A stretch of 64,000 nt of DNA from a virus, in IMG/VR virus record IMGVR_UViG_3300046514_000338, positions 10,937 to 74,936 of that record. The stretch is one strand, 5' to 3'. The number at the start of each line of letters is the position of its first letter. Within the stretch, counting starts at the first letter, position 1. Below, in pieces: positions 1 to 64,000 of the stretch. Made by a program: the position numbers and the translations under genes. Below the pieces are notes generated by a model. The model ran no database searches. It saw only the letters and a list, made by a program, of their open reading frames with translations, and was not told the origin of the DNA.

Positions 1-1
1 T

Positions 2-1888
2 TTAAAAATCAACGGCATCTCCATTATCGTCTTTATAGGGTAAATAAACATAACCATTTGACATTACGGCTGGCAATTTCGAGCCTTGCATTTTTGAAAG
101 TTGCGGGTCACATGGCATCCTACCGCTTTCTTCCGCAAATCTTTTCCTAGCCCACATTAATGTCATAGGGAAGTTGCCAAGTTTCCCACCAGTTCTTTTT
201 CTCTTTACTTTTTGAAGATAAATTTCTACTTCTGGGCTATTTTTATCTTCATGGAATCTTGGCCGGTGATAAGAAATTATTTGGTCTGCCTTATTCCCCC
301 ACATTGCTCCGCCAGCTATATCGTATATGTCAACAACGGGCAACACTTTCCCTTCTTGGTAGGTAGGATTTTTAGGATGAACGATGATATTGTAAACCAA
401 ATTGTTTAAAAGGGCAAAACGCTTAATATCCTTCAACACCTCTGATATATACTGGTCTTCTCTTTGATATGCTTTTTGTAAGTGGTCAAGTTGATTAAAC
501 GGGTCTACCAACACTCCGTCAACACCTTTCTTTAAAACCAAGTACCTAAATTTTTCATTTATTGAATGAATATCATGACCGTCTTCTGGGTAAACATAAA
601 AAATATGTTCACCAATAAATTTTGCGCCCAAAGTATATTCTTCCTCCGACATTTGATTTAACCATTTGCCAACAAACATTTCAATCAGGTCATCATAAAA
701 ATCATTGGCGGGGTAGTTCTCTGGACAAAACACAGCCCACCGCCATCCATCCCAAATACTCTTAGTTAGCATTATTTGTAAAACAAAAAATGTTTTTCCC
801 CAGTTTGCATAGCCGGTAAACAAGTTTATGTCACCTTTCTTCCACCTAAAATATTCATCCATTTCATCAAACCGGCTTGTTGGCGCAAGTTGGATGCCTT
901 TATTAAAATTTTCAAGCATGGACGGGAAAATATCGTCTACATAATAAACCCCTTCTATTGGGATAGGGTCGGCATTATTGATGGAGTTATACACAGCCTC
1001 CTTACCTAAGTATTGCAGCACCTCGTTAAAATCTTTACATCTCCTTTTTAATCCGTTTTGCATCGGGACAACCCCTTCGATGGGATAGTTTATTGTTTTA
1101 CACCTCTCAACTCCAAGCCGCCTAATCAATTCATCTCTCAATATTATCCCCGCCTCATCATCATCTGTGGCGATGATTATTTCGTGAAATCCAACAAACC
1201 AATCAGAGCAATTATCAAGGTACTCCATGCGTTGATTCCCCTTGCTTGCACCATTAGGAACACTAACCACGCACCATTTTGAAAATTCTTCGTTCATTAA
1301 TTCCCCTTCGTCGTTTGCTTTTTGGTCAACCCCAAACCCCGCCTCATACACACTCATGCAATCAATTTCTCCTTCCGTGATGATGCAATATTTTTTTTCA
1401 CCAATAGTATTCAGATTAAAGAAAATTAATTCTGCGTCCTTAACCATCTTAAAACTCTTTCTGCCGTCCCGGTACTTAATGTTGACCATTTCCCCATCCC
1501 TAAAATATGGGAAACAAATACAACTTTCCTCTTTTTGGGTTTGGGGCATCCACTCTTGTTTGCAAAAAATCATAAACTTATCAAGTGTGCTTTTGGAGAT
1601 ACCCCTACTAGCAAACCAAGACACCACAGCCGCTTTAAGGCTTAAATTTCGTAGTACATCTTGTGGTGGCTTCTCGTACTTCTTTTTATCCAATCGCCTT
1701 TCCTTACTTCTTACATTCCCCTTAAAGCCGCAATTATGACAATTATACTCCCCAGTGGTGATGTTTACCGAAAGTGGTTTATCGTTTTTATTCTTCCTTC
1801 CGTCAGAGCATTGCGGGCATTTTGTTTTCTCATTTCCCATCCGGCGGCTGAGTTTAATTCCTAGGTCTGATAACTTGTCGTAGTACAT
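2..1888 (-). CDS. DNA primase-helicase (T7 gp4/Twinkle-like: Zn finger, TOPRIM, SF4 helicase)
   Basis: CPQC...CHNC zinc finger; TOPRIM motifs ITEGEIDCMS and DDDEAG; Walker A GYANWGKT; Walker B VLVDPFNQLD; later helicase motifs HP and IAGG. Confidence 0.92.
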   Translation of the reverse strand: MYYDKLSDLGIKLSRRMGNEKTKCPQCSDGRKNKNDKPLSVNITTGEYNCHNCGFKGNVRSKERRLDKKKYEKPPQDVLRNLSLKAAVVSWFASRGISKSTLDKFMIFCKQEWMPQTQKEESCICFPYFRDGEMVNIKYRDGRKSFKMVKDAELIFFNLNTIGEKKYCIITEGEIDCMSVYEAGFGVDQKANDEGELMNEEFSKWCVVSVPNGASKGNQRMEYLDNCSDWFVGFHEIIIATDDDEAGIILRDELIRRLGVERCKTINYPIEGVVPMQNGLKRRCKDFNEVLQYLGKEAVYNSINNADPIPIEGVYYVDDIFPSMLENFNKGIQLAPTSRFDEMDEYFRWKKGDINLFTGYANWGKTFFVLQIMLTKSIWDGWRWAVFCPENYPANDFYDDLIEMFVGKWLNQMSEEEYTLGAKFIGEHIFYVYPEDGHDIHSINEKFRYLVLKKGVDGVLVDPFNQLDHLQKAYQREDQYISEVLKDIKRFALLNNLVYNIIVHPKNPTYQEGKVLPVVDIYDIAGGAMWGNKADQIISYHRPRFHEDKNSPEVEIYLQKVKRKRTGGKLGNFPMTLMWARKRFAEESGRMPCDPQLSKMQGSKLPAVMSNGYVYLPYKDDNGDAVDF

Positions 1889-1945
1889 TGTTCGTTTTTA
1901 AAGAAAAAAAGAAAAAAGTAACAAAAAAGAAATAAAAGAAATACA

Positions 1946-2347
1946 CTATACCTTATCCTTATCCTTGACCCTATCCTTGACCACCCTTAGTCCTCTAATT
2001 GAGGACAACTTGACCTCAACCTTATCATATATCTTCGCAATACTCTCGTGTAGCCTATTATTACCATTAAAATTGTCTCCGTACTGAAACGTGAAAAATT
2101 CCTCTATTAGCCAACAACTTCCATTCACCTTGCGTAATCTTTTTTTGCCTTTGTTAAATAACTCAAACGCTAAATCACTATCTATTTTAACACCATGCAA
2201 TTGATTGAAAGTCTTTGTATTTACCTTAAACATTCCAGCATGGTCACACTTATCTTTCATATAAAACCAAAAAAACTTATATGCTAGTGGCATCTCTATA
2301 AACCAATCTTCTTCCCAAATTTCTGTTGACGTAAATCTTTTAGCCAT
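1946..2347 (-). CDS. Putative phage replication initiator / replisome organiser (N-terminal wHTH-like domain)
   Basis: MAKRFT..EIW...WF...K.FWFY..D.CDHAG N-terminus and KDKDK tail, both typical of phage replication proteins; directly upstream of the primase-helicase. Confidence 0.6.
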   Translation of the reverse strand: MAKRFTSTEIWEEDWFIEMPLAYKFFWFYMKDKCDHAGMFKVNTKTFNQLHGVKIDSDLAFELFNKGKKRLRKVNGSCWLIEEFFTFQYGDNFNGNNRLHESIAKIYDKVEVKLSSIRGLRVVKDRVKDKDKV

Positions 2348-2376
2348 TTCAAAATGATATGGATATAGCGGTTAAT

Positions 2377-2412
2377 AAAAAACAGAAAGCCCGGTCAAAT
2401 TAATGACCGAGC
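2377..2412 (-). terminator. Intrinsic terminator in the leader of the replication genes
   Basis: Minus strand GCTCGGTCA-TTAATT-TGACCGGGC followed by TTTCTGTTTTTT. Confidence 0.65.
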
Positions 2413-2521
2413 CTCCGCACCTTTAAGCAAAAAATGTTTATTAAACGATATTGGCCGCAATATACGGCAAAAAAATCATAGTATGAGAAATTAAAAATCA
2501 TTGTTTGCTTAAAAGGTGTTA

Positions 2522-2554
2522 CAAACTTAATATAATCTATGTGGCATTTCCAAA
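2522..2554 (-). promoter_or_regulatory. Bacteroidota housekeeping-sigma promoter
   Basis: TTTG - 21 nt - TAAGTTTG (-33/-7 consensus). Confidence 0.6.
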
Positions 2555-2588
2555 TTTAGTTTTCAACATATATCATACTTCAAGTGTT

Positions 2589-2825
2589 TTATTGTTCGGT
2601 TGATTGTGGTTTTATTGTTTTTTTTGCTTTATTCCACTCTGCTATTCCTCTCAACGCCGCATTGGTTTCATTAATTTCTTTATGCAATTTGGGTATATCT
2701 TTCAATGAAAAATCTTTTTTCTTACCAGCGAATGAGTTAGGATTATCGGCATAAATAGTAATAGATAAAATCCTATTCTCTAATTGATTTAGGCGATCAT
2801 AAAGAAAGTTTGTCAATGCGCTCAT
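2589..2825 (-). CDS. Hypothetical protein
   Basis: ORF in a tightly packed operon; start MSALTN overlaps the upstream stop (ATGA). Confidence 0.5.
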   Translation of the reverse strand: MSALTNFLYDRLNQLENRILSITIYADNPNSFAGKKKDFSLKDIPKLHKEINETNAALRGIAEWNKAKKTIKPQSTEQ

Positions 2826-3028
2826 TGTTCCTGTTTTTGATTTTTCATTTCCTCTGGTTGGAGTATTTTCATCCAATGGGTTGCGGGTATGATTGAGTTC
2901 AATCGTAAAATTCTCAACGAAAATCTACCCCAATTACCATTAGAAAATTTAAAAAGCACATCCTCATCCAATTCTGGCAAAGGGTTTCCTTCTTTTATCT
3001 CTATCCAAGTAAAGGGGGGAATGTTCAT
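2822..3028 (-). CDS. DUF551-like small phage protein
   Basis: WI....LPE....VL...THWM pattern; ATGA coupling. Confidence 0.5.
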   Translation of the reverse strand: MNIPPFTWIEIKEGNPLPELDEDVLFKFSNGNWGRFSLRILRLNSIIPATHWMKILQPEEMKNQKQEQ

Positions 3029-3222
3029 GGTTGTTGCTTTTTTAGTGATTGCCAATTATCGTAACCTTCGCAATTAACGATTCCAGATATTGAAATTATT
3101 TCCTCAGCCGACAAACATCTTTCTTTCCAATATTTAGCCTTTGATGTTTTTCTGCCTATATAAATTCCAGCGGCGAAGCCATAAACAATAGTGAATATTA
3201 CGGCCATTTCAATAGTTGTCAT
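3025..3222 (-). CDS. Hypothetical membrane-anchored protein
   Basis: N-terminal hydrophobic helix; coupled to the next gene. Confidence 0.5.
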   Translation of the reverse strand: MTTIEMAVIFTIVYGFAAGIYIGRKTSKAKYWKERCLSAEEIISISGIVNCEGYDNWQSLKKQQP

Positions 3223-3276
3223 GGTTTACTGTTTTGATTGTTTGCTTGAATTGTTTTTTGGGGCACGGATTAAAGA

Positions 3277-3495
3277 TTAATTGGCCGGAACCGCATCGGG
3301 AACGGGAAGCCTTGCAATTCTTTCCAGTAAGCATTGGCTATAGGTTAGCATTGCCTGTGATTGAATGTTCAGTATGGTTATCTGAACCGAATCAATAGTG
3401 TCGATCTTCTCACTTTCAAGAAATGCTACAAGTTTTGTCCGGCGGTCATCAAGTTGTGCCTTTTCTTCTAAAAGGCGGTCTCTAAAGTTTGACAT
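3277..3495 (-). CDS. crAss001_48-like small coiled-coil phage protein
   Basis: RLLEEKAQL..R..KL.AFL...L..Q..AM..Y...L..RI pattern, recognised from memory. Confidence 0.6.
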   Translation of the reverse strand: MSNFRDRLLEEKAQLDDRRTKLVAFLESEKIDTIDSVQITILNIQSQAMLTYSQCLLERIARLPVPDAVPAN

Positions 3496-3518
3496 ATTAT
3501 TTTATTTTAAATTGTTAC

Positions 3519-4157
3519 TTACTTTGATTGTTTGAAAATTTGGTATAGTTCGGGTATGGAATAATCAGCCTTGTATTCTGGCAAATCGGTTTCCCACGTA
3601 TATTTATCGGCCGGGTCATCATATACTTCATGACAGTGTTTTTCGATAAACAATCCAAACTCTATTGCTTCCTCTTGGGTGGCTTCCTGAATAGTATTTT
3701 CATTTAGTAATTCAATAAGTTTTTTGGCGTTGTCTGCGTAATGATCTTCGTTCCAGTTTTGGTGTGAATATTTTTCATGGATAGCCAATAGCCCCCGTAA
3801 AACATAAATGATTTTTTCTTTATCAATATTTTGGGTGGCTTCCTTTGCTGGATAATATTTTGGAATAATCTTCGCCCCGCCGCATACATCGCAAATACCA
3901 AGACCACCACTCACCAAAGTAGTTCCTGTTGACCTAAACGGGAAGTAAACATCTCCAACGCCATTACATTTCGGACAAAGTTGATATTCGATTCCTTCCT
4001 TTACTGCGGGTTGGGATGAATTAAAATATTGCTCTATTTTTTTTATTTGAGGTTCGCTAAAATGTTCTCCGTTTACAAGGATAGTCAACTCCTGCCGCCC
4101 ATCTTGATTTCTTCCTTCAAAAACGTAAACCTTCGGTTCTCTTTCTGTATTGCTCAT
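3519..4157 (-). CDS. Hypothetical mosaic protein with DnaJ-like Zn finger
   Basis: CPKCNGVG...CDVCGGAK; start chosen at MSNTERE, just after the upstream stop. Confidence 0.55.
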   Translation of the reverse strand: MSNTEREPKVYVFEGRNQDGRQELTILVNGEHFSEPQIKKIEQYFNSSQPAVKEGIEYQLCPKCNGVGDVYFPFRSTGTTLVSGGLGICDVCGGAKIIPKYYPAKEATQNIDKEKIIYVLRGLLAIHEKYSHQNWNEDHYADNAKKLIELLNENTIQEATQEEAIEFGLFIEKHCHEVYDDPADKYTWETDLPEYKADYSIPELYQIFKQSK

Positions 4158-4167
4158 AAAATAGGTA

Positions 4168-4464
4168 TTAAAGATTGTTTTCGTTTTTGAATGCGGAAAA
4201 CGTTTCATGTTTATAGTAGCCGCCGTCAATTTCAAGTGCATCTCTCGATAAATCATAAGACTTATTCCATGCTTTTTTAATCAATTCTTTCAGTCTCACT
4301 ATCTCTGCATCTTTATCTTCTGAAGTAGGGGAAGGGGCTGCAAGAAAATTATCAATATCATTAATACACTCCTGTACGTGCCGATATAATTGGCCGTGAT
4401 TCCCCTCCGTGACGTTTAATTTCTTTCTGATTGCCATTAACGCTTCTATTTCTGTATTGCTCAT
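4168..4464 (-). CDS. Hypothetical protein
   Basis: Start MSNTEIE; shares modules with neighbouring genes. Confidence 0.55.
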   Translation of the reverse strand: MSNTEIEALMAIRKKLNVTEGNHGQLYRHVQECINDIDNFLAAPSPTSEDKDAEIVRLKELIKKAWNKSYDLSRDALEIDGGYYKHETFSAFKNENNL

Positions 4465-4475
4465 GGTAATAGTTT

Positions 4476-4985
4476 TTAAAGATTGTTTAGTTTTGAATAT
4501 TCGTACCACTCTTCTTCAACTTCTTCATTTATACTTTGTGTGCTTCGGGCGTCATCCTCACTAGCATTGCTTAACTCAAAAGAAAGCGATATATATACAC
4601 TCTTCAATAATCCTTTCAATCTCTCAATCTCTGCATCTTGCTCTTTAAACTTATCTAGAATTGCATCGAATAGTGGCTGATTCGGCTCTCCAATATCGTT
4701 CCTACCAAAAATAAACTCCCTAACTTTATCAGTTGTCTCCCGATAAAACTCTACCTTCTTTTTATACAAATCAAGTTCTGCATCTTTATCTTGAATGGAT
4801 GGAGGGAGTTCGATAAGATATTCTTTGATTGACCATCTATGAAAATGTTTAGGCCACACCGTCCCCATTGCTCCGCCTTCCATTATTACAAAGTATGGTA
4901 ATGCCTTTTCGGGGGGCACATTTCCATCATATTTTACTGCTCTATAGAGTTTTTCACTTGTGCCCGATTGGTTGTTGTTTTCCAT
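4476..4985 (-). CDS. Hypothetical protein
   Basis: 169 aa ORF in operon; coiled-coil segments. Confidence 0.6.
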   Translation of the reverse strand: MENNNQSGTSEKLYRAVKYDGNVPPEKALPYFVIMEGGAMGTVWPKHFHRWSIKEYLIELPPSIQDKDAELDLYKKKVEFYRETTDKVREFIFGRNDIGEPNQPLFDAILDKFKEQDAEIERLKGLLKSVYISLSFELSNASEDDARSTQSINEEVEEEWYEYSKLNNL

Positions 4986-5214
4986 GAGTTTTAGTTTTAA
5001 GCCCTTTTCTTGCTGGTGAATTTGGCGTTGTCATTACTAAGATTTCTTTCACTTCCGCCTGAAACATTCTGATAGCATCCGCCCTAAATCGGCCATAGGC
5101 CGAAAGATTATATTTTGCTGAATAAATAATCCACATATCAGTGGCCTTGTCCTTAAATTCAATCGCCTTAATAGGGACATTTATTTCAACGCTGGTTCGT
5201 TTCTTATCTGACAT
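4954..5214 (-). CDS. Hypothetical protein (weak HicB N-terminal-like pattern)
   Basis: W.IYS...NL.AYG....A...F pattern. Confidence 0.45.
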   Translation of the reverse strand: MSDKKRTSVEINVPIKAIEFKDKATDMWIIYSAKYNLSAYGRFRADAIRMFQAEVKEILVMTTPNSPARKGLKTKTHGKQQPIGHK

Positions 5215-5217
5215 AGC

Positions 5218-5460
5218 TTATGGGGTTTGCATTGCTGCTTTTAAAACATCAATTTGTTTCTGCTGCTGTTCGATAACCCGCCACATTGACTTTGCAATAT
5301 CATCAAACCACCACACGGGAATATTCGCTTCGAAATGAATTTCTGACCCCTTCTCGGTTTTACCTCTTAGTTCAAGTGTTGCATTATTTGTTACACGCCA
5401 ACCGCCAAGTCGGAAATCAAAAACTTCTTCTAATTTATATTTTCGTATTTTATTTGCCAT
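5218..5460 (-). CDS. Hypothetical protein
   Basis: ORF in operon; start MANKIR. Confidence 0.5.
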   Translation of the reverse strand: MANKIRKYKLEEVFDFRLGGWRVTNNATLELRGKTEKGSEIHFEANIPVWWFDDIAKSMWRVIEQQQKQIDVLKAAMQTP

Positions 5461-5479
5461 GATGCTTATGGGGTTTAAT

Positions 5480-5746
5480 TTATTTAAATGCTCCTTTTGC
5501 CGAATCAATTTTTGGGTCGCCTAAATCAGGCTGCTTTGGAGTAATATCTTTATAGGTTTTGGCCGCTTCTTTCAAAGCATCAATTAACCATTTGTCCTTT
5601 CGAAATTTCTCTCTCCATTTAGACCGCAAAAAGATAACATCGGGTATATCACCCATCGCAAAAGTGTAAATATCTTTTAGCAGCCTATCCCGTTCTCCCT
5701 GCATCTTTGCAAATGCAGCCCGTGAAACATAAGTTCCTTTTTTCAT
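5480..5746 (-). CDS. Hypothetical protein
   Basis: 88 aa ORF abutting the upstream stop. Confidence 0.55.
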   Translation of the reverse strand: MKKGTYVSRAAFAKMQGERDRLLKDIYTFAMGDIPDVIFLRSKWREKFRKDKWLIDALKEAAKTYKDITPKQPDLGDPKIDSAKGAFK

Positions 5747-5747
5747 C

Positions 5748-6410
5748 TTACGTGGTTTTAGTTTCTTTGGATAATAGTTCTGGGGTTTCGTAAATATTGC
5801 CGATTATTAATTTGTAGATGCTGTATGTTTCGCCGTCGTTAATTGGACTACCGTCTGAAAATTGAAACTGGCAAGTGTCATCATTCCATTCAACCCACAA
5901 AATGTTACCATTCAAAAACCGAATTAAGTCTCCTTCGTAAATTTCTTTATTGCTGTCATCCTTTAGGCCAGTAAAGGTTCCCCGGTATTCAAATTTTCCG
6001 CGTCTGAACGTTTTTGAGATAAGCTGACCCAGCGTAAAGACTGTTGTTATATTTCTATCCTTATCATATAGCCTGAACTTTTTTTCATCGAAGATGGGTG
6101 ATGTGCTAATAAATGCTCCGTTCTGATTCCTTTCACCCAAATGACCAACAGCATGATCCTTTGGATTAGTTAGTTTAAGGTTTTCAATGCGGTTATCGTC
6201 TCGAATCTCATTAATGTGATGAACAAGTTCTTTTCTCGGGACTAAATATCTGCCCAACTGATTCTCTACTATCAATCTATGCTCCATTAAATACCCCCTT
6301 TTGTTGGCATGGGGATGGTATGATACCTTTCTCAACTGATAGCCATTTTCTTTATAGCCAAGAGTTTTATCTCCGTCCCATGCCCTGAATTTTATTTCTC
6401 GCTGTTCCAT
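5748..6410 (-). CDS. YopX-family protein carrying an in-frame HNH endonuclease domain
   Basis: YopX motifs [22 protein letters not shown] and IGNIYE.PELL; HNH motifs EHRLIVE and [16 protein letters not shown]. Confidence 0.8.
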
Positions 6411-6411
6411 A

Positions 6412-6849
6412 TTACTTACTTTTAGTTTCGTGATCAGAAAGGATAATATCTATTTGTGTCTGGCTGCATACTTCCAATACCTTTATTCTCAATACACCAA
6501 TATCTATTTTCAACCTCTCATTTCTATCCTTTAGTGATTGTAGTTCGGTTTCTTTTTTAATTAATAGCTGCGTTAAATCAGAGCATCGCTTAGACCATTT
6601 CTCTGACCTTGTTTTCCACGTAAGGGTTTCCGCATCAACGAAATCTTTAATCGCCCTAATTTTACTGCCATGAAGGGACATACCCTTTAATCCAACTATT
6701 AAGTCACTAATCTTGCCAGTAAGGTCGTCCTCAATATTTAAAGTATCTGTCATGGTTGTTAATTTGTTTGTTGATAATATTTTTTCCCTACATAAAAACC
6801 AATTTACCATAGCCTGCGCATATTTTATATATTCATTTTCCTCTGTCAT
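6412..6849 (-). CDS. Hypothetical coiled-coil protein
   Basis: ORF in operon; start uncertain. Confidence 0.5.
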
Positions 6850-6874
6850 GGTTTGTTGTTTACCTGTTGGTGAA

Positions 6875-7180
6875 TTAAATTGTTTTGCTATCGCCTGTAC
6901 TACTATCATCGCCTGTTGTGTCACTCACTTGTACGTTCTGTTCGCTATTCAGCATTTTGAAACAAGGGCAAGTAGCGCAATATTCAGGCGAAATATTTGT
7001 CCTTAATCCATTTGGCTCATTGTCGGTAAGTGACCAGCAACCCATTACACCCATTAATGCATCCGGATAACTGCACCATGTCGGCTGAGAATAATTATCA
7101 ATGACAAACTGAGTAGTAACTTTCCTTTCAACAAGGCCATCAATTTCCGATTGCGATATTTCGTGCCAAAATGGTTTCAT
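6875..7180 (-). CDS. Hypothetical Cys-rich protein
   Basis: QP.WC.YPDA..G.MGCWSL...C..C.C. Confidence 0.55.
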   Translation of the reverse strand: MKPFWHEISQSEIDGLVERKVTTQFVIDNYSQPTWCSYPDALMGVMGCWSLTDNEPNGLRTNISPEYCATCPCFKMLNSEQNVQVSDTTGDDSSTGDSKTI

Positions 7181-7191
7181 AACCTATTGTT

Positions 7192-7602
7192 TTAACTGTT
7201 AGGTGTTGCTTTGTCAATTTTATTGTAATGTCTTATAACATAAGATAGCTTGTATCTGAAACTTACGTGGCGTAGTTGCTGAATTATATCTCTTAATTTC
7301 AGTATATCTTCCTTCGGAACTATTTTAACAAGCAAATCAATTAACAAATCATCGTGAACGCAGTGTATTGTTTCCTGAAAACTATCGCCCGTCACGCCTT
7401 CATCCGCATCATCATACATTTTAAGTCGGGTTGCTATTTGGGCGCAATGCTTATGAGTTTTCCAATCATAAAGTGTCCCTTCATGCTTGTGGGTAGATTT
7501 CATGTAAACCTCTCCCACCTTTATTTTTTCACAACAAAAATCACAACGATGCTCTTTTGCTGCCGTTGTCTCCGTAGCATATAATAAAGTTTCAATACTC
7601 AT
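7192..7602 (-). CDS. Hypothetical Zn-finger phage protein
   Basis: A.KEH.CDFC...I..GE.Y and WKTH.HC. Confidence 0.65.
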   Translation of the reverse strand: MSIETLLYATETTAAKEHRCDFCCEKIKVGEVYMKSTHKHEGTLYDWKTHKHCAQIATRLKMYDDADEGVTGDSFQETIHCVHDDLLIDLLVKIVPKEDILKLRDIIQQLRHVSFRYKLSYVIRHYNKIDKATPNS

Positions 7603-7627
7603 GTTGCTTTGTTTTATTTACTAGGTT

Positions 7628-7990
7628 TGGCGGTGTGGGGAGCCGTTCGGCGTTCCTTCCTATTTCATCCGTTGCAACGGAATCATTCAACTCCCCCACT
7701 ACCATAAAATAATTTATTCCGCCACTACACCCAATCACAGTATGTATTTATAAGAGCCTTGAAAAACCCGTCTTTCCGGGTTGTCACGATTTGTATGTCT
7801 GCTCGACAATGGTTTTGCCGCTATTACACCGATGACATTTGGCGGGGACGTCCTACAGCCCGGTAATCCCATTCGTTTTATACGCTGATAATGATTAACG
7901 GCATTATCATTCGAGGTGCACCCCTACGTAGCTGACCGAAAAATATTTTTAAGAACTCATTTCCCCCGTACAGAACTAGCCAGTTATCAA
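7628..7990 (-). ncRNA. Non-coding island of structured RNA-like elements (unidentified)
   Basis: About 400 bp gap in an otherwise dense operon, containing several GC-rich stems (7628-7704, 7765-7782, 7886-7909). Confidence 0.45.
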
Positions 7991-8010
7991 ATCATATACA
8001 TATACCCCAC

Positions 8011-8586
8011 TTACTTTAACAACGCTAGCAACACCTCCGGTATGTTCTTGTTTTCTTTTGGCGGGACTATTGGGTGCAACTTTGTTAAAAACACACCTAC
8101 CACTCGCGGCCAAATTTTCATGGTAGTAGCGTTGTACCAATTTGAATCATAGAACCCGTGGCATCCGCATAAATGACCGCCCCACGATGGAAACAAAACT
8201 ATATGATTATCCCTATTTGACGCAAGAGAGGGGAAGCCGTAATTTTTTTTCTTAGGTAAAATATGAGCCTGACACGCCCGCCAAATTTTTTCATAACCCG
8301 GCGATTTTAACCAATCAGCCCTAAATCCGCATTCAGCACACACCGGCTCAGATACCTCCATGAAATAATCAAACCATTGATTTACTTCTTCTTTCTCGTC
8401 TTGTTTCCCGTGGAACACACCAATCGGCCTAGCTGCATTAACTAAGGCTAGTTGCTCTTTTTCTTCAGCTAACTCAACCTTTCGTTTATCGCTGACCTTT
8501 TTTATTGGCTTCTTTGGCTTTGCCCCGGTAGTTTTTTTCTCTAAGCCTAGTTTTATTCGGCGGTATTGTTCTCTGTCGTATGTCAT
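8011..8586 (-). CDS. HNH-like (NinG/Rap-type) Zn-binding nuclease
   Basis: CAECG...AHILPK...N...L...C.CH motif set; basic N-terminus. Confidence 0.6.
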   Translation of the reverse strand: MTYDREQYRRIKLGLEKKTTGAKPKKPIKKVSDKRKVELAEEKEQLALVNAARPIGVFHGKQDEKEEVNQWFDYFMEVSEPVCAECGFRADWLKSPGYEKIWRACQAHILPKKKNYGFPSLASNRDNHIVLFPSWGGHLCGCHGFYDSNWYNATTMKIWPRVVGVFLTKLHPIVPPKENKNIPEVLLALLK

Positions 8587-8798
8587 TCGGGGTAGAATTG
8601 GTCAATGTTGCGTTTATGCTCTTCTGCAATCTTTACTAATTGTTCTCTAAGGGAGTGTTTTTCTGTAGGGGTTGTCTTTGTGAATTGCAGCAACATATCA
8701 TAGGTTTGGCGATACCCGAAAAGAAGGTCATTAAATCGTTTAAGCGACTCTACACATTTGTATGGCGGTATCACTTCTTGGTTGCTATTCTTTGCCAT
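8583..8798 (-). CDS. Hypothetical protein, first gene of the leftward operon
   Basis: Start MAKNSN after a promoter; ATGA overlap with the next gene. Confidence 0.5.
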   Translation of the reverse strand: MAKNSNQEVIPPYKCVESLKRFNDLLFGYRQTYDMLLQFTKTTPTEKHSLREQLVKIAEEHKRNIDQFYPE

Positions 8799-8819
8799 TG
8801 TGTTTTTGCTTTTGTTGTA

Positions 8820-8890
8820 CGAAGATACATAACATTTAATAACATTTCCAAATATTATTTTGGTGTAATCAACATTTGTATTATTTTTGA
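8820..8890. promoter_or_regulatory. Divergent Bacteroidota-type promoters with AACATTT repeats
   Basis: Minus strand TTTG-21-TATCTTCG (8820-8852); plus strand TTTG-19-TATTTTTG (8860-8890); three AACATTT copies. Confidence 0.55.
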
Positions 8891-8893
8891 CCC

Positions 8894-9079
8894 ATGCCAA
8901 ATTACGACCATAACGGGAAGGAGGTGAAAAAACAAGCCACGCAAAATGTGGCAATTCCAAAAAAATCATACCACAAACTTAGGTCATTCGCCTATAGCAA
9001 GGGTTGGAGAATTGGTTGGTTCTTTGAGCAAGCGGCGATAGAAAAAATGGAAAACGAAATTCAAAAAGAAAAAAAATAA
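8894..9079 (+). CDS. Small ribbon-helix-helix-like DNA-binding protein
   Basis: NVAIP....KL...A...G..IG.F.E.A pattern; located at the divergence point. Confidence 0.55.
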   Translation: MPNYDHNGKEVKKQATQNVAIPKKSYHKLRSFAYSKGWRIGWFFEQAAIEKMENEIQKEKK

Positions 9080-9080
9080 T

Positions 9081-9407
9081 ATGAACAAACGAACCGCCAT
9101 CAACCACGCAGCAGTTTCAATATTTTCTATTTTTATTATTTCGATTTTGTGCATCGCGGGGTATAGAGATAGTGACGCACGACCCACGCAGCGACACTCG
9201 CCGGTCATTAAAACATATATGTTCGCCGTGGATAGTCCCACTTATGTATTTATGGATAGCGTATGGAGGGCTTCAATACGGAATACTGGTTATACAATGT
9301 CTGCGCCGGATGCCGACCAACTTCGCGCAACCCAAGCGGGGATAGTTAACTTTTTCCAAACACAACGGGTGCAGCAGGATAGCGCGGCCAAAAAAACAAA
9401 AAAATAA
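9081..9407 (+). CDS. Hypothetical exported or membrane-anchored protein
   Basis: N-terminal hydrophobic segment. Confidence 0.55.
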   Translation: MNKRTAINHAAVSIFSIFIISILCIAGYRDSDARPTQRHSPVIKTYMFAVDSPTYVFMDSVWRASIRNTGYTMSAPDADQLRATQAGIVNFFQTQRVQQDSAAKKTKK

Positions 9408-9409
9408 TT

Positions 9410-9814
9410 ATGAATAAACAGCAAACAACACTCGCCATCATTGGCGCTATTGCAGTCGTCACCGTCTTTTTGTTCGGATGGCCGCAATATAAAGTGTGGC
9501 AGCAAAGAAAGGAAGGACAAGCCATGTTAGCACATGCGCAATACGCGAAAGAGGTAGCCGTAGCAGAAGCAAAAGCAAAAAAAGAAAGTGCCGCATTGTT
9601 ATCTGAAGCCGATACTTTAAGAGCACATGGAACCGCAAGGGCTAATGAAATTATCGGTAAGTCAATCACCAAAGAATACCTTCAATGGTTTTGGACAGAA
9701 TCGCTAAAGGAAAATCAAGGCCGTGAGCAAGTGATATATGTTCCATCGGGGCAACTAGGCGTACCAATAATGGAGGCGGGAAGATTGGGTGTAGCAGATA
9801 CGGGATTTCGCTAA
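9410..9814 (+). CDS. Membrane protein with SPFH/prohibitin C-terminal-like region
   Basis: TM helix, then AEA-rich coil, ANEIIG.S.T..YLQW and VIYVP. Confidence 0.65.
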   Translation: MNKQQTTLAIIGAIAVVTVFLFGWPQYKVWQQRKEGQAMLAHAQYAKEVAVAEAKAKKESAALLSEADTLRAHGTARANEIIGKSITKEYLQWFWTESLKENQGREQVIYVPSGQLGVPIMEAGRLGVADTGFR

Positions 9815-9816
9815 AT

Positions 9817-9842
9817 AAAAAAGCCCCGACTTCGAGGCTTTT
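9817..9842 (-). terminator. Intrinsic terminator between convergent genes (possibly bidirectional)
   Basis: Minus strand GCCTCGAAGTCGGGGC followed by TTTTTT. Confidence 0.65.
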
Positions 9843-9868
9843 CATAGAATGCTCTTTTACAAACCAGA

Positions 9869-10144
9869 CTAAGCGTTTGCAAGCGTTTGGATAGCTGCGG
9901 GTGTCAGGTTAGAGAAGAAAATTGCGCCCGGAATCGCAGCGGTGCGAACCGAACTGTAGATTAACGCCGCTCCTGCCACGCCGCAAGCCTGAAGCTGTTG
10001 CAGTGTAGCACCCGTATTTGGTTGCACCTGAATAGACGCACCAGCGAACATCATAATGTTACCAAAGGGGTAAAGCGTTCTGTCAATCAATTGCTGACTT
10101 CCGATTTGGTATATCGGAATAGGAATTAACGTTGACGTAGCCAT
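9869..10144 (-). CDS. Hypothetical protein, stand-alone transcription unit
   Basis: 91 aa ORF with an upstream TATTTTTG -7 box (about 10182-10189) and a downstream terminator. Confidence 0.65.
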   Translation of the reverse strand: MATSTLIPIPIYQIGSQQLIDRTLYPFGNIMMFAGASIQVQPNTGATLQQLQACGVAGAALIYSSVRTAAIPGAIFFSNLTPAAIQTLANA

Positions 10145-10227
10145 TTTCTAGTAGTTGTAGTTAAAAAATGTTGTTGACGTTCAAAAATAATTAAAAAAAT
10201 CAATATTTTTTGAAAACTTTTCAATAA

Positions 10228-11028
10228 ATGGCTATAACCTGCCTTCATTCATTTAACGCTGGCGACCTTATTACCATCCTACCGGGGTTCCAAAACCTAT
10301 ATATGTCGCTTAAAAAAAAGACCACCATCTACCAAAGGCTAGGTCTTCCCGCTTATTATTATGATGATGCGCAGCACCCAGTACAACAGGACGGGAAGCA
10401 GGTATGTATGAATCAGCAAGTGTTCGATATGATGAAGCCGCTGCTAATGGTGCAACCATATATTCAATCATTTGAAGTGTGGGAAGGGCAGGAAGTTCAT
10501 TTCGATATTGATAAAACGCGGCAATCATCCCAAATACCATTACCGGGTGGAGATATTCATGCGTGGCCTACCCTTATTCATCCGCAACTAGCGTGTGACT
10601 TAAGTGTGCCTTGGATTCATGTTGGTGGGAAGCGGGAAGGGTTTGCTGATAAGATTGTTATTAACCGCACCACTCGCTACAGGAATCATTATATACAATA
10701 TTTTTTCCTAAAGGACTATGAAGACAAAATTGTTTTTATTGGCCTCGAACATGAGCATAAGGATTTTTGCGAACAATTCAAATTAAAAATTCCATTATTC
10801 ACCGCGACAAATTTTTTAGAATTAGCTGAAGTAATATCTTCGGCTAGATTTGGGATTTTTAATCAATCATTAGCGTGGCACTTAGCCGATGCGCAAAAAA
10901 CAAAACGAATACTAGAGGTATGTACTGTTTATCCCAACTCCTTTGCAACAGGGAAGGATGGGTATAATTTCACGCAGCAAGAGTCTTTAGAATATAGATT
11001 TCATGAACTTTTAAAACAGACCGAATGA
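10228..11028 (+). CDS. GT9-like (heptosyltransferase-fold) glycosyltransferase
   Basis: HS.NAGDL...LP N-terminal motif; FLELAEVI..A...IFNQS...HLA.A C-terminal motif. Confidence 0.7.
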   Translation: MAITCLHSFNAGDLITILPGFQNLYMSLKKKTTIYQRLGLPAYYYDDAQHPVQQDGKQVCMNQQVFDMMKPLLMVQPYIQSFEVWEGQEVHFDIDKTRQSSQIPLPGGDIHAWPTLIHPQLACDLSVPWIHVGGKREGFADKIVINRTTRYRNHYIQYFFLKDYEDKIVFIGLEHEHKDFCEQFKLKIPLFTATNFLELAEVISSARFGIFNQSLAWHLADAQKTKRILEVCTVYPNSFATGKDGYNFTQQESLEYRFHELLKQTE

Positions 11029-12443
11029 CCAATTTGCCAAATGTAACACTCTGCATCATTGACTGTGTAAACTACGGTCCAGCTATTCAGGCAATCAGAA
11101 AAAGCCTGAGTCAAATCACTCCCGCTAAGACTATTTTCCTGACAGATATTTCCGCCGTCAACCCAAACTTCCCGTTTGAGATAATAAAAATTCCAAAAAT
11201 TGACTCAAAGGAAGCCTACTCAACATTCGTCATAAAGGAACTACACAAGTATATAAGTACAGATTATGTGCTTATTATTCAGCATGACGCATGGGTTCTT
11301 GACGGAAGCGTGTGGGATGATGGATTTTTGGAGTACGATTATATAGGTGCGCCGTGGCTGTATATCGACGGTAGAAACGTTGGCAACGGGGGATTTAGTC
11401 TTCGTAGTAAAAGGCTGCATGATATATTAGCTAGTGATGAATTTATATTGCCGGTTCACCCGGAGGATGATGCGATTTGCAGAACATATCGTCACTATCT
11501 TGAACGCAAGTATAACATAAAGTTTGCGCCGGAAGATATTGCTGATAAGTTTTCGTTTGAACTCAGAGAGCCGTCACAAAAAACATTTGGGTTCCACGGA
11601 AAATTTCATAAACAATTTAAGCCAACGGTTGTGGTTAAAAGAACTGGTGCGTTAGGGGATTTGGTCGCCGTAGAACCGCTGCTTAAATATTATTTTGATA
11701 AAGGATATAATGTTGTTATAGATGCGCCGCTGCATCTTGCGATGATTTATTCGCAACACTATTTCCCCGTCAGGCATATTTCGCAACTAACAGATGGTCG
11801 CGTTCCTTATACGCTTATTGATTTGGATGGTGCATATGAAACAAATCCAAAACAACTTCATTTGAAAAGTTATTATGATAGAGCAGGCATTACCGATGGT
11901 GAAATAAGAAGCCCGAAATTGAACATGGTCGCAGATGAATTTAATCGACTCTTTGTAGGTAAGTATGCAGTTATTCATAACGATGTGCGCGACCAACCAT
12001 CGCGTAATATTTACGGAGTGGATTGGGGAAAAGTAGTTGAACGTTTGCACGACGAAGGATTCATCGTTATCCAAGCGGGAATGTCGCCGCACTTACCAAT
12101 CGAAGGAGCGATTGATATGAGAACGGTAACTGTTAACATGCTAGTCTACCTCATGGCAGGCGCTTCTCTTTTTGTTGGCATAGATAGTGGCATTTCAAAT
12201 ATTGCGGCAGCGTTCCATGTACCATCGGTAATATGCGTTGGGTCTGTCAACCCAGAATATATTTATCCCGATATGTCCAACATCGAAATCGTGAACAATC
12301 ACCCATGCTGCGAAAAAAAGTATTGCTGGAACGAAGTGGTGTCAACAACGGGTCAGGATTGCTACATAGATAAAAACAATCCGCCGTGTACGAATTTTGA
12401 AACAGACAAAGTAATTAATGCCATAAATCAATTCTTTGAGTGA
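11025..12443 (+). CDS. DUF5672 (GT-A-like) + GT9 fusion glycosyltransferase
   Basis: QHDAW...FLEYDYIGAPW...VGNGGFSLRS...EDD...FGFH; second domain GALGD...FVGIDSG..NIAAA. Confidence 0.8.
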   Translation: MTNLPNVTLCIIDCVNYGPAIQAIRKSLSQITPAKTIFLTDISAVNPNFPFEIIKIPKIDSKEAYSTFVIKELHKYISTDYVLIIQHDAWVLDGSVWDDGFLEYDYIGAPWLYIDGRNVGNGGFSLRSKRLHDILASDEFILPVHPEDDAICRTYRHYLERKYNIKFAPEDIADKFSFELREPSQKTFGFHGKFHKQFKPTVVVKRTGALGDLVAVEPLLKYYFDKGYNVVIDAPLHLAMIYSQHYFPVRHISQLTDGRVPYTLIDLDGAYETNPKQLHLKSYYDRAGITDGEIRSPKLNMVADEFNRLFVGKYAVIHNDVRDQPSRNIYGVDWGKVVERLHDEGFIVIQAGMSPHLPIEGAIDMRTVTVNMLVYLMAGASLFVGIDSGISNIAAAFHVPSVICVGSVNPEYIYPDMSNIEIVNNHPCCEKKYCWNEVVSTTGQDCYIDKNNPPCTNFETDKVINAINQFFE

Positions 12444-13189
12444 TATACGATTGTTTCATATATAATGGAGAGCGGGAACTGTTAGACATTCGGATAAACG
12501 AAATGAGCCTATGCAAAGAACCTGTTGCCTGTGTTTGCGTAGAGGCTAATGTAACGCACACCGACGAGAGTAAAAGTATTGAGCGGATTACTACCGAAGG
12601 AGTCTATCATTTTATGGTTGGCCTTCCGTCAGGAGCAACCCCTAGGGAGATGGAGGCCATTCAGAGAAATAAAATCATAGATTCGCTGCTCCAATTAAAA
12701 CCAAAGGATGACGACATTATTATCATATCAGATATTGACGAAGTGCCAAGGGCTAGGCAGATTAATCTTTTTAAGCCACAAGTAGAGTTTGCCGCGCTTA
12801 TCATGGATAAATATGGGTATTACCTGAACTGGTTAGAATCAGCACAATCATGGGATAGGGCGAGAATTATGTCATGGCACTATCTTAAAGACAAAGAACC
12901 GGAAGCTGTAAGGAACAGCGGGTATGATTTTTCTCTTCATCATGCGGGGTGGCATTGGAGTTACCTTTGGAACAGGGCGCACCAAAAATTGAAAACATTT
13001 TCACACCAAGAATTAAACAATGAGGCCAACCACGAAGCTGTTACGGCAAAAGAAAATTTTTGGAGCGGAGAAAAACTGAAACGAATAGAACTTGACCTTT
13101 CCCACCCGGAGTGGTTGCTTAAAAACGAAATTACATTTGCGCACCTAATAGACAACCCATCATTTAAATATATATATGAAAGTATATGA
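12440..13189 (+). CDS. GT17-like (GnT-III family) glycosyltransferase
   Basis: IYDCF.YNGE.ELL.IR, VEA..TH, E..QRN, ISDIDEVP, GWHWSY, K...FSHQE. Confidence 0.8.
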   Translation: MIYDCFIYNGERELLDIRINEMSLCKEPVACVCVEANVTHTDESKSIERITTEGVYHFMVGLPSGATPREMEAIQRNKIIDSLLQLKPKDDDIIIISDIDEVPRARQINLFKPQVEFAALIMDKYGYYLNWLESAQSWDRARIMSWHYLKDKEPEAVRNSGYDFSLHHAGWHWSYLWNRAHQKLKTFSHQELNNEANHEAVTAKENFWSGEKLKRIELDLSHPEWLLKNEITFAHLIDNPSFKYIYESI

Positions 13190-13934
13190 TTGCTTTCCGT
13201 TTTTTAACGAACTGGATTTATTGAAAATAAGACTTGAAACGCTAAAGGAATTAGACCCCATTCATGTGCTCGTAGAGGCCACTACTACTCATACGGGGCT
13301 ACCAAAGCCGCTATACTTTGAAGAGAATAAGGAATTGTTCAAAGACTATAATATCCGCCACATCATAACCGAACTCCCAAACAACGGCGACTATTGGCTT
13401 GCAGAAAATAAACAAAGGGATGCTATCATTGCCGGCCTTTATGATGCAGAAGATGAAGACTTGATTATTATAAGCGACTTGGACGAAATTGCAAGACCGG
13501 ACAGAATACGCCTTTTTGACGCAAGCGTACATATTGTAGCGGGGCTGAAGATGGATAAATATAGTTACTATATTAACTGCCTTGAAGGAGCGCAGTGTTG
13601 GGAAGTCCCGAAGTTGACTACATTCGCGCACCTAAAGACAACTACCCCAAACAAACTTCGTAACGGCGGCCACGACACCATTATCCTTGATGCAGGGTGG
13701 CACATGAGTTTTTTGGGCGGCGTAGCAAAGATGAGAGAAAAGTTATTTTCTTATGCGCATACAGAAACGGTTACGGCGGATTTGTTAAACAACTTGGAGC
13801 GAAAGTTTGAGCGAGGGGAATCAATGTGGGGAACTGACCTTTGGCGGTTTGTACGAGTAGATGAAACGTTCCCGAAGGTCGTGCAGGAGAACAAACAATT
13901 TTATGAACAAATCGGTTTATTGAAAAAATTATGA
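13176..13934 (+). CDS. GT17-like glycosyltransferase, second paralogue
   Basis: VYDCFPFFNELDLL.IRL, VEA..THTG.PKPL, ISDLDEI, GWHMSF.GG, K..SYAHTE. Confidence 0.85.
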   Translation: MKVYDCFPFFNELDLLKIRLETLKELDPIHVLVEATTTHTGLPKPLYFEENKELFKDYNIRHIITELPNNGDYWLAENKQRDAIIAGLYDAEDEDLIIISDLDEIARPDRIRLFDASVHIVAGLKMDKYSYYINCLEGAQCWEVPKLTTFAHLKTTTPNKLRNGGHDTIILDAGWHMSFLGGVAKMREKLFSYAHTETVTADLLNNLERKFERGESMWGTDLWRFVRVDETFPKVVQENKQFYEQIGLLKKL

Positions 13935-14617
13935 TGTACGTTGATGGTAAAGATATGGGCTATAAAGCAAAAGCAGGCTGGTGGAATGACCCCTCAGATA
14001 AAGATGCGTTTCGTATCGCTGAACTAAACAATGATTATCCTTACGAATATTTTTCAACAGACCACGTTTCAGAAACGGTGGTTACGGCCTATTGCGATAG
14101 CGTAGTCCGGGCGTATGAATTATTGTCGGGAGCGCCGCTAAAAACAATTGTAGAGTTTGGGGCAGCGGGAGGGTGGTTCACATCTGAATTTTTTAAAAGA
14201 GGTTACCACATTTGGGGATTCGATGGTGCTGAAAGTGGTCTTGCGAAATGTTTTGACAGAAAAATATTTTTTGCAGATGCGCAGGATTTTCGCAAACCAA
14301 TGGCAGAGCCGTATAGAAAGTTTGACATTGCTCTTTGCACCGAAGTAGCAGGGCATATTGAGCCTCCGTTTAGTGCTATGCTAGTTTCAAATTTAGTAAA
14401 ACACTCAGATGTGATATGGTGGAGTAGCGAAGAAGTTGGTGTAACAAAACCACACTTGCACCATCCCAACGAACAGCCTTATCAGTATTGGATAAATATT
14501 TTTGAGTTTTATGGCTATAAGGCAAAAAAGATAAGCGACGAAATATTTTACGCCTGCGAAGGGCGCGGGAGATATATTTTTTATAACAGCAACACATATG
14601 ATAATGCGAACACTTGA
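13931..14617 (+). CDS. Class I SAM-dependent methyltransferase
   Basis: VEFGAAGG motif I; GFDG; FDIALCTEVAGHIE; HPNEQP..YW. Confidence 0.75.
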   Translation: MMYVDGKDMGYKAKAGWWNDPSDKDAFRIAELNNDYPYEYFSTDHVSETVVTAYCDSVVRAYELLSGAPLKTIVEFGAAGGWFTSEFFKRGYHIWGFDGAESGLAKCFDRKIFFADAQDFRKPMAEPYRKFDIALCTEVAGHIEPPFSAMLVSNLVKHSDVIWWSSEEVGVTKPHLHHPNEQPYQYWINIFEFYGYKAKKISDEIFYACEGRGRYIFYNSNTYDNANT

Positions 14618-15239
14618 CGAAATAGCTATTGAATGTGGTACCGATAAATCAAGTCGTGGTCATTCCTACTGCCAGTATTACGACATATTCTTTGACCAAC
14701 TAAGGTACAAGTCAATTAATCTGCTAGAAATAGGCATTGATAAGGGCGATTCATTGCGAATGTGGCATAAATATTTTCCCCACTCTGAAATTCACGGCAT
14801 CGACCTGCGTGGCGATTATGAGTACCTGCATGAACTAGGAATAAAAACACACATAGTTGACCACAGCAATCGCGGCGAATTAATAGTGTTTGGTGAGCAA
14901 TACGACCAGCATTTTGATATAATTATCGAAGACGGTAGCCACATGAGCGAAGATTCTGTACTTACTTTCGAGACTCTTTTTCGCTATCTTAAACCGGGCG
15001 GTAATTATGTCATTGAAGATATGCTATGCGATTATGATAGTCGGTGGAACAGCGGGAGAAGTTCCATAGAGCGGGTAAAGAGAATGGTCAGCGAGGTAAA
15101 CATGAGCGACGGTATAAGTCACGATAATCTATGCTCTAACAAAAAAGAAGCAGTAAAAAAATATGGCGGAACTTATTTTGATTTGAAAATAGAGTCTATA
15201 TTCGTGAGTTGCGGCCTTTGTATCATTAAAAAAATGTAA
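14598..15239 (+). CDS. Sugar O-methyltransferase (MycE-like class I)
   Basis: GTDK...H.Y...Y, LLEIGI..G.SL.MW, FDIIIEDGSH, LKPGG.YVIED. Confidence 0.8.
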   Translation: MIMRTLDEIAIECGTDKSSRGHSYCQYYDIFFDQLRYKSINLLEIGIDKGDSLRMWHKYFPHSEIHGIDLRGDYEYLHELGIKTHIVDHSNRGELIVFGEQYDQHFDIIIEDGSHMSEDSVLTFETLFRYLKPGGNYVIEDMLCDYDSRWNSGRSSIERVKRMVSEVNMSDGISHDNLCSNKKEAVKKYGGTYFDLKIESIFVSCGLCIIKKM

Positions 15240-15242
15240 ACC

Positions 15243-15773
15243 ATGAGTCTCTTTTGCCCGGTAGAAACATTACAGAACTCCAAAGAACTTGCTGAGATGG
15301 TTGACCTTTATCAAAAAGTAAAACCAAAAACGGTACTAGAGATAGGCAGTCTGTACGGCGGAACGCTTTATCATTGGATGGATAAGGCAGATTGGCTGGT
15401 AAAGATTGTGTCAATAGATTTAGAAGTGAGAAATAAAGAGATGTGGTTTTCGTGGCTAAAGGATGGGCAAAGCCTTGTTGCATTTCAGGGAAATTCATCA
15501 AACCCCGAAATGGTGGAATCGGTTTTAAAAACATTCCCGGATGGGGTTGATTGGTTATTTATCGACGGCGGCCATGCGTATCACGAAGCAAGAGATGATT
15601 ATTTTAATTATTTCCCGTTGGTGCGCCCCGGTGGTTATTGCCTTTTCCATGACATTATTGGCGAACTAGGCGTAGTCGCATTGTGGAAGGAGATAAAAGC
15701 GGCAGGTGTCAATGTAACTGAAATTTCTCACGAACCACCCTATCTTGGGATAGGCATAATTCAAAAGGCATGA
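15243..15773 (+). CDS. Methyltransf_24-type SAM methyltransferase
   Basis: VLEIGS..GG, LFIDGGH.Y, VRPGG...FHD. Confidence 0.8.
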   Translation: MSLFCPVETLQNSKELAEMVDLYQKVKPKTVLEIGSLYGGTLYHWMDKADWLVKIVSIDLEVRNKEMWFSWLKDGQSLVAFQGNSSNPEMVESVLKTFPDGVDWLFIDGGHAYHEARDDYFNYFPLVRPGGYCLFHDIIGELGVVALWKEIKAAGVNVTEISHEPPYLGIGIIQKA

Positions 15774-16501
15774 GCGATAAGATTACCTTGGTGACGGTGA
15801 ACTGGAACCAACAACCATGTGTTGAGTTGTTGCTAAAATCGTTTGTTGAGCATCATCATTCGCTTCGCCCGATACGGCTTTGCTTGGTTGACAACGGCTC
15901 TACGGATGGGTCAAAAGAATGGCTTAAGGAAAACGGAATACCGTTTATTGACCTCAAAGAAAATATAGGCCATGAGAATGCGCTGAACCATGTGTATAAC
16001 GACATAAAAACTAGGTACGTGATACTAAACGATACCGATGTTGAATATCATAACAACGTATATGATTACATTTGGGAACTTGGCGACAAACGAATCAGCG
16101 TTGGAGAACTTATTGACCAAAATCAAATGAATGGCATTCACATTAAAGATAGAATTTCGCCTTGGTTTTGGATTTTTGACATATACGCCATGCGCAATCG
16201 CGGCGTAAAATATTTCCGTGACCCGGCAGTTGGTGATTGGACATACGATGTGGGGTCTTGGCATTGGGATAAAATGAAGGAAAATGGTTTTGAAAATCTT
16301 CCAATCAATCGCAAACATTGGAACCAAGATTCTGAAATTGTGAGTATGCCGTATGAGCGGTTTGACCACATAGGAAAAGTATCTTGGGATTTGGATAACC
16401 ACGGTGACCGATATTCAGAAGTAATGCGCAGGAGATATTACATAAAAGACAGGCTGAAAGATTATGAGCACATTGACCTAAAAGGAAAATTTATACCATG
16501 A
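15770..16501 (+). CDS. GT2-family glycosyltransferase
   Basis: VTVNWN, VDNGSTDGS, NIGH..ALN, DTD (DxD). Confidence 0.8.
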   Translation: MSDKITLVTVNWNQQPCVELLLKSFVEHHHSLRPIRLCLVDNGSTDGSKEWLKENGIPFIDLKENIGHENALNHVYNDIKTRYVILNDTDVEYHNNVYDYIWELGDKRISVGELIDQNQMNGIHIKDRISPWFWIFDIYAMRNRGVKYFRDPAVGDWTYDVGSWHWDKMKENGFENLPINRKHWNQDSEIVSMPYERFDHIGKVSWDLDNHGDRYSEVMRRRYYIKDRLKDYEHIDLKGKFIP

Positions 16502-17238
16502 CACTAGGCGGCATATTAATGATAAGGGAGGGCGTAAAGTACGATTATTGTTTTGAAGAGGCCATCGTATGCCTAAAGGAATTATGTGACGAAGTGGTTG
16601 TGCTTGCAATAGATGGTGACGACAACACCGTTGAAATTTGTAAGACATACGAAGACCAACACACTATGGTCGTCGTCTTAGATTCTTTAGAATGGTACCG
16701 GCAAAAAGGGAAAGAGCGACTTTCGTATTTTCAAAACATTGCTAAATCGTTTTTGACCACCGATTATTATTTTTTATTGCAGAGCGATGAAATTGTCCAT
16801 GAATATTCGTTTCCCGATATAAGGAAAGCTATAGAGACCGGGAAAGAGGCATTCCCGGTTCACAGGATAAATCTTTGGAGAGACTGCAATAGTTATTTAA
16901 GTGTAGGGCAGCACAGGCAACCATGCAATACAAGCCCAATAAGACTTGCTAAAATAAAATACGATTCTGTTGGCGATGGGGAGAGTATAGGTGCCGAAGG
17001 AGAATGGGGCTTGCAATATTATATAAAAATGTATCACTATGGCTTCGTAAGGAAAAGAGAGGTGATGAAAGCAAAGGTGACCAATATGCAAGAAACGGTA
17101 TTTGGTATAGACCACGACCCAAAACTTGACCAAAGCGAAGAATTTGATTGGCGATTGTGGTTTAGCGAAGAAGACCTAAAGCCTATTAGTGGCACTCACC
17201 CGAAATTTATCAAAGATTGGATTATCACACGACCTTAA
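16498..17238 (+). CDS. GT2-like glycosyltransferase
   Basis: CDEVVV...D.T, LQSDE, HYGFVR, HP..I..W. Confidence 0.7.
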   Translation: MTLGGILMIREGVKYDYCFEEAIVCLKELCDEVVVLAIDGDDNTVEICKTYEDQHTMVVVLDSLEWYRQKGKERLSYFQNIAKSFLTTDYYFLLQSDEIVHEYSFPDIRKAIETGKEAFPVHRINLWRDCNSYLSVGQHRQPCNTSPIRLAKIKYDSVGDGESIGAEGEWGLQYYIKMYHYGFVRKREVMKAKVTNMQETVFGIDHDPKLDQSEEFDWRLWFSEEDLKPISGTHPKFIKDWIITRP

Positions 17239-17247
17239 TTATTAAAT

Positions 17248-18855
17248 ATGCAAAAGAAAATTTTATTCGCAAAAGAAGCAAGAGAAAAATTAAAGAAAGG
17301 AGTTAACGTTATCGCTGACGCAGTATCGGTGACCCTTGGGGCTAGCGGCAAAAACGTTCTCATTGGGAACTCTTACACGCAGGATTATAATGTATTTCAT
17401 TTAAAAACGAGAGTAACGAAAGACGGCGTTACTGTTGCGCGGGAGGTTAATTTGATTGACCCCGCCGAGCACCGTGGCGTGATGATGCTCCGGGAAGCCT
17501 CGGAAAAAACAATGAGCCATGCAGGAGATGGGACTACATCAACAATTGTGCTTGCGAGGGCTATTGTTAACGAAGGGCTGGCATTAATTGAACGTGGCGC
17601 AAATTCTATGGAACTAAAAAGAGGTATTGATGCCGCCACTGAAGATGTGGTAGAGCAATTAAAGGCAATGGCTACTCCTATCGGGAATGACATTGAAAAG
17701 ATACGGCAGATTGCTACCATAGCCGCCAACAACGACACCAACATAGGTAACCTTATTGCAGAAGCCTATGCAAAAATTGGTAGTGATGGAGTAATCAATA
17801 TTGAAGAATCGCTTAGCGAAGTAACAGAAATAAAGGTTACTGAAGGAGTGAAGATTGATAGCGGATGGATTGTACCACATTTCAACACCAATAATCCGAG
17901 ACAAGAATGCGAACTAAATGACCCTATTATACTACTATACGAAAAATCAATAAGCAAAATAGCGCAGCTAAAACGAGTTGTTGAACATGCGGCATCAACT
18001 AGAAGACCGCTATTTATATGTTGCAATGATATGGATGGGGAAGCCCTTGCCTTTCTTATTGTAAACACCAAGCCGATGAATGGCAAATTGCCGGCATTAA
18101 ATGGGGCGTGTGTGATAAAAAACCCATCATTCGGCGCAGGCAGGATTGACGAAATGGAAGATTTGGCGGTATCAGTAGGAGCCACGTTTGTCTCTGACCT
18201 AAAAGGAATCGCTATTGAAAAAATGAGTCTTCAAAATCTAGGCGCGGCAAAAAAGATTATCATTTCCAAAGACCAAACCATCGTTATTGAAGGGGAGAAG
18301 GACGGAGATGTTTACGATGACCACATAAATAATCTAAAAATGAATCACGCCCAATCAGAAGGAGACGACAAGGATAAACTAGAAAAGAGAATCGCAAAAC
18401 TCACCGGCGGCATAGCGGTTATTTCAGTAGGCGGCGTAACAGAAGTTGAAATGAAGGAACGCAAAGACAGAGTTGATGACTCAATAAGGGCAACCAAGTC
18501 TGCTATTGCAGAGGGCTACCTTCCGGGAGCGGGAACTTCGCTTATAAGAGTTCATGAGCGGCCATATTTTCAGGATTCAGATTTCGATAAAGGACGCATG
18601 GCTTTATTCTGCTCATTAAAATCTCCGCTTATACAGATATGTGAGAACGGCGGTGCTGATGCAGGCGATGTGTTTAGTAAAGTTGTAAATGCGGAAGGGA
18701 GTGTTGGATATAACGCCGTAACTGGGAAAGTCGAAGACTTAGTGACTTCTGGCGTTATTGACCCACTAAAGGTGGTAAGAAACGCGCTTATTAATGCCGC
18801 ATCGGTAGCCGGTATGATTATAACATCTGAGTGCTTAATCGTTGATGATTATTAA
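17248..18855 (+). CDS. groEL: Phage-encoded chaperonin GroEL
   Basis: AVSVTLG..G.NV, TKDGVTVA, AGDGTTS, RIAKL.GG.AVI.VG..TEVEMKE.KDRVDD, GVIDP.KV.R.AL.NA.S; no GGM tail. Confidence 0.95.
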   Translation: MQKKILFAKEAREKLKKGVNVIADAVSVTLGASGKNVLIGNSYTQDYNVFHLKTRVTKDGVTVAREVNLIDPAEHRGVMMLREASEKTMSHAGDGTTSTIVLARAIVNEGLALIERGANSMELKRGIDAATEDVVEQLKAMATPIGNDIEKIRQIATIAANNDTNIGNLIAEAYAKIGSDGVINIEESLSEVTEIKVTEGVKIDSGWIVPHFNTNNPRQECELNDPIILLYEKSISKIAQLKRVVEHAASTRRPLFICCNDMDGEALAFLIVNTKPMNGKLPALNGACVIKNPSFGAGRIDEMEDLAVSVGATFVSDLKGIAIEKMSLQNLGAAKKIIISKDQTIVIEGEKDGDVYDDHINNLKMNHAQSEGDDKDKLEKRIAKLTGGIAVISVGGVTEVEMKERKDRVDDSIRATKSAIAEGYLPGAGTSLIRVHERPYFQDSDFDKGRMALFCSLKSPLIQICENGGADAGDVFSKVVNAEGSVGYNAVTGKVEDLVTSGVIDPLKVVRNALINAASVAGMIITSECLIVDDY

Positions 18856-18857
18856 TT

Positions 18858-19136
18858 ATGATTGAAACATTACAGGCAGTAAACACATTCGTTTTGATTG
18901 TTCGTGACGAAGAACAGTCGGAGATTGGCGGCCTCATCCTCCCAGACCAAGCCCAAGTAAGACCCGCTACCGGTAAAATTATTTCCGTTGGCGATAAAGT
19001 GACTGACAAAAACATTGAGGTTGGTAAAACAGGTGTATGGAATAAAAATGTAGGGTGGGAAATTGAGATAGGCGAACAATCACTAACCGTTATCTACGCC
19101 GGGGAAAAAGATTCACAACTAATCGCCGTATTCTGA
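18858..19136 (+). CDS. groES: Co-chaperonin GroES
   Basis: GGLILPD mobile loop; G.IISVG; follows groEL. Confidence 0.85.
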   Translation: MIETLQAVNTFVLIVRDEEQSEIGGLILPDQAQVRPATGKIISVGDKVTDKNIEVGKTGVWNKNVGWEIEIGEQSLTVIYAGEKDSQLIAVF

Positions 19137-19675
19137 TGCAGTCTGTTTGCGAAAAAATATTGGTGCAAGTTAATATGGAGCAAAAAGAATTTGCTGATAT
19201 TGGGGGTATTCCGTGTTTCCTTGCCACAAGCTATAACCCAAATCACAGGGAAAAGAACCCGGTATTAGCATTAGTGCTTCAAGGGAACGATGAGATTCCC
19301 GGTGGCTCACTCATCGTAACACACCACAATTATTTTATCGAATACTCTCCCTTTGAGGTGGCTGATGGAATATTTTCTATCCCATACACAGAAAATATCT
19401 TTGCGGTTATAGATAAAGACGGCAACCCAACTCCGGTATGTGGCAATATTATAGCAGAACGAATACAGGAGAATGAGTATATCGGCATGGCAAACCCAAA
19501 GCGACTTCACTTTCATGACCGCGCAAAAGTGGTATCTGATGCCTGCGGTTTTAAGACCGGGGATGAGATATTGATGCTCCCGTTTAGCGACTATGAAATA
19601 GTGTACAATTGGCGTGGTATTGAGCGTAGCGTTATTCGGGTCTATTCAAAAAATATAGTAGCTGTTGTGAAGTAG
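19136..19675 (+). CDS. GroES-like protein (possible tandem GroES fold)
   Basis: Two GroES-like halves (KILV...GG...G.L; G.K.GD.I......YEI.....I.AV); coupled to groES. Confidence 0.45.
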   Translation: MQSVCEKILVQVNMEQKEFADIGGIPCFLATSYNPNHREKNPVLALVLQGNDEIPGGSLIVTHHNYFIEYSPFEVADGIFSIPYTENIFAVIDKDGNPTPVCGNIIAERIQENEYIGMANPKRLHFHDRAKVVSDACGFKTGDEILMLPFSDYEIVYNWRGIERSVIRVYSKNIVAVVK

Positions 19676-19715
19676 CTAAAAAAGTGTATTTTTATTAAAA
19701 AATATCTAATATCCG

Positions 19716-22223
19716 ATGGCCGCCCCAACCGCAACTCAGAGCCAGCAGGACAATCCGCCGGCAAAATTCAACGATGTACTCCTTCAACTGGATTTTGACG
19801 ACCCGCGACAATTAACCAAAAAAGAAACGGGACAAAAAATTGCAGAGGCAATTTTTACTAATCAAACTAGCAACACGCATAGCCTTAATTTTTTTGTCGC
19901 AAGGGCAGCCCGCTTCCTGACATTAGAGCATTGGTCGAATGGTACGCAGGATATGACAGAGTTCTTAGACTTCTTCAATGTGTCTGATGGTAACAAAGCA
20001 TATCTTAAAATAGATATGTCACCTGTGATGGTAGGACCACAATTCGTCGGGACACTTGTGGATTCTATGTGCAAAACAGAGGAATACCCTTGCGTGAAAG
20101 CCGTGGATGAAGATAGCTTGGCCGAAAAACAAAAACGAAAACATGATGCGCTTTTTAGAATGCACGAAGTTGAAACAATAGATGCGGTGCAACAACAGTC
20201 GGGGATGCAACTAGAGCCTACCAACGCATATGTCCCAGATGACGAACTAGCAGCAGAAGTCTATTTTTCTCTACAAGACCAACTACCAAAAGAAATAAAC
20301 TTTGAAGAATATCTTACCCGCGCACTATTATATAATCAATACGACAGAGTGTTGAAGCCAAAGTTTATTCGCGACCTCATCGTAAATAACATCGAATGCA
20401 ATAAGATAGAGCGTGATATTTACGGCAAAAGAACTATAAGGAGGGTTGTTCCCAAAAACCTTATGTACAATTACTTCATAGGTGATACTGGCAGACTCGA
20501 ACTTCGTTATATAGGTGATGTATATAACATGAAAATTTGCGACATAAGAATTAAGTACGGAAGGTCAGACAACAGGCCGGATGGACTTACCGAACTTGAC
20601 CTATATAACCTTGCAAAATTTTCAACAGGGAATAACACCGGCATTGGATTTGCCTACCCGTGGCAACCTCAATATATGGTCTATGATAATCGTCGCCCTT
20701 GGGATGATAATAGTGTTTATATTTTCGACTTCGAGTACCGGGCAAATGAAACAGAGTATTATACAAATCGCGTTGATAGATTTGGCAAAGAGAACATTAC
20801 TCCAAAAAAAGGTAAGCCAGAGCCTACAGGAGATAAGACGAAAGTGTTATCAAAAGAAAAGGTGCGCTGGTATAACGGCATCTACGCTCCATATGCCAAG
20901 ATAATTATATACTGGGGACTGCCTGACCTAGTAATTTTCCCATATACTGATGTATATATGGGATTATCAAACTACACCATTAATATCCCGTTCAATAATG
21001 GCGAGTATGTGCCTGCTTTATTTGAAAGAGCAATGGAGCCATTAAAGGAGTATGCGCTCACGAAACTTAAACGCAAGCAACTTATATCAAAACTTCGTCC
21101 ATCCGGTATAAGGATTGACGTTGAAAGCGCCAGAAATATTGACCTTGGGAACGGTAATACTATATCATGGGAAGAAATAGTTAGGATATATGACCAGACC
21201 GGGAACGAACTATGGAGCAGCCTAGGAATAAACCCAAATGAACGGCAAATGCCCGCTCTTACCGCAACGGCGGTTGATGACACTATTATGAAGGTTGTGC
21301 AACTCACAAATGTTTTGCAAGCAAACATAATGGATATACGCTCATTATTGGGTGTTCCACTTTACCGTGATGGTAGTGATTTACCAGAGAGAACATCGGG
21401 GAAACAAGCAGAACTTCAAAACGCCTCTTCATTCAATGTGACTAGCTTCATTGAAAATGCCCATAATCAGTTTATGAGCGAAACATTGTATAAATTATGT
21501 TTGCTCGAATGGCAGGAAATAGTAACCACTAAGCCCGATTCTGCGCAAGACCTAATCAATACAAAGTTTGACGTATCTGTGAAAATGAAAATGACAGAAT
21601 ATGAAAAACAGTTAATGCAGCAGCGCATTCAAACGGCGATGCAGACAATAGACCAAGATACCGGGAAGCCGCTCATTTCGTTTAAAGACGCTTTCATGGT
21701 TGAACAAATCGACAACTTCAAACTCGCTTACAATTTTTTAGCCAACACAATAGCAGACAATGAACGAAAGGCAGAGATGGGCAGACAACAAAGGGAGCAA
21801 GCTAATGCAGATGCTCAACAGCAGACCGCTGCGCAATCGGCTGATGCTGAAAAGCAAATGCAGGCGGATAAAAATGAGGCAGAAAAAGATTTACTAGATT
21901 TTAAATCTACTAAGGATAAAGAATTAAAGGCTCTTGAAATTGCAGGGATGGTCGCCGCAAAAGGTCTTCCGTTACCCGATTTTATGCAGGCGATGATAAG
22001 TCAGTTAGTCCCGAACATAACTATCCCGCTAGCCCAAGAGAATAAGCAGATGGCGCAGGCGATTCAGGCGCAGGCAGCGGCAGAGCAGCAACAGGCTATA
22101 CAGGAACAAGCAATGCAGCAACAAGGACAGCAGCCGGGGCAGCCGCAACAACAGGATATGCAGCCGCAACAAGGTAACCCGCAAATGCAAAATCAGCAAC
22201 AGCCGCAAATGGCAATGGCGTAA
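19716..22223 (+). CDS. Portal protein
   Basis: 835 aa; YLKID.SPV.V.PQFV motif resembling Bacteroidota podovirus portals; IR..LG.P..RDGS; Gln-rich coiled C-terminus; position in the head module. Confidence 0.8.
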   Translation: MAAPTATQSQQDNPPAKFNDVLLQLDFDDPRQLTKKETGQKIAEAIFTNQTSNTHSLNFFVARAARFLTLEHWSNGTQDMTEFLDFFNVSDGNKAYLKIDMSPVMVGPQFVGTLVDSMCKTEEYPCVKAVDEDSLAEKQKRKHDALFRMHEVETIDAVQQQSGMQLEPTNAYVPDDELAAEVYFSLQDQLPKEINFEEYLTRALLYNQYDRVLKPKFIRDLIVNNIECNKIERDIYGKRTIRRVVPKNLMYNYFIGDTGRLELRYIGDVYNMKICDIRIKYGRSDNRPDGLTELDLYNLAKFSTGNNTGIGFAYPWQPQYMVYDNRRPWDDNSVYIFDFEYRANETEYYTNRVDRFGKENITPKKGKPEPTGDKTKVLSKEKVRWYNGIYAPYAKIIIYWGLPDLVIFPYTDVYMGLSNYTINIPFNNGEYVPALFERAMEPLKEYALTKLKRKQLISKLRPSGIRIDVESARNIDLGNGNTISWEEIVRIYDQTGNELWSSLGINPNERQMPALTATAVDDTIMKVVQLTNVLQANIMDIRSLLGVPLYRDGSDLPERTSGKQAELQNASSFNVTSFIENAHNQFMSETLYKLCLLEWQEIVTTKPDSAQDLINTKFDVSVKMKMTEYEKQLMQQRIQTAMQTIDQDTGKPLISFKDAFMVEQIDNFKLAYNFLANTIADNERKAEMGRQQREQANADAQQQTAAQSADAEKQMQADKNEAEKDLLDFKSTKDKELKALEIAGMVAAKGLPLPDFMQAMISQLVPNITIPLAQENKQMAQAIQAQAAAEQQQAIQEQAMQQQGQQPGQPQQQDMQPQQGNPQMQNQQQPQMAMA

Positions 22224-22228
22224 ATAAA

Positions 22229-22372
22229 ATGTATAGGGGAATGTCCAATGAATACTTTGAAGGTTGTGGTGAGATATTTTTTGTCATCGAATATTTGCGG
22301 TGTAAAAATGTTTGTGTAATATTTATTGACCATGAAGCATACGGGGAAGTGTTCCCAATCATCCTAAACTAA
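22229..22372 (+). CDS. Possible 47 aa hypothetical protein (below ORF-track cutoff)
   Basis: MYRGMSNEY...PIILN fills the gap between portal and the next gene. Confidence 0.35.
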   Translation: MYRGMSNEYFEGCGEIFFVIEYLRCKNVCVIFIDHEAYGEVFPIILN

Positions 22373-22380
22373 AAATAATC

Positions 22381-22581
22381 ATGAAAGTAAGACTTAAAAA
22401 AACCGCTCCCGGTCAGAAAACTATAACCTTCAACAAAGGCGGCTTGCATGAATCAACCGGAACGCCACAGGGTCAGCCTATTCCTGCCGCGAAAAAAGAA
22501 GAAGCACTCGAAGGAGAACTTGGTAAGAAAGCCAAAATGCAAGCATTGTTCGCCCGTAATGTCCTTACCGGAAAGAAATAA
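22381..22581 (+). CDS. Small basic phage protein
   Basis: KGGLH...G.P.G..IP..K...A...G..AK.A.FA pattern common in head modules. Confidence 0.65.
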   Translation: MKVRLKKTAPGQKTITFNKGGLHESTGTPQGQPIPAAKKEEALEGELGKKAKMQALFARNVLTGKK

Positions 22582-24671
22582 TGGCCTGCCAAGAGATACA
22601 GGGGATTAATGTTTTCTGGCGAGACCTGCGCGATGGCGAAAGCATTTTGTATGAAAACCTTTCCCGCGAGGAACAATTTTTCCGCCGCGTGGAATCGCCA
22701 TTTACAGAAGACGAACTAGATGACCTAGTTGAAATATCCTATGATGAACGCTCCAAGCATTACACTCCAAAACAAAAAGATTGGGTAGATAGAGAAGAAA
22801 AGCGCATGACCTACGGCGAAGGTGTGTATGCGTATATTAACGGCATCCTGACATACATTCCCGCATCATATTGGGGATATATAAATCATTGGACACTTGA
22901 ACATGGCGAAAAGCCTGACTACCGTGAGGCCGACAGAAGATTTTTTGTATTCATGGAGTATATATGCTTCGAGACAGAGGTGCTAGGTATAACAAGAGGG
23001 AAAGGTAGAAGACAGGGTGCCACATCGCTAGGTTACTATTGGCAGTGGTGGATATGCGGGAGAGAGAAAGATAAAATTGGCGGCTCAATTTCCTATAACG
23101 ATGAAATCGCCCAAAAGAATTTTAAGGGAATGTTTATGCGCGGCTTCAGGGAGATGCTTACTTGTTTTTTGAGGGACTTCGATAGCGCCGGAGAAAATTT
23201 CGTCAGCTTCAGAAAAAAGTCACCAACAGGAACAAAGAAAGGAGTGATGCGGAAAAGACAGGGGCTTAATAGCTTCGTTGATTATCTTTCAAACTCAGTG
23301 AATAGCTATGATGGCGGGAGAGTATCGTTTTTACTTCCCGACGAAACAGGTAAGTATGCTAAGATGAACATTAATACCTATTGGTCAAAAGTGTCCCCAA
23401 CACTTAAGATAGGTAGAAAAAAAGTAGGGTTTGCTTACATGCCAACCACGGTTAATCCAAAAAAATTAGGTGGAGAAAATTTCAGGCAATTTTGGAATGA
23501 TGCCAACCAATTCGCGGTTAACCCAAATACAAAAGAACCTTACGGCCTGAATACGCCGCATAAGGTCATTCGATATTTTGTCCCCGCTACTGAGGGGTAT
23601 GTTGGGTGTATAGATAAGTTTGGCGCTTCTGTGATAGAAGACCCAGTGGAACCAATCATGGGCAATGACGGAGAGTGGATTACCGAAGGGTCTCGCTCGG
23701 TAATATTAAGGGACAGGGCACCGAAAAAAGACGATCAGTTGATGGAGCATAGACGAGATTTCCCGCTTACAGAGTTAGAGATGTTTGCCTTTGAGATGGG
23801 AGTGTGCGAGTTTGATTATGACAGGTTGTATGAGCAACTAACAACACTTGAATCAGAGCCTCCATATTTAAGACGGGTAAGATTAATTGAGCACAACGAG
23901 GTTACAAAGGCCGTTATCCCTAACGGGAAGGATAGAAAAAAAAGATGGGTGTCATTCATGGACGACGATGCGGGTAATTGGCTTATTTTAGAAGCACCGT
24001 CAACCCCAAATAAATTCGACTATTTTGGTGATGTTATTTCCCCAAGGAATACGCATGAGTACGCTGCGGGTGTAGATACATTCAGAATTGGATTTGCCGA
24101 AGATGGCTCCAAAGGAACGATTTGTATTTTCAAAAAATCACGAAAGGTAAATGGCGTTGAAGAGGGGAATTACCCAGTAGCATTATATGTTGGTCGCCCT
24201 CGGCTGATACAATTTTTATACGACGAAGTGATAAAAGTTTGCATGTGGTACGGCTGCAAAGTAAATTTTGAGATAAGCGCAGGTGACTTTTTCTACGGCT
24301 ACTTTTACGAAAAACATTGCAGCAATCTTTTGTACTGGACTCCCGCTCTTGACCCAAACAAACCTCACCCAAAGTTAAAACCCGGAACAGAAAGCGCATC
24401 TCCTTTTGAACTAGCGGCTCAACTTGAAGCAGCTAAGATATTTTTTGATGGTAACGACCCGGTAAGCTACAATGGACATTGCCACAGAGTTAAATTTCCA
24501 ACGTTAATCAGGCAGGCTATGGAGTATGACCATTCGGCTAGAACACCCTATGATGAAATGATTTCTTTAATGATGGCGCTGTTGCCCGTACTGAAGCCAA
24601 GGTCATTTGATAAACCTCAAACAAAACCAATAAAACTGCTACCAACGTATAAGATAAAAAAGTATGCGTAA
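22581..24671 (+). CDS. terL: Terminase large subunit
   Basis: Walker A KGRRQGAT; Walker B LLPDETGK; PTT coupling motif; RNase H-like AGVD...D; C-terminal YDEMIS. Confidence 0.9.
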   Translation: MACQEIQGINVFWRDLRDGESILYENLSREEQFFRRVESPFTEDELDDLVEISYDERSKHYTPKQKDWVDREEKRMTYGEGVYAYINGILTYIPASYWGYINHWTLEHGEKPDYREADRRFFVFMEYICFETEVLGITRGKGRRQGATSLGYYWQWWICGREKDKIGGSISYNDEIAQKNFKGMFMRGFREMLTCFLRDFDSAGENFVSFRKKSPTGTKKGVMRKRQGLNSFVDYLSNSVNSYDGGRVSFLLPDETGKYAKMNINTYWSKVSPTLKIGRKKVGFAYMPTTVNPKKLGGENFRQFWNDANQFAVNPNTKEPYGLNTPHKVIRYFVPATEGYVGCIDKFGASVIEDPVEPIMGNDGEWITEGSRSVILRDRAPKKDDQLMEHRRDFPLTELEMFAFEMGVCEFDYDRLYEQLTTLESEPPYLRRVRLIEHNEVTKAVIPNGKDRKKRWVSFMDDDAGNWLILEAPSTPNKFDYFGDVISPRNTHEYAAGVDTFRIGFAEDGSKGTICIFKKSRKVNGVEEGNYPVALYVGRPRLIQFLYDEVIKVCMWYGCKVNFEISAGDFFYGYFYEKHCSNLLYWTPALDPNKPHPKLKPGTESASPFELAAQLEAAKIFFDGNDPVSYNGHCHRVKFPTLIRQAMEYDHSARTPYDEMISLMMALLPVLKPRSFDKPQTKPIKLLPTYKIKKYA

Positions 24672-24729
24672 AAAAATTTTGAAGATTTCTAATAAAAAGA
24701 TATAATTTTACGAAAACGTCAATATCATT

Positions 24730-25926
24730 ATGGCCGAAACCGCTGAAGTTGTTCAGGAACCAACGCAAGAACAATTAGTCGCAAAGCAGGAATTTGAGAA
24801 TCACATGGCGATGGCTTTTAACGAGCCACTAAAAACACCGCCTACTGCAACGGCAACCGCTGCCGATACTTCAGTTACGCAAACACCCGCTGCCGGCTCA
24901 GCAGCAGTAACTCCCGGCGATGATACAGAAGTTTTAGACTATGAGGCCGCTCTTAAAAATGATTTTGGTTGGGAATCTACAGAGCAAGCACTAGCTGAAA
25001 TAACAGAACTACGCGCATTAAAAGAAAAACCACAAACACCTGAAATTGCTTGGGCTGATGACCAAAGCAAACAGATACACGAACTCATCCGTCAGGGCAA
25101 AAGAAAAGAGGTTCGTGAGTTCCTAGAAACACAGGAACGACTCGAAGCGTTTACCACAGGTGACGTTACAAAAGATAATGCTCCCGAAATTATTAAACTA
25201 GGTATGAAACTTGGGAACAAGTTGCTTACTGATGACGAAATACACTTTCAATATAAGCAGGACTACGGAGTGCCGAAAGAACCTGTGCAGAAAGCGATAG
25301 AGGAAGATGATGATTTTGCAGAGCGTCACCAAGAGTGGAAGGACAGGGTTGCCGCTATTGAGATGAAGAAAATTGTGGCCGCTAAAATGGCCGTTCCGCA
25401 ATTACAATCACTTAAATCAAAAATTGAACTACCAGAAATTATATCGCCGAAAGATGACCGACAAAAGGAATTTGAAGCCATTGAAGCAAGTAATGCACAG
25501 GCTTTGGAAGCCTATAACAAAGTTATCGCACCGGCCATTAATTCTCTTAAGGAATCTGACCTTAAGTTCACTGTAAAAGTTGATGACCCCAATAATAAGA
25601 TGCAATTTGAAGTTTCGGTTGCACCTGAATCGGACGACTTCAACTTAGTGAAACAAGAATCCCTTGACACATTCGGGTGGCTGAATAAAATCGCATTCGA
25701 TGAAAAGGGGAATTTTTTACCGCAACGACTCAACCGCGCAATCCTTCTCGAAAAGAACTTTGACAAGTTTGCCCAAAGTATCGCCCGACAAGCGGTTAAT
25801 GCTGAAAGAGCAAGATTAGTTGCAGCCAATTCAAATCAAAAAGGAAACGGGATGCGTGATTTTAACGTAACCCCGCAAGAAAAGAGTGAATTGGCATCGC
25901 AGATGGAAAGAGCAATGTCTGTGTAG
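24730..25926 (+). CDS. Probable head scaffolding protein
   Basis: Acidic helical protein directly upstream of the capsid gene. Confidence 0.65.
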   Translation: MAETAEVVQEPTQEQLVAKQEFENHMAMAFNEPLKTPPTATATAADTSVTQTPAAGSAAVTPGDDTEVLDYEAALKNDFGWESTEQALAEITELRALKEKPQTPEIAWADDQSKQIHELIRQGKRKEVREFLETQERLEAFTTGDVTKDNAPEIIKLGMKLGNKLLTDDEIHFQYKQDYGVPKEPVQKAIEEDDDFAERHQEWKDRVAAIEMKKIVAAKMAVPQLQSLKSKIELPEIISPKDDRQKEFEAIEASNAQALEAYNKVIAPAINSLKESDLKFTVKVDDPNNKMQFEVSVAPESDDFNLVKQESLDTFGWLNKIAFDEKGNFLPQRLNRAILLEKNFDKFAQSIARQAVNAERARLVAANSNQKGNGMRDFNVTPQEKSELASQMERAMSV

Positions 25927-25971
25927 GGCAATAAGTGGTATTAATTAATTTATTTAAACATTTAATCCATC

Positions 25972-27381
25972 ATGGCAACACCCGGAATATATAGGGGTGC
26001 TACGGGCGCACCCGGTACTGTTGCATACCCAAGTGGTATTACAACTGGTATTTTCAACGAATTAAATTTCGTCATCCCCGATTATATACCTCAACTTATC
26101 GCAAAGTATGGCAATGATTCATACATGCTGGTAAGTGAGATTTTAGGTCGTAGTACGGTGGAAGAAGCCTCTACTACTACAAATACCTATTCGCACTTTG
26201 AGCGTGGCCGTCTTTTCGGAGTCGGCATCAACCTCAATAGCGTTGGAGGTTTGACTTCAGGTAGCGCAGCATCAATCACATTTAAGTCGCCCGACTCTTA
26301 TGTGGATGCAGCCGGAACGCAATCGGCTTTCCTCAACAACCAAACGGTTAAACTCCGGTCAAATGGTAAAAAGGCAACAATCTCCGCTATCTCCCGCGCT
26401 TCTGCCGGAGCATTTACGGCTACATTAACACCCACGGGTGCGTATGTACTTAACTCCGGTTCTTCTGGTACCGTTCTGCTTGCTGGTGAAGGTTTGGAAA
26501 CTTTCGGTAACCAACTTGCGGGTGAATCTTCCGATTCACAAGGTACGCAGCAACCAAAGTTGTATCGTTACGACAATACAGCAACCGTACTTCGCGCCTC
26601 TGTAAAGTCATCTGACCTTACAGGGATGAATAAGACCCAAATCGACTTTGGTGACGGCAACAACTATGAACCATATCTTGCTGTAAAGGCGATGAACATG
26701 CAGATGATGGTTTCAATCGAAGATGCCGTTTTAGAAGGCGTACCTTATGCCAATACTGCGAATATCGGCACAGTTGGTATCATCCCCGATGTTACAGCAA
26801 GAGGAACAGAAGTTGACTACAACCAATACAACTTCACGGTAGGTGATTTCCAAAACATGACTCGTGTGTGGGACTACAATGGCGGTCCAAAAGAATATCA
26901 CGGTGTTCAGGAAATTCAGCAACGCCAAGACATTAACCGCACCTTGTTTGGTCTTTATCCAAATGGTGCCATCAGTTACGGAAGTGTTGGGTACAACCAA
27001 GAGGCATCTGTCTCTTACGGGTTCCAATCCTTCGCAACCGATACATACGCCATCCATTTTCACCGCTACAAAGGGTTCTCTGCACCTTCAGTTTTTGGTT
27101 ATCAACCAACGGTAGGTGACTACCGCGCATTCTTCGGGCTTTTTGCTCCACAGGGCATGGTGGCCGATGCGAAATTGAATGCTAGCCGTCCCTACATGCA
27201 GTGGGTGTATCAGCGTAACCCGGATATTCCTGCCGGAATGAAAATTTACAGTTGGGAACTTGGTTATACCAAGGCAACAAAGACAACGGAAGCATCCAAC
27301 AAGTATGAGCAGATAGCATACGTTGGTAGCCGTACAGTCGCAGCCGAGCAGTTTACAATACTTAAAGGGTTGGCGGCCTAA
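25972..27381 (+). CDS. Major capsid protein
   Basis: 469 aa; PDY...L..KYG and HFERGRL N-terminal motifs; GFQSF; strong codon bias; followed by a terminator. Confidence 0.8.
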   Translation: MATPGIYRGATGAPGTVAYPSGITTGIFNELNFVIPDYIPQLIAKYGNDSYMLVSEILGRSTVEEASTTTNTYSHFERGRLFGVGINLNSVGGLTSGSAASITFKSPDSYVDAAGTQSAFLNNQTVKLRSNGKKATISAISRASAGAFTATLTPTGAYVLNSGSSGTVLLAGEGLETFGNQLAGESSDSQGTQQPKLYRYDNTATVLRASVKSSDLTGMNKTQIDFGDGNNYEPYLAVKAMNMQMMVSIEDAVLEGVPYANTANIGTVGIIPDVTARGTEVDYNQYNFTVGDFQNMTRVWDYNGGPKEYHGVQEIQQRQDINRTLFGLYPNGAISYGSVGYNQEASVSYGFQSFATDTYAIHFHRYKGFSAPSVFGYQPTVGDYRAFFGLFAPQGMVADAKLNASRPYMQWVYQRNPDIPAGMKIYSWELGYTKATKTTEASNKYEQIAYVGSRTVAAEQFTILKGLAA

Positions 27382-27392
27382 CATTTTCTAAC

Positions 27393-27420
27393 AAGCGGGG
27401 GATTTATGTCTCCCGCTTTT
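27393..27420 (+). terminator. Intrinsic terminator after the capsid gene
   Basis: AAGCGGGGGA-TTTATG-TCTCCCGCTT followed by TT. Confidence 0.75.
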
Positions 27421-27430
27421 AAACTTTTTT

Positions 27431-28351
27431 ATGGCAACGAAAAACGCTACACTAGATTTACAGGACACTATTATTGATTTGGAACCAAAAAAACACACCT
27501 ATGTTCTTTCACAAGAACTAGACAAAAGGGGGATGGTCTATGATGAGCATAACCGGCCACGCGCAGACCAGAAATACCCGAAGCAGCGGAACCTTATGCT
27601 TCGTAGTTCTATCGTATGGAAGGGAGGTGCAGACCCATTCTCAAAGAAAGAACGTCAAAGAGGGCGATACCTTATTCGCTATTACGATGGATGCTCAACA
27701 TTATTCATCGACGACCAACCAAAGGACAAAGAGACTATTGAGCAGCTTATAAGGAGCACACGGGATTTGTTTTTCCAAAACGGTTACCTGCACATTTATG
27801 ATTACGATACCATGCTTGTAACTTATATGGATTGGTGTAGTTGGAATGAAGACAGTCCATACAAGGTATCGACGATTGATTCGTCTTTCAGGAAACTAGA
27901 CCCTGAAAGAGAACATGAACTAGAAGGTGCTTCGGTTGATGAGGTTGAGAAGGCTCTTAAGATTGCAGGCTCGGCAGATGAAAAAAGGATGATGATACAT
28001 TCCCGGTTCCTAGAAGTTCCGATGATTGACCATCGCACAGGACAGCCGTTTAGCCCTAAAGCAATCCGCGTAGAATACCGGAAAACTGCAATGAACAACA
28101 CGAAAAAATTTCTTGAAACATATAATGATAAGTCCCTTGCTTATCGGTTCTGGATTGAAAAGGCACTTGATAACAGTGATATTAATACGACGATTGTGCC
28201 AAACCAAGCGGCATGGGGGAAGAAAGGAAAAGTTATTTGCGATATTTCTGGGCTTAAAGAGCGGGCGCTTATCTTAAACAAACTCGTAGAATTTTCGCAG
28301 AGTGAAGAAGGTATTGGTTTTAAGGAGGAACTGCAACAACTTTACAGTTAG
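27431..28351 (+). CDS. Conserved capsid-adjacent protein of unknown function
   Basis: IRY...S.LF.D.Q and F.NG.L motifs; position after the capsid gene. Confidence 0.6.
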   Translation: MATKNATLDLQDTIIDLEPKKHTYVLSQELDKRGMVYDEHNRPRADQKYPKQRNLMLRSSIVWKGGADPFSKKERQRGRYLIRYYDGCSTLFIDDQPKDKETIEQLIRSTRDLFFQNGYLHIYDYDTMLVTYMDWCSWNEDSPYKVSTIDSSFRKLDPEREHELEGASVDEVEKALKIAGSADEKRMMIHSRFLEVPMIDHRTGQPFSPKAIRVEYRKTAMNNTKKFLETYNDKSLAYRFWIEKALDNSDINTTIVPNQAAWGKKGKVICDISGLKERALILNKLVEFSQSEEGIGFKEELQQLYS

Positions 28352-28378
28352 TCGCTAACGGTGATATTATATACAGCA

Positions 28379-28411
28379 GCGGCTAACCCATAAATAGGTT
28401 GGCCGTTTTTT
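28379..28411 (+). terminator. Intrinsic terminator
   Basis: GCGGCTAACC...GGTTGGCCGT followed by TTTTT. Confidence 0.7.
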
Positions 28412-28424
28412 CAATAAAAGTAAA

Positions 28425-29114
28425 ATGGCATTATCCGTAGATTATAATTACAAGTTCGCTCTTGATTTAATCCTGAAGTCTCAAAGCGCAGGATTAAAGT
28501 CTACGGCATATGCTAATCATTGGAACGATGCCCAATCAACATACTTTGATGACCTACTGGGGAGATTTCAGGCAAGAGGTAATGGTAAGGAAGGGGCTAA
28601 CACAGGACTCATAGTATCGGAAACAATACTTCAGAAACTTTCACCTTTCACTAAAGTTGTTACCCTAGGTGTAACAAATGGTGTTGTTAATAAACCGGAC
28701 GACTTTGCATACAGGCTTTCCATAAGAAGCGGTGAGGCTCCGTGTGTAAAAATACTTCCGGGGTCGATAGGGTATGTTAATAGCAGTGTGATTGACCCAC
28801 CATCGACAAGTTCACCGTCTTCCATTAGCCCAAGTTTATATTTTTCTGAATATCAAAATTATTACAGCGTTCTTCCGATTACGCTAACAAGTATTCAGCT
28901 AGAATATATCGCACGACCTAATGACGTTTTATGGGGATTTACTTTTGATATGGATGACAGGCAAGTGTATAATGAAGGTGCCAGTATTCAACCGCAATGG
29001 GATAATTCAAGTTGCAGGGAAATTACTAAAAGAATGCTTACTAATTTAGGAGTAGCATTTAAAGATAACGATTTTGTAAACTTTGGTAAAAGCGTACAGC
29101 TAACGGGCGAATAA
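28425..29114 (+). CDS. Putative head-tail adaptor / tail ring protein
   Basis: N.AQ, P.D, Y...P..V.W pattern; position. Confidence 0.55.
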   Translation: MALSVDYNYKFALDLILKSQSAGLKSTAYANHWNDAQSTYFDDLLGRFQARGNGKEGANTGLIVSETILQKLSPFTKVVTLGVTNGVVNKPDDFAYRLSIRSGEAPCVKILPGSIGYVNSSVIDPPSTSSPSSISPSLYFSEYQNYYSVLPITLTSIQLEYIARPNDVLWGFTFDMDDRQVYNEGASIQPQWDNSSCREITKRMLTNLGVAFKDNDFVNFGKSVQLTGE

Positions 29115-29126
29115 AAATTTACTACT

Positions 29127-29582
29127 ATGCCAACCACACTAGATACAACCAATCTTACAGTAACCATTTCGGAGCAACTCACTTCAAATGGGCAAACACT
29201 TAATTTCTCAAATCAACTTGTGTTGCCGAATATAAAACCATTTGACCCACGGGTGATGACTATTCCGATTACCGAAATTACCGTAATGCAGTTCGGAGCA
29301 ACACCCGCAGCGGGGCAGTTTATTAGCGCAAACGTTAGGTACATTCGTATTACCAATAAAGACGATACCAATTTTATCCGCATAAGGGTTATCAAAAGTG
29401 GAGGGCAGACATTTGATGTGAAACTAGAAGCCGGGAAATCATTTATTATGGGCAATACAAAAGAAAGTGCAAACACAACCGGAGCGGCGTTTTCTGCATT
29501 TGTAGATATGGACAACATAAGTGCGCAATCAGACACATCTCCATGCGATATTGAATATTTTGTAGCATCAATTGCTTCGTAA
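29127..29582 (+). CDS. Putative virion structural protein
   Basis: VRYIRITNKDDTN motif; beta-rich. Confidence 0.55.
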   Translation: MPTTLDTTNLTVTISEQLTSNGQTLNFSNQLVLPNIKPFDPRVMTIPITEITVMQFGATPAAGQFISANVRYIRITNKDDTNFIRIRVIKSGGQTFDVKLEAGKSFIMGNTKESANTTGAAFSAFVDMDNISAQSDTSPCDIEYFVASIAS

Positions 29583-29585
29583 CAT

Positions 29586-30245
29586 ATGTCATCATTAATA
29601 GCATATACAAAGCAGGCTTTAATAGAAAGAGTGCAGCGCCACATGACAAATGGGTGGCCTACTACTTCATTTTCTACTACTCCCGCCGAAATACTTTTGT
29701 ATATCGACCAAGCGGCAGCACCGACTATGGTAGGGCAGGCTTATCAGGGCGCAAAGATTGATGGTAATATCGCGGTACCCGAAGCATGGTACACTACATA
29801 CCAACTTCCGGCAACGAAACAAGATATTCCATCTGGCTATTGGTACTCTACACTTCCACAGCCTCCGGTAAGTCTTCCTTTAGGCTATTCAATAAACAGG
29901 GTTTATGCAGCATCAAATGGGGATGGTCAGAGCCTTGATTTTTTGCCGATAGAGGCCAAGAGGGTAGGAATGCGCGAATATCTTCCAAAGCCTCCCGGCG
30001 CAAGGTACTGGGTAACGGGTGATAAAATTTGGCTTGCATCTAACGATGGCGGTTCCTTGGATATATATACTGTATATGCCGAAATGATGAAATCAAGAAC
30101 TGAATCATTGTCTGAAACACTAAACATGCCGGACGATGCAATAGAACTCATCTTTCAAAACGTAGTAGCAAAAATCAAAGACAGGATGGGAATACCAAAA
30201 GATATTATTGTTGATGATTTACCGGCTGGTAATAAAACTAGTTAA
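29586..30245 (+). CDS. Putative tail ring protein
   Basis: Position; LP..P..L motif; C-terminal D...D. Confidence 0.5.
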   Translation: MSSLIAYTKQALIERVQRHMTNGWPTTSFSTTPAEILLYIDQAAAPTMVGQAYQGAKIDGNIAVPEAWYTTYQLPATKQDIPSGYWYSTLPQPPVSLPLGYSINRVYAASNGDGQSLDFLPIEAKRVGMREYLPKPPGARYWVTGDKIWLASNDGGSLDIYTVYAEMMKSRTESLSETLNMPDDAIELIFQNVVAKIKDRMGIPKDIIVDDLPAGNKTS

Positions 30246-30247
30246 CC

Positions 30248-30970
30248 ATGCAGTTTGAACCACTAAAAACTATTGTGGCATTTGCCTTAGACGCGAATGG
30301 AAAATCTCAGAAGGATTTTGATAAAGCGTGGTTGCTTGCTTTTAGGGCATTATCTGACCTGAAACGTAGCTTTGCTGCCTTACCAAAGAGTGTTCGCATC
30401 CCTGTTAATGCAAATAAAACCGTTACTCTTCCGGCAGATTATAATGCATGGAGTAAGATAGGTGTCCTAAATAGTCACGGCGAAGTTTGTTCTTTGAAAG
30501 TAAATAACGGCCTTTCTATTTGGAGAGACAATAACCCTAATCGACTCACATCTCTTACACCAGATGTTACCGATAGTATGCCGCTTATCACCAACAATCC
30601 ATTCTATCTTAATTATTATTACAACGGCGTATATGGTAACCTGTTTGGAACAGGTGGCGGGTTGATTCAGTACGGAGCCTGCCGCGTAGATGAGCGTAAC
30701 AATATTATTTTGCTTGAAGATAATTTTCAATACGACAGCGTTATTTTGGAATATATCAGCGCCCCGGAACGTGACCAAGATTATATGGTAGAAGAGGCGT
30801 TGCGTGAAGCTATTATTGCTTTTATAGAATGGAAAATGAAACTAGCGCCAGAAAAAAGTTACTACGATAGGGCAATTGAAGCAAGAAGAAGTCTTCCGGG
30901 CAAGCGCGTTACATTGCAAAATATAAACCAAGTAATAAGGGAAGCAACAGGACAATATCTAAAATCTTAA
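30248..30970 (+). CDS. Putative tail ring protein
   Basis: LPADY..W.KIG, VILEYIS, EA..A.I.W. Confidence 0.55.
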   Translation: MQFEPLKTIVAFALDANGKSQKDFDKAWLLAFRALSDLKRSFAALPKSVRIPVNANKTVTLPADYNAWSKIGVLNSHGEVCSLKVNNGLSIWRDNNPNRLTSLTPDVTDSMPLITNNPFYLNYYYNGVYGNLFGTGGGLIQYGACRVDERNNIILLEDNFQYDSVILEYISAPERDQDYMVEEALREAIIAFIEWKMKLAPEKSYYDRAIEARRSLPGKRVTLQNINQVIREATGQYLKS

Positions 30971-30980
30971 AATCACAACC

Positions 30981-31286
30981 ATGTCACAACCCTTTCCAAC
31001 TTCAGGAACCACATTTTCAAGCATATTAGGCATCCACGGGATGAAAGCCCCGACTATTATTTTACAGCAGCGACCCGGAGGGGCAAGTGCCTACGGATTT
31101 ACTCTTGTGAATGATGATTGGGTATTTGGAACAGTAGTAGCCACTTATCCAAACTGCCCAAACTGGTGCATAAATGATATTGTGTTTTTTGATTTAACAA
31201 AAGCGGTACGGTTTCTATTCGGGACTATAAACTATTACGCCATCGACGAAGCCTATATTTATTTTGCTGAAACACCTGTACTGTAA
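30981..31286 (+). CDS. GroES-fold-like small protein inside the tail module
   Basis: GTVVA.......NDIVFF......F.....YY.IDE..I resembles the GroES beta-barrel. Confidence 0.4.
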   Translation: MSQPFPTSGTTFSSILGIHGMKAPTIILQQRPGGASAYGFTLVNDDWVFGTVVATYPNCPNWCINDIVFFDLTKAVRFLFGTINYYAIDEAYIYFAETPVL

Positions 31287-34200
31287 TGGGAACCGACCTG
31301 AAACAATATTTGCGGGCGCTAAATCTTGACGATAGCCTTTTTAACCTAAAGGCCGACGAATATATTGATGCCCTAAATGTTTCAAAGGATGCCGTTGACC
31401 CATCATTTGATAACGCCTTGACAAATGTTACAGGGAACAGGCTTGTTCCTTATAATAAACCGGCAGGAAGTAACGTAGTAATAGGCGCAAAGGCTGACCT
31501 TACCAGAAATAGAGTGTACGAGTTCATATGGAACTCAGTTGGCAAACATTCTATAGTAATATTTGACAGACCTACCCGTACTAGAACTAAATTGATTGAA
31601 AACCTAACAGATACTAATCAGATTGACGTTTTAGGGTTCAGGCGAAATAAAAAAATAATTCATGCAGATATTATTTACCGTGACCAATCAGAGGGAGATT
31701 TACTATTCTGGACAGACGGAAGTGTAAGCCCAAGAAAGGCAAACGTAAAACATCTGAAAGACGGTATTTATTCCTATGTGAAAACCCCGTTCATAGAAAC
31801 GGCCAAACAGCCGCCGCGAGTACCCGTCATCGCAGTATATGGGAGTGACCCACTGAGAAATGCTAATTCACTCCGAAAGAAATTAGCGATGACCACCTAT
31901 CGCTATGTGTATGACGATTTTGAGAAGTCTACTTTTACTACTTACAGTAAGATTCCACTTCCAAGCGGGTACTACGGCAGCGACAATGACACAAATGACA
32001 CAAAAAACAATTTTATCAAACTTACTGTTGAAACAGGCGACGAAAATGTAACTGCCATTGAGGTAGCTATAAGATTTAATGTCGCTGGTAATTGGCAAGA
32101 TTTTGTTTTAGTGGCAACATTAAATAAAGCACAGTTAGGCATACCAAGCAATACTACCTACGACTACTTTTTCTACAATGACGCAATATATCCTCCTATT
32201 GCTGTGGATGAGGTGATACAGCTTTTTGATTGGGTTCCACGGCTTGCAAAATCTCAATGCAGCGCCAATGGGAACACTATTGAATATGGCGCAATAACTG
32301 AAAACTATAACAATTATCCGCTTAATCAATTGGACGTAACGATTACAACTGAAAATTTATCAAATTCTCCACCAGATACCGACCCGCCTCAAATTACTTA
32401 TACTAACGATGGTCCGGGTACAGAGATAAATTATACATTCACCGTTATCGGTAGTGTTCCAATAGGGTCGGAGTATGAGATAATTGTGTATGACCCAACT
32501 CAACCAGACCCATATATACTTGTATTCTATACGTCTATTCCGGGTGACACAATAGATAGTATTGTGACTAAATTATTTAACCTGTTCCCCGTATTCAACA
32601 GGACTATAATAACGTCACCATCATTTATTGTTACATTTCCATCTGGAAGTTCTGTGCTTGCGTGTTCCGTCATTGCCGGCTCCGGCTCACCATCTGTTAT
32701 TTCAACCGAAAAAACATGGTTGTGGGGTTCAAATTATTTGTTTGGGTTAATATATAAGGACGACCAAGGAAGAATTATGCCGGGCGTATTGACGTTTAAT
32801 CTTCCAATTAGTAGTGATAACGACTTCATGATTACAACGGGAGAGTTTTCATTAGACACAATCAATCCGCAAACGCCTGTAGTTAATGCTCAAATAAATC
32901 ACTTGCCACCAACCGGCGCTGTATCATATGCGTGGGTAAGGAGAAGGATGACATACGCCAACTTTTTATTTTACGAGACTTGCGATATGCAATCCGATGC
33001 TGATTTTTATTATTTCTGTCTTGCAAATATTGAGCAGTATAAAATAGATAACAGCCAATTTGTTTATGGTACCGCGCCAATAACAAACGACAGCAGGATA
33101 AAGGTGATTGCAGGTATTACCGGAAGTTCTTACAATGGGCAATTGTGGAATCAGGATTACGAGATACTTGGGCAGGTGACAAGAACATTAACAGGAGGGG
33201 CAGCACCAGCCGATAATAGGTTTTATATAAAGGTAAAAAAGACAACCGCCGCTGTAAGCCCTGCCTACACCGCAAATATGTTGGTAATGGTCTATACGCC
33301 AATGCAAAATCCAACTAATGCAGCCGACAGCGTGTATTTTGAGTGGGGCGAAGAGTTCCCTATTTACGAATTGCTAACCATGACTTATTCTATTTTGTCT
33401 AGTGTAATTGTATCAGGAGAAACAGTCATTGGTTCAATCAGCGGAGCAACCGCAACCGTAGTATTCAATGATACGACAAGCAAACTTTATCTTGATAATC
33501 GACTGCGCACCTTCGTAGCAGGAGAAACTATAACGGGGCAAACTAGCGGAGGTAAGGTTCATCTTATTTCATTTACTACCGTCAACTATCATCGCGGCGG
33601 AACGCAAGACCAAAATGCTACACAGCCCGCTAAATTCTTTTGGCCCGAAGGAGATGTGTATTTTCATAAGAGGTCGATGTATCGTCAAATCAGGGCAGGT
33701 CTTCCATTTACGGCAGACAAAGTTAGCATCATGGATGCCGGTTTTTCTGATTTCTTCCCAAGCGGTGTAAATGATAATGGTCGCGGTATTACCATAGAAG
33801 CAAACGCAAGGGAAACATATTTCCCGGCAACAATTCGTTTCAGCAGGGAGTATCAGCAAAATACAAGCATCAACCAAACAAACAGATTTTTCTTTAATAA
33901 CTTTATCGACCTTGACCGTTCTTTTGGCGACATATTTAAAATGTCATTGCACGACAGGTATATCAGAATAGGGCAGCGGTATAAGATTGGTGCTGTCCCT
34001 ATTTTTAACCAACTTACAAAAGACTCAGCCAATACTTCATTGCTTGCGGCTACAGATGCTTTGCTAAATCCTGTTCAATATTATTCTGGTGACTTTGGCG
34101 TTGGCCGGGAGTTCCCCGTGTGGGTTGATTTTAATAATTCAAGTTATTTCTTCGACACAAATAGAGGCATTTGGTGCAGACTGTCATTAGATGGTATTAT

Positions 34201-34888
34201 ACCTATTTCGGTATTATATAATATCAATTCATGGTGTACGAGGCATGGTATTCTTCGCACAGGAGATTTCTTTATCTACGGAACCTTTGATTCAAAATTA
34301 AACAACTGCCTATTTACTTTTGAGGCCACAGATACCGATGCAGCCGCTACCATTAGTTTCGACGAAGAAACAAATTCGTATGAGGCATTCCTTTCGTTCC
34401 AGCCTGAGTTCATGGCATCTCTTGGCGACCTTCTGATTACTTACAAAAATGGTGATACATGGACACATGATGGAGATTTATTTAATAACTTTTATGGCAC
34501 TCAATTCCCATCTACTATAACGCCCGTTTTTAATCAAGCCTCACAGGTCAAAAAGAAATTTTTGTCTGTAGCATACCGCTCAAACAAAGTGTGGTCATCC
34601 CCGTCAAAGGGAGATGTAATGACAAGTACGGTTAATCAGCAGACCAACATGCAACAACAAAGTAAGATACTAGAGAGCCAGTATGAGTTGCAGGAAACGA
34701 TTTTAACTAGCGCATTCAACTATGACATGAACAGCAGGAGCGACGAACGAATGGGGCTTTGGGAAGGTGACCCTCTTGGCGGGGATTATTGTGTAGTTAA
34801 GTTTGTGTGTCCGGCAGCTTCGTCAAGAGAATTAGTTCATTTTAATTTACCGTATATTAACTATATTCCGTCATCCAAAATATTTTAA
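31286..34888 (+). CDS. Tail stabilisation / nozzle (muzzle) protein
   Basis: 1200 aa; LN.D...EY.DALN, LFWTD....PRK.N, VP..AK.Q....N...YG, G.I..., YF.D..RG...RLS.DG..PIS, HD....NNFYG. Confidence 0.75.
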   Translation: MGTDLKQYLRALNLDDSLFNLKADEYIDALNVSKDAVDPSFDNALTNVTGNRLVPYNKPAGSNVVIGAKADLTRNRVYEFIWNSVGKHSIVIFDRPTRTRTKLIENLTDTNQIDVLGFRRNKKIIHADIIYRDQSEGDLLFWTDGSVSPRKANVKHLKDGIYSYVKTPFIETAKQPPRVPVIAVYGSDPLRNANSLRKKLAMTTYRYVYDDFEKSTFTTYSKIPLPSGYYGSDNDTNDTKNNFIKLTVETGDENVTAIEVAIRFNVAGNWQDFVLVATLNKAQLGIPSNTTYDYFFYNDAIYPPIAVDEVIQLFDWVPRLAKSQCSANGNTIEYGAITENYNNYPLNQLDVTITTENLSNSPPDTDPPQITYTNDGPGTEINYTFTVIGSVPIGSEYEIIVYDPTQPDPYILVFYTSIPGDTIDSIVTKLFNLFPVFNRTIITSPSFIVTFPSGSSVLACSVIAGSGSPSVISTEKTWLWGSNYLFGLIYKDDQGRIMPGVLTFNLPISSDNDFMITTGEFSLDTINPQTPVVNAQINHLPPTGAVSYAWVRRRMTYANFLFYETCDMQSDADFYYFCLANIEQYKIDNSQFVYGTAPITNDSRIKVIAGITGSSYNGQLWNQDYEILGQVTRTLTGGAAPADNRFYIKVKKTTAAVSPAYTANMLVMVYTPMQNPTNAADSVYFEWGEEFPIYELLTMTYSILSSVIVSGETVIGSISGATATVVFNDTTSKLYLDNRLRTFVAGETITGQTSGGKVHLISFTTVNYHRGGTQDQNATQPAKFFWPEGDVYFHKRSMYRQIRAGLPFTADKVSIMDAGFSDFFPSGVNDNGRGITIEANARETYFPATIRFSREYQQNTSINQTNRFFFNNFIDLDRSFGDIFKMSLHDRYIRIGQRYKIGAVPIFNQLTKDSANTSLLAATDALLNPVQYYSGDFGVGREFPVWVDFNNSSYFFDTNRGIWCRLSLDGIIPISVLYNINSWCTRHGILRTGDFFIYGTFDSKLNNCLFTFEATDTDAAATISFDEETNSYEAFLSFQPEFMASLGDLLITYKNGDTWTHDGDLFNNFYGTQFPSTITPVFNQASQVKKKFLSVAYRSNKVWSSPSKGDVMTSTVNQQTNMQQQSKILESQYELQETILTSAFNYDMNSRSDERMGLWEGDPLGGDYCVVKFVCPAASSRELVHFNLPYINYIPSSKIF

Positions 34889-34891
34889 AAC

Positions 34892-35521
34892 ATGCCGTCA
34901 CCAGATTTAATTGGCTCAATAGGGCAGGCAGCGGGGGGGATAGCCAAAGGAGTAGTAGGTTACTTCCAGAATAGAAAGGCCAATAAGCTACTTAAAGGTC
35001 TTCAATATCCCACAGAGACAATGCCATCGGCGTTAGTAGAAAACCAAAATCGCTGGCGGCAACTTGCAGGTCAGGGTCTTCCATCTCAGCAATATGCCCA
35101 AGCCATGAGAAATCTTCAGCGCACACAACTTTCGTCGCTGATGGCAGCGCATGACCGAAGGGGTGGCCTTGGTTCCATTGCAGGAATACAGCAGGGTACC
35201 AATGACGCATCTCTAAATTTAGATACGGCGGATGCCCGCATGAGACTTCAAAACGAGCAAGGGTTGATGAACGTAAACAATCAGGTGGCCGCTACGCAGC
35301 GTGATTTATTCCAAAAGAACATAAGGGATAAACATACGCAGGATTATGGTTACGCAATGAGGTTAAAAGGGCAAGGCAATCAAAATATGTTTGGCGGCCT
35401 TGACCAATTGCTAGGAGCGGGGCAGTATTATGCCGCATCTAAGCGCCCCGGATATGGAGGCGGTTATGGAGGCGGGTACCAACAATACGGTCCCGGATAT
35501 TTACCACCAAACTTAGGTTAA
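34892..35521 (+). CDS. Putative ejection (internal virion) protein
   Basis: Gly/Ala/Gln-rich helical protein directly after the nozzle gene. Confidence 0.6.
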   Translation: MPSPDLIGSIGQAAGGIAKGVVGYFQNRKANKLLKGLQYPTETMPSALVENQNRWRQLAGQGLPSQQYAQAMRNLQRTQLSSLMAAHDRRGGLGSIAGIQQGTNDASLNLDTADARMRLQNEQGLMNVNNQVAATQRDLFQKNIRDKHTQDYGYAMRLKGQGNQNMFGGLDQLLGAGQYYAASKRPGYGGGYGGGYQQYGPGYLPPNLG

Positions 35522-35529
35522 ACTAAAAC

Positions 35530-36987
35530 ATGCCAACCCCACAACCATACGGAGATATTTTCCAAGCAAATACGCCTTATACTGACAAGGCTACAAATTA
35601 TTTATTGCAGGAGCAGCGCCAGCGCGAACTATACAAGCAAAAACAGGCAGAGCAGATAGACAACGAACTCCGCACGACAATGCAGGGTGTCAGAAGCGGA
35701 GATGTGTCAAAAATGGCCGACCTGTATAATGATTACAAAACATCATGGCAAAAACTAAATTTCAATCCACCAAAAAATCAAAAAGAATATTTACAGGCGC
35801 AGCGTGATTTGGTTGAAAAAAAAGCAGCCATGTTTAATCACGTTGCGCTAAGTAAGGAACAGGCGGCGAGGGACGATTATGCGTTGCGGGCAGTTGGGGT
35901 AGATAAAAATGACCAGTTCGTACATAATGCTTATGACCTTATCATGCAGAGAAAGAAGCTGCCGTATGACCAAATGGTTCAAACTACTGATGAGAACGGC
36001 AAACCTGTTACTATTGACCCAACAGACCTAGACCAAATAAAAAGACAAATAGATGTGCCCGGAGTAATGAAAGCTGTTACCGCCGCAAGAGGGAAAGAGC
36101 AGACTTACAAAGGCGATAGATACAAGGCAACGCCAAATGACCTTAAGTACACGCAAGACACATACGCCTATGGAAACAAGCCAAAACAATTCTTTGATAG
36201 CATGTCTCTTTCTGCAACTCAAAACCCTACTAAGTTTTTAAATACGTTACAAGAGCCATCGCCGCAGGAGTATATCAAAACAGAGCAGGAATATTATGCA
36301 GCCATGACACCAGAGGTAAAAAAAGCATGGCGCATAGGCGAAGGAGAAGAACTGCCAGATGACGAGGGGCTTTCAGATGTTCAGAAGGCTATAAAATACC
36401 AAGCAATGAAGTACGCCATTATGAACCCACCAAGGAAAAGTCCGTCATATATCACAGACGAAGAGCAAAAAATGGCAGATGAAGAGGCAAAACAAAAAAG
36501 ACTTATATCATACCGTGAATCAGTAGGAGATATTTATAAAAAAGCGCGTATTGATTATCGAAATTCAGCAAATGACCAACAAAAAGAAGGTGTCATTCAA
36601 AAATTGGTCGATGATTCATTTGATGCGGGGCAGCAAAAAGTTGCCACAGCCGTAAATGGTAAATACACTCCGGCAAGGCTAATATCAGTTCCGGTAGAGT
36701 TTGCGAAACAGTATGAGAAGGCAGACCCAAAACTTTCTGGTGCTAAAGTAAGACCAGTATTCTATATGACCGAAGACAAGAAATATGTTGTACCGCGTTA
36801 TCCTAGAGAAGAGTCATATGGCCAAACACCAATTCCAATTAAGACGTACAAGGCAGAAATAGGTAAAATTATTCTAAGCAAAAAAGATAACGAAGCAGAG
36901 ATTGAGTTAGATAACACTAATCCAGAAAAACCAACAACATCTCCGGCAACTAAAACTAAAAAATCAAAAGTAGGAGCACTTAACTAA
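35530..36987 (+). CDS. Putative ejection (internal virion) protein
   Basis: Helical charged protein in the ejectosome position. Confidence 0.55.
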   Translation: MPTPQPYGDIFQANTPYTDKATNYLLQEQRQRELYKQKQAEQIDNELRTTMQGVRSGDVSKMADLYNDYKTSWQKLNFNPPKNQKEYLQAQRDLVEKKAAMFNHVALSKEQAARDDYALRAVGVDKNDQFVHNAYDLIMQRKKLPYDQMVQTTDENGKPVTIDPTDLDQIKRQIDVPGVMKAVTAARGKEQTYKGDRYKATPNDLKYTQDTYAYGNKPKQFFDSMSLSATQNPTKFLNTLQEPSPQEYIKTEQEYYAAMTPEVKKAWRIGEGEELPDDEGLSDVQKAIKYQAMKYAIMNPPRKSPSYITDEEQKMADEEAKQKRLISYRESVGDIYKKARIDYRNSANDQQKEGVIQKLVDDSFDAGQQKVATAVNGKYTPARLISVPVEFAKQYEKADPKLSGAKVRPVFYMTEDKKYVVPRYPREESYGQTPIPIKTYKAEIGKIILSKKDNEAEIELDNTNPEKPTTSPATKTKKSKVGALN

Positions 36988-39900
36988 TGGCATTTGTTGA
37001 TACCGATATACCAGAAGCACCACTAGCGCCGCCGCCTAATGGTGACCCGTTAAAGGATATGTATAATATACTTTCGAGTCCAGATAATAAATATTATACA
37101 AAATCATTTGACGAGTTTAAAAAGAAGTACAGCAGCAAAGACGAGGTGGATAAGTTATTTGATTTCGTCAGCGGAGAGCAGCTTTATACAAAATCAAAGG
37201 ATGATTTCTATGGTAAATATTTCCCATCGTTAACTGATAAAAAAAAAGAAGATTTTCCACTTTTATATCCAAGGTCAAAGCCTTCTTCAATTCAATCTAC
37301 TTTAGGTGGCCGGTTGCAAGGCGAAGAAAGTAAGCCTGTTGGTGTTAACACCAAGGAAGAGGTAGCGCAATTTCAGTTTCCCAAAACAAGTCAACTGCCG
37401 GAGAATTTCAGTTCTAAGGATATTCAAAAAGAAGCAGAGCGGCAGATTGCAGAACAGGGAAGTAGAATATCGCCAACGGAAACAGACCCTCTTGGGGCAA
37501 TAATGAAAGGCGGCCAAACAAATGAAGCCGATATAGTAGGTCAACAAACATCTCCTTATAAATATCAGAACAAAGGCGCTGAAACAGTAGTAGAACAAAA
37601 AAAACAAGATATTTTAAATGGCGCTTTCCCGTCAGCCGACCAAGCAAAATCATATCTAACCTCTGTTGGTATAACTAACATAGATACAAGAAATGTTGGG
37701 GAATTACTTCAGCAGGCAGGAAATAATTTAACCAAACAGGTAGCCATCGGTAAGTACGAAAACTTTAAGAACGTAGAAAAAGCGTTTGATTACGGTAAAC
37801 GCACACTTGGGGAAGCTGCCGCTCATTGGGCTGCCGACCACGGAAACGAAGATGTGAAATATCTCATAGATAATCGCCATCCAATAAATGATGCTACGAT
37901 GGGAGATTTGAAGATGCAATTTTTACAGACACCTGAACTTTTTGAACTAGCTGATAAAAACCCTGCACTCAAACAAGAAATTAACGAAGAGATTTCAAAT
38001 TTCCCTGCCACGCATCCAGAAACGGCAGCAAAGATACTTGGAGATATGCTTGCTGATGAGCGTGAACAGTTAGGACAAAATAGTAGTTGGTCAAATATCG
38101 TATCAAAAGAAAGCGGCGATAAGTTAATGAAGGGGTTGATAGATAGCGGTAAGATACCGATGAGTTATATGTCCGTGTATCAAAATGAAATCCGTCCAAA
38201 GTTGGGAACGATTAACGGAATCGGACGACTTATTGGAAATGCAATCCCTGTTGTAAACAAAGCAGTAAACGAAGACCCTATCACAACGCCGGGAGCATTA
38301 CAAGGACTTGTAAGAGGCGCAGAAAATGTTGAAACAGACCTTGCCAAAGGCATCGTTAACCTAACCGGATTGAATCCTCTTTCAAAGGAGCAGAACATTC
38401 AGGTGCTATTGCATCAGCAGGCGGCGAAATCTCAATTTGAACCAACGTCATCTCTACATCAGTTAACTATGCACGGTTCAGAAATGTTACCATTTGTGGC
38501 CTCTGTGTTTTTGGGCGGCAATCTTCTTCGTGCCGCAAACATTGTAAAAAGCCCAGAACTAGCTAGTGCTTTATCTATGGTTATAAATTCACATGGGCAG
38601 CAAGTAGATAAAGCCTTAATGTTATTCCCAGACAATGATTTTAAGCAATACACCTACATAGGAACAATGGATTTGGCAAATGGGTTTTTAGGACGGTTAC
38701 TACCGGGGCAAAAACTATTTGGTGCGGCGGAAGATAGTGAGGTGGCTGGCATACTTTCTAGCATGGTTGATGGAAAGATTTCTACAGACGCAGCAAAGAA
38801 TCAGATTATTAATTTCTTTAAAACCACCATCAAAGGAGCCGCAAAAGGTGCGCTTGGTGGCGCTGAATACAGTGGCGCTATGTCAGGACTTGATGATGCG
38901 TTAACAAGACTCTTGCAGAATAAAGGTGTTGACCTATCGCAGACATTCAGTAAAACATGGGAAGGCGCAAAACTAGGGCTATTGAGCACAATCCCGGCAG
39001 CAGGTCTTGAAGGAATGTCCGAGGGAGCCAAGGGTGTTGCACAAAATAAAGGAATCAGGAATGAGTACATCAATTTCGCCCATTATGCCGACTATTACAA
39101 GGGATTAATTGCAGACCACGCAAAGAGTGACCCTGAGTTTGCAAAACTAGCACCTGACATATTAAGCAACTTAGAACATCTTTCGCAAACATACACCGAC
39201 ATTAGTGATAAGGGTATGGGTGAAGACAGGCTAGGCCGTTATTTAGCAAATTCTCTTTCAGAAAAAATAGCCAACGACAAACTTAAAGTAACCACCGACC
39301 CAAGGGTAAAGCAGGAGATAAAGGATAAGATTGAAAAACTTGACGAAGACCAAAATAAAATCCTTGGAGAAAAAGAGGCCGTGGCTGTTACAACACCAAG
39401 AAAAACAGGAAGGGAAGTAACCAAGAACGGGGTAACAGTAACGATGCCAGCGCCGCCAGAAAGAAAGTCAACGGCTGTTATCATGCCTCATGAAAATGTT
39501 GTTCCTGAAAATGTACCATTAAAAAAAGAACCATCAGCCGAAGAACCCACACCTAAAGAAGTAGGTGCTGTATCTGATGAAAAAACTAAATTTCTTGAAG
39601 AAAATCCACATTCAGGGGGGGCATTGACTGGCAATCCAGATAAATTCGATAAACTTCCAGATGATTCAGAAGTGTGGGTATTTACTGCCACTACTCCAAA
39701 CAATGCTAAAAATATTATAGAAGGAGGAGAAGAATATGTACCTGAATTGCAAGGACAGAATATAAAAGGGGAATCAAAAAATGTTTATGTTGGGTCAGAC
39801 CCAAGGGTAGTATCTGGATTAGGGAAGACAATCGTAGCTTTTAAAGTTAAAAAATCTGATTTAGGTCTTTCCCCAGAAGCAGAAAAAGCAAATCAATCTC

Positions 39901-40706
39901 TTGGCAGAGCAGTTGTTTCATCTGCAACAGGGGCTATATTAAAAGGTAAGCCAATAGAGTCCCACATAGTAGAAAATCAAAGTAAATATCACGAATCGTC
40001 CAAAGAAGCATTTGATGTTTTAGCACCATATCTAACAGAGAAACCACCTACTGTATCTGAACCAAGTGCTGAAGAATTTACAGCAAATGGCGGCAATAAA
40101 ATAGTAGACAAAAATGGTCAGCCTGTAACATTATTGCATGGAACCAATAATGATAATATAAAGTTTGACAAAGGAACAGTATTTTATGCCACAGACGATA
40201 AACAATTTGCAGACGTATATGGGGAAAAACATTTTCCAGTACAGATAGTCCTTAAAAATCCATACGACTTAACTAATAGCGAAGACGGAATAATTAAAGA
40301 TGAACAAGGCAATCCTATGCTAGATAAAGAAGGGCACCCATATTCCATAAATTATATTGACCAAAATGTTGTAAATGACCTAAAAAGCCGTGGATATGAT
40401 GGCGTTAGAATGGGGAACCAAAGTGTTGTAGCGTTTGATAAATCGCAAATAAGAGAGCCATCTGAATCAAAAAAACAACCAAGTGAAACTCCCCAAGAAC
40501 TTACTGAACCGACTAATAAATTAGAGGCAGAGAAACAGCAGAAGATAGACGAAGCCATGAAACCTGAATTACCTGAAATAAAGGAAATCAGCGATAAGGA
40601 TTTAGTGAAGGCAAAGGATAGGGGGAATGTAATGATAAGGCATGATGAGATAACCGACAAACTTGATAAACTAAAAAAAATTATTGATTGCGTATGGGCG
40701 GCGTAG
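36987..40706 (+). CDS. Large internal virion protein with C-terminal ADP-ribosyltransferase-like (ART-PolyVal-type) domain(s)
   Basis: G.P..L.HGT...FY.TD....A..YG......L.NP...L...GYDGV...VAF...QI near 40090-40455. Confidence 0.65.
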   Translation: MAFVDTDIPEAPLAPPPNGDPLKDMYNILSSPDNKYYTKSFDEFKKKYSSKDEVDKLFDFVSGEQLYTKSKDDFYGKYFPSLTDKKKEDFPLLYPRSKPSSIQSTLGGRLQGEESKPVGVNTKEEVAQFQFPKTSQLPENFSSKDIQKEAERQIAEQGSRISPTETDPLGAIMKGGQTNEADIVGQQTSPYKYQNKGAETVVEQKKQDILNGAFPSADQAKSYLTSVGITNIDTRNVGELLQQAGNNLTKQVAIGKYENFKNVEKAFDYGKRTLGEAAAHWAADHGNEDVKYLIDNRHPINDATMGDLKMQFLQTPELFELADKNPALKQEINEEISNFPATHPETAAKILGDMLADEREQLGQNSSWSNIVSKESGDKLMKGLIDSGKIPMSYMSVYQNEIRPKLGTINGIGRLIGNAIPVVNKAVNEDPITTPGALQGLVRGAENVETDLAKGIVNLTGLNPLSKEQNIQVLLHQQAAKSQFEPTSSLHQLTMHGSEMLPFVASVFLGGNLLRAANIVKSPELASALSMVINSHGQQVDKALMLFPDNDFKQYTYIGTMDLANGFLGRLLPGQKLFGAAEDSEVAGILSSMVDGKISTDAAKNQIINFFKTTIKGAAKGALGGAEYSGAMSGLDDALTRLLQNKGVDLSQTFSKTWEGAKLGLLSTIPAAGLEGMSEGAKGVAQNKGIRNEYINFAHYADYYKGLIADHAKSDPEFAKLAPDILSNLEHLSQTYTDISDKGMGEDRLGRYLANSLSEKIANDKLKVTTDPRVKQEIKDKIEKLDEDQNKILGEKEAVAVTTPRKTGREVTKNGVTVTMPAPPERKSTAVIMPHENVVPENVPLKKEPSAEEPTPKEVGAVSDEKTKFLEENPHSGGALTGNPDKFDKLPDDSEVWVFTATTPNNAKNIIEGGEEYVPELQGQNIKGESKNVYVGSDPRVVSGLGKTIVAFKVKKSDLGLSPEAEKANQSLGRAVVSSATGAILKGKPIESHIVENQSKYHESSKEAFDVLAPYLTEKPPTVSEPSAEEFTANGGNKIVDKNGQPVTLLHGTNNDNIKFDKGTVFYATDDKQFADVYGEKHFPVQIVLKNPYDLTNSEDGIIKDEQGNPMLDKEGHPYSINYIDQNVVNDLKSRGYDGVRMGNQSVVAFDKSQIREPSESKKQPSETPQELTEPTNKLEAEKQQKIDEAMKPELPEIKEISDKDLVKAKDRGNVMIRHDEITDKLDKLKKIIDCVWAA

Positions 40707-41122
40707 AAGAAAAAAATGGTCAGCGACAATTCCTATTGGAGGAAGCAAGGCATGAAGAAATACTATCTGCTTTAAAGCGTATTGCGTCATCTGTTGAAAG
40801 TGAATCAAAGAACGAAATAATATCAAAATCAATAGAGAACAATACAAAAGAAATTGCTAATTTCGGGAGTAAGTTGGGAGAATTGGAAGTAAGGGTTGAT
40901 GCTCCCATTGTGAACGTGCAGACAAATCAGCAACAAGTAATAGCAGCTATAAATGAACTGAAAGCCCAAGGAGCAAGGATTGAGCAGTTACTTACAGAAC
41001 AGAACAGGTATTTTGAAGAAATGTGCAGGCCAAAAGATTATGAGTTTAAGTTTGACCGAAATCATTTGGGAGTAATGCAAAGTCCAATAACAGCAAAAGT
41101 AAAACCCACTTATAACAATTAA
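40694..41122 (+). CDS. Hypothetical coiled protein
   Basis: V.APIVNV motif; C-terminal F.F.R...G. Confidence 0.55.
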   Translation: MGGVEEKNGQRQFLLEEARHEEILSALKRIASSVESESKNEIISKSIENNTKEIANFGSKLGELEVRVDAPIVNVQTNQQQVIAAINELKAQGARIEQLLTEQNRYFEEMCRPKDYEFKFDRNHLGVMQSPITAKVKPTYNN

Positions 41123-41135
41123 AAACTAAAACAAA

Positions 41136-41585
41136 ATGCGTAGATATTCAGGTAGCGGCAACACAAACGCCGGAACAAACTTAACCATTGGTGAAATGGT
41201 TGCTGTAGGAAACACAACTCGCGCCCGTATTTATGACATATTTATCGGGTCAGACGCTACACCCGCCGATGTAGCTACAAAATTCAGGGTGATACGCGGC
41301 ACCGTGTCCGGTACGGCAGCAAGCACATTTACTCCTACAGCACCAGACCCCGGCGACCCTGCATCGCTGATGAGTTTTAAAGTAGGGACGTTTACTGGGC
41401 AATCAAAGACAGCAAGTAGTCAACTATTGGAAATTGCGCTGAATCAACGCGCAACGGTACGTTGGGTGGCCGTCCCCGATAGCGAACTTGTTTCTCCTGC
41501 AACGACTGATAATTGGATTGGGCTTGAATCAATAGCTTCCGGCGGTACTCCTACAATTAGCGTAACATTTTTATGGCAAGAATAA
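41136..41585 (+). CDS. Putative virion decoration protein
   Basis: Thr/Gly-rich beta protein; LNQRAT.RWVA.P. Confidence 0.5.
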   Translation: MRRYSGSGNTNAGTNLTIGEMVAVGNTTRARIYDIFIGSDATPADVATKFRVIRGTVSGTAASTFTPTAPDPGDPASLMSFKVGTFTGQSKTASSQLLEIALNQRATVRWVAVPDSELVSPATTDNWIGLESIASGGTPTISVTFLWQE

Positions 41586-41589
41586 ATAT

Positions 41590-41877
41590 ATGAAAGCATC
41601 AGACATTCTTATCATAAACGGACAGCAAAACTTTGAGGCCGAATCGGTGCGTAAGCCGAGCGGCCACATTATTGTTGAAGGTCAGGAGGTCGCAGATACT
41701 TTGCAGTGTAAGCATTGCAATAGTCATTTTGTGGTTATAAAAGGAAGCGGGGTAAAACGTGGATGGTGTACTCATTGCAATGGTGCGCTATGTGGAAGCC
41801 CAGAATGTATGGAATGTGTTGACTTCCGAAAAAAATTGGATGAATATGAATCTGGAAGGCGTAAAACTTTAAAGTAA
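41590..41877 (+). CDS. Small Cys-rich Zn-binding protein
   Basis: C.HC...C..C...C...C..C. Confidence 0.6.
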   Translation: MKASDILIINGQQNFEAESVRKPSGHIIVEGQEVADTLQCKHCNSHFVVIKGSGVKRGWCTHCNGALCGSPECMECVDFRKKLDEYESGRRKTLK

Positions 41878-41883
41878 TAAACT

Positions 41884-42441
41884 ATGCAAAGCCCATTTTA
41901 CAATGATATAATGCCACCTTTCATATCAGGTGATATTGGTCAGGTTACTCTTGCTACAACAGCTAAAGCATTATATGGTCAATCAAATTTCCCTGTACTT
42001 GGTGGTAACTTTTTTGGGTTTATAGGCAGGGCGATAAGGATAGAACTTTGGGGACGTATCACAACGGCGGCAACTCCCGGTAATGGAAGTTTTGATATTT
42101 ATTATGGTTCAGGTGCAGATGCTAATGGAACAATACTTGCTTCATCGGCTGCACTTGCATTAAGTATAAATCAAACAAGTGTATCATGGATGGCCGTTGT
42201 TGATGTTCATTGTAGAACGATTGGTAATGCTGGAACATTATTTTGCACAGGATATGCTTTATTTAATGTTGGCGTTCTTGCAAGCACTCTTTCACCAATG
42301 TTTATTCCGGCTAACACAGCAGTAGTATCAGCGGGTATTGACCTTACGGCAGCAAATATTATTTCTGTTCAGTTTAAACGGTCTGGGTCAACAGCAGAAA
42401 CTATGCAAATTCACAACATGCGAGTAATTGCCTTAAATTAA
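41884..42441 (+). CDS. Putative virion decoration / fibre-tip protein
   Basis: Beta-rich and Thr/Ala/Gly-rich. Confidence 0.5.
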   Translation: MQSPFYNDIMPPFISGDIGQVTLATTAKALYGQSNFPVLGGNFFGFIGRAIRIELWGRITTAATPGNGSFDIYYGSGADANGTILASSAALALSINQTSVSWMAVVDVHCRTIGNAGTLFCTGYALFNVGVLASTLSPMFIPANTAVVSAGIDLTAANIISVQFKRSGSTAETMQIHNMRVIALN

Positions 42442-42454
42442 TCAATAAAAAGAT

Positions 42455-44416
42455 GTGGCATATCGGGACTCATCGTTTACATCGGCGAATGCACTTTCGC
42501 TAAACGCCACTAAACCTACTCTTACACAAGTAGGCGATATTCTTTATACATATTTTTTTACAGATGGTGGATTAAATTCTGGTATCACTCTAACGCCACC
42601 TACAGGATGGACACTTGTTCCCGGCAGCAATCAAGGTGCTAATACAGGTGCGCCCGATGGATGGTCTTCGTGGGTGTACTGGAAAATGGCTGGTCCAAGC
42701 GAACCGGCGACCTACACATGGACGATTGGCGGCATCCCTGCCACAGATATTTCCGCTTACATAGTAGCCTTATCGGGAAGAAAAGCATCCCCTCCGGTCA
42801 TTTCTCACGGCACAGTAAACACAACAGGTAATGCCACACCTGTAACGGTTTCTGATAGTGGCATAACACCACTTAATAGAGATGATGTTTTAGTCTTTGC
42901 TATAGGAGATATTACGGTAGGCACAGATGCGTGGTCATTCGGGACACTTACAAATTATACTAGACGGCAGAATACACAAAATGGCTTTAATGTAGGTGTT
43001 TGTTATACGCGAGACGATGTTGCTGCCGCCGCTACCGGGACAATATCGGTAACGCTAACCCGAAATTCTGGAACGGGAACGTCAGGATGGGGAATGTTTG
43101 TATTATCTGTTCCCGCCGCTACAGTCGCGCCAACATCAAACCCAACACGACGTCTATTTCGGGGAGGTAATGTAAAACTTGTTCGGCTAGGAAGAATGCC
43201 ACTTGCCCCGCTTCCCGATACTACAAATATTTCATGGATTGTTCCCGCTGAACCATTACCACGAACCAAGTCGTTACCAACGGCATTATTAACAGACTCA
43301 TCGTTTTTTGTTCAGGTATTAAGCCAAGAAGTTATAACGGTAGATAAGTGGGTACAACCAATTTCCCAACCATATTTAAAGACAGCGTATAGGCAAACGG
43401 GTGGCGAAGCAAGATTTGAAGTTCCACGAACTATACTTGTTACCGATTGGTTTCAGCTAGCAAGTGAGCCTGTAAGAAGAAAGCCTACGCAATTATTGGG
43501 AGGAGAATTTAGATTTGAATTACCTAGAGCGATATTAGTTACCGATTGGTTCCAAGAAGCTAGCCAACCATATTTTTCAAAAAGAAGAGACACTAATTTC
43601 GGGGAGTACAGGTTTGAAGTACCACGGGCTATTTTACTTAGCGATTGGTTTCAGCCAACGTCAGTTCCTTATTTTTCAAAGCTAAGAAACTCAAATTTCG
43701 GTGAATATAGATTTGAACTTCCAAGAACCATTTTAGTTACTGATTGGTTCCAGCCACTATCTGCACCATATTTTACTAAAAGAAGGGATGCCAATACTGG
43801 AGAATACAGGTTTGAGTTGCCTAGAGAGATATTGCTATCGGATTGGTTCAATGAAACGAGCCAGCCGGTACAAAAACTAATAAGGCAGCTACTCGGCGGC
43901 GAGGTGAGGATTGATGTGCTTACCCCTGCCGAAATAATCACCCTTGATAAGTGGTACAATGACACTAGCCAGCCCTATTTTAATCGAAAAACAAATAGTA
44001 ACTTTGGTGAGTACCGTTTTGAAGTACCGAGGGAGATATTACTTTCAGATTGGTTTCATGATACAAGCCAGCCTGTAAAAGATAAAGTGCGGCAGTTGTT
44101 GGGCGGTGCGGTAAGTATCGAAATAATAATTCCTCCCGAAGTAATCACGCTTGATAAATGGTATCAGGAAACGCAACAGCCGTACTTTACTAGGTTAACG
44201 CAGACAGACCAATATGAGTTCAGGGTTGATGTGGTTGAAACGCCGCCACCGACAGGGACAGTACCATACCAATTTGTAGAAATAATTAACGAACCGGAGG
44301 GCGGTAGTCACAACGAAAGAAGAAGGCAGGAAGAGCAACAAAATATCAATGAAATATTAAAAGACGATGAAGCTATTAGGTTTATATTAAAAAAATGGTT
44401 AAACCACTTTAATTAA
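42455..44416 (+). CDS. Putative virion surface protein with nine ~33 aa repeats
   Basis: N-terminal P.....GD...PTGWT...YWK.A..SEP..YTW domain; repeat block; acidic DDE..I C-terminus. Confidence 0.65.
   Translation: MAYRDSSFTSANALSLNATKPTLTQVGDILYTYFFTDGGLNSGITLTPPTGWTLVPGSNQGANTGAPDGWSSWVYWKMAGPSEPATYTWTIGGIPATDISAYIVALSGRKASPPVISHGTVNTTGNATPVTVSDSGITPLNRDDVLVFAIGDITVGTDAWSFGTLTNYTRRQNTQNGFNVGVCYTRDDVAAAATGTISVTLTRNSGTGTSGWGMFVLSVPAATVAPTSNPTRRLFRGGNVKLVRLGRMPLAPLPDTTNISWIVPAEPLPRTKSLPTALLTDSSFFVQVLSQEVITVDKWVQPISQPYLKTAYRQTGGEARFEVPRTILVTDWFQLASEPVRRKPTQLLGGEFRFELPRAILVTDWFQEASQPYFSKRRDTNFGEYRFEVPRAILLSDWFQPTSVPYFSKLRNSNFGEYRFELPRTILVTDWFQPLSAPYFTKRRDANTGEYRFELPREILLSDWFNETSQPVQKLIRQLLGGEVRIDVLTPAEIITLDKWYNDTSQPYFNRKTNSNFGEYRFEVPREILLSDWFHDTSQPVKDKVRQLLGGAVSIEIIIPPEVITLDKWYQETQQPYFTRLTQTDQYEFRVDVVETPPPTGTVPYQFVEIINEPEGGSHNERRRQEEQQNINEILKDDEAIRFILKKWLNHFN
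43330..44235 (+). repeat. Coding tandem repeat, ~99-111 bp unit
   Basis: Unit consensus DWFQ..SQPYF.K.....GEYRFE.PR.IL; nine copies; synonymous positions diverged. Confidence 0.85.
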
Positions 44417-44417
44417 A

Positions 44418-47400
44418 ATGGCAGTCACCGAAAAAAATTGCTTTGAAATCCACGGTAGAAAAGATTTGGGAAGTCTTTTCAGAGATAAAGTGAAAAGCGG
44501 TATCGACGAAAAGCAGGCCGCAAGGGAAGTGATACTTGATGAACATAAGAGCCTCTACGACCAAATGCAATCATTGGGCAAAGAGGTGCTTGGTAAAAAG
44601 TATAAAGCATCCCCTTATGAAAAACCCGATAACGCCGCAGAAATAAGTCAAATCAATAAGGAACATGAAAACGTTGTCACAAAATCTACTCAACAAACTA
44701 AACAAGTCCCCGCAGAAAAAAAAGTCGGAACAACTAAACCTACTACTGAAACTAAGCGAAAAGCAAAAGAAGTCAAGGCTGAACCAAAAAAGTCCGTCCT
44801 TGATAAACCGTTTAAAGAAGTCTCTATAGATGATATACTAGGAGAGTTAACTAGGCTTCGCGGAGGTAATGAGGAAAGGGTAGGTGCCGGCGGTAAGGCA
44901 GCAGGCGGCGCAACAGCAGCAGAGCACATGAGGATGGCAAAGACTGTACTTGGCAAACTTTTCCCCAAAGCAACATTCGAGTCGTATAATACAACAGAAG
45001 AGTATCTTAAAAATGGTGGCATAGAGGGGTCAAGGGGAAGGTTTCTTGCTGATAAAAATGGTGAGCACAGAATTTTACTTGACCTTCAAAAAATGGCCGA
45101 ACATGGTGTAACTAAAACGCCAACACATGAAGTCCTCCATGCAATCGTTTATGGTAAATATGGAATAAACACAGATGCCTTAAAGAAAACATGGAATGAA
45201 CTTTCTACGACAATGAAAGGTGTAAAAGGGATGGATGCCGTATTCTCCCACCTTGAAAATTACGATGAGCCAAGGCAACTGCCATCCGAAGGAATCACAG
45301 AACTGCTTACCCAACTAGTACACGGCAACATTGATATAAAAGACCTTCCACTATTAAGGCAAAATAAAATCATAGAAGTAGTTAATAAACTGCTTAAACA
45401 AATTGGTGTTGATTTCCAGTTTGGCAATGCAGACGATTTCCAAAAATTCGCGCAGGAAGTAAAAAATACATTTGAAGGTAAAGGTGAGGAAGGTTTGCAG
45501 AAAATACTTTCAGAAAAAAGAACCGACAAGTATCACACAGATTATGAAAGGCAACTTGCTCAGTTAGAGATAGACCCGGAGCACGTAAAGAAGTTACGCG
45601 CTCTGCTATCTATTAAATTAAAAATGGAAGTTGATTCTGGCAGATTGTCGCAAGAACAAGCCAATGAGTATTTAAAAAAAGCAGGAGTACAACCAACGGA
45701 GGCAAAAGCAAAGGGGGCTGCCGTTACTATGCCAAAAGAAGAACCGAAGGAAGAGGACGTAGCCGACGAAGTAGACAAACTTGAATCAGGTAAACCGCCG
45801 CATAAAGGAGATGAGTTTGCATTAGGTACTGAAGTAGAGGAAGAGGGAACCGGCATTAGGAAAGAAGCAACTGACGCAATAAGAGAAAAATATGGTCTTT
45901 CAGAAAGCAAACGAGACAATCCAACGCATGCAGAATTAGAGGCACAAGCAGAGGCGGCGATACGAAAAGGGTATAACCCGGAAACGCTAGTTGCACAAAT
46001 GGAGCGCGGTATTACCAACAATGGGGTAGAAAATTTCATAGCTAAAAAATATTTGGCTACACTAGAGGCTCAATATGAGCGTGACGCAGACCCGGCTACT
46101 CTTGAAAAAATCAATAGGTTCACCAAAGCTACTCGTCAGGTAGGTTCTCTTGCATCGGAATCATTAAGCACTAGACGCGGATTAGTCCCCACAGAAGATA
46201 GCCGCGCTGATTTTTTCATTAACGAATTAGACACCAACAATGGCGCTCCGCTCACAGAGCAGCAAAACAAAACTGCAAGCGAAGAGTATGAAAAATTAAA
46301 AATAGCTAGGAAGAAACTTGATGATGACACTAAGGCATTTGAAGAAAAAGTGAAAGCATTAAAAGCCGAAAAACAAATTGGTTCAACTACCAAAGGTAAG
46401 AGTAAGCCAACAACCGAAAGAAAAGCAACGCTTGCAGACGAGCGCAAGGATATTTTAAAATCTATTTCCGCTAAATGGAAAACTGCCGGTAAGGATAAAC
46501 TGTCTAGCGACCTTCCATACAGACAGCAAATTGCGGCCATTGCTCCTGACGTAGTAAAATTAGGCAGGAATCTTTTTGAGGATGGTGTTACGCGGCTCGA
46601 AGATGTTGTAAATAAAATTTACGACACAATAAAAAGCGATGTGGATATTACGCCACAAGATATTCATGATATTTTAGCAGGTGAGTACAAGCAAACAAGA
46701 CCAACCAAAAGTGAGGCCGCTATTGCTTATGAAACACTCCGGCAGAAAGCTACCTTAATCAATAAACTTGAAAAAGCGCAATCAGGCCAAGCGCCCACTG
46801 AAAAGAAACAAAGGAAAAAAAATCAGGAGATAGAGGCGTTTAAAAAAGAACTTGGTCTTGATAAGTTTGAACAATTGCAGGCATTGAAAAACAGGACGAA
46901 TGAGAATGTAGAAAAAGCACTTGCCCAACTTAACAGTGGGAACTTCGCGCCTCCTAAAGAAAAGAAAATTCCATTGATGGAAGATAAGGAGTTGCAAAAA
47001 CAATTTCCTAAAGAGTTTAATCAAGTTAAAAATTCAATCAACCAATACATTGACCTTAAAAGGCAGATTGCATTACGCAGGTTAAAAGAAATGTATGAGC
47101 AAAAACCACTTGAAGAAAAAACACTTGATGTATTTACCAAGGCATTGAACATTCCCCGTACACTAATGGCATCTTTTGACTATTCAGCACCATTAAGGCA
47201 GGGTATTGTAGCAAGTATCTCCCATCCTATAATGGCGAAGCAAGCATTAAAATTTATGTTTCAAGCATCCGCTAGCCAGCATGTTTACAACAGGTGGCTT
47301 GATGCTGTTCATAAAGACCCAAGATGGGAGGTAGCACAAAAAACAGGTCTAGGTATAACAGACCCGGAATCTATTCATTTAAGACAAGCAGAAGAAGCGT

Positions 47401-48383
47401 TTCAGGGTGCTCCGTATGCAGAAAAAATACCGTTAGTGGGTCTTGGCGTAGTAGCAAGTGAACGTGCGTACATAGGTTATCTGAATCATCTCCGGTGGAA
47501 TATGTTTAATATGTATGTTACTAGATTTGAAGACCAAGGTTTTACTTATGAAAATAACAAAAGACTATATGAAGGAATTTCTTCTCTCATCAATAGTGAA
47601 ACAGGGCGTGGCGGCATGGGATTAAAGCCACTTGAAAAAGCCGCTCCCGTTATGAACTGGCTTTTGTTTGCCTCAAAGCTAATGGCCTCCCGAATGAATA
47701 TGCTTGGCCTTACTGATATTCCCAATTTAGCTATCAGGGGAGCCACATTTGGTAAATATGGTATTGACTACGGATTTTACACAAGACTTCCTAGACCATT
47801 ACGCATAGATGCAGCAAAGGACATGGTTCGTTTCATTGGTGTTGGTGTGGCTACACTCATTATAGCAAAACAATTAGGAGCAGACGTAGAAACAGACCCA
47901 CGGAGTTCTGACTTCGGGAAAATTCGTCATGGTAATACACGATGGGACGTTTGGGGAGGCTTTCAACCATACGCAAGAGTATTAACGCAGTTTCTCACAG
48001 GAGAACGTAAATCTGCAAGTAGCGGGAAGATACAGGAGTTAACGGGTAAAAGTTTTATGGGAGAAACAAGAGGAACGCCAATACTTTCATTTTTAAGAGG
48101 GAAGTTAGCGCCTATTCCCGGTGCGCTTTTTGACCAATTTTTCGCAGGAGGTCGTGATGTAACGGGTCAGCCGGTATCTCCATTGGGTGAGTTGCCAAAA
48201 AACCTAATCCCATTACTTTTTCAAGACGTATATCAGGCTATGCAAGACCAAGGTGTGAAAGCTATTTTCACGGTGGGCGTACCATCGGCGTTTGGGGTAG
48301 GAGTGCAGACATATCAGCCTAGGCTAATTAAAAATCCACACGAAAGACGGGCAAGGGGAGTGCGAAAAGTAACAACAGAATAA
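44418..48383 (+). CDS. Large polyvalent-type virion protein with zincin (HEXXH) domain
   Basis: G.F......I.L....T..HEVLH...E; C-terminal DPRSSDFGKI..GNTR.D.WGG.Q. Confidence 0.65.
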   Translation: MAVTEKNCFEIHGRKDLGSLFRDKVKSGIDEKQAAREVILDEHKSLYDQMQSLGKEVLGKKYKASPYEKPDNAAEISQINKEHENVVTKSTQQTKQVPAEKKVGTTKPTTETKRKAKEVKAEPKKSVLDKPFKEVSIDDILGELTRLRGGNEERVGAGGKAAGGATAAEHMRMAKTVLGKLFPKATFESYNTTEEYLKNGGIEGSRGRFLADKNGEHRILLDLQKMAEHGVTKTPTHEVLHAIVYGKYGINTDALKKTWNELSTTMKGVKGMDAVFSHLENYDEPRQLPSEGITELLTQLVHGNIDIKDLPLLRQNKIIEVVNKLLKQIGVDFQFGNADDFQKFAQEVKNTFEGKGEEGLQKILSEKRTDKYHTDYERQLAQLEIDPEHVKKLRALLSIKLKMEVDSGRLSQEQANEYLKKAGVQPTEAKAKGAAVTMPKEEPKEEDVADEVDKLESGKPPHKGDEFALGTEVEEEGTGIRKEATDAIREKYGLSESKRDNPTHAELEAQAEAAIRKGYNPETLVAQMERGITNNGVENFIAKKYLATLEAQYERDADPATLEKINRFTKATRQVGSLASESLSTRRGLVPTEDSRADFFINELDTNNGAPLTEQQNKTASEEYEKLKIARKKLDDDTKAFEEKVKALKAEKQIGSTTKGKSKPTTERKATLADERKDILKSISAKWKTAGKDKLSSDLPYRQQIAAIAPDVVKLGRNLFEDGVTRLEDVVNKIYDTIKSDVDITPQDIHDILAGEYKQTRPTKSEAAIAYETLRQKATLINKLEKAQSGQAPTEKKQRKKNQEIEAFKKELGLDKFEQLQALKNRTNENVEKALAQLNSGNFAPPKEKKIPLMEDKELQKQFPKEFNQVKNSINQYIDLKRQIALRRLKEMYEQKPLEEKTLDVFTKALNIPRTLMASFDYSAPLRQGIVASISHPIMAKQALKFMFQASASQHVYNRWLDAVHKDPRWEVAQKTGLGITDPESIHLRQAEEAFQGAPYAEKIPLVGLGVVASERAYIGYLNHLRWNMFNMYVTRFEDQGFTYENNKRLYEGISSLINSETGRGGMGLKPLEKAAPVMNWLLFASKLMASRMNMLGLTDIPNLAIRGATFGKYGIDYGFYTRLPRPLRIDAAKDMVRFIGVGVATLIIAKQLGADVETDPRSSDFGKIRHGNTRWDVWGGFQPYARVLTQFLTGERKSASSGKIQELTGKSFMGETRGTPILSFLRGKLAPIPGALFDQFFAGGRDVTGQPVSPLGELPKNLIPLLFQDVYQAMQDQGVKAIFTVGVPSAFGVGVQTYQPRLIKNPHERRARGVRKVTTE

Positions 48384-48411
48384 ATTATTTTTAAACCCAA
48401 AATTATACATT

Positions 48412-48591
48412 ATGCCATTCGATAGCAAAGCACAGATGAGGGCTGCATTTGGAGGCTACCTCGGAAAAGAAATGAAAGATAAAGCGCAGGAATTTGCTGC
48501 CGCTACGCCAAACATCAAATCACTTCCGCAGCATGTGGGCGACAGTAAAAAGAAGGTAAAAGTGCGCGTAAAAAAGAAGCCAAAAAGTTAA
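48412..48591 (+). CDS. Small basic protein, 59 aa (below ORF-track cutoff)
   Basis: MPFDSKAQMR...A.EFA..TP..K.LP.HV...KKKVKVRVKKKPKS. Confidence 0.7.
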   Translation: MPFDSKAQMRAAFGGYLGKEMKDKAQEFAAATPNIKSLPQHVGDSKKKVKVRVKKKPKS

Positions 48592-48632
48592 GAAAAAAGT
48601 ATTATTTTTAACCGTAAATCCAACATCAAACC

Positions 48633-49154
48633 ATGCCTCTAGTCCCTAATTTTTCTACTAGCCAAAGTCTAGCCACGCTTTCAAATGTAACATTTACCGA
48701 CACTAGCACAGGGTCAGATGGCACTATCACCACACGACGAATTACAGTTGTCCTTCCAAACGGGAATTATCTTACCGCTGCCGGGGAATCGACTACACCA
48801 GCTTATATCAATTGGCCGTATGCGCAACCATCTATTACGGTATCACTTCTTTCAAAATCTAAGGCTGCAACAGTAGTAGTAGAGTGGTTTGCTGGTGCTG
48901 TTTCTACATATGTAAAAGTTCTTATTTCACTTTGGGATTTGTATGATTATGTCTACGGCATTGGCCTTATTTCTGACATGACTAGTGACCCAGACATTAT
49001 TTCAGACAAGGATTGGTATTCAAATTTCTTCAAATTCGTGACGAATATATGGATAGCAGAATCGGCGATAACTTATGGTAGTGATACATATAGTTCGCAG
49101 CGGGCGCTAAATGTGAATCAAAGTATGATGACGCATAGCAATCAGGTATTCTAA
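48633..49154 (+). CDS. Putative tail structural protein
   Basis: FTDTSTG.D motif; position. Confidence 0.55.
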   Translation: MPLVPNFSTSQSLATLSNVTFTDTSTGSDGTITTRRITVVLPNGNYLTAAGESTTPAYINWPYAQPSITVSLLSKSKAATVVVEWFAGAVSTYVKVLISLWDLYDYVYGIGLISDMTSDPDIISDKDWYSNFFKFVTNIWIAESAITYGSDTYSSQRALNVNQSMMTHSNQVF

Positions 49155-49678
49155 TGCCAACAACAGCAGAAATATTATCATTTGCGCCGGGAGCAGCTTA
49201 CCTTGCTGCAAATAATGTAGGCAAGTCAAATCTCTATAATAACGGTGCAACACTCAACCCAAATCTACCACAACAGATATATGCGCTCTACTTTGTTCTG
49301 AATAAAATATATACACTTGACCCTAACTATTCGGGTCTTTATGCAAATGTTCAATACTTGTGGGAAATAATGGGAAGATATGGCCTAGCCTCACAGGGAT
49401 TATCAGGAAGTGGCGGGTCTGCCGGTGGTATCACGCCTACGGGTCTATTCCCTATATTTATTACGAGTTCAAACTTCACTACTGCAACGGCGTACAATAA
49501 CCCAAACATAGTTGGTCAGAACATAGCAATATTTGTAAATGAATATTCTCAGCAGTGGATGGTTGCGGGCGCAACTACATTTACCATGACCTCAACCGGA
49601 ATAAACATAACACTACCGGGTTTTGATGCCACTGCATTTCAGTACACTATATTAATTGATAAACTCGGAAGCGGATGA
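49154..49678 (+). CDS. Putative tail / fibre adaptor protein
   Basis: Position; Gly linker; beta-rich C-terminus. Confidence 0.5.
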   Translation: MPTTAEILSFAPGAAYLAANNVGKSNLYNNGATLNPNLPQQIYALYFVLNKIYTLDPNYSGLYANVQYLWEIMGRYGLASQGLSGSGGSAGGITPTGLFPIFITSSNFTTATAYNNPNIVGQNIAIFVNEYSQQWMVAGATTFTMTSTGINITLPGFDATAFQYTILIDKLGSG

Positions 49679-51978
49679 AAAAATTAATCGCTATAATATT
49701 TATCCTGTTCTCATTTTCTGCAATAGCGCAGCAAGTAGTACCGCGTTCAAACGGGTCTATAACTATTCAGGACTACAGAAGTTACCCAAAATATAATTTA
49801 TTTGTTCCAACATATGACGATACTATTGCTGCCAATACTGGCACAAATCCTGGGTTGAATTTAGTTGGAGCAATAATATTCACAACAACAGACCAAAACT
49901 TTTGGGGTCGCAAAGCACTTTCTGGAACAACTGGGCTATATTGGTCTTCTCTTGGCGGCGGGGCAGCAAACGCAAGAAACGCATTAAATGTAAACAATGG
50001 ATTTGTAGAAATAGGCGGCGCGGCAACAAAGCTAGATTCTATATTTATAGGCTCACAGGACTTTCCTCCAAGCTATCCATTTAGCATAGCAGAGCATCCT
50101 AATAATGCCAATGCCCTTACTGTTGATTTTTCCCAAACAGGCGCAGGTGGCGTAACAGCAGGAGCGGTAACATTAACTAATAAAGATTTTTCAGGCGTTG
50201 GATTTGGATTCATTGGGTTAGACCCCGGATTTGTCCGTGACCAAGTTGAAAATACTACTACACCTACGGACCCCGGTGGCTGTTGTGGTGGTTATAGAAG
50301 CACCGCAGTTGGGTTCGCGGCAAAACTAACTTACGCAAATATGGTTTCGCAATGGTTCATGGGAGTTGAAAACAATGGCTTTGCTGATTCAGCATTAATG
50401 ATACGATGTACCGGGAGAAACATTCAGTTTGCAGTAGATAATAACGGTTCGTTTTGGTTCAAGGGTTCAGCATCGAATATGACTAGCGTCTATGGCGGCT
50501 TCATGGGTGTCAGCAATGGCACAGGAAGATTTGGTGTAGGCACAACAACGCCGGGACAAAAATTGACGGTAATAGGCTCTGGTAGCTTTACTGATTCACT
50601 TTCAATTTGGACACCCGTCTCTGTATCTGGGAATGATTCCGTCTTAGTTAAAAGCGGAAACTTAGTGAAAGCAATTGTACAATCTTCTATAACCGGAGTA
50701 AATATTTATAGTGCAGATGGAACATTGTCAGCAAACAGAACGTTAACCGGAGCGGCTAATTCTCTCATCTTCTCTGGGCTAGGAGGATTTAAATTTGACC
50801 AGCAACCAGTAGTACAGGTAAATTCCACAAATGTTAGCGGGACTACAATTAACTCATCTCTTGATTTGTCTAATTCCAATCTAACGACAGGAACGGGATT
50901 TTATAATGTTGGTAATGCCCTTACAACAGGTGTATTGGAACAAATTTCAACTACATCAACTACGCTTGCAGCAGGGAATAGATTGCTAGAATTAAGTATG
51001 TCAGGAGCAAACGGGACTAATGCTATTACAGCAAACGCATTACTAGTATCTGTTATAAATACTAATGCTACATCTGGAACTAACACCGCCGCTATATTCA
51101 AAGCATCAGGCGCAACAACGGCTAACTGGGCAGTATTTACAGGTTCAGTAACAGGAGGCGATGGGCGGATAAATGTGAATAATGCCACCAATGTAGCCAA
51201 CCAAGTAATAGTAATAAAATCATTGACCAACACAGCAGGGGATGGTATAGTAATTAAATCAAACAATGAAACCTCCAATATGCAAATAGGCTATCAAACT
51301 ATTGCAACAAATGGAGGAATGATTTTAAATAGTTCTGCAACTGGCGTTCAGGTTCAATCAAGATTATATGTAGGAGCATCTGGAACATCGCCAACTGCGC
51401 TTATTCATATTTTAGGGGGAACTACATCGGCCAATTCCGCCCCAATAAAACTAACGTCAGGAACTTCAATGAGTACCGCAGAGGCAGGGTCATTTGAATA
51501 TACAACACCTCAGTTATTTTTTACCAATGGTGGCGCACAACGTCAAGAATTATTTCAGGGACAACAATCAAGAGTATCTACTCAATTTGATAAGGCCAAT
51601 GCCACTCTTGCGGATATTACGGGACTAACAGCTACATTGGTAGCTGGTAAAACATATAGGTTTGAAACCGTTCTATACACTACATCAAATGTAGCTTCAG
51701 GTGTTAAATTTGCGATAGCCGGTACAGCAACAGCAACGAATATAATTTATGAAGCAGTGGTTATAGACGCAAATGTTAATGCTGCGCAAACAAGAGCAAC
51801 CGGATTAGCCACAACGGTAGGTGCAGTAACAGCAGTTACCAATGCCCTATGTAAAATAACAGGCACAATAACTGTAAATGCAGCCGGAACATTAACGGTT
51901 CAATTTGCGGATAATGCAGGAGTAAATACTAGCAGCGTACTTGTGGGCAGTACGTTTGTGGTAACAGAAATGTTATAA
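49675..51978 (+). CDS. Tail-fibre-like protein with an N-terminal Sec signal peptide
   Basis: MKKLIAIIFILFSFSAIA-Q; fibre motifs GRFGVGTTTP..KL.V.G, NIYSADGTL..NRT and PTA.IHI..GT. Confidence 0.7.
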   Translation: MKKLIAIIFILFSFSAIAQQVVPRSNGSITIQDYRSYPKYNLFVPTYDDTIAANTGTNPGLNLVGAIIFTTTDQNFWGRKALSGTTGLYWSSLGGGAANARNALNVNNGFVEIGGAATKLDSIFIGSQDFPPSYPFSIAEHPNNANALTVDFSQTGAGGVTAGAVTLTNKDFSGVGFGFIGLDPGFVRDQVENTTTPTDPGGCCGGYRSTAVGFAAKLTYANMVSQWFMGVENNGFADSALMIRCTGRNIQFAVDNNGSFWFKGSASNMTSVYGGFMGVSNGTGRFGVGTTTPGQKLTVIGSGSFTDSLSIWTPVSVSGNDSVLVKSGNLVKAIVQSSITGVNIYSADGTLSANRTLTGAANSLIFSGLGGFKFDQQPVVQVNSTNVSGTTINSSLDLSNSNLTTGTGFYNVGNALTTGVLEQISTTSTTLAAGNRLLELSMSGANGTNAITANALLVSVINTNATSGTNTAAIFKASGATTANWAVFTGSVTGGDGRINVNNATNVANQVIVIKSLTNTAGDGIVIKSNNETSNMQIGYQTIATNGGMILNSSATGVQVQSRLYVGASGTSPTALIHILGGTTSANSAPIKLTSGTSMSTAEAGSFEYTTPQLFFTNGGAQRQELFQGQQSRVSTQFDKANATLADITGLTATLVAGKTYRFETVLYTTSNVASGVKFAIAGTATATNIIYEAVVIDANVNAAQTRATGLATTVGAVTAVTNALCKITGTITVNAAGTLTVQFADNAGVNTSSVLVGSTFVVTEML

Positions 51979-51995
51979 ACTAAAAAATAATTTAT

Positions 51996-53012
51996 ATGCA
52001 ACAGAATTATTTAGTAGATGCGAACAGCAATGTATTGGTAGAAACAAATGTTACCATTACTCCGGTAACGCCTCCGCCACCAACCAATCAGCCACCAGTG
52101 GTTAATGCGGGGGCTAATCAAACAGTTACTTTGCCAGCCAATGCCACCCTCAAAGGAACAGCAAGTGACCCTGACGGAACGGTAGTAAGTTATTTGTGGG
52201 AGCAAGTAGCTGGTGGGGCTGCAACAATAACTAATCCTAATTCAGCTACAACAACAGTTACCTCGTTAGCAGCAGGTAATTATATTTTCAGATTGACAGT
52301 ACAGGATGATAAAGGGGCAACTTCAAGTTCGACAACCAATGTACAGGTATTGCCGGTGGTCGTTCCTCCCGTTGATAATCCATCGTATCAAAATCCCTAC
52401 AATGTTCCAAGTGACATAAATTCAAATCAACTTGGCCGTGGTGGTTTAAGTTCAATACAATTTCTTTCCGGTGGTAATTCATTCAGGTCTGAAGTAAGAG
52501 CCGGTGACCCCGCTATTTCACAAGGATGGCGTAGCGAGCAACAATATGACCAAGCATCTCAAAATCCAACTGAAGGAAGGGTTGAGTATGATGTGTTCTT
52601 TGAAAATTGGAAAGATGTTTCTGGTAATGGCGGCGGTCACTCAGTTCAATGGCATCCAAATACAGGAGGTGGCAGCGCAATAATCTCAATGCAGAATTAT
52701 GCCATGAAATTTGATATTGTTCGCTCAATTGGTGGAACAAACTGGCACCAGCAAGGCACATTAAGGTCGGTAATACCGAATAAGTGGTATCACATGAAAT
52801 GGGAGTTCAGGTGGTCAACAGGGGCAGATGGCTATGTCAGGCTTTATATGGACGGAGAAACAACGCCTTATTTCTCATTCAATGGGAAAACAGCAGATGG
52901 AAGTGGACAGTATTTCAAATTAGGACAGAACAGGTGGCCTTGGGGTTCAGCGACGACGATGGGTTCTACAACTGTATGCTATTATGATAACTTAAAAATA
53001 TACAGTGTTTAA
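51996..53012 (+). CDS. PKD-domain + polysaccharide lyase (heparin lyase I-like jelly roll) protein
   Basis: NQPPVVNAG.NQ.VTLP...L.G..SDPDG...SY.W.Q...FRLTV.DD.GA; lyase motifs R.E...RSE, QWH, YFK.G..R, YYD. Confidence 0.75.
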   Translation: MQQNYLVDANSNVLVETNVTITPVTPPPPTNQPPVVNAGANQTVTLPANATLKGTASDPDGTVVSYLWEQVAGGAATITNPNSATTTVTSLAAGNYIFRLTVQDDKGATSSSTTNVQVLPVVVPPVDNPSYQNPYNVPSDINSNQLGRGGLSSIQFLSGGNSFRSEVRAGDPAISQGWRSEQQYDQASQNPTEGRVEYDVFFENWKDVSGNGGGHSVQWHPNTGGGSAIISMQNYAMKFDIVRSIGGTNWHQQGTLRSVIPNKWYHMKWEFRWSTGADGYVRLYMDGETTPYFSFNGKTADGSGQYFKLGQNRWPWGSATTMGSTTVCYYDNLKIYSV

Positions 53013-53295
53013 GGACAGCCAAACGATAGGTGTTTTTTTAGCAGTAGCTATTTTAGCCGGGATAGTATTATTAGCAACAAAAGCAACTAAAAGTTTAATT
53101 GAAAAAGATAAGATTTCATTTCTTTTTGTCTTATTAGTATCGTTGCTAGCTGGTGTTTGGGTGATAGATAAAGTGGTTGCATTTAAAACCCATTTGTTAG
53201 AGCCTGACGAAACAAAATTTATTGAAACAACGATGGCAGCAATTATATTTTCTATTATGAACAGGGCAAAAGAAAATAAAGAACCACAAAAATAA
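53005..53295 (+). CDS. Membrane protein (2-3 TM)
   Basis: Hydrophobic helices. Confidence 0.55.
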   Translation: MFKDSQTIGVFLAVAILAGIVLLATKATKSLIEKDKISFLFVLLVSLLAGVWVIDKVVAFKTHLLEPDETKFIETTMAAIIFSIMNRAKENKEPQK

Positions 53296-53302
53296 TAATA
53301 CC

Positions 53303-53704
53303 ATGCACCATTTTATTGCCGAAACACTACCGCTCTTTGGATTTGGGATTTTAGGAATATGTATAATGGCTCTTGTGAAGATGAATGATATTAATAATAT
53401 GAACGATAACTATACCTTCAAAATAGTTACCGCTAAATTTCTTTCCCGCGAGTGGCCTTCTTATGCTCTATCCATTTTAATAGTCCTAGTTACTTGCTTA
53501 ACCCATGATGAGTGGCTTAGTGCCTTTGCGGATGGTGGCCCATTAGCTAAAATAGCAGAAGTTCCGATAGGCGTAAAGCTAGCAATGGTACTTTGGGGTA
53601 TAGCGGGGCAATATTTTTTATACAAGCTACTTGGTAAGATGAAAACGCCAGCAGCAGCTATTGCATTAGACGCAAAGCAGCAGCAAGAAACGAAAGACAA
53701 GTGA
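53303..53704 (+). CDS. Membrane protein (3 TM), holin candidate
   Basis: Three hydrophobic helices; charged C-terminus. Confidence 0.55.
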   Translation: MHHFIAETLPLFGFGILGICIMALVKMNDINNMNDNYTFKIVTAKFLSREWPSYALSILIVLVTCLTHDEWLSAFADGGPLAKIAEVPIGVKLAMVLWGIAGQYFLYKLLGKMKTPAAAIALDAKQQQETKDK

Positions 53705-53949
53705 ATGCTTTTGACAATATAAAACCTACTAATATGCCTCTACAAGATGCAGACAAAGACACCGACATATTGCTCGGTGAAATTAAATCAGGAGTGCCGG
53801 GGAACCTTACGGCCATTCATGCAAAATTGGATGAGTTGATTGACAACAGGATTGTAATGCGCGGAGATGTTGACGACATTGTTATTGGTGATGCTGAAGT
53901 GAATAGAGGTGGTATCAGACCGAAGCATGCACCAATTGTTCCCGCATGA
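53701..53949 (+). CDS. Small acidic soluble protein
   Basis: Translationally coupled at both ends. Confidence 0.5.
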   Translation: MNAFDNIKPTNMPLQDADKDTDILLGEIKSGVPGNLTAIHAKLDELIDNRIVMRGDVDDIVIGDAEVNRGGIRPKHAPIVPA

Positions 53950-54320
53950 AACTCGCTGTGATTTACATATGGGTATTTGTGCTTGGGTCACTTGGGTCAT
54001 TGATATACGCAGATTATTCTCTCTATCACACCAATGAAACATTTGACCAGGCTAGGAATACGTGGGATGACCTGTACTATATATGGGAGTCTGGAAAGGA
54101 TTTACTGATTATGGTGTTTATTTACAGGTGGACAAAATTGGCTATTAAACCTTTGATAATTTATTGTTCAATATTAGTATTATGGGCACTAACGACTCCT
54201 TTCACGGGGTGGGACAGGAACAACCCACTAACGGTCACGATGATATTTACGGTCCTGCTTCTTGGCGTGATTACATTCTTAATAAAAGACCTAAAAATGT
54301 ACGCGCAAAAAGGGCTGTAG
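53946..54320 (+). CDS. Membrane protein (4 TM)
   Basis: Hydrophobic helices. Confidence 0.55.
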   Translation: MKLAVIYIWVFVLGSLGSLIYADYSLYHTNETFDQARNTWDDLYYIWESGKDLLIMVFIYRWTKLAIKPLIIYCSILVLWALTTPFTGWDRNNPLTVTMIFTVLLLGVITFLIKDLKMYAQKGL

Positions 54321-54535
54321 TGTTGTTCAGTGTAGATATTATTATGCTTGGCATTTTAATAGGAATAATAAAAACACTTACCGAATCAAAGGAATTGTTG
54401 GCTTTTATAGTATCTATAGCGTGGGTAGCAGGGAGAACAGTTATTATAGCCTTTAAGATTTTGTCGTTTTGGGGTAAGCATTCTGAAAGTATTCAGAGGG
54501 GTATTAGGGCTATCAAAGAGATGTTCAAAGAGTAA
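54320..54535 (+). CDS. Small membrane protein, holin candidate (start uncertain)
   Basis: Two TM helices and a basic tail. Confidence 0.45.
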   Translation: MLFSVDIIMLGILIGIIKTLTESKELLAFIVSIAWVAGRTVIIAFKILSFWGKHSESIQRGIRAIKEMFKE

Positions 54536-54552
54536 CTTTAAAATAAAACTAT

Positions 54553-54825
54553 ATGCTATCATTTATCTTTCTAAACATCTTTCATACAGGTGGCCTAACG
54601 CTAGGTCTTACAATTGTGTGGCTGATACTCGCCGGGATATTCGGCTTTCAATCTTACTACGCGCATCATTCTGAAGATGGTTTTTATGGCACAGACGGGC
54701 AATGGGTAAAGTTAGGAGATAAAACGCCGTGGTTCAAGATTATTCAATTTAAAGCGTTCGTTGCTGTAACTATTCTGTATGTAGTGGTAATGATAATAGT
54801 AGCATCAGACTACAAAGGAGTGTAA
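54553..54825 (+). CDS. Membrane protein (2 TM)
   Basis: Hydrophobic helices. Confidence 0.55.
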   Translation: MLSFIFLNIFHTGGLTLGLTIVWLILAGIFGFQSYYAHHSEDGFYGTDGQWVKLGDKTPWFKIIQFKAFVAVTILYVVVMIIVASDYKGV

Positions 54826-54826
54826 T

Positions 54827-55177
54827 ATGAATTTTATAAGCCTTATTTGTTTTATTGTAGCACCGATGTTTAAGGCACTTGCAGATGTATGCAATAACAG
54901 GTTTAACATAAGTGTGCTGAAAAACAAAAACCCAAAGTTTTGGGCTAAAGATACTAGCGCCCAATATGCGCCAAAAATATTTAGCTACAGAGTTGACGCA
55001 TGGCACTTATCAATGTCAATGATGCTAGTGCTCTTGATTATGTTTGCCATCTTTCACCATCCAGTAGGTAAATGGTATGTAGAACTAGTTATATGGGGAG
55101 TGTATTGGAACGCATGCTTTAATATCTTCTATAACAAAATTCTTATGGACAGTACCTATCACAAACAAAAGAAATAA
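54827..55177 (+). CDS. Membrane protein with DAWHL motif
   Basis: KA.AD....F..S, DAWHL, F..FY; recurrent phage membrane family. Confidence 0.6.
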   Translation: MNFISLICFIVAPMFKALADVCNNRFNISVLKNKNPKFWAKDTSAQYAPKIFSYRVDAWHLSMSMMLVLLIMFAIFHHPVGKWYVELVIWGVYWNACFNIFYNKILMDSTYHKQKK

Positions 55178-55180
55178 GCC

Positions 55181-55570
55181 GTGTACACAATTGATAAACG
55201 AAAGCTAGTTGTTTATGTCGCTGCCATTTCAGCATTAGTATTAGTTGGAGTATTTCTAGGTCGGTGCAGCAAACCATCTATAGCATCCGACAACACATGG
55301 TTTAATGAATTAATTAAATCAAAAGATTCAATCAATGCCATGCTTACACATGAGCGGCTTGTCTACCAAGAATATATAAACGCCCTTAAAAATGGCTTTT
55401 ACCGTCTACATGAAAGCGATTCAATCATTACACAACATTTAATAGATGACCATAAACTTTACCAAAAATTAAATGACAAATTACAGATGGTGTCGGTTCG
55501 TGTTCGCGCCGCTAGTGTGTCTAACGATAGCTTGCGGCTCTTACTCGCAACCGAATTTGGACACAATTAA
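55181..55570 (+). CDS. Spanin-like protein (N-terminal anchor + coiled coil)
   Basis: TM or possible lipobox LGRC; coiled coil; overlaps the next gene. Confidence 0.5.
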   Translation: MYTIDKRKLVVYVAAISALVLVGVFLGRCSKPSIASDNTWFNELIKSKDSINAMLTHERLVYQEYINALKNGFYRLHESDSIITQHLIDDHKLYQKLNDKLQMVSVRVRAASVSNDSLRLLLATEFGHN

Positions 55571-55916
55571 CGTCAATCGTACCCATTTCATTAATGTCTT
55601 AGATGCAGGGCTTAAAGGGAAGGTATATAAAGAACAAAGGGATAGTCTTCTTTCAATTATATCAGGGTATGATAGACTTATTTCTACTAAAAACGAAGAG
55701 TTGAAAAACCTTTTATCCCAAACCGCTAACCAAGAAAAGCAAAAAATAGTTTTTGAAAAACAGATTGCCAACATGACTAGTGAAAGAGATGCGTTTCAAA
55801 AACAGTTAAACGGTATCACTAAAATGTATCAAAAGGAAAAAAGAAAAAGCACATGGTTTAAAATAACTACCGTGGTTGTGGCTGTCGTGGGAGGAACCTT
55901 ATACCTTTTTAAGTAA
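55473..55916 (+). CDS. Spanin-like partner (signal peptide, coiled coil, C-terminal TM)
   Basis: Overlaps the previous gene in another frame; precedes the endolysin. Confidence 0.5.
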   Translation: MTNYRWCRFVFAPLVCLTIACGSYSQPNLDTINVNRTHFINVLDAGLKGKVYKEQRDSLLSIISGYDRLISTKNEELKNLLSQTANQEKQKIVFEKQIANMTSERDAFQKQLNGITKMYQKEKRKSTWFKITTVVVAVVGGTLYLFK

Positions 55917-55941
55917 CAAAACCAATTTAACCCTTATTAAT

Positions 55942-56376
55942 ATGAAATACTCACCAACAGATATTGCTCGTCAATATTTATTTGTACGGGAAGCAGGGCA
56001 AAACAAAGGCAATAGGGTAGAGGCTATTCAAAAATGGGGCGGCGGGGCTGCCGGGGATAGCTGGTGTTGCTGGTTTGTCACAATGGTTCTTGATATTTGC
56101 TATGAAGGGGAAAGCCCTATAAAAAGAATGGGAAGTTGTCAGTCTGTGTATGATTTGGCGAAGGGGAACGGCTGGCTAGTAGATACTCCCCAGATGAATG
56201 ATATATTCCTGTATGTAGATGATAACAACCACGCTCACCACATAGGGTTCATTACTGAGGGAGGCGCTGGCATTGCCGGGAATACTAGTGCGGATGGAGC
56301 AAGTTCAAACGGTGACAGGGTGGCGGAACATGGTATTTCCACAGGCTCCCATGTTAAGTATGTTCGTTATTATTAG
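55942..56376 (+). CDS. Endolysin, CHAP/NlpC-P60-type amidase/peptidase
   Basis: VRE.G.N.G..VE, SWCCWFV (catalytic Cys), HHIGFI (His), GNTS. Confidence 0.8.
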   Translation: MKYSPTDIARQYLFVREAGQNKGNRVEAIQKWGGGAAGDSWCCWFVTMVLDICYEGESPIKRMGSCQSVYDLAKGNGWLVDTPQMNDIFLYVDDNNHAHHIGFITEGGAGIAGNTSADGASSNGDRVAEHGISTGSHVKYVRYY

Positions 56377-56382
56377 GGCAAT

Positions 56383-56409
56383 AAAAAAGCCTCTTAAAAT
56401 AAGAGGCTT
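56383..56409. terminator. Terminator at the convergence of late and early transcription
   Basis: AAGCCTCTTA-AAA-TAAGAGGCTT; T-tract on the minus strand. Confidence 0.75.
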
Positions 56410-56487
56410 CGATGTTAATTAGGGGTTTCCGTAATACGGATAAGTCGCAAATCCCAATCCTTAATGTAGGTACTGCCTATCTTTTTT

Positions 56488-56973
56488 CTAGCTATCCAGT
56501 TGTTCACCACTTGGCGTGTTACTTTCTTCTTGGCTGCGTACTGTATCGGTGTCATCCACTTCTTGCTGTCCAAATGTACTATCATGTGTTTTTGGTTTAG
56601 AGATGTAATAGTAAAAAGAGATTTTGTCTCTTGGATTTGTTTGATTTAATACATTGCCATCAATCATAGTAAAAATATGGCCTCCAACCCTAATAATGTA
56701 AATACCATTTGTATGAGTTTTTTGGAATCGGCCTACCGTCATTCCCGGCCTCCCGTGATAACCAACTCTGCGACCCATCAACTGCCTGCTTTTTTTAAAT
56801 TGATTTACTCGTAAAACGTCCCGTAAAGAAAATCCTTTGTTGTGTACCCGGCCAGCTTTTTTGCACATATTATATGCTGTTGGGTAATCTAGGTCAAATG
56901 CGTAGGCTAGGGCTATTACGATACAGTCATTTGTGTTATCAGAAGACCTACCGTCTTTTAAATAAACATTCAT
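56488..56973 (-). CDS. Papain-like (C39-like) putative peptidase
   Basis: NDC...A.A.A....Y..AY; Y.I...GH....IDG. Confidence 0.55.
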   Translation of the reverse strand: MNVYLKDGRSSDNTNDCIVIALAYAFDLDYPTAYNMCKKAGRVHNKGFSLRDVLRVNQFKKSRQLMGRRVGYHGRPGMTVGRFQKTHTNGIYIIRVGGHIFTMIDGNVLNQTNPRDKISFYYYISKPKTHDSTFGQQEVDDTDTVRSQEESNTPSGEQLDS

Positions 56974-57001
56974 GTTGTACTGTTTTGTTGTAGTTAAGAA
57001 A

Positions 57002-57166
57002 TTAAAGTTTATCAATGTATTGTTTTGCACCTTTTAATGTCTTGTGGCCTGTTTGCAATGCGCCAATAACGGGCACAAACTGAACGGTAACAAATGGGTG
57101 CGAGTCCTGTTTATCAGATTCATGTCTGATTTCAATTCCTTTGTAGATTTCAATTAATGTTGTCAT
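57002..57166 (-). CDS. Small hypothetical protein
   Basis: YKG.EI...TLK.AK..ID; follows a promoter. Confidence 0.55.
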   Translation of the reverse strand: MTTLIEIYKGIEIRHESDKQDSHPFVTVQFVPVIGALQTGHKTLKGAKQYIDKL

Positions 57167-57209
57167 GTTGTTAAGTTTTATTATAGTTAAGAATGTCAAA
57201 TAACTAATA

Positions 57210-57241
57210 CAAAGATACGCAATGTTTACCACGTAAACAAA
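57210..57241 (-). promoter_or_regulatory. Bacteroidota promoter with a palindrome in the spacer
   Basis: TTTG-20-TATCTTTG; GTTTAC-CAC-GTAAAC in the spacer. Confidence 0.65.
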
Positions 57242-57350
57242 TAAAATATATTTAGGTTTGTCTAAACTTCGTAATTTTAAACAAAGGAAGTTATCAATTA
57301 AAAAAGTTATCCACATAAAGTAGTAAAAATATTTAGGTGTGTCTAAAATT

Positions 57351-57379
57351 AAAAAGTCCCGGCTAAGAATAACCGGGAC
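57351..57379 (-). terminator. Intrinsic terminator
   Basis: GTCCCGGTTA-TTCT-TAGCCGGGAC followed by TTTTT. Confidence 0.7.
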
Positions 57380-57420
57380 GTAATATGACAACCTTAACAA
57401 GTAATCAACAAGAACATTAC

Positions 57421-57624
57421 TTACTCATGCTCATCTCCGTCTACTTTAGATATTTGCTCATGTCCAATCTTTACGTTGTCGTAAACGCCTTTTCTATAGG
57501 CTAACGCGATGAGGTCTTGGCATGACTTAAATATGTTAGTATCTGTTTGCAAGGCATGAACAATTTGACCTATCATTAATGACTGCTCGTTCGGCTCTAG
57601 TTCGATATATTCAGGGCAATTCAT
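57421..57624 (-). CDS. Hypothetical protein
   Basis: 67 aa ORF with an AT-rich leader. Confidence 0.55.
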   Translation of the reverse strand: MNCPEYIELEPNEQSLMIGQIVHALQTDTNIFKSCQDLIALAYRKGVYDNVKIGHEQISKVDGDEHE

Positions 57625-57717
57625 GTTTTTATTTTTTAGGTCTAGTTATATAGAATAGGATGATTAAGCATATAATTGTAGCTAATATTGTTCGCATAGT
57701 TATTATCAGTTTTAAAA

Positions 57718-57960
57718 TTACCAATACTTTTCGATGTTGTCAACTAGGTACGGGGGGATGCAGCGACAAACTAGTTCCCGGTTATCCTGTAATTGCTCTT
57801 TTATGGTACGGATAATTTCATCAGTAGGTTTCTTTTCAACAAAGGCTAGCTTTATGCTCTCCCCAAAGATGGTATTATCCGCAACATATTTCTCTAGGTC
57901 AATGAGTGTCTTCAGCCGGCCAAATGAGCGGGCTAAGTCATGGCTTTTTTGTAGTTTCAT
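57718..57960 (-). CDS. Hypothetical protein
   Basis: ORF in operon. Confidence 0.5.
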   Translation of the reverse strand: MKLQKSHDLARSFGRLKTLIDLEKYVADNTIFGESIKLAFVEKKPTDEIIRTIKEQLQDNRELVCRCIPPYLVDNIEKYW

Positions 57961-58228
57961 TTATTTGTTGTTTAATAGCTTTTAGACAAATTTGGTTGAT
58001 GGAGCATATAAAGTCTATAGGGTTTTTAGCTACATGCTCAATATCCATCTTTGAAAATTGGTCAACAATTGAGTCAACGGCCTCTTTATAGGCCAATAAT
58101 TGCTCCTTTTCCTTTGTAAGTTCAACTACTTGCTTGCTGATAATATCATAGGCAGCGGCTTTTCCAATGTTTAACATTTGGTCATGCAAAAATTGTTGAA
58201 ACTCGTCCTTACGGTGTAGTATTTCCAT
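57938..58228 (-). CDS. Hypothetical protein
   Basis: ORF in operon. Confidence 0.55.
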   Translation of the reverse strand: MEILHRKDEFQQFLHDQMLNIGKAAAYDIISKQVVELTKEKEQLLAYKEAVDSIVDQFSKMDIEHVAKNPIDFICSINQICLKAIKQQINETTKKP

Positions 58229-58265
58229 AATATTACTATTTAGCGTGTTAATGAAAGGTGTTTTA

Positions 58266-58499
58266 TTAGTCCTGTCTAGGCATCATTGCATCTACATGCG
58301 CCTGTGATAAATAAGGACAAAGAAGTAGCTTAAATAACTCCGCTCTCGCTTTAGGCGAAATTCTCGCTCCATTTATCTCAAAGTTATCTCCGGGGTGTTT
58401 TATTACTATTCCCATGTCAAGTGCTGCGCTGATACCAAAATCAGCCATGTCTTTAAATTCTGCTTGGTCAATGTTGTTAATTGTTACTGTTAAATTCAT
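58266..58499 (-). CDS. Hypothetical protein
   Basis: ORF with an AT-rich leader. Confidence 0.55.
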   Translation of the reverse strand: MNLTVTINNIDQAEFKDMADFGISAALDMGIVIKHPGDNFEINGARISPKARAELFKLLLCPYLSQAHVDAMMPRQD

Positions 58500-58598
58500 G
58501 ATGTTTGTTTTTTTAAAAGTTAAAAAATAAGATAGCCTTGTGCCTAGTTGCCATCCGGCTACCTAATGCCGAAACTGTCAGGTAAACGGCAATTACCT

Positions 58599-59603
58599 TT
58601 ATGCGTCATAAGGCTTGATATAATCTTTAATACACTTATCGCATAGTTCCATTTTATATTCATAAATGTATGTAAGTTTTGCTTTCTCTTGGCAGCATTC
58701 ACAAAGTTGCTTTGTTTTGGTTGCTACCGGGTAATCAGGATAAAAAGTATCATCGCTCCATCCTTTATTGTCGTTCCAGCTTTTATCTTCCATGAAGTTA
58801 TACCTGTCAAATTTGGCTGGCTGAACGCTCTTATACGGCTTATAGGTAAATGTAGGCGCAGTGTATGGCGTGGCATAATATTGTCCCTTTAGTGCCATTA
58901 TAATATCACATACCATGTCTAAACAATCGGAAACGTCAGGTACATTCACATATTCTTTTTCTGTATGCGGGTTATAATAACCGCAGGATATATTTGCCAT
59001 TGCACATTCAATACCTAGTTCCTTTAAAGCCATAACGTCAGTCATCATACCGCTTTCAAACTTATAACCATAAGAGTTGATAATATGATTTACGTCTTTG
59101 CGAAAACGTTTTCCACACAGTTTAACGCCTCCTGCCTTTGTGATAAAATCTCCATAACCCTTGCGGTCACATTGCAGGACAAAACCACAATCACCGAAAA
59201 AAGTTGTATCTGCCTCATAGCTACCGTGACAACCAATTTCCTCATCACGGAAAAATGCCGCCTTAATACAATCGAATTTAGATAGACACTCTAAGGCAAT
59301 AAATACACCTACTTTGTCATCTCCGCCAATACCTGTTTGTTCCATTGTAGCCGCATTAAAGCCAGTAAGGTTGTTACCTACTTCAACTACTGTGAGGTCT
59401 TTGCCAATTTTGTGAACGGTGTCCATATGAGCCACAACACAAGGGTAAAGGTCTGTTTCTCCCTTAGTCACATAAATATTACCCTTCTTAACATAATATG
59501 TGCAGCCTAGTTGTTTAACTTGGCGGATAATATACGCAAACATGCGCCATTGGTTGCCAGAGGTTGTTTGTATCTTCAATACGTTTATTAGTTTTTGTTT
59601 CAT
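58599..59603 (-). CDS. M28/M20-like Zn-dependent peptidase
   Basis: AHMDTV, GGDDK.G, DEEIG..GS, DR.G, N.S.GYY..HT..E metal-ligand set. Confidence 0.85.
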   Translation of the reverse strand: MKQKLINVLKIQTTSGNQWRMFAYIIRQVKQLGCTYYVKKGNIYVTKGETDLYPCVVAHMDTVHKIGKDLTVVEVGNNLTGFNAATMEQTGIGGDDKVGVFIALECLSKFDCIKAAFFRDEEIGCHGSYEADTTFFGDCGFVLQCDRKGYGDFITKAGGVKLCGKRFRKDVNHIINSYGYKFESGMMTDVMALKELGIECAMANISCGYYNPHTEKEYVNVPDVSDCLDMVCDIIMALKGQYYATPYTAPTFTYKPYKSVQPAKFDRYNFMEDKSWNDNKGWSDDTFYPDYPVATKTKQLCECCQEKAKLTYIYEYKMELCDKCIKDYIKPYDA

Positions 59604-60835
59604 GCTTGTTTAAGTTGATAAGTTCCGTTAATAAGTTTTACATCGCTTTCATAATAATAATCACCGTCTACCTTTATCGCTCTCCAAGCGACAATATGAC
59701 TACCGTAATGCTCAGAATATACACAGTCATCAATTAAATAGTAGCAACTATCATAATCAGAATATACAACTTCGTCGTTTAAATAATACGTTCCGTCAAT
59801 TTCTGTGATACCTGAATCACCCACCCAATAATTTCTACCATGTACGTCAACAACGTTATCTATGTGAGTCGTATCACCTCTCCTTTCTCCGCGGTCAACC
59901 TGTGTCGCATTATCTTCGTCAATGTACAATCCGGTTATATCATCATAGATACCGCTGTCATTTTCTTCCCTCTCGCCGTTAGTGTTTTCATATTCATAGA
60001 TACAGCCATCAATTTGTCGATTTGTAAGAAAGCCATCTCCGCCATAACGGAATGTATCTATATAAGGGTAAGAGTCAAAATCTGTAGGGGTGTTAATCAC
60101 AAATGTCTTATTCCTGTAGGTTCCCTCATGGTCTATAAATTCAGTCCGGTTGTCGTAAGTTTTGTAATATCGTTTATACCAATATTTTTGCTGTTTAGCA
60201 TAATCAACGAATTTCTCGTACATAAAATCTTCAGTAACGTAAATTCTATCCATTAATGTAACAGAATCAGCTACCTTCCAGATAAGGGAGCGGCCACATA
60301 ATAACCCCTCTTTATTGGTTAAGGTTAAAATAGACAGTTGTTTGCATTCAGCGTAAATTTTGAATCTCCCGCTGTAGTCATTCATGCAGCTACCATTTAA
60401 ACTGGCATCTCCCTTCGCGCGGTCCATTTGATAAACCGCAGGAATAGCTTTGCAGGGTAGCAAAGTAAAGCGATAACCTTCGTCGATAAAATGTGATTTG
60501 TAAAAGTTAGTGAAACATTCAAAATCCGCGTCCTTCAAAAGTTTTTGCGCTCTTGGTGTAAACAATTTGCGGATAATTTTACCAGCTTTGCCGTTTTGCC
60601 GTCCTTCCCGGCTCCATTCTCCGTTATCGGAAATTAAATGAGGTTTACCTGCCGGTAAATAGCTGATAGTGCCATCAGACCTGAATGTGAGATAATTTAC
60701 CTCGTCTGTAGTTAACAGTAAGTCGTAAACGTTCCATTGGTGCAAATAAGCATGATACAATAGGCGTTGAACGGTTCCCTGAGAAGTTTGGAGGAAGTCT
60801 AAGAATGACTTGGAGTAGAAAATTTGCGTTTTCAT
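59600..60835 (-). CDS. Conserved phage protein with SCM/DRIY/PY.DT motifs and acidic Tyr-rich C-terminal repeats
   Basis: NGSCM, GR.LIW, MDRIY, YPYIDTF; coupled to the peptidase gene. Confidence 0.7.
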   Translation of the reverse strand: MKTQIFYSKSFLDFLQTSQGTVQRLLYHAYLHQWNVYDLLLTTDEVNYLTFRSDGTISYLPAGKPHLISDNGEWSREGRQNGKAGKIIRKLFTPRAQKLLKDADFECFTNFYKSHFIDEGYRFTLLPCKAIPAVYQMDRAKGDASLNGSCMNDYSGRFKIYAECKQLSILTLTNKEGLLCGRSLIWKVADSVTLMDRIYVTEDFMYEKFVDYAKQQKYWYKRYYKTYDNRTEFIDHEGTYRNKTFVINTPTDFDSYPYIDTFRYGGDGFLTNRQIDGCIYEYENTNGEREENDSGIYDDITGLYIDEDNATQVDRGERRGDTTHIDNVVDVHGRNYWVGDSGITEIDGTYYLNDEVVYSDYDSCYYLIDDCVYSEHYGSHIVAWRAIKVDGDYYYESDVKLINGTYQLKQA

Positions 60836-60888
60836 ACCTGACAGTTTTTGTTTTTTAAAAGTTTTGAAATTATTGACTTTGCTTTGCC

Positions 60889-61080
60889 TTAATTTGGCAC
60901 TACAAAATTTCGTTCAAAAAAAATAACTATTTTAAATTTTGCCTTGCCTCGTTTTATCTGATTATACACTGCTGATTCAACAATACTGTTGCTCGTTGCA
61001 TAATCTTTGACTAATACTGCATTTTTTGGTAGTTTGGTAACTACCGGATATTTCCCCTCATTTCGTTTCATTTTATTCAT
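60889..61080 (-). CDS. Small HTH-like DNA-binding protein
   Basis: VKDYA.......AVY.QIKRGK pattern. Confidence 0.5.
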   Translation of the reverse strand: MNKMKRNEGKYPVVTKLPKNAVLVKDYATSNSIVESAVYNQIKRGKAKFKIVIFFERNFVVPN

Positions 61081-61090
61081 GTTTATTTAT

Positions 61091-61121
61091 CAAATGTATG
61101 TTATAAGTTACAATTCACAAA
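61091..61121 (-). promoter_or_regulatory. Bacteroidota promoter overlapped by a TTACAATTCAC motif
   Basis: TTTG-19-TACATTTG. Confidence 0.6.
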
Positions 61122-61132
61122 ATTTATTTTAT

Positions 61133-61576
61133 TTATTTACCAATTCGGTTAAGCCACTGACTTATTTTTTTAAGGGTAGAATGGGACCGGCTATCATTTA
61201 ATTGTGGCTTACCATTCAATTTAATATACTCTGCTGCCTCTTTTAGAATATCGGTCAGTTCCTTATTAGCTTCTTTTAATGCTTCATTCTCTGCCTTTAG
61301 TTTGTCGTAGCCGTTCCAACATTCTACTATGCGGGCTGCTATCTTCTGCAATTCTCGCTGAGTATATTTAGTTTCTTCCTGCTGGGTTGCTTCTTTTTTA
61401 TTAAGTTCATCACACATTTTCTGAATTGTTTTTTTATTACCCCATTTAGTGCCGTAGTTGGGCGGCACATATCCCGCTTTATTGTCATAGACATAAAAAA
61501 CGCCATTCACGCCATAAGGCACATAGGTTTTACTTTCTTCCTGCATAGATTGAGGGGTATTAGTTTGCTGTTTCAT
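61133..61576 (-). CDS. Hypothetical protein
   Basis: A.RIV.C.N motif and coiled coil. Confidence 0.55.
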   Translation of the reverse strand: MKQQTNTPQSMQEESKTYVPYGVNGVFYVYDNKAGYVPPNYGTKWGNKKTIQKMCDELNKKEATQQEETKYTQRELQKIAARIVECWNGYDKLKAENEALKEANKELTDILKEAAEYIKLNGKPQLNDSRSHSTLKKISQWLNRIGK

Positions 61577-61595
61577 GTTGTTTTGTTTAAAGTTT

Positions 61596-61617
61596 AAAAA
61601 TAGGGGCATTTCACCCC
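61596..61617 (-). terminator. Hairpin / possible terminator
   Basis: GGGGTG-AAA-TGCCCC followed by TATTTTT. Confidence 0.5.
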
Positions 61618-61630
61618 GTTAGTTCTGTCG

Positions 61631-61879
61631 TTACTTACTCCTGTAATAGTCCTTAACCATTGCATTGAGTTCTTTTTTTATCTCCCTTGCTTTATCTCCC
61701 TTCCATGTTTGCGCATTTGCTAAAAAATAACTGACTATTGTACTTGCCGGGTCAGCTATGTACATTGAGTTAATATCGCTCAATGTTTGCATTGCATCAA
61801 GATAGGGGACTGCACCAAAATATGGCTTTTTCCAGTCCTGCTTAATGTCGTTTGCAATAACGTTCAATTGCCTTGTCAT
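61631..61879 (-). CDS. Conserved phage early protein of unknown function
   Basis: DW.KPYFGAVPYL.AM...YFL.NA..W.G..AR.IK.EL. Confidence 0.7.
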   Translation of the reverse strand: MTRQLNVIANDIKQDWKKPYFGAVPYLDAMQTLSDINSMYIADPASTIVSYFLANAQTWKGDKAREIKKELNAMVKDYYRSK

Positions 61880-61969
61880 TTGTTTATAGTTTTGAAGTTA
61901 AAAAATTGAAATCAGACACAATGTAACAAGTTAATTACAATTCACCAAATAATGTTTGTTAAGAAAGTG

Positions 61970-62197
61970 TTAACTGTGCTCCAATTCGTTGTTAACCGGG
62001 TTAAAAAATCTGATACTTTGTCCCATTACTTTACCCGTCCTTAAGTCTTTTATTGGTGCAATAATTTTGTACCTGCCGTCATGCTGTTTATAAACTTTAA
62101 AATCTGCCACTCTTTGTCCAAAAAATTTCATTGTTTTAGGAACAAAGAAATAGGGCGCTGTTTCCTGCGTTAGTCTTTTAATGTCATAGATAGTCAT
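61970..62197 (-). CDS. Conserved phage early protein of unknown function
   Basis: YFF...TMKFFGQ motif. Confidence 0.65.
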   Translation of the reverse strand: MTIYDIKRLTQETAPYFFVPKTMKFFGQRVADFKVYKQHDGRYKIIAPIKDLRTGKVMGQSIRFFNPVNNELEHS

Positions 62198-62228
62198 AAA
62201 ATTATAGTTTTAAGTTATTAATTTGTTT

Positions 62229-62280
62229 GGTTAATACAGGATATTAAAATATCCCGTTTCGCTTTGCTCATCAGTTAACC
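62229..62280 (-). ncRNA. Type I hammerhead ribozyme HH1 (minimal stem II)
   Basis: GGUUAA CUGAUGA GC-AAA-GC GAAA CGGGAUAU-UUUA-AUAUCCUG UA^ UUAACC; predicted cut at 62235/62234. Confidence 0.8.
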
Positions 62281-62577
62281 TTAATAATATTTCCTGCAAA
62301 ACTCTTTACCACCTGTTACATATTTGCCTTGTTCAGGATATTCCGGTTTACCAGCGCCTTCCCATTGTTTACAGCCATCTTTTAACCAATGGATATATTG
62401 AAATCCGCGATAATTCCCAGACTGATGTAAAACATATTCAATCGAATGACACAAGGCTTCACAAACCGCATTATATTTGTCAGGAAAATTTATTATTTCA
62501 TGGCTATTATATGCCGATTCAAGTCTAGCGTTAATTTCGTCTTTAAATTTTTTGACGTTAAATGTTTTAGTTGCCAT
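62281..62577 (-). CDS. Conserved phage early protein (between HH2 and HH1)
   Basis: IE.VLH.SGNY.GF.Y motif. Confidence 0.7.
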   Translation of the reverse strand: MATKTFNVKKFKDEINARLESAYNSHEIINFPDKYNAVCEALCHSIEYVLHQSGNYRGFQYIHWLKDGCKQWEGAGKPEYPEQGKYVTGGKEFCRKYY

Positions 62578-62591
62578 AATTTGTATTTTTT

Positions 62592-62651
62592 GGTTAATAC
62601 CTGTCTATAAATATAGACGGGTTTCGAGTAGTTAACTCTCATCAGTTAACC
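62592..62651 (-). ncRNA. Type I hammerhead ribozyme HH2
   Basis: GGUUAA CUGAUGA GAGU-UAACU-ACUC GAAA CCCGUCUAU-AUUU-AUAGACAGG UA^ UUAACC; predicted cut at 62598/62597. Confidence 0.9.
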
Positions 62652-62661
62652 TTTGTTATCA

Positions 62662-63018
62662 TTATAAAATACTTGTTTGGCTAAACTTTTTCGGTTGCAT
62701 CATTGAGCCTATCTCTTTATCTTCCCAGTTGCCGTTATTTACGTCAATCTTTTTGCCTAGTGAACGTACAAAGATTGTCGGCCTAATTGAAAACAAGGCA
62801 TCGAAAAATTCTCCGTGAACGTGCCAGCTAGCCTTAGGCAATCGCCTTCCGGAAAATGAATATCTTGCTCCCGGTTGCCCGCTCTTAGCCTGTAGCGTAA
62901 ATATTACGCGGCCTGCCGTCTTTTGTTCAATCCTGTTAAATGAGATATTGCCGGCGTATTTGGCATTAATAACTTTTAATGCTTGATTCAATTCGCTGAT
63001 AGTTGCATTAGTTGTCAT
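62662..63018 (-). CDS. Conserved phage early protein (between HH3 and HH2)
   Basis: GAR.S.SGRR...A.WH.HG.F..ALF motif. Confidence 0.7.
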   Translation of the reverse strand: MTTNATISELNQALKVINAKYAGNISFNRIEQKTAGRVIFTLQAKSGQPGARYSFSGRRLPKASWHVHGEFFDALFSIRPTIFVRSLGKKIDVNNGNWEDKEIGSMMQPKKFSQTSIL

Positions 63019-63034
63019 AATTTTTGTTTTTTTT

Positions 63035-63096
63035 GGTTAATACCTGCGGTTTATCATTTCGCAGGTTTCGGGCATTCAGCCGCTCTTCAGTTAACC
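63035..63096 (-). ncRNA. Type I hammerhead ribozyme HH3
   Basis: GGUUAA CUGAAGA G(C)GGC-UGAAU-GCCC GAAA CCUGCG-11 nt-CGCAGG UA^ UUAACC; predicted cut at 63041/63040. Confidence 0.88.
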
Positions 63097-63102
63097 TTTC
63101 TT

Positions 63103-63321
63103 TTAAATATTGCCTAGATATTGTTGATAGGCCGCTGATTCCTTCCAAAACGTTTCATAATCGTTGCCATATTGCGAAAGTGCTATTTTCATTATCTCCT
63201 CATCGCCTTCAAAAATTACCAAACTTTTTTCCCAAATTGGGGTCACGTTTAAACATTTCGGAACCGTGTTAAAAAATTTGATACTACGGGCATCTAAAGA
63301 AGAAAATTTAATCGTTGTCAT
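63103..63321 (-). CDS. Hypothetical protein
   Basis: 72 aa ORF with an AT-rich leader; ends 6 nt before HH3. Confidence 0.55.
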   Translation of the reverse strand: MTTIKFSSLDARSIKFFNTVPKCLNVTPIWEKSLVIFEGDEEIMKIALSQYGNDYETFWKESAAYQQYLGNI

Positions 63322-63356
63322 TTTGATAGTTTTTTAAAGTGAATGAATGAAGTTTG

Positions 63357-63382
63357 ATAAAAGAGGGGAAAGTTCCCCTCTT
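63357..63382 (-). terminator. Hairpin / terminator
   Basis: AAGAGGGGA-ACTT-TCCCCTCTT followed by TTAT. Confidence 0.6.
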
Positions 63383-63388
63383 CCGTTG

Positions 63389-63628
63389 TCATCTGTTAAC
63401 CCGTTTTGCAATCAGTTCTATCACTGGTGTGCAACCTATGCCGTGAATCATTGCGCCGAAACCGTTTAGAGCAATATTCACTAAGTGGAAATTAGCGTGA
63501 ATTTCTGACACGCAGACTCCCAGAGGCATGAAGACAAAAACACCAATTAAGACACGGTGCAAAATTGTGTGCTTACTTCCCAATAAATGAGAGCAAATCA
63601 CACGGGGCAAATCAAAGAATTTTTTCAT
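63389..63628 (-). CDS. Small membrane protein
   Basis: HL.G..H...HR..G...M..GV...G..IHGIG.TP; two TM helices. Confidence 0.6.
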   Translation of the reverse strand: MKKFFDLPRVICSHLLGSKHTILHRVLIGVFVFMPLGVCVSEIHANFHLVNIALNGFGAMIHGIGCTPVIELIAKRVNR

Positions 63629-63633
63629 AAGGA

Positions 63634-63786
63634 CTAAAATTTTTGGTTATCGTAAGGGGTTCTAATAACTACCAATAAAATTGGTACCATAGCAACAACG
63701 AGAGCCACAAGGCAGAACGTTGAAGGAAGGAAGAACGCCGAAGTGATAAGCAAAACTGTGATAAGATACAAGTCACAAGTACGCAT
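63634..63786 (-). CDS. Small hydrophobic protein
   Basis: 50 aa, two TM helices, first gene after a promoter. Confidence 0.4.
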   Translation of the reverse strand: MRTCDLYLITVLLITSAFFLPSTFCLVALVVAMVPILLVVIRTPYDNQKF

Positions 63787-63825
63787 ACAGTAAGATTTTA
63801 AAATGAATAAATAACGATAACAGGA

Positions 63826-63860
63826 CAAATGTAAGTTACAAGTCACAAGAAACAATCAAA
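63826..63860 (-). promoter_or_regulatory. Early promoter heading the hammerhead-containing operon
   Basis: TACATTTG -7 box at 63826-63833; TTACAAGTCAC motif in the spacer. Confidence 0.55.
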
Positions 63861-64000
63861 GGTTGCACAAACAACCGAAATGAAAACACCTAACTATGTG
63901 ATTCACATCTCACAAAACATGTATGAATTGTAAAAAAATCTTTGCCGGGTTCCAATGTTGTCGCAAAACACAACACACTAGGGCGCGGCCAATATCTCCC

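Follow-up and report, generated by a model that had tools for sequence, protein, structure and literature searches.

Three predicted type I hammerhead ribozymes in consecutive intergenic spacers of an uncultured soil or rhizosphere phage

The window, a stretch of DNA of 64,000 nucleotides, is part of a contig that encodes portal, terminase and structural genes and comes from an uncultured soil or rhizosphere phage, the host of which is probably a member of the Bacteroidota. Contigs from four soil/rhizosphere DNA runs were identical over 61900-63450 save for one C>A change at 61981, and a search of cultured-phage DNA with 60000-64000 gave no match. Between 61.6 and 63.7 kb every gene lies on the minus strand. 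The initial annotation had claimed a complete hammerhead core on the coding strand of three consecutive spacers in this region, and it was indeed found at 63096..63035, 62651..62592 and 62280..62229 (minus strand), here called HH3, HH2 and HH1. The three elements are spaced 443 and 363 nt apart, and each is flanked by two minus-strand ORFs. The features of the locus are given below, with the scores of R1, a covariance model trained solely on 34 look-alike elements from other phages.

63356..63401, minus strand: possible degenerate fourth hammerhead, in the next spacer upstream of the array; R1 17.4 bits, E 0.028
63103..63321, minus strand: 72-aa ORF upstream of HH3; no Pfam or PHROG match
63035..63096, minus strand: HH3, predicted type I hammerhead; R1 54.0 bits, E 4.8e-12, and pattern match; stem I 63096-63091/63040-63035, CUGAAGA 63090-63084, stem II 63083-63070 (bulged C, loop UGAAU), GAAA 63069-63066, stem III 63065-63043, predicted cut after A63041
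62662..63018, minus strand: 118-aa ORF between HH3 and HH2; predicted excised RNA 443 nt (63040..62598)
62592..62651, minus strand: HH2, predicted type I hammerhead; R1 59.2 bits, E 2.1e-13, and pattern match; stem I 62651-62646/62597-62592, CUGAUGA 62645-62639, stem II 62638-62626 (4 bp, loop UAACU), GAAA 62625-62622, stem III 62621-62600 (one C/A mismatch), predicted cut after A62598
62281..62577, minus strand: 98-aa ORF between HH2 and HH1; predicted excised RNA 363 nt (62597..62235)
62229..62280, minus strand: HH1, predicted type I hammerhead; R1 49.3 bits, E 9e-11, and pattern match; stem I 62280-62275/62234-62229, CUGAUGA 62274-62268, minimal 2-bp stem II GC-AAA-GC 62267-62261, GAAA 62260-62257, stem III 62256-62237, predicted cut after A62235
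61970..62197, minus strand: 75-aa ORF downstream of HH1; weak DUF7447 match
61920..61950, minus strand: promoter-like repeat (TTTG, GTGAATTGTAA, TAcaTTGT), located in the spacer that follows the last gene led by a ribozyme

Read on the minus strand, all three spacers present the same order of parts, namely GGUUAA, CUGANGA, the stem II hairpin, GAAA, the stem III hairpin, U-A and UUAACC, an order in which loops cap stems II and III and stem I is left open. The invariant positions are intact in HH1-HH3 (C3-A9 with N7 free, G12-A14, the A15.1-U16.1 pair and H17 = A), the core-adjacent pairs are G-C at 10.1-11.1, U-A at 1.1-2.1 and C-G at 15.2-16.2, and the cleavage triplet is GUA in every copy, which fits NUH with an H17 that is not G. 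A strict pattern gave three matches in the window and none in 100 shuffles, while a descriptor allowing no bulge or mismatch matched HH1 alone; HH1-HH3 were also the sole strong R1 matches across the 74.9-kb contig. The scissile bonds that had been predicted at 63041/63040, 62598/62597 and 62235/62234 proved to be correctly placed when the minus strand was re-read. The spacings reported with them, 0-10 nt from stop codon to ribozyme and 20-37 nt from cut to start codon, were reproduced as well: HH3, HH2 and HH1 begin 6, 10 and 0 nt past the upstream stop codons (the stop codon at 62281-62283 directly abuts the start of HH1), and the predicted cuts lie 22, 20 and 37 nt ahead of the next ATG.

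The check with Infernal and Rfam that the initial annotation had proposed gave a divided outcome, in which no Rfam 15 model matched at gathering score, whereas R1, built from the copies of other phages, recognized the three elements with 49-59 bits. RF00163 (Hammerhead type I) gave no match at E up to 10, RF02275 reached 13 of 52 bits, below its gathering score, and the best Rfam match was that of HH2 to RF03152 (RAGATH-1), at 25.1 bits against a cut-off of 56.3. Permissive searches returned sub-threshold hammerhead matches and chance snoRNA-like matches, and nothing more. RF03152 resembles the three elements in its core, its type I topology, its short stem II and its long stem III, and HH2 aligns with it across the whole hammerhead part; however, the upstream hairpin of that model is unformed in HH2, all four hairpin pairs being scored as non-pairs. 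At gathering scores, Rfam detected 0 of the ~38 family copies in nine other loci. Because the whole subfamily is missed, the missing match of HH1-HH3 reflects model coverage, and automatic annotation will go on missing a subfamily that Rfam 15 does not detect when its cut-offs are applied.

The exact motif recurs in at least 120 IMG/VR phage contigs that are otherwise unrelated. Relatives of the element are also carried by Flavobacterium phage vB_FspP_elemoF_6-3D, at 16045-16102 of NC_055853.1, and by the chromosome of Paraflavitalea speifideaquila BL16E, where two adjacent family copies lie at L139:3832-3898 and 3995-4073. The combination of stem I and core was absent from the literature text and the Perreault 2011 supplements that were searched. 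The proposed survey of other phages for serial intergenic hammerheads was fruitful, with arrays of three to seven copies at no fewer than 12 other loci. In 34 independent sequences, stems II and III were 93-99% paired (98.2% of cells), with 122 double-change cells versus 33 in shuffles, and slid controls were only 28-42% paired; the outcome for pairing and covariation was unchanged on 149 family hits. The comparative data thus support, through the covariation of stems II and III, the claim that selection acts on the structure. Across the 149 hits the core varied solely at N7, where all four nucleotides occur, and at H17, which is A or C; GAAA was present in 148, and the U16.1-H17 positions were UA or UC in 148, with AA in one low-scoring hit. 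Of 141 family copies, 75 have a 4-bp stem II closed by the loop UNANU; HH2 and HH3 have a loop of this type and HH1 does not. Conservation of the flanking A(-1), A(+1) and A(+2) is 87-94% in the family, and A(-1) and A(+1) are A without exception wherever loop II is UNANU. These residues are candidates for the tertiary contact between stems I and II on which fast cleavage at physiological Mg2+ depends.

The family also keeps a regular position relative to genes. Same-orientation ORFs of at least 50 aa lay on both sides of 100 of 142 ribozymes versus 2 of 142 in the antisense control, the downstream ATG was found 12-18 nt past the ribozyme in 84 of 114 cases, and the stop codon of the upstream gene fell inside the ribozyme at 82 of 139 junctions (59%). 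The family leaders consist of 61% A and 4% G and carry no Shine-Dalgarno site. A-rich leaders of this kind, lacking a Shine-Dalgarno site, are a typical Bacteroidota trait. The annotation of at least one cultured phage places an ORF across such an element, and this ORF is suspected to be spurious.

We therefore estimate at about 0.8 the probability that HH1-HH3 are genuine type I self-cleaving hammerheads within one leftward message, running from ~63.8 to ~61.96 kb. In addition to the repeat at 61920..61950, which we take to be similar to the Bacteroidota -33/-7 promoter consensus, comparable promoter-like repeats were seen at 61091-61121, 63766-63777 and 63836-63847, and they would bracket the presumed transcription unit. 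The description of this unit as an early operon was not supported, the unit being flanked only by promoter-like repeats on both sides. A terminator-like hairpin (63378..63366) lies between the upstream promoter-like repeats and the first ribozyme-led gene.

The 75-aa ORF matched DUF7447 with E 4.7e-4 and 20.7 bits, under the Pfam cut-off of 24.1, and its protein has homologues at three other loci (L053, L024 and L036; 52-63% identity). The expectation that homologous spacers conserve the core was borne out in part: in L053 and L024 the spacer upstream of the gene also holds a hammerhead, whose stems II and III are different, and one of the three homologues has none. For the 118-aa protein two distant homologues were found (L124 and L125; 33-42% identity), and their loci gave no R1 hammerhead match, these relatives being too distant to count for or against. 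The 98-aa protein had no relatives among the viral contigs searched. The flanked proteins had no assignable function in Pfam, PHROGs or the protein atlas, and their earlier description as host-takeover-type genes was not substantiated.

Identical boundary sequences in so many unrelated contigs, around small, non-homologous ORFs with a median of 75-98 aa, could suggest that the elements serve chiefly to delimit gene cassettes that can be shuffled, with ribozyme activity being secondary or hitch-hiking. The near-invariant GGTTAACTGANGA on one side and GTMTTAACCAA on the other would then act as microhomology by which small accessory genes move between phages. Both forms of this idea are unlikely in our estimation. 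They could accommodate the absence of a family hammerhead from the loci of both homologues that were found for the 118-aa gene and from one of the three homologues of the 75-aa gene, but microhomology needs neither every catalytic nucleotide nor free variation exactly at N7 and H17, and it does not require compensatory changes in stems II and III. Nevertheless, movement of cassettes and ribozyme activity are mutually compatible.

Stem I (GGUUAA/UUAACC) is identical in HH1-HH3, in ~92-95% of family members and in more than 100 other phages. Since it is common to all copies, a 5'-OH UUAACC end could pair with the 3' ribozyme of its own or of another piece, and the hammerhead itself or host RtcB might rejoin excised pieces, giving mRNAs that are circular or rearranged. 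The ends left by hammerheads, a 2',3'-cyclic phosphate and a 5'-OH, are substrates of RtcB; no phage-encoded RtcB or RNA ligase was found in the 75-kb contig, which is 64% complete. Such rejoining was raised as a possibility by Perreault et al. 2011 (PMC3088659), who nonetheless sought spliced or circular products and found none. The rare stem I variants show compensatory change inside a single ribozyme while the neighbours in the same arrays are canonical, as cis pairing predicts, and simpler causes could account for the invariance of stem I, namely contact with loop II, the built-in stop codons and the leader sequence. We consider rejoining very improbable.

Equally improbable, in our assessment, is that the elements are non-catalytic structured spacers, either look-alikes or decayed hammerheads, which act as stabilizers, terminators or protein-binding sites. 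In the next spacer, the element at 63356..63401 keeps the hammerhead layout but has U4 changed to A and A15.1-U16.1 changed to G-C, and its stem III with a U-run, where the terminator-like hairpin was called, resembles a terminator. These features are suggestive of a degenerate fourth copy and would mean that decay occurs in this array. In the nearest-neighbour model, the hammerhead fold was the MFE for HH1 and within 0.2 kcal/mol of it for HH3, while HH2 favoured a competing hairpin (GGUUAACU/AGUUAACU; -17.3 versus -14.7 kcal/mol for the hammerhead fold). This difference of 2.6 kcal/mol is the worst case among 118 family members, 102 of which have the hammerhead fold as the MFE. HH1 has the minimal stem II of 2 bp and no usual family loop II, so that it may cleave slowly at physiological Mg2+. 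Together with the missing match at Rfam gathering scores, these points would be in line with a structural role. Against it, HH1-HH3 keep every catalytic nucleotide, a role in structure only would not fix an unpaired core over 149 copies, and a 2-bp stem II is common among active natural hammerheads (Perreault 2011, PMC3088659). A further reading, of the TTAAC direct repeats flanking the ribozyme as target-site duplications, was rejected because any stem with the palindrome TTAA yields such repeats.

Given that HH1-HH3 are probably self-cleaving ribozymes, the course of events that can be predicted from their sequences is as follows. Each ribozyme would fold after synthesis of the 3' strand of stem I and would cut after the A of GUA at the three bonds named above, whereupon stem I, which is short (6 bp) and AU-rich, could dissociate. 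The upstream fragment would retain a compact stem II and stem III at its 3' end and terminate in a 2',3'-cyclic phosphate, and the downstream fragment would begin with a 5'-OH on a leader that is short, rich in A and unstructured and that has no Shine-Dalgarno site. From cut to AUG, this leader would measure 20-37 nt in this phage, and for most family members 18-24 nt. The polycistronic message would probably be cut into single-gene messages, which is the natural reading and the same as that of Perreault et al. 2011 for prophage clusters, and the stability and translation of each message could thereby become independent of its neighbours.

The locus is a clean new example of a layout that has been known in phages since 2011, and it adds no new principle. 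Yet the role of bacterial and phage hammerheads was still counted as an open question in a 2017 review (PMC6155905), and the regular rules of the family, with a fixed stem I, stop codons placed within the ribozyme (59%), the next AUG 12-18 nt past it and A-rich leaders devoid of a Shine-Dalgarno site, make the idea of mRNA punctuation testable. The relatives in a Flavobacterium phage and in P. speifideaquila BL16E open a route to bench work.

Clustered hammerheads that flank single genes or short gene blocks were described in prophages by Perreault et al. 2011 (PMC3088659) and summarized by de la Pena et al. 2017 (PMC6155905). Cleavage in vitro was demonstrated for triple arrangements, and for the one from A. 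tumefaciens in vivo as well (Perreault 2011, PMC3088659). As in the present locus, those clusters consist of serial, same-orientation hammerheads in phage intergenic spacers beside small genes whose function is unknown or varies. The present array differs in that it belongs to an uncultured soil or rhizosphere phage whose host is probably of the Bacteroidota, and in that all copies are of type I and of one subfamily, with a near-invariant GGUUAA/UUAACC, conserved flanking A and UNANU as the modal loop II. In the haloviruses HF1 and HF2, a hammerhead variant precedes the first early gene by 13 nt, and a transcript 5' end has been mapped at most 3 nt from the cleavage site (Perreault 2011, PMC3088659). 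This is likewise a virus-encoded hammerhead at a fixed short distance ahead of a start codon, but in an archaeal virus, in a single copy with a variant core, and at the head of an operon rather than between genes. In RNA viruses of fungi and plants, type I hammerheads located in UTRs and intergenic regions support translation initiation (PMC13725137) and share with the phage elements a long helix III, a short helix II and a location a few nt ahead of an ORF start. In those viruses the cut sets the 5' end of the translated RNA, as it would in the phage; their hosts, however, are eukaryotes, in which the translation apparatus is a different one, and for phages such a link to translation is putative. 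In synthetic insulators of the RiboJ type, a hammerhead ahead of the coding sequence strips off the upstream RNA context and makes expression independent of it. RiboJ is an engineered single part, whereas the phage elements occur naturally, stand in series and are conserved in many phages.

On the minus strand, the three successive spacers each carry every part of a type I hammerhead. Stem I is open, stems II and III are closed by loops, and all three share one order of parts: GGUUAA, CUGANGA, a hairpin, GAAA, a second hairpin, U-A, and UUAACC. Re-reading of the minus strand confirmed all coordinates, predicted cuts, and stop and start distances in the initial annotation.

Hammerhead candidates in the window
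63096..63035, minus strand, HH3; predicted cut 63041/63040; 6 nt past the upstream stop; cut-to-ATG 22 nt
62651..62592, minus strand, HH2; predicted cut 62598/62597; 10 nt past the upstream stop; cut-to-ATG 20 nt
62280..62229, minus strand, HH1; predicted cut 62235/62234; 0 nt past the upstream stop; cut-to-ATG 37 nt

The strict pattern matched three times in the window and never in 100 shuffles. A covariance model (R1) for the subfamily with stem I GGUUAA/UUAACC (hereafter, the family), trained on 34 elements from other phage contigs only and run on the window with all filters off, scored HH2, HH3, and HH1 at 59.2, 54.0, and 49.3 bits (E 2e-13 to 9e-11); the next best match reached 19 bits, and the whole contig held no further strong match. 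In the Rfam hammerhead search proposed in the initial annotation, Rfam 15 gave no match in the window at gathering scores; permissive searches matched only HH2 to RF03152 (RAGATH-1 hammerhead, 25.1 bits) and HH1 to RF02275 (13 bits), with no match to RF00163 even then. Since Rfam at gathering scores also recovered none of about 38 family copies in nine other loci, the miss indicates a gap in the models rather than weak elements.

Loop II is typical of the family in HH3 (UGAAU) and HH2 (UAACU), and HH1 has a stem II of only 2 bp with an AAA loop. A stem II this short is frequent among active hammerheads in nature (Perreault et al. 2011, PMC3088659). Stem II of HH2 contains GUUAAC, and pairing between this stretch and the 5′ strand of stem I could give a hairpin of 8 bp (62626-62651, minus strand). 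By nearest-neighbour energies, this competing fold is at -17.3 vs -14.7 kcal/mol for the hammerhead, a gap of 2.6 kcal/mol that is the largest among 118 family members and makes HH2 the family's worst misfolding case, and the competing hairpin would be predicted to form first during transcription. The result calls for caution but does not refute the hammerhead fold, because such energies leave out tertiary stabilisation of the hammerhead core. In the spacer directly upstream of the array, 63356-63401 (minus strand) has the shape of a hammerhead but departs from the core at two places (CAGAUGA; GAAG, with 15.1-16.1 as a G-C pair; R1 17.4 bits, E 0.028). Together with a U-run, its stem III resembles an intrinsic terminator, and the element may be the decayed remnant of a fourth ribozyme.

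The exact motif (stem I, core, GAAA, UA, stem I) was found in at least 120 IMG/VR contigs. Among the matches listed, there were 149 + 31 R1 copies, and 12 loci had between 3 and 7 copies in an array, with 230-1600 nt from one copy to the next. The search pattern placed no constraint on stems II and III; in the 34-sequence alignment, these stems are paired at 93-99%, and pairing falls to 28-42% when the partner is slid by 1-3 columns. The same alignment has 122 double-change cells vs 33 in shuffles, which upholds the earlier claim that stem II/III pairing is under selection. The 149-hit alignment, itself fitted to the model, gave the same pairing picture. Across these hits, the unpaired core varies only at N7 (U 86, C 42, A 13, G 8) and H17 (A/C), and GAAA is intact in 148/149. 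Hammerhead consensus and screening rules leave these same two positions free (Perreault et al. 2011, PMC3088659), and without selection for catalysis such restricted variation would be difficult to account for. The hammerhead structure is also the minimum-free-energy fold in 102 of the 118 distinct family sequences.

About 92-95% of copies, those that the pattern did not select included, have GGUUAA/UUAACC as stem I; an A precedes it in 94%, and the two positions after it are A in 93% and 87%. The modal stem II (75/141 copies) has 4 bp with a UNANU loop, and A(-1) and A(+1) are conserved at 100% with this loop vs 86-88% otherwise. This is a hint that loop II may dock on the end of stem I, which would explain stem I invariance. 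With a shared stem I, excised pieces could also close on themselves or each other, but this reading is very improbable, given that rare stem I variants compensate within one ribozyme next to canonical copies, which shows selection for cis pairing and does not speak for any requirement that ends be interchangeable, and that circular or spliced products were not detected by Perreault et al. 2011 (PMC3088659). One phage contig carries seven family hammerheads in about 5 kb (L024:6226-11139, minus strand), two of them with the compensatory variant GAUUAA/UUAAUC. In another phage contig, a type-P3 twister ribozyme (RF03154, L068:6669-6747, plus strand; 40.3 bits, gathering score 39.9) stands some 400 nt downstream from a family hammerhead, so at least one array mixes ribozyme classes.

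ORFs next to family hammerheads are small (medians 98 and 75 aa), and ORFs of at least 50 aa occur on both sides in ribozyme orientation in 100/142 cases vs 2/142 in the antisense control. The upstream stop codon falls within the ribozyme at 82 of 139 junctions (UAA of GGUUAA, 57; UGA of CUGA, 25), and the downstream ATG is 12-18 nt past the last stem I base, or 18-24 nt past the predicted cut, in 84/114. Of all the hints that the cut may be tuned to translation initiation, this narrow spacing is the strongest. Recent work reports a comparable link to translation for type I hammerheads of fungal and plant RNA viruses (PMC13725137).

Three other contigs contain homologues (52-63% identity) of the 75-aa gene that follows HH1. 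In two (L053 and L024), the same upstream spacer has a hammerhead that shares stem I and core with HH1, differs in stems II and III, and has GUC as its site. In the third (L036), this spacer contains only a plain hairpin. R1 found no hammerhead in the L124/L125 loci, the sole homologues found for the 118-aa gene (33-42% identity). The ribozyme thus tends to persist at a junction without a tie to particular genes.

Between about 63.86 and 56.5 kb, every sizeable ORF is encoded on the minus strand. A promoter-like element (TTTG, TGAATTGTAA, TAcaTTTG), which we take to be close to the Bacteroidota -33/-7 consensus, is repeated at four sites, identified by sequence likeness.

Promoter-like repeats
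63836-63847, minus strand
63766-63777, minus strand
about 61920-61950, minus strand
61091-61121, minus strand

The repeats stand upstream of the 79-aa gene (63628..63389) and directly after the last ribozyme-led gene, in ribozyme-free spacers, and are absent from all three ribozyme spacers. This placement is consistent with a putative single unit of five small genes, and the label "early" in the initial annotation is unsupported. The label "host-takeover-type" was a guess, since no recognisable function was found for the flanked proteins.

Most likely, each ribozyme would fold once the 3′ strand of stem I is transcribed, cut after A17, and release its products through the weak AU-rich 6-bp stem I. 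The upstream mRNA would retain a compact 3′ structure with a terminal cyclic phosphate, and the downstream mRNA would begin with a 5′-OH on a short A-rich leader, with a set spacing to the AUG. By analogy with E. coli RNase E and 3′ exonucleases, both new ends should slow decay, and removal of the folded ribozyme from the leader would free the start region.

The window is the final 64 kb of a 74,936-bp IMG/VR viral contig (CheckV completeness 64%); it encodes a GroEL-type chaperonin, portal, large terminase, and virion proteins, and DNA runs containing it came from soil and rhizosphere metagenomes. Relatives of the terminase among cultured phages are only Bacteroidota phages (Flavobacterium, Cellulophaga, Tenacibaculum, Maribacter; ~25% identity). 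In family leaders, A makes up 61% and G 4% of the bases, and only 7/119 have a Shine-Dalgarno-like tetramer, which is consistent with SD-independent initiation in Bacteroidota. The few family matches in bacterial genomes include several Chitinophagaceae and Sphingobacteriaceae, among them the complete Paraflavitalea speifideaquila BL16E chromosome. Leader composition, terminase relatives, and bacterial matches all agree with a Bacteroidota host. The BL16E chromosome has two adjacent copies (L139:3832-3898 and 3995-4073, minus strand; 52.3 and 47.6 bits), presumably in a prophage, and this cultured Chitinophagaceae strain could serve as an experimental system. A related type I hammerhead-like element occurs in the cultured Flavobacterium phage vB_FspP_elemoF_6-3D (L147:1501-1558, minus strand; NC_055853.1 16045-16102), with stem I GGCAAA/UUUGUC, a GUC site, and loop II UUAAU (25.9 bits); the small ORFs around it form an array on the minus strand. 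An annotated 35-aa plus-strand ORF, "gp66", overlaps the element and is probably spurious.

In the open full texts, we found no published description of a fixed-stem-I, stop-cut-start subfamily, and published alignments may include it. Multiple hammerheads in prophages often flank single genes or short gene blocks, and processing of long phage transcripts to single-gene mRNAs was proposed; three tandem arrangements were shown to cleave in vitro, and the triple one of A. tumefaciens did so in vivo (Perreault et al. 2011, PMC3088659). A 2017 review likewise described hammerheads near each other, flanking small non-conserved ORFs and persistently phage-linked (PMC6155905). The locus studied here shares with the 2011 prophage clusters its serial hammerheads around small phage genes, a layout already known for phages from that work.

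Follow-up and report, generated by a model that had tools for sequence, protein, structure and literature searches.

The ribozyme array and its genes

The DNA analysed here, called the window, comes from an uncultured soil phage and makes up the right-hand 64 kb of a viral record of 74.9 kb (IMG/VR) whose completeness is estimated at 64%. About 1-2 kb from the end of the record, the minus strand carries three hammerhead ribozyme motifs, named here HH-A, HH-B and HH-C, which separate four small open reading frames (Table 1). The three motifs share the layout GGUUAA-CUGANGA-stem II-GAAA-stem III-GUA/UUAACC, the slash marking the predicted cut. Direct reading of the sequence and regular-expression searches returned the same motifs, cut sites, excised units and ORFs as the original prediction had stated. 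The intergenic gaps at the HH-A, HH-B and HH-C sites measure 84, 84 and 83 nt (the leaders between cut and AUG are given in Table 1), and stem I of HH-C adjoins the stop codon of the ORF located upstream.

Table 1. Positions in the window of the ribozymes, of the predicted cleavage products and of the flanking ORFs, in the direction of transcription
Feature	Position	Strand	Remarks
72-aa ORF upstream of HH-A	63103..63321	(-)	First gene of the putatively punctuated block; stop codon 6 nt before stem I; no family
HH-A, type I hammerhead	63035..63096	(-)	Direct reading and regular expression; predicted cut after A63041
Unit 1, predicted 443-nt cleavage product	62598..63040	(-)	22-nt A-rich leader starting UUAACCAAAAAAAAC; 118-aa ORF (63018-62662); HH-B at 3' end, ending ...AGACAGGUA
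HH-B, type I hammerhead	62592..62651	(-)	Direct reading and regular expression; predicted cut after A62598
Unit 2, predicted 363-nt cleavage product	62235..62597	(-)	20-nt leader starting UUAACCAAAAAAUAC; 98-aa ORF (62577-62281); HH-C at 3' end, stem III end ...CCUGUA, ...AUAUCCUGUA
HH-C, minimal type I hammerhead	62229..62280	(-)	Direct reading and regular expression; predicted cut after A62235
75-aa ORF downstream of HH-C	61970..62197	(-)	37-nt leader; weak DUF7447 match; last gene with a predicted ribozyme-made 5' end

Searches of Pfam, PHROG and the Atlas gave no lead for the proteins encoded within the two units (118 and 98 aa). Viral contigs contain no relative of the 98-aa ORF, and no paralogy was detected among the local genes or between them and the genes of other units. 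Homologues were found for the 118-aa gene in two high-GC phages (L109 and L110), for the 75-aa gene in one (L346) and for a neighbouring 82-aa gene in 18. The original prediction had raised the possibility that ribozyme-bounded cassettes move between phages, in which case homologues of the enclosed genes might be flanked by ribozymes elsewhere. This was not observed: no ribozyme of the family described below or of Rfam lies beside the homologues at L109, L110 and L346 (0/3 loci) or beside those of the 82-aa gene (0/18 loci), and the ribozymes thus do not travel with the 118-aa, 75-aa and 82-aa genes.

The region 61900-63400 is represented in 24 sequencing runs, all of them soil or rhizosphere DNA metagenomes. 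With positions 61000-64000 as query, blastn found nothing similar in the phage collection, and no metagenome contig scanned contained GUA joined to either unit leader. Short contigs from two soil runs match the core of HH-B only (62618-62654) before running into unrelated flanks, and one of these contigs carries a GGTTAA stem I; such core-only matches indicate that the same soils harbour further phages with this type of ribozyme. A scan for σ70 promoters yielded sites no more frequent than in shuffled sequence, so that no transcript start was assigned. It should also be mentioned that GGTTAACAGATGA, found at 63389-63401 and 63366-63378 on the minus strand, differs by a single mismatch (U4 to A) from the block made of stem I and the 5' part of the core, and is followed by a terminator-like hairpin, not by the remainder of a ribozyme. 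The resemblance may be the remnant of a fourth hammerhead that once headed the operon, or may be due to chance.

Fold and family of the three hammerheads

All invariant positions of the hammerhead core (C3 U4 G5 A6 N7 G8 A9, G12 A13 A14, the A15.1-U16.1 pair and a nucleotide other than G at H17) are intact in the three copies, in which the first block reads CUGA(U/A)GA (CUGAAGA in HH-A). The GAAA block, the A-U pair closing stem III and the GUA triplet at the cut are likewise present in HH-A, HH-B and HH-C. Searching the 64-kb window with the core and spacing pattern returned exactly three matches, corresponding to these ribozymes, and the 13-nt block GGTTAACTGADGA occurs there in three exact copies, all within the array. 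Each copy has the three-helix architecture, with an open stem I of 6 bp and loop-capped stems II and III, stem III having 7-10 bp. In stem II of HH-A, a C is bulged out of the 4 bp, which are capped by a UGAAU loop; stem III of this copy has 7 bp. In HH-B, stem II (GAGU/ACUC, 4 bp) is closed by a UAACU loop and stem III contains one C-A mismatch. HH-A and HH-B thus both carry a 5-nt U-N-A-N-U loop on 4 bp, whereas HH-C carries GC-AAA-GC instead, a stem II of 2 bp devoid of that loop, together with a stem III of 10 bp.

Stem I is identical in the three ribozymes, as originally noticed, but it is not their sole identity outside the core. An unpaired A brackets stem I on each side in all three (A-GGUUAA ... 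UUAACC-A), and the common stretches extend to AA-GGUUAA ... UUAACC-AAA. The pairs G10.1-C11.1 and C15.2-G16.2 and the A at the cleavage site are common to them as well.

With regard to stability, HH-C reaches its minimum free energy in the hammerhead fold, which for HH-A lies at most 0.2 kcal/mol above the minimum. For HH-B, nearest-neighbour energies, which ignore tertiary contacts, put an alternative hairpin 1.4 kcal/mol below the hammerhead fold. In this 8-bp hairpin, the stem I arm and the adjoining CU pair with AGUUAACU of the ribozyme's own stem II and loop II; the modelled structure may represent an inactive conformer.

In viral contigs, a scan with a pattern restricted to the core and to two positions of loop II, with stem I left free, returned at least 119 stretches. 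Stem I consists of exactly six consecutive pairs in 145 of the 147 matches listed with a family-like stem II, and dozens of different sequences make up these pairs. The filter had not imposed this covariation of stem I. A gap-free alignment (A1) of 43 length-matched members contains double changes at all six pairs of stem I, three pairs of stem II and four pairs of stem III, a count that leans towards structure because pairing of stems II and III was required by the filter. Conserved in A1 are A3 (invariant), A56 (at least 90%), G4, C55 and the U-A-U positions of loop II. The subfamily is further characterized by a near-fixed outer G-C pair and A/U-rich inner pairs in stem I, a C-G second pair in stem III and a stem II of 4 bp capped by the U-N-A-N-U loop. 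A tertiary contact joining loop II to the end of stem I may be suspected from the fixed length of this stem, the bracketing A residues and the conservation of loop II.

A covariance model (R1), built from 43 other phage ribozymes and trained without the window copies, was run over the 64 kb with filters off. HH-B scored 49.5 bits (E = 1.5e-10), HH-A 46.9 bits (E = 7e-10) and HH-C 35.5 bits (E = 7e-7); nothing else in the window exceeded 12 bits, and the whole 74.9-kb record gave no further match. None of the three is matched by Rfam at gathering thresholds. Below threshold, only HH-B is matched, with 25 bits to RAGATH-1-hammerhead (RF03152), whose gathering score is 56.3. Canonical members of the subfamily (L111, L139, L068, L033 and L114) also fall below the Rfam 15 gathering score, with 26-29 bits at best, again to RAGATH-1-hammerhead. 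The failure therefore reflects the models and not the sequences, and standard annotation would miss the subfamily. Judged by their sequences, HH-A, HH-B and HH-C are genuine type I hammerheads, for which self-cleavage is predicted.

The three copies need not be equally active. One or more of them could be weak, inactive or conditional, the array setting graded ratios of joined to separated messages. HH-C, with its 2-bp stem II, has the lowest R1 score and lacks the conserved loop II, the competing fold of HH-B is the more stable one by the calculation given above, and stem II of HH-A is bulged. The invariant core positions are nevertheless intact in all three copies, the energies are those of nearest-neighbour calculations that leave out tertiary contacts, and 2-bp stems II are common in natural hammerheads, active ones included (Perreault et al. 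2011, PMC3088659). We consider such a graded array improbable.

The subfamily is widespread among phages. A restriction to Bacteroidota was considered and rejected, given that SD-like motifs are found in about half of the leaders and that matches in genome contigs come from varied phyla. Among the matches listed, an ORF starts within 120 nt of the cut for 139 of 153 subfamily ribozymes (median leader 26 nt) and the upstream ORF ends at or inside the ribozyme for 137 of 153. Part of the ribozyme therefore doubles as a stop codon. At loci L111-L225, the stop codons lying inside ribozymes are the core UGA of CUGA (36 cases), UAG over the conserved A-G (20) and UAA of stem I (17). Ten near-complete phage genomes contain 2-7 copies each, in one block of 0.4-5 kb and on a single strand, and neighbouring cuts in the subfamily delimit units with a median length of 490 nt. 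Of the 44 members flanked on either side by 3 kb or more of sequence, 21 have no neighbour within 3 kb.

Identity of stem I within genomes

Viral contigs contain the exact form GGUUAA ... GUA-UUAACC in at least 105 stretches, with stems II and III that are unrelated to one another. In an unbiased sample, GGUUAA outnumbers every other stem I (18 of the 147 matches listed, 12%). Being present across many contigs, this stem I is not private to the phage studied here. The idea that the palindrome GGUUAACC is significant in itself was rejected, since most other stem I types of the subfamily are not palindromic.

The original prediction had suggested checking whether co-resident hammerheads in related genomes co-vary in stem I, and the outcome of this test is positive. 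Sharing is well above chance: of 85 co-resident pairs, 24 (28%) have the same stem I, compared to 2.4% between genomes, a level reached in 0 of 2000 permutations. In adjacent pairs, the 3' strand of the upstream stem I is fully compatible with the 5' strand of the downstream one in 27 of 52 distinct cases, against 6% at random. Matching does not appear as a requirement, however, as at most four of the six positions are compatible in 13 of the 52 adjacent pairs. If anything, the same stem I in neighbours should slightly hinder folding of the downstream ribozyme, so that the enrichment of identical stems is not predicted by simple processing.

Relatedness of the ribozymes accounts for much of the signal. 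The greater resemblance within than between genomes is not limited to stem I (ratio 0.51) but extends to stem II (0.76) and stem III (0.61). For stems II and III together, the value is 0.37 in pairs with identical stem I and 0.50 in the others, the between-genome baseline being 0.67; pairs with identical stem I are thus the more similar ones. Since identity of stem I tracks similarity of stems II and III, much of the sharing reflects common descent, in line with the simpler alternative already offered in the original prediction, namely that identity only reflects duplication. A slow evolution of stem I fits the comparison of orthologous ribozymes in L048 and L155, in which stem I was kept while stems II and III changed by compensatory substitutions, the flanked gene being 80% identical. 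Unlike stem I sequences also coexist: these same conserved ribozymes form a mismatched pair, GGUUAA upstream and GGUCUA downstream (4/6 compatible), the protein they enclose being 80% identical between the two phages, and nine subfamily ribozymes in L075:2800-6450 (+) have seven different stem I sequences.

Descent does not cover the whole of the signal. Among 35 co-resident pairs in which stems II and III are no more alike than at random, 6 (from five genomes) nevertheless have the same stem I, compared to 2.7% between genomes, and the HH-A, HH-B and HH-C trio, with its dissimilar stems II and III, belongs to this class. Within-genome sharing of stem I can thus be ascribed mostly to descent, with a residue left over that slower evolution of stem I, compatibility at the RNA level or recombination at the DNA level could each explain.

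Recombination would operate on the shared blocks as short homologies for gene gain, loss or duplication, which is compatible with RNA processing. The blocks that could serve as cassette junctions are A-GGTTAA-CTGANGAG (16 nt) and GTA-TTAACC-AA (about 12 nt). With a stem I common to all copies, hybrids arising by crossover would still pair and work, so that phages exchanging genes would converge on one stem I. In the comparison of L095:397-950 with L151:8709-9290 (also L126), a mosaic ribozyme downstream of a gene common to these related arrays has stem II of its counterpart and stem III of the ribozyme upstream of that counterpart, an arrangement which suggests DNA-level crossovers inside ribozymes. 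In L075, three units encode paralogous proteins (27-37% identity), indicating that arrays can grow by duplication of a gene together with its ribozyme. The sporadic occurrence of the ribozymes, which the 18 phages with the 82-aa gene lack, and the presence of the GGUUAA type in many contigs with unrelated stems II and III point in the same direction. The homology tracts are however very short, mosaic ribozymes amount to few cases, and the DNA contigs of four soil or rhizosphere runs contain no joint removing a unit over 60500-64000: no unit-sized gap was bridged in them, and only loose ends deriving from the hammerheads of other organisms were seen. We regard a role of the blocks as cassette junctions as an unlikely side hypothesis.

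At the RNA level, the original prediction had proposed that a doubly cut unit closes on itself. The 5' UUAACC would pair with the unit's own 3' GGUUAA arm, and the ends would be sealed by the hammerhead acting in reverse or by a host RtcB-type ligase, yielding circular mRNAs resistant to exonucleases, or cross-ligated units. The geometric premise is correct, as each unit starts with UUAACC and ends with a ribozyme carrying the GGUUAA arm; the end complementarity is real, and own-end pairing of unit 2 is predicted with P of about 0.95. The frequent full compatibility of adjacent subfamily ribozymes and the residual identity of stem I described above would agree with such a reading, units of the subfamily have a median length within the size range of known ribozyme-made circles, and the presence of RtcB in a Bacteroides control genome makes a host enzyme conceivable.

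Function as circular mRNA nevertheless gained no support. For unit 1, own-end pairing is predicted with P of only 0.12-0.15, the stem I duplex is weak (-4.1 kcal/mol at 37 C), the ribozyme that would have to seal unit 2 is the minimal HH-C, and a sealed circle would cleave again. Minimal hammerheads strongly favour cleavage over ligation. RtcB is absent from all 50 virus records bearing arrays, including ten with a completeness of 90% or more, and the present record has no match to the RtcB or RNA_ligase families. Matching ends are dispensable, as judged from the 13 poorly compatible adjacent pairs, from the conserved GGUUAA/GGUCUA pair and from the seven stem I types of L075, and no doubly cut unit is possible for the solitary members, which make up 21 of the 44 well-flanked ones. 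In addition, circular or spliced products of clustered phage hammerheads have been considered and looked for, and were not detected (Perreault et al. 2011, PMC3088659). Self-closure is thus geometrically possible and unsupported as a function, and it seems improbable that these genes are expressed in this manner. A broader proposal is that each genome uses one stem I as an address, by which any fragment ending in a ribozyme with a 2',3'-cyclic phosphate could be rejoined to any fragment starting with UUAACC, giving circular or re-assorted bacterial mRNAs. We hold it to be very improbable; if true, it would be the natural counterpart of engineered circularisation by ribozymes plus RtcB.

Probable punctuation of the operon and relation to known systems

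The explanation that we favour, and consider probable though far from certain, is that HH-A, HH-B and HH-C serve as punctuation marks between the small genes of one operon, cutting a polycistronic RNA into single-gene mRNAs. In the minus-strand transcript, each ribozyme would fold during synthesis and cut itself after GUA. The resulting mRNAs would start with a 5'-hydroxyl UUAACC followed by an A-rich leader of 20-37 nt, and would end in the compact hairpins of a ribozyme bearing a 2',3'-cyclic phosphate. The stem I common to the three copies would be the modal form of the subfamily, retained by descent and by slow evolution under several constraints, i.e., the fixed length of 6 bp, the bracketing A residues, the overlap with the upstream stop codon and the use of part of it in the leader that follows. 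That each unit can pair its own ends would be a by-product.

The motifs belong to the subfamily and are placed tightly between stop and start codons. We infer that cleavage takes place in vivo and affects the fate of the mRNAs. The intact cores, helices and cleavage triplets, the R1 scores, the consistent stop-to-start placement and the occurrence of arrays in one block on one strand all argue for intercistronic punctuation. Against it stand the absence of the family loop II in HH-C and the competing hairpin and stem III mismatch of HH-B, by reason of which the activities may differ, as well as the part of stem I similarity that relatedness leaves unexplained (6/35 compared to 2.7%). Cleavage of clustered prophage hammerheads has been reported in vitro, with in vivo evidence for one of the clusters, and a role in processing was proposed for them (Perreault et al. 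2011, PMC3088659).

These prophage clusters are the closest known likeness, since there too co-oriented hammerheads lie between small and varied phage genes and processing of a long transcript was suggested. They differ in that types I, II and III are mixed, whereas the ribozymes of the window are all of type I, belong to one tight subfamily and have an identical 6-bp stem I. As far as we could find, sharing of stem I within genomes is not described in that study (Perreault et al. 2011, PMC3088659). RAGATH-1 hammerheads (RF03152), the sole Rfam model giving a match, are similar in being of type I, bacterial or phage-borne, with a short A/U-rich stem I; however, their 5' hairpin is absent here, their stem I has 5 bp, their stem II is different and the scores obtained are far below 56.3.

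In retrozymes and in viroid or satellite RNAs, a unit a few hundred nucleotides long is likewise delimited by two hammerheads with matching ends and is released with 5'-hydroxyl and 2',3'-cyclic phosphate ends (Cervera et al. 2016, PMC4918200). There, the repeated unit is non-coding and has the same ribozyme on either side, and the circles have been demonstrated (PMC4918200). By contrast, the units of the window contain unique protein-coding genes of a DNA phage, are delimited by ribozymes with different stems II and III, and have no repeat or reverse-transcription context. The type-SGC hammerheads HRIMA-1 (NAR 2023, PMC10085705) offer a parallel of another kind, although their permutation and context are different: their stem I was unexpectedly found to be perfectly conserved, and covariation came to light in a wider search. 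The authors explained the conservation either by closeness in evolution or by tertiary structure (PMC10085705), and both explanations apply to the ribozymes of the window too.

According to a 2019 review (PMC6765202), the role of the thousands of hammerheads present in phage genomes has yet to be settled. The layout with single genes separated by ribozymes has been known since 2011, and on present evidence the window is an ordinary instance of it. It contributes a clean three-ribozyme example, to which the comparison adds a sharply defined subfamily missed by the Rfam models, the placement of a stop codon inside the ribozyme and a measurable sharing of stem I within genomes. If the residue of this sharing were to stem from RNA rejoining or from recombination at ribozyme boundaries, phage hammerheads would gain a role beyond cutting.
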